Positions 1-19,149 of a stretch of DNA of 19,149 nucleotides are shown here, piece after piece; positions within the stretch are counted from its first letter, which is position 1, and every line of letters starts with the position of its first letter. The notes under the pieces were generated by a model. That model worked only from the letters and a program-made list of their open reading frames with translations. It searched no databases and was not told the origin of the DNA. The DNA is from Macrostomum lignano (taxonomy: Eukaryota): contig NIVC01005237.1 in the NCBI GenBank assembly GCA_002269645.1, forward strand, positions 1 through 19,149, given 5' to 3'. The translations under genes were made by a program, and so were the position numbers.

Positions 1-393
1 AGTCCCCATGTCACAGAGAGTGCACATGCCTGACGATTAGACAGTCAGGGCCTCTGTGCACCCTGTGTGATCGTGCGTAGTACGTTAAATAAAAATTACA
101 TGTAGATCAATTCATTTTAATGATTCTTTTGTGAAAAAAATTGAAGGCAATTCGTGTACTTATGCCGAAAATGTGTTGCATGCATACAGTTTTGAGGTGT
201 GCGATAAAGCCTGACTTGATGCGTAATTCGTGTTTCAGCATCAATTTCTTTCTTTATTATTTTGTGCTTGGATGGCTTCTGGACACTATTATAGTGCTCT
301 TGCTGACTCAGTCGGTCAAACATATCCTGTATGCATCCTTGTATGCATGTGTCAGTCAGTTTATTGGCTTATCTATAATGACTGCTGTCTGTC

Positions 394-510
394 TGTCTAC
401 CTGTCTTCAATGTCTGTCTGGTTTATTCTGTTTTCTGTAACTTTGTGTCTACCTGTCTTCAATGTCTGTCTGGTTTTATTCTGTTTTCTCTAACTTTGTG
501 TCTACCTGTC
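394..510. repeat. Tandem repeat, 52-53 bp unit, ~2.2 copies, in TCTG-rich low-complexity DNA
   Basis: TGTCTACCTGTC recurs at 394, 446 and 499, with near-identical intervening sequence. Confidence 0.85.
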
Positions 511-1123
511 GGTCCATCCGACTGTATGTCTGTCAGTCAGTCTTTCTGTTTGCCTTACTGTTTACCTGGTATAATAACAAAATCTTATGCAAACGTTCTC
601 TCAGCTGAGAATGCAAAACACTTCAGTAGAAAGCAGTTGGAATCTTGCCTATAAGCAGATTGACTGCCAATCTCTAAGCCGTCTAAGGGGACTAGAGTTT
701 GAGAGGCCCACGTTGATTTTGAAATGCACGGCTGTGGAAGATAGATACCCAATTAAAAATGCAGTGGCAATGCATTCCATTGACAAAGACAATGTAGCCA
801 CCCCAAGTTCTGTTGGATGCAAAGTCGTCGTTGGAACTAACGACTTGAAATGTTGCTGTATTTCAAGCGGCTCTGTGGGAAAACTTATTAATGGCGCACG
901 TGGGGCTTCAGACCATTCTCTCCACCTTGTTATGCTTCAATTTCACCTCATAGCAACGCTTTGAAGGCCGGCTTCTAAGTATACAGTATAACGCGGGCAG
1001 AACTGAGCGGCACTAATTTGGCAACAAAAAGTGGCCAGGGCGGCTTGCAAAAGCTACAAAAGCAGCCAACAGTGGGGTGCGAGTAAACATATTTCAAGCT
1101 CCAAAAGTTCAAACTCTAGAGAT

Positions 1124-2258
1124 GTGAGGCTCCTCACAGCCGCATTCGCTCTGCTGGCGACAACCTGCTCGACAGTCACAGGCGATGACCCCGGCAGCTG
1201 CGCCAACCAGAAGCTGTTCTCTTTAGTCCTGCCCCACAGCCTGACGGTGCCGCAGTCCTTCAAGTCCGTGCAGGCAGTTGGCAGCGAGCTGCAGTGCTCT
1301 CTGCAGTGCCGGGCCCAGTCGCGGTGTCTGCTTCGGCTTCTACTGGCAAGAGGCAAGTCTGTCGTGCCAGCTGTTCAGCATCGCTGCGTTCTTCAGCAGC
1401 AAGTCGCTGTGGCAGCCGAACGACAAGCCGGTCGACGTCTTCGCGAAGCCGTTCGACTGTGAGTTTGAATGCAATGGCATAGATGATTTAAGGGAAATAT
1501 TTTGGCCTGTAATCACAGAGATTCCAAGCTCATATTCAAATATCTGTCCTTCGCTTTGGTTGCTGCAGTACCGACAGAAGCAGTTTGAATTTTCATAACT
1601 CCAGCCTGATCGCAACGTACGTGTGTGAGAGCTACCCCAGGTGCTCCCAGTCCAAAACCGCAAGTCCCATGGGTCCGTCCCACAGAGCTCCTGTCCCGCT
1701 TGTTGAATCGCCGTAAATTTTCCGCGACAAATTTCTAAGCAAGCCCCATCCCAACCCGAGCGAAGCATAAAAGGACCATAAAAGTACAACTGGAGTTTCT
1801 CATCAAAACTCGCACTTATTCCGCCAATGTCTCTGTTGCAGCGTCAGCAGAAGCCATCCTGACTGTTCAACGCTGCAGTCAGATCTCTACTCACGGGAGC
1901 GCAGCCTGTGTCGAGCAATCGATGGCAACACGAATCAGAACTTTCACGGAGGCTCCTGCACCCACACCGAAGAGCGTTTTCCATTGGTGGCAGGCCGACC
2001 TCGCTCAGCAGTCCCGCATCACGGCAGTCCGCATCTTCAACAGGCAGGACTGCTGCCGCTCAGAGGCTCAACAACTTCACCCTGCTGGTTGACGATATCG
2101 AGTGCGCCAGGGTGGACGCGGATCCGAGCTTCTCCATCAAGACGGTCAGCTGCCTCGGCTACGGCAGTCGGGTTCGCCTCGTCAGTCGCTTGCCTGGTTG
2201 GGTGTTCAGCCTGTGCGAAGTTGAGCTGCTCGGCTTCACCGTCTCTGCGCTGCCTTAG
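1124..2258 (+). pseudogene. Signal peptide + PAN/apple + F-type lectin (FTP) gene, copy A; exons ~1124-1458 and 1842-2258; frameshifted
   Basis: Hydrophobic leader RLLTAAFALLATTC. PAN-like CSLQC..CFGFYW..SCQLF. GT donor at 1459 and AG acceptor at 1841, phase 1 as in copy B. FTP motifs WWQADL, NRQDCC, SLCEVE. Relative to copy B it has indels near 1321 (+1), 1909 (-1), 1975 (-2) and 2057 (+1), and the ATG at 1122 is out of frame. Confidence 0.8.
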
Positions 2259-2849
2259 TTGGACCGACTGAATGAGTCTTGATGAAAAATCAGCCTAAGG
2301 GTTTTCTAATGATCCTGTTAAACTCTCTTTTGAGTTCCTTTTTCTCATTTTAATTCGTTATTTTTACTAAATGTAACCGGGTTGTGGGCCCATATATGTG
2401 GACCATTTGGTTTTTTCAGTCTGATTTCTGAAGTCATAGTTTGTCGGCCCCATCATATTTTGTTATTTACATTCTTAATAAACTCTCAATACGTTAACTC
2501 GATTCCCTCTTCCCGCCCTCTCCACAATGCTAAAGCAAAAGCCCCACCATTGATGCATTGCTGTACCTCTCCCGTCTAGCCCAGCTAACTAAACCTGTTG
2601 GTAAGGTGGCTCCAATCTGAAGCCGTTTGTTGAAGCGTCGTGGTCATTCAGGCCTCAGTCTCCCGTGAGGTGAGGGTCCGGTTGAAACGAAGAGATAAAC
2701 AAGACGAGCGAAATCTGCACATAATGCAGTTTTGCAAATTCTGCAATTTTAAGTAAACTATAAACTAAGACAGCTTTGATTGAGTTTTTCTGTCTGTCAA
2801 TATGTTTACTCATGGCACTTCGGGATGGGGTCCGAATTGAGGTGCAGTC

Positions 2850-2851
<2 letters not shown>

Positions 2852-2899
<48 letters not shown>
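2852..2899. repeat. (CT)24 microsatellite
   Basis: Perfect dinucleotide run. Confidence 0.98.
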
Positions 2900-2901
<2 letters not shown>

Positions 2902-4787
2902 GCTTTCAGGAATCTCTATTGGATGTAGCTGTTCCTTGCGAGATGAGGACCGTTTGTGGACCACTGCACACCTTGAGCACAACAAGATGACAGTCATTGC
3001 AATGGGGCTCTGACTGGACCTCAATATGAATCCTCTCAATTATGCGTTTTACTTCTTCTTCTTCGAATTAAGTCACCTTTATAACTTCCTCTGATTGTTA
3101 GTGTCAATTGTGTTCTTATCTGTTTCTTAGAACTCACAGTCATAAGTGGTAGATATACTACATGCGATGCTGTACCCTGCGATCGCTGGGGCCAGAGTCC
3201 ACAGTTTTTTAAAACGTGTCCAAATCCTCCTGGAAGAGATCCCGAAGCCGCACGGAGGTCTGTAACCCTAACACCGTCGTTATCAAGGCAGACAGTAGGG
3301 CAGGGGTCGGCAAACCGACCCTTTCGAACTTCACAATAGCAATCTGACCCACTAGCTTATGGTTCGATCATGTCTCTGCTCTATTCATTTTGCTTTTCCG
3401 CAGTAATAAGCAAATTTCTAAAATACCAATAACAAACTTTAATTACAACAGTCTAGCTTACACAACTTATTGTCAATAAGATGGCGAGCAAAGCAATTAT
3501 AGGTTAGCAAACAAGAGTGCACAGATTGCAACGCACTCAATTAGAGTCAATATTTTGTATGAAATCCACAGTGTAGTACTGGCTCTCCCTGGTTTTCCAT
3601 TGCGTCTAAAGTCGTTAAACAGCGCTTCTGCACCAGAAATGCAACAATTTTCCCCTAGAAGTGTTGCTATGCTGTTTTAACTGGTGCCAGTTGATGAAGA
3701 TAATGGAATGAGCTGCAATTTGGCTACTCAAACTAGCTGATAATAATTGGTTGTTTACCGACACCTGAGAAAGTTGAAACAGCTGAAACACCTGAAGCTG
3801 AAACTGAAACTGGAAGCTGAAACACCTGAGAAAGCAGGCAGCTGAAAAACTAAAAAATAGACTTTCATTGTATAGTATCTTCTTGCAGTTACCTGTTTTC
3901 TAGCCTGGTCGATTCTGTGATGGCCTGGGCTGGGAATCGCTCCGCAGCCCTGGCCATATGGTCTGCCGCTCCCACTGACTATGTTTGTTTGCACTCTGTT
4001 TGTTCCCCTCACTGACTCACCGGAGTCACCCCTTCTGAACACTTCCCCATGCTACGTATGCACCATTCGTACGCGTGTTCCATGCATCGTGCCACAGCGC
4101 GCCTGGCTATGTTGGGGCCCAGGAGCCCGCAAATATATGGCGAAGCTAGACGATACGGTTTGGTTTACATCTCTTATTCCTGTCTGCCACTCGGGAGCCA
4201 ATTCCCAGTGCATAGCGAATCAAGACTTCGTTCTCGAGTCATTACAGATTCCCCCACCCAGAAATCTAAAAAACGTTCGTTCTCCGCGTCTCCGTACAAC
4301 GCTTCTCAAAGCTTTAAGCTGAGTGATCGATAAATCGAATGATTGATCGATTGATGAATAAAAACATCTTCAGCTGTATAAATAAGTGATAGAAAACCCA
4401 GATTAATAAATTGACTTGATCATTAGTCCTTTTTGTTAGAAGCAGAAATATGACTTTTATGCTATCTATTGTTTTTGGTTTATTTCGAGTTTTTATGAAA
4501 TTTTACCTTCAAGCCACACAGTCAAACGGACACACTGAAACCGGACATGGTTATTCGGACACGCATATAAAACTTTATTTGAGTTGAAAAGGGTTCTCCG
4601 TTCTCCTATATTGTCAAGCTGTTGAACAGAATTTTTTACTAGACAACTGAAGTTGAAGAACGCTACGCTCAGATTTTCTTAGAAATGAGCTCGAGACGAA
4701 TAAAGAACTTGATATTTTCCATATTGCTAGTGCATCATCTCGAAAATTAATTAATTAATTAATTATTAATTAGGCTTAATTAATAGC

Positions 4788-5685
4788 CTAAGGCAGCGCA
4801 GAGACGGTGAAGCCGAGAACCTCAACTTCGCACAGGCTGAACACCACATCACGCAAGCGACTGACGAGGCGAACCCGACTACCGTAGCCGAGGCAGCTGA
4901 CCGTCTTGATGGAGAAGCTCTGAGCTACGTCCACCCTGGCGCACTCGATATCGTCAACCAGCAGGGTGAAGTTGTTGAGCCTCTGAGCGCAGCAGTCCTG
5001 TCTGTTGAAGATGCGGACTGCCGTGATGCGGGACTGCTGAGTGAGGTCAGCCTGCCACCACTGGAAGTCGCCTCCGCCGGTGTGGGTGCAGGAGCCTCCG
5101 AAAAAGTTCTGATCCGTGTTACCATCGATTGCTAGACCGCAGGGTGCGCTCCAGGAAGTAGAGATCTGACTGCAGCGTTGAACAGTCAGGATGGATTCTG
5201 CTGACGCTGAAACAGCAAAAACTGCGAAATCAAAGAGACAATAGACTGTAGTTAATCCCTGGACTGCAGATTGTTTACTGCATCCCTATTGTTCTCTAAC
5301 GCGCATATTTAACAAACAGTTCCGTGTAAAACTCACAGTCAAACGGTTTCGTGAAGACGTAGACTGACTTGGCTCTCGACTTGGCGCTCGGCTGCCACAG
5401 CGACTTGCTGAAGAACGCAGCGATGCTAAACAGCTGGCACGACAGACTCGCCTCTTGCCAGTAGAAGCCGAAGCAGACACCGGACTGGGCCCTGCACTGC
5501 AGAGAGCACTGCAGCTCGCTGCCAACTGCCTGCACGGACTCGAAGGACTGCGGCACCGTCAGGCTGTGGGTCTAGGCTAAAGAGAACAGCTTCTGGTTGG
5601 CGCAGCTGCCGGGGTCATTGCCTGCGACTCCAGCGTTGGTGCTAACTAACCATGCAGAAATGACTAGAATGCCAGTATGTTTCAT
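4788..5685 (-). pseudogene. Signal peptide + PAN/apple + F-type lectin gene, copy B; exons 5685-5337 and 5206-4788 (255 codons plus stop); one in-frame TAG at 5574-5572
   Basis: ATG 5685 begins MKHTGILVISAWLV. 130-bp GT-AG phase-1 intron. Exon 2 is fully open: AIDGNTDQNFFGGSCTHT..WWQADL..NRQDCCAQRL..SLCEVEV, with the exact H-X26-R-X-D-X4-R fucose-binding motif. Premature stop in exon 1. Confidence 0.85.
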
Positions 5686-6908
5686 TTCTAGTTCTTACAA
5701 AGCCTCTTCTCTCTCCGCTGCTGAGTTTCACTGAAGGTTGGGGTTTTTATCCAGCTTTAGTAGGTTCAGTATTAGCTATTTGGTCACTACGTATCCTTCA
5801 CTGCATCCTCCGGAATACGTTCTTTTAAAATTATCAGTTTTTTCTTGCCTCTGTAACTGTCATTGTTCAGAAAAAGACGGTTTGACACATTCATGTGAAA
5901 AGCAGAAAAGTGTGTAGACATTACGCTGTACAGCTGTATAATTTCCAAAAAGAATTCTTCAGTGACTCTTCTCCTATTCTCCTTTGAATTGGAAACTGTC
6001 ACAAAAATTCTAATATGAGAACTGAAGCAGGTTTACCTGTCGCTTCCCTGGCTTAGTAGTTCCTTCAATGGCGGAACCTCCTGCGGACCATACCGGTACT
6101 CGTACAGACGGGGATATCATATTACCATCAGGCGACCCTCGAGTCAACATTATTATATGAATTCTATGCGTATACTCGTAGCTTCTAAACCGATACGAGT
6201 ATGTCATTTGACAGATGAATAAACTCATCATTACTGTATCAATTTTTCCATCAAATTGATTGATTGGCTCCCAACAAATTTGAAACCATGCTAGCGTAGA
6301 CAAATGCCAGAACGAGGACTTAACAAGGGGGTTCTTTTGATCAAGAGAGCGGTATCAAACAAGGCTTTGCTTTTTCGATTAGGTATGAGCTATCCTGACT
6401 CCGCATCTAAGGGCCTTCATTTCTAAACTAGGTTGTGTTTGTACTTTAGTTAGACATATACAGTATTGTTGCGTTAAATTGGCCAATTTTACAGTATTTT
6501 AACCTCAGTTTCTCCTCTACATCTAGTTTAGCTAATTACTAGAAGTAACAATCAAGAAGTTTGATTCCTGCACTTAATCGTCAATGATGCGTCCGATTTC
6601 ACTAAGTATTTATTGACGATATAGGTATACGGGTTACCAAAGGAGCTGGAAGTACAATTAATTATCTAATAATTTCAAAAGCTTAACCAGGTCTCGTCCA
6701 GGGTGAGGGTGCGGGAACGAGTACAGGTCCAAGAGAATAACCAATAAGTGGGTTGACGTAGAGCCGAACGAGTCGAAAAGGAGCCGCAGGAGTCATAAAC
6801 GGCAGGGAAGATGGGCTTTCTAAAAAGCGCTGAAATTGCGTACGATAGGCATGACTCGTGAATCACAGAACTTTGAACTGCCTTCGATCGACGTCGCCAA
6901 GCAACCGA

Positions 6909-7002
6909 GTGACGTCACCTGCCTGGCCGTACCGTGATTGGCTACTAAAATGGGGTTGTTGCGCGGCTTAAGGTGGGGTGGGGTAAAGTTTGACGTCACG
7001 TG
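6909..7002. promoter_or_regulatory. Candidate host promoter: two CRE palindromes, CCAAT box, GT-box, E-box
   Basis: TGACGTCA at 6910 and 6991; ATTGG at 6937; GGTGGGGTGGGG at ~6972; CACGTG at 6997. Target gene not identified. Confidence 0.4.
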
Positions 7003-7292
7003 AATTTGGAGAAGTAGCTTACGGAAAAGAGAAAGAGCCCATTTAGTCGTTGACATAATCTCCAAGTGAAATATTTTTGAGGCCCTGAATTGTTTCAGAA
7101 AACACTCGCTTTGACATCCTGAAAAGCATCGAATTAACAATTTTGAGTACACCTAATTTTTTAGCGTCTTTTCCAAATTACATTAATGATTAACCATTCC
7201 TACATTAACATGACGTGAACCTATACATTAGTAGCTATTGTGCGGTACCATTTGCCCCTGACAGATTTCATCAGCTGGGAAATCTATAGCTT

Positions 7293-7298
7293 CATGTT
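7293..7298 (+). repeat. Left 6-bp target-site duplication CATGTT
   Basis: Directly abuts the left TIR; identical to 17757-17762. Confidence 0.93.
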
Positions 7299-7892
7299 AC
7301 TACTAAGGACTGGCAGATGGCTCGATTTTGCGAAGGTCCGTCGGGCTGATGTCGGCCTCTAGCACCGCGGCAAGGTGCTCCCTCGGGGTGTACCACCTCC
7401 CCCCGGGGTGTACCTCCAGCGGGGTGGGTGTCCAGCGAGTGTACCTCCAGCGGGGTGGGCCTCCCGCGAGTGTACATCCGGCCGGCTGGGCGTCCAGCGA
7501 GTGTACCTTCAGCGCATGGGCCTCCCTCGGGGTGTACATCCGGCGGGGGGATTCCCGCCCCTCCCACCAATGTCGTGTGCACGCGGTTAGTGTAGGAAGG
7601 AAACCCCCGATGCTGACGCAGCCCTGTACACTGAGCAACCGGCCCCCCATGCGGGGGACAGAGAGCAGCCCTGTAGCAGGAGGGGTAGTGCGTGGAGAGC
7701 CGCCATCCCCCTGTAGCAGGGGACAGATAACAGGCGACCCCTGTAGCAGTATGAGGTGGGGTACAAAGAGACACGGGGTGCTGGGACAGAGAGTGCGTGG
7801 AGGCACCCTGCGCTGCCCTGGCATGTCGCAGCACGCGGCGTGGACAGAGAGGGAGTGTGAGTCACACGGAGGGACAGAGAGCTCCCCCCAGG
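7299..7892 (+). repeat. Left terminal inverted repeat (~594 bp)
   Basis: Reverse complement of 17167-17756; starts ACTACTAAGGACTGGCAGATGG. Differences seen are mostly homopolymer-length changes. Confidence 0.95.
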
Positions 7893-7983
7893 GCAGTAGA
7901 GGACTTGAAAAGAAAAAACACGTATTTTAGTTGTTTCAGGTTCAGGCCATCCGGCAAACAGAGCAAAGCTCTCCAACAGTGTT

Positions 7984-8613
7984 TTATTTAGCATAAACTA
8001 CGGGGTAGCGCCCCAACACATTAGCATAGTAGCGAACAGATGCGTTCTGCAAGCAATTAACAATCAAGTAGGAGTAGGGCTCCCTAGTGGCGTCTTCGTA
8101 CATTTGAACAAAACTTTTTGGGTTAGCGGGGACAAGCTGCTTTGCAATATGGGCGACTGTACTAACGTCCCGTACATTGCGGAACAATACAAGGTAGTTT
8201 GCGTTAAGGGATTGAGTGCGGTGCTCCTTGCCCTTGGCAAACAGGTTTTGTACAAGGTACCAAAGCCGGAATCCCACATGGCTGACTTTGCGAGTGAAAA
8301 ATGCGGTAAAAGCAGCGTTTTTTTCCATGGCTTGCATTTGATCATCGACAACGAGTAGAATATTCGGAGCGGGAACATAGGTTTCAGGGTTAAATGTAGA
8401 CGAGCGAAAATTGACAGGGTACGGTAATTCAAACAGTTCCGGGTCTGGATAGTGCCCAAACCAATCAACGCGAACAGGCTTAGGGTCCTGAAAAAACTCG
8501 TTTCGCAGCAATTCTTTAACAAGAGTTGTTTTTCCGCTCTGGTTAACACCAGCAAAAATCGCCGAAGTATTTGGAGCAAACTTTAGAGCGTCAGGATCAA
8601 TTGTTTGGTACAT
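7984..8613 (-). CDS. FtsK/HerA (A32-like) genome-packaging ATPase, 209 aa from ATG 8613
   Basis: Walker A AGVNQSGKT, Walker B LLVVDD, LVQNLF and RTQSLNANYLVLFRN motifs typical of Polinton ATPases. Confidence 0.92.
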   Translation of the reverse strand: MYQTIDPDALKFAPNTSAIFAGVNQSGKTTLVKELLRNEFFQDPKPVRVDWFGHYPDPELFELPYPVNFRSSTFNPETYVPAPNILLVVDDQMQAMEKNAAFTAFFTRKVSHVGFRLWYLVQNLFAKGKEHRTQSLNANYLVLFRNVRDVSTVAHIAKQLVPANPKSFVQMYEDATREPYSYLIVNCLQNASVRYYANVLGRYPVVYAK

Positions 8614-8647
8614 TTTCAGGGCGAGTTGACACTCCAAATATTAAAAA

Positions 8648-9084
8648 CTATTTTATTTGTAGAACATGTTTTCGAACCATCAAATCATTTTCAAGCAGAT
8701 TGGTAGAGTAACATTCCCTTAAAATCTTTTCAATCGACAACCCCTCTAAAAAGTGCTTTTCGGCCACAAAAATCACATGCGGCCCACACGCTACACTTAG
8801 AGGGTGTTGAACAGGGTGGCGATTCATAGCAACAGGTGAATGTACATGCTTCGAGATCCAAGCCGAGAGCAATTCCGGCACGGGTTCAATACACAGGGGT
8901 CAAAAAATGTCACACTCTTATCATCGTGTAGGCAAATCAGTCCCCAGTGGGTGCCTGGCAGATTACCCGTGTCAAAATTAATTACATATGCAGCAGGGTA
9001 AACAGGTGCAGGAATTCTGTCGAGAGGGCAAACGTGCACTTCCACAGGTAGTTTTAAACGCTCCAAAATTTCCAACGTGTTCAT
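8648..9084 (-). CDS. Adenain-like cysteine maturation protease, ~145 aa, split by one missing base near 8882-8899
   Basis: Catalytic set GTHW (His), FFDP (Asp), VQHP (Gln), VACG (Cys) is spread over ORFs 8824-9084 and 8648-8881. Adding one C to a C-run joins them. Confidence 0.88.
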
Positions 9085-10363
9085 ACGTAGTCCAGAATGG
9101 GCTGGCGGCCTCTAGTGATTTGCACCGCGTTGTCAAAGTAACCAAACACCAAAACGTTAATCCCGGCAGGTAGGGCTGCAGAAAACTTTATCTGTAGGGT
9201 CAGATTCCCTCTCTCGCGAGGCATGCTATGTCCACCCAGTTCCATGTCGGGCATTAGATTCCACGCAAATAAGCAGTAACCGGCGCGATAATCCGAATAT
9301 GACAGGTCAATGTCCAAATCGCGATTCATTTTCCCTAGGCTCTTAAACAGCATGGCGTATTCGCGAGCATAGTTTTGGGCAGCGAACCTTGGAGTGAATG
9401 GTTGACCGCACAGACTGACACCGTCCTTGTACAGGGCCACACTGTCCGCCCCAAATGGCTCGAAATTGAACGGATTATGGGTGGCCACCCCGTTATATGC
9501 GGCACTATTGACCATCCCATAATGACAAGTTTAGGCTTCTGCTCCGGGAAAATATTATTGATTGACACGTCGCGAACTCCTACAGCGACAGAGGTGTTGT
9601 GTACAACGAGGCGCTCGATGGGGTAGACTGCATTCTGAGTCGCCAGCTGTTCTTCAATCTCCAAGGCCAGTTGGGGGTTAGCCTTTACCCGACGAACGTG
9701 TAATTTTGCACTTTGAAGAACCAACTTTGCATCAACCCCTTCGGCGTGATTCTCTACAACGAATCCCGAATTTTGCAGAGTGAGCGTAACCACCATATCA
9801 GTGTAGGGTAGCAGCATACGATCGTTGGTGACAAAAAAGTCGAGACTAAGAGGGCCATACAGGTGAAATGTTCGAGAACCGGCAGCCATCGCCTTGCGAG
9901 TTACAAAGCCAGGATTTCCAACCGCAGCCATTTGACCCCCAGCGTCTTTAGCGTAGCCCATCATCCGCAGTTGGTTAGACTTTGAATCAGACCCATAACT
10001 CAAGCATGTACGAATGTACGCCTTGTAGGCGTGGTTGTTGTTGCTAGACTCGATATGTGTACCATTTATGGAAAGAGACACGTTTTTGAACATGGTCTCC
10101 AAGAGGTAATTGATTGGCGCCACGTTTGAATCCGCCGCCAAATCGGCTCCATTAGCTCTTTTAATACAACCTTTAATCTCGAGATCAATGTCATTAAGAT
10201 CGACAAACGTCTCGCCGCCCACAATTCTAAACTCAACCACACTCGCATTTTCGACGCTGGCAACCGGGTGGATTTCTTCAGTAGTTGAACCTACAGCGGC
10301 AATCTGGTGGGCTCGAGGGGCAAAGAGCTCAAACTCGGACTTTGTACACAGACACTCGGACAT
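9081..10363 (-). CDS. Major capsid protein (double jelly-roll, Polinton type), ~427 aa, split by one missing G at 9516-9518
   Basis: MSECLCTKSEFELF start, VEFRI, DLNDIDL, NNNHAYKAY, AYNG..NPFNF, GYCLFAWNL, GNLTLQIKF and DNAVQI match Polinton capsid motifs. ORFs 9335-10363 and 9081-9515 join at MG/MVN. Confidence 0.9.
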
Positions 10364-10392
10364 GTTTAGTAGACAGACTCGATTCGGCGAAT

Positions 10393-10737
10393 CTAATTGA
10401 AGCGGGGCTTTTTATTTATAGTGCTGAAAATGTCTGAATTGAGACGCTTCGGAGCCTTTTTTCTTCTTCGTCCGCTACCCCTTTGGGTAACCGTGTCTTT
10501 AAAGGCGTCCTTGGCAGCCTGAACAGAATTGCGCAGGACAGACTCCTTCAAATTGCCTCCTTGCTCGAGGCTATCGTTAACAGTAGTTGCTAGGGCTCTA
10601 GTACCATGACGGAGAACGTTTTTACCAAAACTCTTTAGAATTGGCAGCGCGAAGCGGGCAATGCTTCCAAACAAACCGTTGCCCCTCTGGGCGCCCGCGA
10701 AAACAGGCAAAGCTCCACCAATCAGAATAGAAGGCAT
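10393..10737 (-). CDS. Small basic virion protein with amphipathic helix (pVI/cupiennin-like core protein), 114 aa
   Basis: QRGNGLFGSIARFALPILKSFGKNVLRHG, a second QRGSG, and an Arg/Lys tail. Lies between penton and major capsid as in adintoviruses. Confidence 0.7.
   Translation of the reverse strand: MPSILIGGALPVFAGAQRGNGLFGSIARFALPILKSFGKNVLRHGTRALATTVNDSLEQGGNLKESVLRNSVQAAKDAFKDTVTQRGSGRRRKKAPKRLNSDIFSTINKKPRFN
10413..10420 (-). promoter_or_regulatory. TATAAATA motif upstream of the major capsid gene
   Basis: 49 nt before ATG 10363; extends to AATAAA. Confidence 0.65.
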
Positions 10738-10777
10738 GATTAAGCACTAGGATATAGTTTACTGAGGCTGTGCTGTT

Positions 10778-10785
10778 TATTTATA
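10778..10785 (-). promoter_or_regulatory. TATAAATA motif upstream of the pVI-like gene
   Basis: 40 nt before ATG 10737; contains the penton stop codon and AATAAA. Confidence 0.65.
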
Positions 10786-11911
10786 GCTTCTTTTCGCGGA
10801 TGTTAACGCTCAAGACGGTCTTGCCCCTCATTACTTTTGTCATATCCCTGCCCATATCATCGTTAATTTGTACTTCAATAGTTTTGAATGGGTGCTTAAC
10901 CAGCGGTAGATATGCCGGATTGACAAACTCGTAGTACTCGCGACCGCCCTGAACTTTGGGATCCATCGGTATAGCTCCCAACAGAGGAACTTTAACGTCT
11001 CCTACAATAACAGAATCGACTATGCTCGAATAGATGTACATTGTTTGTATTCCACCGGTTAATTCCATTGATGCGTTTGCGTAGAAATCCGATATACCGA
11101 AAAATGGGGTTGTATAATCATGCTCTGGGAAACCAAGCACGCTGGTCAAGCGCCCCAACCCAAACATGTAATCCACCGAGCCGATGTAATAACACCTATT
11201 CGTAACTTCGCTGTATCCGAAAAAGTCCTTTCTAGGTGCTGGAGCCGCTATGAGATCTTTGATCCGTTTCCAAATTAAATCGTTGAGTTCCTCCACCAAT
11301 CTTTTAGGTGTACTATAGTATCCACCCTGCATAAAATAGATTTGATCAGACGCTGCGCTAGTAACTTGTCTTATTATTGGAGCGTGGTCCATTGACTGTA
11401 CAGTCGGTTCCTCAACAACTGCGGTGATGGAGGCTGCACACCCCGCGTGTAATACGAGTTCAGTAGGTAGATCCTCATTAGACTCGAAGCCGGCGACTAG
11501 TTTAAACACCTTGGGTAGGGCATCCGGGAATTTGATGCCGACGGTGGATTTTGAAGTATTCACAATCATAAAGGCGGTTGGGGATGTTCTTAAAAAGACA
11601 ATTTTCTTATTATCCCCTTCAACGTATCGGATACCGTTTAGAAAGCCGGAAATACATTCTTCAGGGGTTTTCAGACCCGCTGCGAGACAAAGGCTTGCAA
11701 ACGACGAAGCCGTCAAGAGGCCCTCCTGTTCGCGAATGGTGATCGGTATAGATTTTTTGAAAGATTCAAATTCTTTGGTAAAGTAGATCCGTTCGAGGCA
11801 AACCTCATGATTCGGAAAGTGGAGAGTGTCCGGTAAATTAATAAAATAATGAGCCGGATTATTTTCGGGATAGTGCTCGGGGCACGCATTGCTAGGCAGA
11901 AAGAGATGCAT
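10781..11911 (-). CDS. Minor capsid protein (penton), 376 aa from ATG 11911
   Basis: HLFLPSN..YPENNPAHYFINLP, GGYYST..LVEELN, YIYSSIV..VIVGDVKVPLL and IEVQINDDMG match Polinton penton blocks. Strong Kozak context GCTACCATG. Confidence 0.88.
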   Translation of the reverse strand: MHLFLPSNACPEHYPENNPAHYFINLPDTLHFPNHEVCLERIYFTKEFESFKKSIPITIREQEGLLTASSFASLCLAAGLKTPEECISGFLNGIRYVEGDNKKIVFLRTSPTAFMIVNTSKSTVGIKFPDALPKVFKLVAGFESNEDLPTELVLHAGCAASITAVVEEPTVQSMDHAPIIRQVTSAASDQIYFMQGGYYSTPKRLVEELNDLIWKRIKDLIAAPAPRKDFFGYSEVTNRCYYIGSVDYMFGLGRLTSVLGFPEHDYTTPFFGISDFYANASMELTGGIQTMYIYSSIVDSVIVGDVKVPLLGAIPMDPKVQGGREYYEFVNPAYLPLVKHPFKTIEVQINDDMGRDMTKVMRGKTVLSVNIREKKL

Positions 11912-11923
11912 GGTAGCCACGCA

Positions 11924-13003
11924 TTAGTTATTATTACGTTGACGTATATTTATAACTTCATTTACAGGTACAAATGAATTAAAAGTGTCGGGATAACCGC
12001 GCCAGCTAACGTAATGGTGCGCAACACCATTTATTAACACGTTTCTACGCAAAACTTTATTGATTACAAAACGCTCGGGTCGGGTAGATTTGGACAGTTC
12101 ATTGTAGTAAAACCGTCCCTCAATCACTTCACCAGACAAATCAGAAATACGATAAAAATGTGGGGGTCCAGGGCAAACTTTGGATATAATGTACACCTCC
12201 TCACTATACATGTCGTATGCCTCCTTGTCGAATGCCCTGCGAGATTTCGAAATTCTCACAAAATCCCCCTTTTTATATACGGGGTCGTCTTTTTGCTGAT
12301 CCGGGTAGAGCTTTTCCCACACACGCTTCTGATTGTGGAACCCTACACTTGACGGTTTCATCTCAATAGTAGAATGCGTCGTGTTGTTGTAATTGCCTAT
12401 CAAATTAGGTAAGTAGTCAACCCAACGCCACGTGTTGTTGTGCTCAAAGTAGCGAGCCAGACGCTTTCGAAGAGTTCTAATCAGCCTCTCGGCCATGTTT
12501 GCCTTGTACACAGAGTTGGTGCTGTACATTTTAACATTATTGTCTTTTAGTATGCGGCGCATTCGCTGATTATAAAACTCGGTACCCCGATCCACGTGAA
12601 GGTAAAGGGGGCGGGCAGGGAAATCATTCGCCAACATTGACTCAAACGCTGCGGGGGTATCACTCTTTAGTTTAATTGCCCTACAAAAAGCCTGCTTACT
12701 AAGCACATCAATAATAACTAGTATATATTTATGTCCGTCATTCCAACGTTTGTATCGCGACATGTCCATCAAATCGGCTTGTAGAGTTTCCATGAATCCT
12801 CCCGACATTACTTTTCCCGTTTTAAATGTCCTGTTGACTCTCCGGTGACGGGTGTAACTCGGTTGGGTTTCTAGCCATTCCCTGGTTTGGCGTCTTGTCA
12901 GGTTTGGCGCCAGACGTTTGGCCTCCTGATAGACACGGGCAGCATTTGAAAAAGCGGCGGCTCCTTGTTCGTAAACTCGACGAAGAGCGGTTAGAGCCCT
13001 CAT
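11924..13003 (-). CDS. Retroviral-like (RVE, DDE) integrase with C-terminal chromodomain, 359 aa from ATG 13003
   Basis: QADLMD (D), HVDRGTEF (D), AERLIRT (E), YNNTTHSTI, and chromodomain-like YVSWRGYPDTFNSFVP. Confidence 0.95.
   Translation of the reverse strand: MRALTALRRVYEQGAAAFSNAARVYQEAKRLAPNLTRRQTREWLETQPSYTRHRRVNRTFKTGKVMSGGFMETLQADLMDMSRYKRWNDGHKYILVIIDVLSKQAFCRAIKLKSDTPAAFESMLANDFPARPLYLHVDRGTEFYNQRMRRILKDNNVKMYSTNSVYKANMAERLIRTLRKRLARYFEHNNTWRWVDYLPNLIGNYNNTTHSTIEMKPSSVGFHNQKRVWEKLYPDQQKDDPVYKKGDFVRISKSRRAFDKEAYDMYSEEVYIISKVCPGPPHFYRISDLSGEVIEGRFYYNELSKSTRPERFVINKVLRRNVLINGVAHHYVSWRGYPDTFNSFVPVNEVINIRQRNNN
11947..11954 (-). promoter_or_regulatory. TATAAATA motif upstream of the penton gene, inside the integrase 3' end
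   Basis: 35 nt before ATG 11911. Confidence 0.65.
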
Positions 13004-13100
13004 TGACAACAAGTGTGGATGCACAGCATGAATAGTTGCACGTAATGTCGGCTGGGGAGTTGTCTACACAAAGCTTTGACGCGGCTGCTGCTGCGCCCAT
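12822..13100 (-). CDS. Small MG-start, Cys-rich ORF (92 aa) upstream of and overlapping the integrase in another frame
   Basis: First ATG after the TATAAATA at 13137-13144; Kozak G-3/G+4; sequence MGAAAAASKLC..YSCC..KCCPCLSGG. Confidence 0.45.
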   Translation of the reverse strand: MGAAAAASKLCVDNSPADITCNYSCCASTLVVNEGSNRSSSSLRTRSRRFFKCCPCLSGGQTSGAKPDKTPNQGMARNPTELHPSPESQQDI

Positions 13101-13135
13101 GACCGCCGGCGCGCGGTTATGTTTGGACTAGGGTT

Positions 13136-13762
13136 CTATTTATAAAGAGTCACGTATTTTTTCTTTTTCTCGGGTGGTCTTAGTTGGTAATCGTGATATT
13201 TACCCACCCCGGTACCTCGATCGACAAGTTTGGGCATAGCATTTACACCTTTGTTGCGCGTGGTCGTTAAATCGCGGGTGTCTGTCGCAATTGTGTGCTC
13301 ATATTCATCGCGGTAATCGTCGGTACCAACCATATGGTCAACCTTCTTTTCCTCCACAGGGAGCTGTTTCCGACCGAGCATAGACATTGGTATACGGGCC
13401 TTGTCTAGCAGAGCCCAGAAAGCGGTTGAATATTTCGGGTGATTATTAGTGTTGGTGGTGACGGCTTGTAGAAGATCAAAAACGTTGCTGCCACCCCAAG
13501 TTTCACCATCAAAAACGACTTCCCACGATTGGTTGTAATTTAGGCTGGGGTGCTTTTCTGTTAGTATATTCCATATACGTTGTTGCCTATCAGAAAATAG
13601 CTGCTTTGTCGTCTTTTGGGGTTTTACTTTAGCCAATTGGGTCTGTAGCTTTGCATTGTACTCTACAAGTTTTTCGTACTCCGATTTTGGGGCAATTTCT
13701 CGCGGAGTACCCTGTCTAAGCTGATTGAATTCCTCCTCGGGGACCACAACGTACTTGTCCAT
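13136..13762 (-). CDS. Conserved Polinton hypothetical protein, 208 aa from ATG 13762
   Basis: WEVVFDGETWGGSNVFDLL resembles a block seen in an uncharacterised Polinton/adintovirus core gene; basic C-terminus. Confidence 0.6.
   Translation of the reverse strand: MDKYVVVPEEEFNQLRQGTPREIAPKSEYEKLVEYNAKLQTQLAKVKPQKTTKQLFSDRQQRIWNILTEKHPSLNYNQSWEVVFDGETWGGSNVFDLLQAVTTNTNNHPKYSTAFWALLDKARIPMSMLGRKQLPVEEKKVDHMVGTDDYRDEYEHTIATDTRDLTTTRNKGVNAMPKLVDRGTGVGKYHDYQLRPPEKKKKYVTLYK
13137..13144 (-). promoter_or_regulatory. TATAAATA motif upstream of the MG-uORF/integrase
   Basis: 36 nt before ATG 13100; overlaps the stop codon of the upstream ORF. Confidence 0.65.
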
Positions 13763-13764
13763 TT

Positions 13765-14127
13765 TCAACGTCGTTGTCCTAGCAGACCACCAAACAGTCC
13801 AGTGATTAACGGTGCAGCAATCTTGGCGAGAATTGGTAGGAATCCTCCAACTTGAGGGTCCGATAGTATCATATTCTTCTTCCTATTTATAGACAGTTTT
13901 TTGTCGGCCATGTCATGCAGGGCTTCTCTATAACGTTTCAACCTTGCAAACTGTCTAGGGGATAGATCGATATTGCCCTTGAGTACATTGTGGCTTAACT
14001 CGCACAGACACTGCATCAACTCATTATCGGCTCCCCTAATAATGGCCCTCCTTCGATGTGGTCGCGCGTCACCGAGCTCCTCTAGCTCGCGACGGCAAGA
14101 ACAAAGACGAGAAATTCCGTTTGTCAT
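13765..14127 (-). CDS. Adenovirus pX-like virion protein with C-terminal amphipathic peptide, 120 aa (alternative starts 14145 or 14154)
   Basis: LMQCLCELSHNVLKGNIDLS..LKRY block and QVGG|FLPILAKIAAPLITGLFG, which resembles adenoviral pX GG|(F/I)LP. Confidence 0.75.
   Translation of the reverse strand: MTNGISRLCSCRRELEELGDARPHRRRAIIRGADNELMQCLCELSHNVLKGNIDLSPRQFARLKRYREALHDMADKKLSINRKKNMILSDPQVGGFLPILAKIAAPLITGLFGGLLGQRR
13884..13891 (-). promoter_or_regulatory. TATAAATA motif inside the pX-like ORF, upstream of the 13762 gene
   Basis: Exact 8-mer; 121 nt before ATG 13762, longer than the other copies. Confidence 0.45.
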
Positions 14128-14172
14128 TATTAAGGTGGTAAGCATTGCGTGCATACATGTGCATATTTTGTT

Positions 14173-14180
14173 TATTTATA
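14173..14180 (-). promoter_or_regulatory. TATAAATA motif upstream of the pX-like gene
   Basis: Intergenic; 45 nt before ATG 14127; extends to AATAAA. Confidence 0.65.
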
Positions 14181-14192
14181 AGCAAAGCATAA

Positions 14193-14711
14193 TTAGAGTT
14201 GCAGAATAGCAGTCACGTGGTCGTACATTTTACACAGTTCGTCATAGTTTCGTATTCCTAGGAACACTAACCGACCATTCTTTCCGCACAGCAGGCACTT
14301 GGCCTTGCGGAATGGGGACTTTATTACAAGCCCATTGAATACCTCACTCTCCCACTCAACCCAGCGCGAGCTCGAGTTGGCAAGGCGGAAAAAGTTTGGC
14401 TTAACATTAACTTCTGCACGATAAGTACCGGTAGTGATAACAACAGAGTTTGGTTTACATTGAGCAAAAAGACGCAGCACATCGTTGGTTGATTGGCAAC
14501 CAAAAACAATGGCAGATAATGAACGTTTGAAAAAGTTTATTGTACACTTTCCGATCCTCAGGTTGTACAATGCCCGGGGTCTATGAAACGTTCTAGCGCG
14601 CGCCCAGTCCAAGTTCGGTAGGTGGTTCCACCTTGCGCAAAACACCCTGTTTACGCACACGACGTTCTGCAAGCGGTTTTTTCGGTTGCTTTTGTTTCCG
14701 CTCAGCTCCAC
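14193..14711 (-). CDS. TATA-binding-protein (TBP)-like protein, ~160-aa two-repeat core; no in-frame AUG
   Basis: By-eye match to the eukaryotic TBP core: LQNVV~LQNIV, TINFFKRSLSAIVFGCQS~TALIFSSGKMVCTGAKS, WESEVFNGLVIK~YEPELFPGLIYR, NGRLVFLGIR~SGKVVLTGAK, ELCKMYDHVTAIL~EIYEAFENIYPIL. Order and spacing are preserved. Confidence 0.75.
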   Translation of the reverse strand: MELSGNKSNRKNRLQNVVCVNRVFCARWNHLPNLDWARARTFHRPRALYNLRIGKCTINFFKRSLSAIVFGCQSTNDVLRLFAQCKPNSVVITTGTYRAEVNVKPNFFRLANSSSRWVEWESEVFNGLVIKSPFRKAKCLLCGKNGRLVFLGIRNYDELCKMYDHVTAILQL

Positions 14712-15273
14712 CAGCTCCGCGCTTGCGTCCTACCTTGATTTTTAACGGTGGAATCCAGTAGCAGCGGTCAAACGCCTGCTTGGGAGCTTCTATGAATTGC
14801 AGTTGTTGAATTTTCGGCACCGCGGTTAGAACCGAGTCGTGAATCACCGCCGTGTCTAGGGCGAACAGTACTCTATAGTAGCCCGTCTTGTTCTTGTAGT
14901 CGGTGCACAACTTGCCGCTCTTGTCGTACATTTTAAAGTCGTGAGCCAATCCGAATGCAGCGCTGTCGCAGCCAAAAGTGGGGTTGTACCCCAATAGCGC
15001 CATTCCTTGGATAGAGAGCTGGTGACACACGGAATTGAACGCTTCTGGTATGCAGCTCTCCAAGTGCTTTTGGGAAAGAATGATGAATTCGCGGCCTTCA
15101 TTGTCGGTTCTCACACCCTTGACAATCAGTACGGGCGTCGCATTGGCAAGATAGAGAGGGCCCTGTTCGTCGTACTCAATGTCGTACGTCTCGGTTCCGT
15201 TGTAGCTTGGACCTCTCGACTTGAGAGAGAATAGGTCGATCCTAACACTATTGTAGTCTTGAACGGTATCCAT
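14593..15273 (-). CDS. Putative OB-fold ssDNA-binding protein with basic NLS-like tail, 226 aa from ATG 15273
   Basis: FKMYDKSG..YYRVLFALDTAVI..AVPKIQQLQF resembles the C-terminal strands of viral SSB (DUF2738/T7 gp2.5-like) families; tail KVGRKR..KQKQPKK. Weak by-eye assignment. Confidence 0.4.
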   Translation of the reverse strand: MDTVQDYNSVRIDLFSLKSRGPSYNGTETYDIEYDEQGPLYLANATPVLIVKGVRTDNEGREFIILSQKHLESCIPEAFNSVCHQLSIQGMALLGYNPTFGCDSAAFGLAHDFKMYDKSGKLCTDYKNKTGYYRVLFALDTAVIHDSVLTAVPKIQQLQFIEAPKQAFDRCYWIPPLKIKVGRKRGAGGAERKQKQPKKPLAERRVRKQGVLRKVEPPTELGLGAR

Positions 15274-15317
15274 GTTGCTGCTGCTGCTGAGAGTGGGTCT
15301 CGCTCCTGAGCGCCTCC

Positions 15318-15325
15318 TTATATAC
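15318..15325 (-). promoter_or_regulatory. TATA box (GTATATAA) upstream of the SSB-like/TBP-like unit
   Basis: Intergenic, 44 nt before ATG 15273; differs from the TATAAATA of the other genes. Confidence 0.55.
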
Positions 15326-15361
15326 CCTTGGCGCGGAGGGTGGGGTGGCTGGGCGTTTTTG

Positions 15362-15877
15362 TTATAGTCCTTCTTTAACGACACTTTCCGGTGTTGGAAA
15401 TCCGGAAAAAATAAACCTTTTGTTTCGATCTTCTGGTCGAGGGGTTTGAGGCGTGTCGTGAATGCAGCTGCAGTGAGGGTTGATAGTCAACTTCGCTAGC
15501 ACTGGTCTACTGTGTTTAGGTCGCCAAATCCTTTGGTGTTCCGTCCACGAGGGAGCAATCGGCTGGTGATTCCGGTACCGTATTTTCTCACGATGATCCT
15601 CTTGTAATATTGGGGCAATTATCTGCTCCATTCTTTGAAGATTGGCTTTGAAATGCATCTTGTCTCTAAAGTAGTAGTCAATTCGGGCATCTGTATATTC
15701 TTGGGTGCTGTAAGGCCCTTGCCCAATTTCGTCTACCTCGACATTAAAGGTGACTAATCGTTCGGGAATTGGTTTGCCGTGACAAATGCATAACCAGTCT
15801 GTGGACTTTTTCAGGGTCTCGTACTCTGCCCTTTCTTTGCTCGATAAAAGCGGGTAGTCTCGAGAAATCCAGCTCAT
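15362..15877 (-). CDS. Orphan hypothetical protein, 171 aa
   Basis: ATG-started ORF that fills the gap; ATGA overlap with the upstream stop; no recognised motif. Confidence 0.65.
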   Translation of the reverse strand: MSWISRDYPLLSSKERAEYETLKKSTDWLCICHGKPIPERLVTFNVEVDEIGQGPYSTQEYTDARIDYYFRDKMHFKANLQRMEQIIAPILQEDHREKIRYRNHQPIAPSWTEHQRIWRPKHSRPVLAKLTINPHCSCIHDTPQTPRPEDRNKRFIFSGFPTPESVVKEGL

Positions 15878-16227
15878 TCCTCTGACTCGTCAGATTCGTC
15901 GAGAAAGAAATAGTGGAAGAAATTGTCGACTCTATTCTTTTCAACTGCACAAAGTATTTTGTCTGACAGGTGAAATTCGCAGTCTCCTTTTACGTACAGG
16001 CGCTTCCCGTCGATAACTTTGATAGATGCGCCGCCTCCGAGATCGTAATCTGTGCAGCTAGTGCCCAGAAATTTCATTCGATGCCATTGTGCTCGACTAA
16101 ACACGGCTCCTGGACAGCTACAGTTTTGACAGTGGATGCGGAAACGCGGCTTGTTTGGGTCCCAATATCCCACTTCCAGCACTGCGTTGTCAACGTGGGT
16201 GTACACTATTTCCGATTGCCAGTACAT
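15874..16227 (-). CDS. PC4 (transcriptional coactivator p15/ssDNA-binding)-like protein, 117 aa from ATG 16227
   Basis: EVGYW..RFRIH..GAVFSRAQWHRMK resembles PC4 GISL..EQW..LK; YDLGGGASIKV may be a second degenerate repeat; acidic tail. Confidence 0.4.
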   Translation of the reverse strand: MYWQSEIVYTHVDNAVLEVGYWDPNKPRFRIHCQNCSCPGAVFSRAQWHRMKFLGTSCTDYDLGGGASIKVIDGKRLYVKGDCEFHLSDKILCAVEKNRVDNFFHYFFLDESDESEE

Positions 16228-16258
16228 TTCGATATTGTTGAGAAATACCAATTTTATT

Positions 16259-16266
16259 TATTTATA
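16259..16266 (-). promoter_or_regulatory. TATAAATA motif upstream of the PC4-like gene
   Basis: 31 nt before ATG 16227; contains the Fic stop codon and AATAAA. Confidence 0.65.
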
Positions 16267-17040
16267 GGCTGCCGTCTGAACAGATTTCCAACCATTCCCT
16301 CCACTGTAGAACGGTTCTCTCAATTGATAAAAGTAAATACGCCGCTAGGAGCCCCCGGTTGCTGCTGCGCGCTTCGTAAAGACAGTTGAGATATGTGTCT
16401 CTATTTGCATACGCAAATGATACGGGTTCTGGCAGAATCCGGTTGATCAACTTTGATAATAACAACCTAGCAGTTCTACCATTGCCGTCGCTAAAGGGGT
16501 GTATGGTGAGAAACTTTTCTAGGAAATATGCTCCTGTCACTACTGCATCACGCAAGATTTGTGGCTCTTTTATGTCTCTAGTTAATTTTACCAGCTGCCG
16601 TTCAATATTTTCTGGGGCACTGTAATACATACTCGCGCCTGCTGGCTTGGCGTGCTTAATTCTATACGATCCTGCATTCGGGAGCAGTCCTCTGCACACG
16701 CGTGTGTGAACTTGTCTAACAAACTCTGTGTCAATTAACCCCCTCGTGTCATTGAGGTGTATTGCCGCACTCCATAGATTGGCTGTGACCATACAGGACC
16801 GGTTTTTATCGCTTCTTCTGCTTCCTCCCAAGTCAACGCCACCTCTCTCTCCTCAATGTTTACTTCAGTTACGAATGCCAGCCGGGCTAGATACGTGAAT
16901 TCTAAGCGCTCCTTTGCGGTCAATCCCTCGATTCTTTTCCTAGTGTCTGATAACAATCTTTCAATGAGGGGTAATCTGGCGCGCACGCTCTCGTTGCTGA
17001 AATAGGGGTTATCAGTTATACCCTCTTCCATGTTCTCCAT
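16262..17040 (-). CDS. Fic/Fido-domain protein (putative AMP-transferase), ~259 aa, split by one missing A at 16803-16807
   Basis: Complete signature HPFSDGNGRTAR, plus VHTRV..GSYR. The N-terminal half (NIEEREVALTWEEAEEAIK, resembling AIEGNTLT..ET) lies in the overlapping ORF 16735-17058. Confidence 0.9.
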
Positions 17041-17166
17041 ACAGAGGGTTTTGTACACTGCTTCTATTTATGGTTGCATTAACACGTTGCTCGCGGCCTG
17101 TCTGTCCCTCTGCAGCCTGGGGGGCTCTCTATCACTCACCGCCGGTCTGTCCCTCTACCACCCCGG

Positions 17167-17756
17167 CCTGGGGAAGCTCTCTGTCCCTCCGTGTGACTCA
17201 CACTCCCTCTCTGTCCACGCCGCGTGCTGCGACATGCCGGGCAGCGCAGGGTGCCTCCACGCACTCTCTGTCCCAGCACCCCGTGTCTCTTTGTACCCCA
17301 CCTCATACTGCTACAGGGGCCGCCTGTTATCTGTCCCTGCTACAGGGGGATGGCGGCTCTCCACGCACTACCCCTCCTGCTACAGGGGCTGCTCTCTGTC
17401 CCCCGCATGGGGGGCCGGTTGCTCAGTGTACAGGGCTGCGTCAGCATCGGGGGTTTCCTTCCTACACTAACCGCGTGCACACGACATTGGTGGGAGGGGC
17501 GGGAATCCCCCCGCCGGATGTACACCCCGAGGGAGGCCCATGCGCTGAAGGTACACTCGCTGGACGCCCAGCCGGCCGGATGTACACTCGCGGAGGCCCA
17601 CCCCGCTGGAGGTACACTCGCTGGACACCCACCCCGCTGGAGGTACACCCCGGGGGAGGTGGTACACCCCGAGGGAGCACCTTGCCGCGGTGCTAGAGGC
17701 CGACATCAGCCCGACGGACCTTCGCAAAATCGAGCCATCTGCCAGTCCTTAGTAGT
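17167..17756 (-). repeat. Right terminal inverted repeat (~590 bp)
   Basis: Ends CCAGTCCTTAGTAGT; reverse complement of 7299-7892. Confidence 0.95.
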
Positions 17757-17762
17757 CATGTT
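17757..17762 (+). repeat. Right 6-bp target-site duplication CATGTT
   Basis: Identical to 7293-7298. Confidence 0.93.
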
Positions 17763-18549
17763 TTAGGACTCGGAAAAGTCTTCCGGTCCAGATGCTAGGC
17801 TAGAGAAGTCCATGTCTAAAAAACTCAATTACGCTCGTATTTCTGGCTTTCAATCACATAGACAAAACAACAAACGTATATTTAACACAAGTGTGAATGC
17901 ATAGCCCGTCAATTATAGTTAATACAGTGACAGATAGAATTAATTAATTACAAGACCTTAAGTATTATAAATTACAAGTATAACTATCAAAGCTACAGTT
18001 GGCAAACATCGGCTAACGAACAGCTGTACTTACGCTCGTATATTTCAAATGTTTGTTCTGTTACTGCAAAGGCTACTGTGCTACTGTTTGATGGAGTAAT
18101 CGCCGAAGCATCTTCCGAACTGTTCGATAGTGTACTTAGCAAAAGTATCCAGCTTGGTCATTCAGAACTTCCAAGCTCATCTCATTCGATATGTCCTGGT
18201 AAATAATTGGAGTCCGCGACATTTTAGCTCAAAACTTGTACCTCTTTTATAGCACAGAGACAAAAATTCGACAAAAATTGATGCTTTCATTTGGAATACA
18301 AGGAAGTCGTCCCTATGATATTAAAATTCATGCAGAAATGATTAGGAAAACAATCGTCAAACACAACAAAGCCTGAAACCAAACATCTACTTCATTTTAA
18401 AACAGTAAAAGTCAGGACGATAGACAATGTTTCAGTTATCTTCAGACGTTTAACAAATGTCACTGTACTTTATTAGTGCAGGTTTTTTTCCGGTTTAATC
18501 TGGTTTTGCATATTAGCGATGCGGAAAAAGCTCCATTTAGATCGGACTT

Positions 18550-18651
18550 CTAAGGCAGCACAGAAGCGGGGAAGCCGAGCACCTCGTCTTCGCACAGGCT
18601 GAAAGCCACACCAGCAAGCGACTGATGAGGCGAACCCGACTGCCGTAGCCG
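18550..18651 (-). pseudogene. Truncated third copy: 3' end of the F-type lectin exon
   Basis: Aligns to 4788-4890 (GYGSRVRL..FSLCE..LGF..LP*) with substitutions and an indel. Similarity stops abruptly at ~18651. Confidence 0.85.
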
Positions 18652-18968
18652 ACGCAAGTATTCACTGACAAAGCCTGCTTAAAAAATACGTGACAGTGGA
18701 CTACAATACTATATAATGATATATGTAGTATTGTATGATACTATATAATGAGTCAGTTTTTAGACTCAAATTCTCCTCTAGCTTTAAAAACTGCTAAAAC
18801 TTCTGCACCACTCCTGAGTGCTACTCCGTTGAGCTGCCTATAGGAAAGCAGGGTCGCAACATGCACAGCGCGCCTCTCCTGCCATTACCATGATCAATAG
18901 GCCGCAGCCCTCCTCTCCAATTTGATTGTCAGAAGCAAATGGCATTCTTATTGCAGCAACTTTGGCAT

Positions 18969-19149
18969 CCCTGGTGCTGGCGCCCTGGTGCTGGGGCCCT
19001 GGTGCTGGCGCCCTGGTGCTGGCCCCTGGTGCTGGCGCCCCTGGTGCTGGCGCCCCTGGTGCTGGCGCCCCTGGTGCTGGCGCCCCTGGTGCTGGCGCCC
19101 CTGGTGCTAAAGGGCCCTGGTGCTAAAGGCCCTGGTGCTAAAGCCCCTG
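18969..19149. repeat. GC-rich minisatellite, 14-15 bp unit (C)CCCTGGTGCTGGCG, ~12 copies, running off the window
   Basis: Direct tandem copies; the last units vary (CCCTGGTGCTAAAGG). Confidence 0.95.

What the first reader, a model, noticed from the sequence alone, without database searches (positions are those of the whole stretch)
7299..17756. Complete virion and integration modules but no DNA polymerase or helicase: a helper-dependent (satellite) Polinton-like virus
Seen: both TIRs and the TSD are intact and the interior is tiled almost without gaps by ORFs, leaving no room or remnant for pPolB, primase or helicase. Established: canonical Polintons are ~15-20 kb and are defined by pPolB plus integrase. 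Inference: the polymerase slot holds a Fic/PC4/orphan/SSB/TBP block instead. The element would then depend on a pPolB supplied in trans (helper Polinton or co-infecting virus), on host replication, or on excision and packaging without amplification. The ACT-ACT terminal repeat fits slide-back protein priming and favours a helper.
Basis: partly seen in the sequence, partly recalled or inferred. Interest (0 to 1): 0.8.

Follow-up and report, generated by a model that had tools for sequence, protein, structure and literature searches.

The report
Polymerase-less integrated Polinton-type virus
A small virus sitting in an animal's chromosome has genes for its shell and for inserting itself but none for copying its DNA, so it probably borrows that enzyme from a related virus, although it could also be a shortened copy of an ordinary one.

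Summary
A 10,458-bp element is bounded by ~590-bp inverted repeats (98.7% alike) and a 6-bp target duplication. About 93% of the interior is coding, the largest gap is 132 nt, and no polymerase, primase or helicase was found. The integrase (rve plus chromodomain) is whole. The virion module is not 'complete' as read: the major capsid gene is frameshifted, and the protease and Fic genes probably are (decay or read error).

Additions: the 226-aa ORF folds as a T7-gp2.5/ASFV-CP312R-type ssDNA-binding protein. A TBP-like frame overlaps its tail. TATAAATA occurs 7 times on the coding strand (0.15 expected). The ends read ACTACT…AGTAGT, not the usual AGTAGT…ACTACT. The PC4 label was not verified.

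Best reading (0.42): a nuclear, non-autonomous Polinton lineage copied by a relative's protein-primed polymerase. A clean deletion derivative (0.30) is not excluded: no full sister element or host assembly could be examined, and no helper was seen. Polymerase-less polinton-like viruses are known in protists. My searches found no described animal, integrase-bearing case with no replicase, and two nematode surveys I read required pPolB, so they would miss one.

The parts
7293..7298 (.). Left target-site duplication, CATGTT
   Evidence: Identical to 17757-17762
7299..7892 (.). Left TIR; starts ACTACT; 66% GC; holds a ~31-bp repeat array (GTGTAC x6) and further short repeats (GGACAGA x5, CCCTGTA x4)
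7984..8613 (-). Packaging ATPase (209 aa, Walker A/B-like motifs); AATAAA overlaps the stop
   Evidence: Weak P-loop hits only; motif positions; family label recalled
8648..8899 (-). Adenain-like protease, C-terminal piece (Q...C motif)
   Evidence: Frame; no library hit; label from recalled motif
8824..9084 (-). Adenain-like protease, N-terminal piece (H and D motifs); in a different frame from the C-piece
   Evidence: label recalled, no library hit
9081..9551 (-). Major capsid protein, C-terminal piece
   Evidence: 80-82% identical to residues 272-427 of P0005-P0007
9515..10363 (-). Major capsid protein, N-terminal piece; frameshift lies within 9515-9551
   Evidence: 76-79% identical to residues 1-283 of P0005-P0007. 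Capsid identity rests on recalled motifs and gene order; no Pfam or PDB hit
10393..10737 (-). Small basic protein with an amphipathic stretch (probable virion membrane-active/core protein)
   Evidence: Homologue in the same position before the capsid gene in L001 (E 6e-5); functional label recalled
10781..11911 (-). Probable minor capsid protein (376 aa)
   Evidence: Weak match to the syntenic L001 ORF (E 0.002); label from gene order and recall
11924..13003 (-). rve integrase with C-terminal chromodomain, open and with D-D-E motifs
   Evidence: Pfam rve 1.7e-9; HP1 chromodomain 7.8e-5; motif positions
13136..13762 (-). Uncharacterised 208-aa ORF
   Evidence: no convincing family
13765..14154 (-). 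129-aa ORF ending in a pX-like GGF segment (probable virion core protein)
   Evidence: label recalled; pX-like ends described in PMC8502044
14193..14729 (-). TBP-like open frame; 5' part overlaps the SSB tail; start codon unresolved
   Evidence: Pfam TBP 9.5e-5; 22 of 23 PDB hits contain TBP; only the C-terminal repeat is matched
14593..15273 (-). Viral-type single-stranded DNA-binding protein (T7 gp2.5 / ASFV CP312R / giant-virus OB fold)
   Evidence: Model pLDDT 61.7, core mostly 70-81; Foldseek E 1.8e-4 to CP312R; Z 11.7, rmsd 3.8, 157 aligned to CP312R and Z 9.4, rmsd 3.2, 125 aligned to gp2.5; giant-virus proteins E 5e-12
15362..15877 (-). 171-aa ORF with an RVxF-like motif; lead for a GADD34/DP71L-type PP1 recruiter
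   Evidence: Atlas row at 0.89, PF10488 on 41% of members; motif at residue 40; no Pfam or PDB confirmation
15874..16227 (-).
   Evidence: No homologue; model pLDDT 39.6; no fold match at Z>=5; also present in sister-copy protein P0010
16262..16852 (-). Fic domain with complete HPFxDGNGRxxR motif
   Evidence: Pfam Fic 3e-14
16735..17040 (-). 101-aa ORF, probably the N-terminal part of the Fic gene in another frame
   Evidence: Overlaps the Fic frame; assignment is inference
10413..16266 (-). Seven TATAAATA boxes, starting at 16266, 14180, 13891, 13144, 11954, 10785 and 10420
   Evidence: 7 observed vs 0.15 expected, 0 of 300 simulated sequences reach 7; 0 on the other strand; 5 of 7 lie 26-57 nt above an ATG
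17167..17756 (.). Right TIR; ends AGTAGT
17757..17762 (.). Right target-site duplication, CATGTT

Best explanation
A compact, non-autonomous member of the animal Polinton/adintovirus lineage that persists as a satellite of a related Polinton. SHOWN: an integrated copy with TIRs and a 6-bp duplication, an open integrase, virion genes, a viral-type SSB fold, a TBP-like frame, repeated TATA boxes, and no replicase. INFERRED: the genes are transcribed by host RNA polymerase II in the nucleus, with the TBP-like protein boosting or redirecting use of the TATAAATA promoters. The element is released as linear DNA. A terminal protein and protein-primed polymerase from a co-resident or co-infecting Polinton that accepts ACTACT ends start synthesis by slide-back. 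The element's own SSB coats the displaced strand, whose TIRs re-form an origin. The copies are re-integrated by its integrase or packaged by its ATPase into its own capsid. This copy is either slightly decayed or carries read errors.
For: No room or trace of a replicase. No visible scar: gene junctions are tight, several carry TATAAATA or AATAAA, and the genes next to each TIR keep such signals. GC is 0.44-0.52 in all 15 coding segments. The SSB fold implies copying through displaced single strands rather than cut-and-paste. Distant intact relatives exist for the SSB (4 proteins at 46-56%; P0011 at 54% and P0013 at 36%) and for the capsid (3 at 76-79%). The SSB relatives conserve the tail that overlaps the TBP-like frame, so the pair looks old. 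Sister-copy protein P0010 has the same order. Near-identical TIRs and an exact TSD indicate recent insertion. Terminal repeats serve jumping-back priming (PMC8097293). The terminal protein is part of pPolB in Polintons (PMC11161782), so both must come in trans.
Against: No helper was seen. No related locus could be read whole: the only fetched locus, L001, is 4.4 kb and 25% identical. The relatives' proteins come without gene neighbourhoods, so they may sit in pPolB-bearing elements. The repeated TATAAATA boxes could themselves allow a scarless deletion of a polymerase gene. Accessory genes normally lie upstream of PolB in adintoviruses (PMC8502044), so the block need not replace it. The capsid gene is broken here, as expected of a decaying derivative, and P0010 carries an internal duplication. 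A 10.5-kb genome is far below the constrained ~17 kb of vertebrate Mavericks. The ACTACT ends differ from the common AGTAGT type, so an ordinary Polinton may not serve as helper.
Confidence: 0.42

Rival explanations
1. An ordinary internal-deletion derivative: an autonomous ~14-16 kb Polinton of this host lost its pPolB gene cleanly and was moved, perhaps a few times, by its intact parent. It is helper-dependent in the trivial sense but is not a lineage.
For: Most vertebrate Maverick copies are degraded (PMC8097293), and partial copies are common in C. elegans (PMC11414722). One shown and two probable frameshifts here. Every Polinton hallmark tested other than pPolB is present. Repeated junction motifs offer microhomology.
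Against: No truncated gene or orphan promoter was seen at any junction, and the largest gap is 132 nt. 5 of 6 TIR gaps lie in homopolymer runs of 3 or more, against only 2 substitutions, which points to read error rather than decay. No in-frame stop interrupts the capsid pieces relative to intact relatives.
Confidence: 0.3
2. A virophage-like parasite of a large DNA virus of the host, replicated by that virus's polymerase and primase-helicase; its SSB, TBP-like protein and TATAAATA boxes tap the large virus's machinery.
For: The SSB's nearest structural matches are ASFV CP312R and giant-virus proteins. A PP1-recruiter lead of the DP71L kind. PLVs were found in entomopoxvirus occlusion bodies (10.1101/2023.10.16.562556), and some algal PLVs depend on giant viruses.
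Against: Those insect PLVs each encode PolB or a primase-helicase. TATA boxes 26-57 nt above ATGs plus AATAAA near stops fit host polymerase II. Slide-back-type ends have no role for a primase-driven fork. A shared fold does not show a donor.
Confidence: 0.14
3. No viral helper: the element is excised by its integrase and amplified by host polymerases (TIR panhandle, own SSB), or moves by cut-and-paste with optional packaging.
For: Intact integrase and exact TSD. Mriyaviruses lack a polymerase, are thought to use the host's, and gamadviruses encode a T7-like SSB (PMC11253617). Many protist EVEs lack a detectable polymerase (PMC10120064).
Against: Mriyaviruses keep an HUH initiator and nearly all a helicase; none was found here. 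Host polymerases cannot finish open linear ends unaided (established knowledge). No significant TIR self-folding (z 1.27).
Confidence: 0.11
4. Mis-assembly that collapsed two copies and dropped the polymerase.
For: Homopolymer-type differences between the TIRs suggest an error-prone assembly.
Against: Both flanks carry the same 6-bp duplication, and a collapse would have to join exactly between genes.
Confidence: 0.03

Closest known systems
Polintons/Mavericks = adintoviruses (Polintoviricetes), probably Beta/Group 1-type virion module
   Same: TIRs, 6-bp TSD, repeated terminal triplet, rve integrase with chromodomain, ATPase, protease, major and minor capsid genes, pX-like and amphipathic small proteins. 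Beta/Group 1 placement is recalled resemblance, not a tree.
   Different: No pPolB, which defines the family; 10.5 kb against 13-25 kb; ACTACT instead of AGTAGT ends; a T7/giant-virus-type SSB, which I did not find mentioned for Polintons in the passages searched.
Group 2 Maverick-Polintons, Tlr1 and meldviruses with replaced replicases
   Same: Polinton-type virion genes without pPolB; Tlr1 keeps the rve integrase.
   Different: They swap pPolB for a helicase or primase-helicase; here nothing replaces it.
Zephyrvirus subgroup VC40 and polymerase-less protist EVEs
   Same: No detectable replication genes (10.64898/2026.06.19.733378; PMC10120064).
   Different: VC40 has a Nucleocytoviricota-like capsid lineage, 15-20 kb, and no consistently annotated rve integrase or protease; the EVEs are in protists and often keep a helicase.
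Entomopoxvirus-associated PLVs and virophages (mavirus, Gezel-14T)
   Same: Small capsid-encoding elements thought or shown to depend on another virus.
   Different: The four insect elements each encode PolB or a primase-helicase, and mavirus has pPolB; the helper is a cytoplasmic large virus.
Mriyaviruses (Gamadviridae)
   Same: No DNA polymerase; T7-like SSB; probably nuclear.
   Different: 35-45 kb, with HUH initiator and helicase; different capsid lineage.
Non-autonomous Polinton derivatives
   Different: As recalled, these are short and largely non-coding, whereas this element keeps about 14 genes including virion and integrase modules.

Membership tests
Polinton/Maverick (adintovirus) | Protein-primed family B polymerase | tested here: not met
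   Largest non-coding gap 132 nt; no hit in 134 of 134 frames scanned
Polinton/Maverick (adintovirus) | rve integrase with C-terminal chromodomain | tested here: met
Polinton/Maverick (adintovirus) | TIRs of 100-1500 bp and 5-8 bp TSD | tested here: met
   ~590 bp and 6 bp; ranges from PMC10748475
Polinton/Maverick (adintovirus) | Short repeated end motif (AGTAGT, AGAGAG or AC-type) | tested here: inconclusive
   A repeated triplet is present but reads ACTACT//AGTAGT; not among the three types listed in PMC8097293, though an AC-starting type is
Polinton/Maverick (adintovirus) | [quoted passage not shown] | tested here: inconclusive
   Conserved 427-440 aa family and gene order, but no Pfam or PDB hit and not folded; label recalled; gene frameshifted here
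Polinton/Maverick (adintovirus) | Packaging ATPase, cysteine protease, minor capsid protein | tested here: inconclusive
   Motifs present; library hits weak or absent
Polinton/Maverick (adintovirus) | Length 13-25 kb | tested here: not met
   10,458 bp; range
PLV / Group 2 or Tlr1 type with replaced replicase | SF1/SF3 helicase, primase-polymerase or PolA in place of pPolB | tested here: not met
   No unassigned ORF above 208 aa; no such hit
Satellite virus / virophage | Replicates only with a helper virus | not testable with these tools
   No host assembly, helper sequence or infection data
Satellite virus / virophage | Own capsid and free particles | not testable with these tools
   Capsid genes present, major capsid gene broken in this sequence
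T7 gp2.5 / CP312R-type SSB (14593-15273) | OB fold of the phage/giant-virus SSB type | tested here: met
   DNA binding itself not shown
TBP (14193-14729) | Two-repeat TBP saddle | tested here: inconclusive
   C-terminal repeat matched just under Pfam's cut-off (22.6 vs 22.9 bits); N-terminal repeat only by eye; start unresolved
PC4 (15874-16227) | PC4 fold | tested here: inconclusive
   Low-confidence model; no Z>=5 match; no Pfam hit
GADD34/ICP34.5/DP71L (15362-15877) | RVxF motif plus downstream eIF2-alpha-binding segment | tested here: inconclusive
   RVxF-like at residue 40; partial fit by eye to the motif quoted in PMC5346070; Atlas lead 0.89; no Pfam hit

The most novel reading that the evidence does not exclude
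A long-lived clade of ~10-kb integrating animal viruses that has dropped every replicase, keeps a giant-virus-type SSB overlapped with its own TBP-like factor and a private TATAAATA promoter code, uses a distinct ACTACT origin, and lives as a capsid-encoding satellite of other Polintons. It would be a nuclear 'virophage of a Polinton', invisible to surveys that require pPolB.
Probability: 0.4. Interest if true: 0.82.

Novelty: new variant of a known kind. Interest (0 to 1): 0.6.

Why it matters
Polintons are defined as self-synthesising. A lineage that keeps capsid and integrase but no replicase would show that they have satellites, and that pPolB and its terminal-protein domain can act in trans. 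It would give a natural test of protein-primed replication, which is inferred from sequence for Polintons. Two nematode surveys required pPolB near the integrase, so such elements would have been discarded and may be undercounted. The SSB, the TBP-like frame and the TATAAATA boxes are testable on their own and bear on how these viruses copy and transcribe their DNA in the nucleus. If it is a single deletion copy, the value falls to these accessory genes and the new end motif.

Tried and rejected
Seeking whole related loci: the one GTDB scan returned 1 locus from 54 pattern matches, a 4.4-kb contig with a 25%-identical capsid gene and no replication region. Phage records gave no match for the SSB or the capsid relative. 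Three of the 7 profile hits for the SSB (P0014-P0016) are repetitive proteins and were dropped as spurious; P0010 was left out of the folding alignment as a chimeric model. PC4 identity: no homologue, poor model, no fold match, so neither shown nor excluded. A stand-alone terminal protein among the small ORFs was considered: the 226-aa ORF is an SSB, the others gave no sign, and the 171- and 208-aa ORFs were not folded. The Atlas gave nothing for the SSB. The actin-related hit for the 171-aa ORF (E 0.09) and the DotU hit for the 208-aa ORF were rejected as weak. No TIR self-folding signal; no Rfam match. No compositional seam between modules. A recalled guess that the host is a flatworm was not confirmed (one search found nothing relevant); the host is only inferred to be an animal. 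Literature searches for a described animal element with integrase and capsid but no replicase found none. The library lacks most subscription papers, and the supplementary genome maps of 10.1101/2024.03.25.586562 were not seen and could contain such elements.


Full report
Boundaries. The element runs from 7299 to 17756 (10,458 bp, 49% GC). The arms 7299-7892 and 17167-17756 align over 595 columns at 98.7%, with 2 mismatches and 6 one-base gaps. CATGTT lies directly outside both ends; a chance match has probability about 2.6e-4. This is a real, recent, integrase-type insertion. The left flank holds a duplicated gene with an F5/8 type C domain, from which I infer an animal host; the host was not identified. 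The ends read 5'-ACTACT...AGTAGT-3'. The commonest vertebrate Maverick ends are 5'-(AGT)2//(ACT)2-3', with (AG)3 and a rare (AC)3A type also known (PMC8097293, passages). The motif here is therefore a variant, though still a repeated triplet suited to jumping-back priming.

No replicase. All assigned genes lie on the minus strand. The 14 ATG ORFs I mapped cover 8069 of 9280 interior bases. With the protease C-piece and the TBP-like frame coverage is 8645 of 9280, and the largest gap is 132 nt. I scanned the 134 stop-to-stop frames of 40 aa or more (of 310 of 20 aa or more) against Pfam: 5 hit at E<=0.01 (rve, Fic, TBP, two DUFs) and none was a polymerase, primase or helicase. The scan is not very sensitive for this group, since it also missed the capsid, ATPase and protease. 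The stronger argument is size: no unassigned ORF exceeds 208 aa.

Virion and integration genes. The integrase is open, hits Pfam rve, has its D-D-E motifs and ends in a chromodomain, the adintovirus hallmark given in 10.1101/2024.03.25.586562 (passages and section 16). The presumed major capsid gene has three intact 427-aa relatives at 76-79% and two at 31-34% (5 of 3083 candidates). Against them the window's gene is in two frames, with the break within 9515-9551. The protease and Fic genes are probably split likewise (motif inference). So 'complete' is not true of this sequence. Five of the 6 TIR gaps lie in homopolymer runs of 3 or more, against 2 substitutions, which suggests read error, but decay is not excluded. 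The capsid, penton, protease and ATPase labels rest on recalled motifs and on gene order, shared with L001 for penton, small basic protein and capsid. No library confirmed them.

Accessory block. The 226-aa ORF has 4 relatives at 46-56% (of 604 candidates). A profile search gave 7 hits, of which I kept P0011-P0013 for the alignment, set aside the chimeric P0010 and dropped 3 repetitive proteins. The model (pLDDT 61.7; four other models 37-51; tail disordered) matches ASFV CP312R (Z 11.7, rmsd 3.8, 157 aligned), T7 gp2.5 (Z 9.4, rmsd 3.2, 125 aligned) and the Enc34 SSB, and many giant-virus proteins (128 matches at E<=0.001). It is a viral-type SSB by fold; binding is not shown. The frame 14193-14729 is TBP-like; only the second repeat is matched statistically and its start is unresolved. 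Its 5' part overlaps the SSB tail, and that tail is conserved in the relatives beyond a variable linker, which I read as an old overlapping gene pair (inference). Fic is confirmed. The 171-aa 'orphan' has an RVxF-like motif and an Atlas lead to the PP1-binding family (0.89, PF10488 on 41% of members). It partly fits the GADD34/DP71L motif quoted in PMC5346070 (passages); this is a lead only. PC4 could not be verified.

Promoters. TATAAATA occurs 7 times on the coding strand and never on the other, against 0.15 expected; 0 of 300 simulated sequences reached 7. Five of the 7 lie 26-57 nt above an ATG and two at 129 and 141 nt. Variants precede the Fic, SSB and ATPase genes, and AATAAA lies at or near several stops. 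This fits host polymerase II transcription in the nucleus better than a cytoplasmic virus factory (inference), and gives the TBP-like protein a plausible target.

Is it a lineage? P0010 is an apparently spliced gene model that joins a TIR-derived frame (88% over 26 aa), the 117-aa ORF (90% over 61 aa) and an SSB nearly identical to the window's but with a 38-aa internal duplication. So at least one other copy, or another assembly of the locus, has the same order; it gives no distances. Intact distant relatives show that the genes are old, but I could not see their neighbourhoods: the single genome scan gave 1 short, distant locus from 54 pattern matches. Against a plain deletion: no scar and uniform composition. 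For it: repeated junction motifs could allow a clean deletion, accessory genes normally sit upstream of PolB (PMC8502044, section 8), and the genome is well below the usual size.

Mechanism. In Polintons the terminal protein is a domain of pPolB (PMC11161782, passages), so both would have to come in trans. I favour a related Polinton acting in the nucleus on ACTACT ends, with the element's SSB coating the displaced strand, and its integrase and capsid handling insertion and spread (0.42). Rivals are a clean deletion derivative (0.30), a parasite of a large DNA virus (0.14), host-driven copying or cut-and-paste (0.11) and mis-assembly (0.03). Only the anatomy is shown; every replication step is inferred.

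Comparison with what is known. Loss of pPolB is common in polinton-like viruses but usually comes with a helicase or primase in its place (10.64898/2026.06.19.733378, passages and section 5; PMC8502044, passages and sections 7, 8, 10; 10.1101/2023.10.16.562556, parts 1-2 of 4). Elements with no detectable replication gene or polymerase are reported in another capsid lineage (VC40) and among protist EVEs (PMC10120064, passages). Mriyaviruses lack a polymerase but keep an HUH initiator and nearly all a helicase (PMC11253617, passages). My searches (listings only) found no described animal element with rve integrase, virion genes and no replicase. Passages of the coral paper (10.1101/2023.10.06.561300) and a review (PMC6431247) added nothing, and the one supplement file of PMC8502044 held none of six accessory-gene terms. 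Two nematode surveys required pPolB by design (PMC10748475 and PMC11414722, passages). Subscription papers, repeat databases and preprint supplements were not seen. The element fails the pPolB criterion, so I do not file it as a Polinton proper; it is a Polinton-lineage variant.

Verdict. Dependence on an outside polymerase is necessary; whether this marks a satellite lineage or one clean deletion is undecided. Novelty: new variant of a known kind. Interest 0.6; 0.82 if the lineage reading holds.

Noticed in passing
window 1174-2258 and 4788-5629; partial third copy 18550-18656: Inverted duplication (89-92% identical) of a host gene region containing an F5/8 type C (galactose-binding) domain; a short third copy lies on the other side of the element.
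   Followed up: partly
window 14593-14729: The SSB tail and the start of the TBP-like frame overlap in different frames, and no ATG opens the TBP-like frame; splicing, a non-ATG start or recoding are all possible.
   Followed up: partly
window 7400-7548 and 17509-17660: A ~31-bp repeat array inside each TIR (GTGTAC x6), followed by two other short repeats; candidate binding sites for replication or packaging proteins.
   Followed up: partly
window 15362-15877: Possible GADD34/DP71L-type PP1 recruiter, which would counter host translation shut-off and suggests a real infection cycle.
   Followed up: partly
window 7299-7304 and 17751-17756: End motif ACTACT//AGTAGT, not among the three vertebrate Maverick end types listed in PMC8097293.
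   Followed up: partly
window 18969-19143: GC-rich 15-bp tandem repeat at the window's right edge.
   Followed up: no
window 386-510 and 2852-2899: A 53-bp duplication with 25-bp subrepeats, and a (CT)24 microsatellite, in host DNA.
   Followed up: no
L001:1971-4403: A Polinton-type penton, small basic protein and capsid gene cluster on a 4.4-kb contig filed in an archaeal MAG; probably eukaryotic-virus contamination of the bin.
   Followed up: partly
window 7303-7994 and 17030-17766: Long open frames in the GC-rich TIRs; no family hit, probably a by-product of composition, though one appears in gene model P0010.
   Followed up: partly

Follow-up and report, generated by a model that had tools for sequence, protein, structure and literature searches.

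The window, i.e. the whole stretch of 19,149 nucleotides that was analysed, holds a complete integrated Maverick/Polinton-like element of 10,458 bp (7299..17756, minus strand), with the termini ACTACT...AGTAGT and a flanking 6-bp target-site duplication, CATGTT (left copy 7293..7298, right copy 17757..17762). The terminal inverted repeats (TIRs; left 7299..7888, with a 31-nt tandem array inside, and right 17170..17756) are about 590 bp long and 97-100% complementary over their main arm segments; the G+C content of the element is 49%. The assignment to the Polintons/Mavericks draws on the long TIRs, the 6-bp duplication, an rve integrase and a capsid gene homologous to those of Mavericks. The coding space between the TIRs is fully accounted for, and none of the ORFs in it matched a protein-primed family B DNA polymerase or another recognisable replicase. 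Homologs of the capsid protein occur in the genomes of Ephemera danica (mayfly) and Amia (fish) and in 414 metagenome stretches; one relative of the element carries an accessory Bcl-2.

All genes of the element are encoded on the minus strand. The first is a Fic-domain gene (16262..17040; Pfam Fic, E=3.6e-14), broken by one frameshift in this copy and present as a single ORF in the related locus L005. It is followed by p125 (15874..16227), the stop of which overlaps the start of p171 (15362..15877), both with no assigned function; the p171 homolog in the relative L001 has TATAAATA upstream at +48. Beyond the spliced TBP-like gene described below lie p129 (13765..14154), with a hydrophobic C-terminus, and p210 (13136..13762), again with no assigned function, and a small ORF starting MG...CNYxCCxS (MG-ORF, 12822..13100), which overlaps the start of the integrase gene in the +2 frame and is conserved in L001 and the sister lineage L007. 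The rve-type integrase (11924..13003; Pfam rve, E=1.7e-9) is 67-71% identical to those of relatives. It precedes p376 (10781..11911), a fast-evolving putative minor capsid/vertex protein whose gene is tandemly duplicated in relatives, and p114 (10393..10737), a small basic protein. The major capsid protein gene (9081..10363; intact relatives 81-84% identical) is broken by one frameshift, as is the gene of a putative maturation protease (8648..9084), which has no box of its own and whose start overlaps the capsid stop. The series ends with a putative packaging ATPase (7984..8613) with Walker A present and a stop overlapped by AATAAA.

Position, statistics and conservation of the TATAAATA box

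The octamer TATAAATA had been reported at seven sites of the minus strand, and all seven exact copies are present, in a pattern that is non-random, strand-specific and gene-proximal. With 7 copies on the coding strand of the element, where shuffling gives 0.14 on average and 0 of 1000 shuffles reached 7, the motif lies far above shuffled controls. For the whole window 0.52 copies are expected on both strands together, and the 8 found were reached in 0 of 200 shuffles. The earlier statement that the opposite strand is free of the motif holds within the element (0 copies) but not for the window, where a plus-strand copy at 4377-4384 lies outside the element, inside a different TIR-bounded repeat, and is consistent with chance. 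One-mismatch variants are at chance level as a class (12 besides the exact copies, about 13 expected).

Spacing is given here from the first T of the box to the ATG of the gene. Box 1 (16259..16266, minus strand like all others) holds the TAA stop of the Fic gene, extends to AATAAA and lies 39 nt before the p125 ATG (16227). Box 2 (14173..14180) extends to an AATAAA located 17 nt past the stop of the TBP-like gene and precedes the in-frame ATGs of p129 by 26, 35 or 53 nt. Box 4 (13137..13144) overlaps the TAG stop of p210, 44 nt before the MG-ORF ATG; box 5 (11947..11954), of the TATAAATAtac type, is situated within the coding tail of the integrase gene and precedes the p376 ATG by 43 nt. Box 6 (10778..10785) holds the TAA stop of p376, extends to AATAAA and precedes p114 by 48 nt, while box 7 (10413..10420), within the p114 coding tail and again extending to AATAAA, lies 57 nt before the capsid ATG. 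The exception is box 3 (13884..13891), which lies within the coding sequence of p129, 126 nt ahead of its stop and 129 nt before the p210 ATG; this internal site recurs in L001 (+122) and L005. Two one-mismatch variants noted earlier are present with the right geometry: TACAAATA (8654..8661) extends to AATAAA, precedes the ATPase ATG by 48 nt and is found identically in L092, and CATAAATA (17065..17072, context CCATAAATA) lies 32 or 41 nt before the Fic ATGs and is of the box type seen in the L007 lineage.

In the window and its relatives together, 19 of the 22 sites that could be measured have a spacing of 39-57 nt. The first-pass annotation had placed six copies 31-49 nt before an ATG, counted from the motif end; five of these stand outright, the sixth only when counted to the ATG that is orthologous to the start in L001. 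Its further observations were borne out, namely the overlap with stop codons at 16259, 13137 and 10778, the extension of four window copies to AATAAA, and the location of copies within the preceding gene's coding sequence, of which there are three (13891, 11954 and 10420). The position relative to the upstream stop is variable (-6 to +13, or no relation at all, with some boxes deep in coding sequence); both stop overlap and AATAAA extension are conserved junction by junction in relatives. The extension is kept at the p376-p114 and p114-capsid junctions, the latter carrying TATAAATAAA in 5 of 5 loci. AATAAA itself occurs 11 times on the coding strand of the element and twice on the other; seven of the 11 sit at gene ends, six gene ends bearing one, and the others lie inside genes (two in exon 2 of the TBP-like gene, two in the integrase tail).

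The exact octamer recurs at orthologous gene junctions in eight related contigs. The nine loci of this clade have 30 coding-strand copies against one on the other strand, and all 30 are identical at every one of the eight positions, including the normally loose positions 7 and 8; the information content is accordingly 2.0 bits at 8/8 positions, with flanks at or below 0.7 bits except for one A. The window (5+1) and L001 (6+1) have uniform consensus boxes, whereas the long relatives without a TBP gene (about 30) have 0-2 consensus boxes of varied sequence. An ATAAAT core is found ahead of 6/13 and 6/12 ORFs in the clade, of 3/6 in L007, and of 0-2 ORFs in the remaining 37 long loci. In the comparison of relatives with and without the TBP-like gene, proposed at the outset as a check, neither tblastn nor HMM searches found such a gene in the TBP-less long loci, no uniform box was found in about 37 of them, and no TBP-less relative that was sampled has the same motif system. 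In the sister lineage L007 the boxes read CCATAAAT(A/G) at the same spacing, on a contig that does not include the region where the TBP gene would sit. Many genes of the distant L008, which has no TBP gene, are preceded at 35-45 nt by consensus TATA boxes, in four different versions. Since the association of gene and motif is confined to a single clade, it counts as one evolutionary event.

A spliced TBP-like gene with a box of its own

The gene described earlier as SSB-like has neither Pfam nor PDB support and turned out to be exon 1 of the TBP-like gene (14734..15273), encoding a 180-aa N-terminal domain with no detectable relatives. It is joined across a 67-nt GT-AG intron (14667..14733; donor ATCAAG/GTAGGA, acceptor TTGCAG/) to exon 2 (14193..14666), which encodes a two-repeat TBP core of 157 aa plus stop (Pfam PF00352, E=9.5e-5). 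If the intron is retained, the frame continues into a basic tail, which ends at 14593. The intron is conserved in four loci with a length of 64-187 nt and a poorly conserved interior, and this conservation supports nuclear expression.

The TBP-like gene itself is real, as Pfam, PDB and Foldseek all indicate TBP. The PF00352 score of the window ORF (22.6 bits) falls just below the curated cut-off of 22.9 bits, and that of its homolog P0010 (24.6 bits) above it; 20 of 21 PDB matches obtained with phmmer for the TBP-like core, and all 44 Foldseek matches at E<=1e-3 (over about 175 columns, for a weak query model with pLDDT 55), are TBP, and the alignment to the bona fide TBP P0030 spans both repeats. 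Of the four intercalating Phe by which TBP kinks TATA DNA, two are kept, one per repeat; the others are replaced by Arg and Cys, which are invariant in the clade. The family is very rare, with 6 matches among 1.84 billion representatives.

The suggestion that the TBP-like unit uses a different box is upheld in 4/4 loci. In the window TATATAAG (GTATATAAGG; 15317..15324) lies, by its first T, 51 nt before the ATG at 15273; the form noted earlier, GTATATAA, is present at 15318-15325. The box is conserved as TATATAAG/TATATAAA in L001, L005 and L006; it conforms to TATATAAR, is never TATAAATA, and is found at the TBP-like gene only.

Reading of the boxes and comparison with known systems

TATAWAWR is the established TATA-box consensus, and TATAAATA and TATATAAG both match it; the boxes share the orientation of the genes and stand directly upstream of them, as in a TATA-box core promoter. 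From its sequence context TATAAATA is very probably a promoter element, and each copy would be the TATA element of a compact core promoter used by nuclear RNA polymerase II for the next gene or short gene cluster. We infer that transcription would start about 30 nt past the first T, so that leaders would measure about 10-25 nt. Tight packing of the genome can explain why the box overlaps the end of the preceding gene: at some junctions the box would give that gene its stop codon, and at others, as TATAAATAAA, it may provide the upstream unit with its AAUAAA poly(A) signal, which would result in nested, 3'-co-terminal transcript families. The uniform class on most core genes and the TATATAAR class on the spliced TBP-like gene probably represent two differently regulated promoter classes. 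In the proposed sequence of events the TBP-like gene would be read by the host machinery first, and its product, an altered-saddle TBP core with a novel N-terminal domain, would then act on the uniform boxes. The earlier account took the boxed genes to be late (virion) genes; since the integrase unit and several small ORFs without an assigned role are among them, that label is at most provisional. Uniform-box promoters, a separate class for the TBP gene and an element TBP acting on the uniform boxes form, taken together, the best explanation, to which we assign a probability of roughly 55%. That the element's own TBP is the direct reader of TATAAATA is advanced more tentatively from the sequence comparisons, at somewhat under even odds.

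The caution on this last point stems from the possibility that the boxes are read by host TBP/TFIID only, TATAAATA being near-optimal and a compact element needing strong promoters; the TBP-like protein would then sequester or redirect host general factors, or act at other promoters. The octamer is a perfect TATAWAWR match and already an ideal site for host TBP, so that a viral reader is not required, and the TBP-less L008 also places consensus TATA boxes before many of its genes. TBP relatives without intercalating Phe (TRF2/TLF) are not known to bind TATA, so that the TBP-like core, with two of the four Phe lost, may differ in its DNA specificity. On the other hand, host TBP tolerates many variants, as the four different boxes of L008 illustrate, yet all clade copies are identical and the box of the TBP gene stays distinct in every locus where it was compared. 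Furthermore, L007 moved all its boxes together to CCATAAAT, which is hard to explain via a near-invariant host TBP alone. Of the two accounts, exclusive reading by the host is judged the less probable.

It is very unlikely that the octamer is mainly a 3'-end signal, combining stop and poly(A) site or terminator, with its closeness to the next ATG a by-product of tight packing. Three window copies do overlap stops, four reach AATAAA, and AATAAA is strand-biased and placed at gene ends, but the spacing is tight with respect to the downstream ATG and loose or absent with respect to the upstream stop, the box at 13891 is kept far inside p129 in L001 and L005 as well, and the AATAAA extension is missing at 16 of the 26 box sites tabulated in the window and its relatives. 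Scarcely credible, too, is a promoter of a large helper DNA virus, the element being transcribed in the cytoplasm by helper machinery in the manner of virophages or Polinton-like viruses. In its favour, TAAAT, within the octamer, is similar to the late core of poxviruses, virophages likewise repeat a single short motif ahead of almost all their genes, and no DNA polymerase is recognisable in the element. This account is opposed by the conserved intron of spliceosomal type, by AATAAA at gene ends, by the position of a consensus TATA, about 45 nt ahead of the ATGs instead of 0 nt, and by insertion into a chromosome with TIRs and a 6-bp duplication; there is no known helper virus, and promoters are not mentioned in the one paper on insect PLVs with entomopoxviruses. 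Finally, an artefact of chance or composition in AT-rich intergenic sequence, for which the A+T content of the motif is the one argument, is rejected by the window counts, by dinucleotide shuffles (n=1000), which in 5 of the 7 loci tested never gave as many copies as observed, by the 49% G+C of the element and by recurrence at orthologous positions in the eight other contigs.

The preferred reading, in which the element's TBP acts on uniform boxes, can be set beside several known systems. Like Polintons/Mavericks and adintoviruses, the element combines TIRs, a 6-bp duplication, an rve integrase and a homologous capsid gene followed by protease and ATPase; unlike them, it lacks a protein-primed DNA polymerase, and with only 10.5 kb it is smaller than a typical Polinton of 15-20 kb. 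With the eukaryotic TATA-box core promoter (TATAWAWR, e.g. adenovirus major late) the boxes share the exact consensus, the gene orientation and room for a start about 30 nt downstream. TATA boxes of cellular and most viral genes differ gene by gene, whereas here the same octamer stands on nearly every gene and in diverged relatives, laid over stops and poly(A) signals. An identical short motif before most genes of a small Polinton-related capsid element is also known from virophages and Polinton-like viruses, where it derives from giant viruses and matches the helper's cytoplasmic transcription system; here, in contrast, it is very probably a nuclear Pol II TATA box that occurs with a conserved GT-AG intron and with AATAAA at gene ends.

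Giant viruses and ASFV encode TBP-like proteins. The legend of Fig. 5 in an adintovirus paper (PMC8502044) describes a map of a MELD virus with a 'TBP' gene. The present element resembles these DNA viruses in having its own TBP-fold protein, but differs in that the protein is encoded in a 10.5-kb animal Maverick-like element, is spliced to a novel 180-aa N-terminal domain and keeps 2/4 Phe; a virus-encoded TBP linked to a promoter motif was not found in the literature search. With one box repeated about 45 bases ahead of almost all its genes and a TBP relative of its own, the element may carry a private promoter code. The cellular TBP paralogues TRF1, TRF2/TLF and TBP2/TRF3 serve dedicated promoter sets, and by analogy a second TBP-fold factor whose DNA-contact surface is altered could mark out a promoter class of its own; those paralogues are host genes, whereas here a mobile element carries both the paralogue and its putative target boxes.

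Gene content and relatives of the element

The element (7299-17756), a Maverick/Polinton-like integrated copy, is bounded by terminal inverted repeats (TIRs) of ~590 bp with the termini ACTACT...AGTAGT and by a perfect 6-bp target-site duplication, CATGTT. All genes lie on the minus strand, in the order Fic (16262-17040; Pfam E=3.6e-14), p125, p171, TBP-like gene, p129, p210, MG-ORF/rve integrase (Pfam E=1.7e-9; its start is overlapped by the small MG-ORF), p376, p114, major capsid protein, protease and ATPase, with unnamed ORFs designated by length. TIRs, 6-bp duplication, integrase and capsid gene are shared with Polintons and Mavericks; in contrast to these, no DNA polymerase, primase, helicase or other replicase was recognizable in domain scans of the ORFs, although both TIRs and the 6-bp duplication are present and the element between them is complete. 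No relatives of p125, p171, p129, p210 or the 180-aa N-terminal domain of the TBP-like gene were detectable, a PHROGs scan of ten element proteins returned a single weak ATPase match, and neither an Rfam scan of the window nor a Pfam scan of ten ORFs flanking the element gave any match. The TIRs contain G+C-rich tandem arrays with periods of 31 nt (also 16 and 62 nt; 7404-7548 and 17509-17660). Upstream of the element lies a second, unrelated repeat, with arms at 1174-2258 and 4788-5629 forming inverted repeats of ~1 kb, whose main segments are 86-97% complementary, and no recognizable protein domains within 1174-5629; a 15-nt tandem repeat of ~10 copies, which reads as Gly-Ala-Pro repeats in one frame, is found outside the element near the window end (18969-19143).

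Eight contigs of the same clade were recovered besides the window (L001-L006, L091 and L092), with identities of 81-90% for the capsid protein, 67-71% for the integrase and 38-42% for p376. Homologs of the capsid protein are annotated in mayfly and bowfin genomes and occur in hundreds of metagenome contigs; close capsid homologs amount to a handful, only eight p376 homologs were found among 5.8 billion proteins, and searches of IMG/VR, run with the capsid protein and with alignments of capsid and TBP, yielded one distant locus altogether. An animal host is indicated by a Bcl-2 gene, which adjoins Fic in one close relative (L005). Fic itself shares the strand of the other genes in the window and is found on the opposite strand in L001 (3-722) and L005 (48-1579). 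By far the fastest-evolving core protein is p376 (10781-11911, minus strand; 38-42% identity vs 81-84% for the capsid); the window has a single copy, and L001-L004 have two tandem paralogues (5000-7328 in L001), each with its own TATAAATA box, a pattern that would fit a vertex or host-recognition protein. Compared with intact relatives, capsid (9081-10363), protease (8648-9084) and Fic carry one frameshift apiece, by which measure the window copy is slightly decayed; despite these lesions, seven boxes and the splice signals of the TBP-like gene are all intact.

A uniform 8-mer ahead of the core genes

The 8-mer TATAAATA occurs in eight exact copies in the window, seven on the minus strand (10413-16266), all of them inside the element, and one on the plus strand (4377). 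Dinucleotide-preserving shuffles of the whole window gave an expectation of 0.52 copies on both strands, and 0/200 reached eight; within the element, seven copies on the coding strand compare with a shuffle mean of 0.14 (0/1000 reach seven), and the other strand has none. The enrichment proposed in the first-pass annotation is thus borne out, while the absence of the motif from the opposite strand, noted there in a manual scan, holds inside the element and fails window-wide: the lone plus-strand copy, compatible with a chance occurrence, sits in the other TIR-bounded repeat (1174-5629). Direct inspection of the sites agreed with the earlier description of three copies overlapping the upstream stop and four extending to AATAAA, and located three copies inside the coding sequence of the preceding gene. 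Variants with one mismatch occur at chance frequency and were rejected as an enriched class; the two pointed out earlier, before ATPase and Fic, do have the right spacing. The ATPase variant, TACAAATAAA, is also present in the relative L092, 47 nt before the ATPase ATG, and Fic in the window is preceded by CCATAAATA.

As the first-pass annotation had proposed to check, the motif recurs in related elements: across the clade, 30 copies of TATAAATA lie on the coding strand and one on the opposite strand. At 26 motif-anchored sites, every one of the eight positions carries 2.0 bits of information, with flanks at ≤0.7 bits except for a preferred A two bases past the box. The orthologous junctions concerned are TBP to p129, a site inside p129 ahead of p210, p210 to the integrase unit, integrase to p376 (TATAAATAtac every time), p376 to p114, and p114 to capsid (TATAAATAAA in 5/5 loci). 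Counted from its first T, the box lies 39-57 nt before the gene ATG at 19 of the 22 measurable sites, and the two long offsets (129 and 122 nt) represent one orthologous site within p129. Since this spacing is fixed and the position relative to an upstream stop is variable or lacking, the downstream gene is the constant partner of the box, as expected for a promoter and unlike a terminator. A genuine dual role of the TATAAATAAA boxes is also supported, because the AATAAA extension is kept at particular junctions and missing at others.

The coding strand carries 11 AATAAA hexamers and the other strand two; seven of the 11 are at gene ends, namely Fic (two copies), TBP gene, p376, p114, protease and ATPase. 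The gene ends free of AATAAA are those overlapping or abutting the next gene (p125/p171, p129/p210, capsid/protease), and the placement as a whole suggests nested, 3'-co-terminal transcription units. The other four sense-strand copies lie within coding sequence, in TBP exon 2 (14541 and 14325) and the integrase tail (12061 and 12035, minus strand); these could be unused or mark alternative 3' ends. In the window (9081-9084), L002 (~3391-3396), L091 (2449-2453) and L092 (2283-2287), the stop codon of the capsid gene overlaps the protease ATG and no box intervenes, which suggests that capsid and protease form a single bicistronic unit in which reinitiation is coupled to termination. At the integrase, a small conserved ORF in the +2 frame (MG...CNYxCCxS; 12822-13100, minus strand, in the window, 3814-4020 in L001 and 261-512 in the sister lineage L007) starts ~94-97 nt upstream of the integrase ATG and overlaps the integrase start, and it is the ATG of this MG-ORF, rather than that of the integrase, that the box of the respective lineage precedes by 41-48 nt. 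The MG-ORF may encode a small protein, possibly acylated, and integrase translation may begin at the downstream ATG; an intron linking the two was ruled out, as fewer than ~20 nt separate the conserved peptide from the start of integrase homology.

A spliced TBP-like gene with a box of its own

The TBP-like ORF (14193-14729, minus strand) has no ATG and scores just below the Pfam TBP cut-off (22.6 vs 22.9 bits, E=9.5e-5), which its homolog P0010 exceeds with 24.6 bits. A PDB sequence search returned TBPs in 20 of 21 matches, and the AF2 model, though weak (pLDDT 55), matched TBPs in 44 of 44 Foldseek hits with E≤1e-3, aligned over both repeats and followed by a sharp drop to E>0.1; the earlier assignment is thereby confirmed. 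The companion label 'SSB-like' was dropped, as neither Pfam nor PDB lent support to it with single sequence or profile; the single-sequence AF2 model (pLDDT 33) was not used. The conserved part of this upstream ORF ends at ATCAAG|GTAGGA, and TBP homology starts directly after TTGCAG|. The same phase-0 donor and acceptor recur in L001, L005 and L006, enclosing introns of 64, 187 and 67 nt (67 nt in the window) with a poorly conserved interior. These signals lead us to regard both ORFs as exons of a single gene with a conserved GT-AG intron (14193-15273, minus strand, in the window; 1712-2786 in L001, 2243-3443 in L005 and ~511-1584 in L006), joining a 180-aa N-terminal domain to a 157-aa TBP core. 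Ribosomal frameshifting is a less likely alternative, given that both frames overlap in 4/4 loci; against it, the TBP frame in L006 opens only 6 nt ahead of the acceptor. In addition to the spliced form, an intron-retained isoform is plausible, the exon-1 frame staying open into a basic, NLS-like tail in 4/4 loci. An alignment with P0030, a bona fide TBP, shows that each repeat retains one of its DNA-kinking Phe residues, two of four in total, with Arg and Cys at the other two positions. Members of this family are very rare, with 6 matches at E≤1e-3 among 1.84 billion representatives.

In keeping with the earlier suggestion that the TBP-carrying unit uses a different box, the TBP-like gene alone is preceded by TATATAAG (window, L001, L006) or TATATAAA (L005), 38-52 nt before the ATG; TATAAATA never takes this place. 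Other sequences are found at accessory genes, and Fic and Bcl-2 in L005 have no consensus box. The sister lineage L007, whose capsid is 47% identical to that of L002, contains zero copies of TATAAATA and four of CCATAAAT(A/G), all on the coding strand (1471, 2664, 3085, 4341), three of them 44-46 nt and one 92 nt before an ATG; a fifth box, CATAAATG (213), lies 48 nt before its MG-ORF. By comparison of these sites, the lineage has undergone a concerted, lineage-wide box change, with spacing to the ATGs as in the clade.

The outgroup comprised 37 other long, distant loci with capsid identities of 28-39%, none of which yielded a TBP-like gene by tblastn or HMM. An ATAAAT core precedes 0-2 ORFs per locus there, vs 6/13 and 6/12 in the clade; consensus TATA boxes are few and varied, except in the AT-rich L008, which has four different box types. 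A de novo search for 6-mers enriched ahead of ORFs, covering eight distant loci, revealed nothing comparable, and TGTAAATA, present ten times in the locus L024, was rejected as a lineage-specific box, being a terminal tandem array. Relatives without the TBP-like gene that share the motif, which would have spoken against a link between the two, were not found among the 37 loci; the region in question is missing from the L007 contig, and the association comes from one clade only.

Who reads the boxes

A role of the box as a Pol II TATA box is very probable. Positions 7-8 of a TATA box are normally loose. The uniformity of the box up to and including these positions, the distinct box conserved at the TBP gene and the joint change of the boxes in L007 go beyond what recognition by host TBP would predict and point to a dedicated reader, for which the element's own TBP paralogue is the obvious candidate, at slightly less than even odds. 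The principal competing view is that host TBP reads TATAAATA and no dedicated reader is needed: TATAAATA as it stands suits host TBP optimally, and the TBP-like core, with its altered saddle, may not bind TATA at all; what this view leaves unaccounted for is the letter-perfect uniformity together with the TBP-gene exception and the L007 shift. A virophage-style helper-virus promoter is disfavoured, as the intron and AATAAA signals favour nuclear expression.

The most far-reaching interpretation, with a probability of roughly 0.4, is a private Pol II promoter code in a 10.5-kb, polymerase-less Maverick-like animal virus, in which a spliced, specificity-altered TBP paralogue would read an invariant 8-mer before each core gene, reader and box co-evolving between lineages (TATAAATA in the clade, CCATAAAT in the sister lineage). 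The TBP-like gene would itself keep a conventional TATA box, read by the host, from which the cascade starts, and its product would then recognize TATAAATA ahead of each core gene. As the integrase unit and several small ORFs of no assigned function are also boxed, the earlier designation of the boxed genes as late (virion) genes is not established.

To our knowledge, very little is known about the transcription of Polinton/Maverick-type elements in animal cells. Here, the architecture is readable from sequence, with a single invariant box before each gene, a regulator gene that has a box of a different kind, and boxes that overlap stops and poly(A) signals, so that transcript boundaries become predictable and existing RNA data sets offer a direct test. 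If the paralogue does read the boxes, the element would represent a small nuclear DNA virus with its own TATA-binding factor, outside the giant viruses, and a natural instance of a TBP-fold protein evolving together with its DNA site. For annotation of this rare lineage, good markers are provided by the 8-mer with its spacing and by the spliced TBP gene. Apart from a 'TBP' label in a figure legend on MELD viruses (PMC8502044), the literature searched contained nothing on promoter motifs or TATA/TBP in Mavericks, Polintons or adintoviruses, and promoters were not discussed in the paper on entomopoxvirus-PLV. The closest known systems are ordinary TATA-box promoters, the promoter motifs of virophages and PLVs, the TBPs of giant viruses, and cellular TBP paralogues with dedicated promoter sets.
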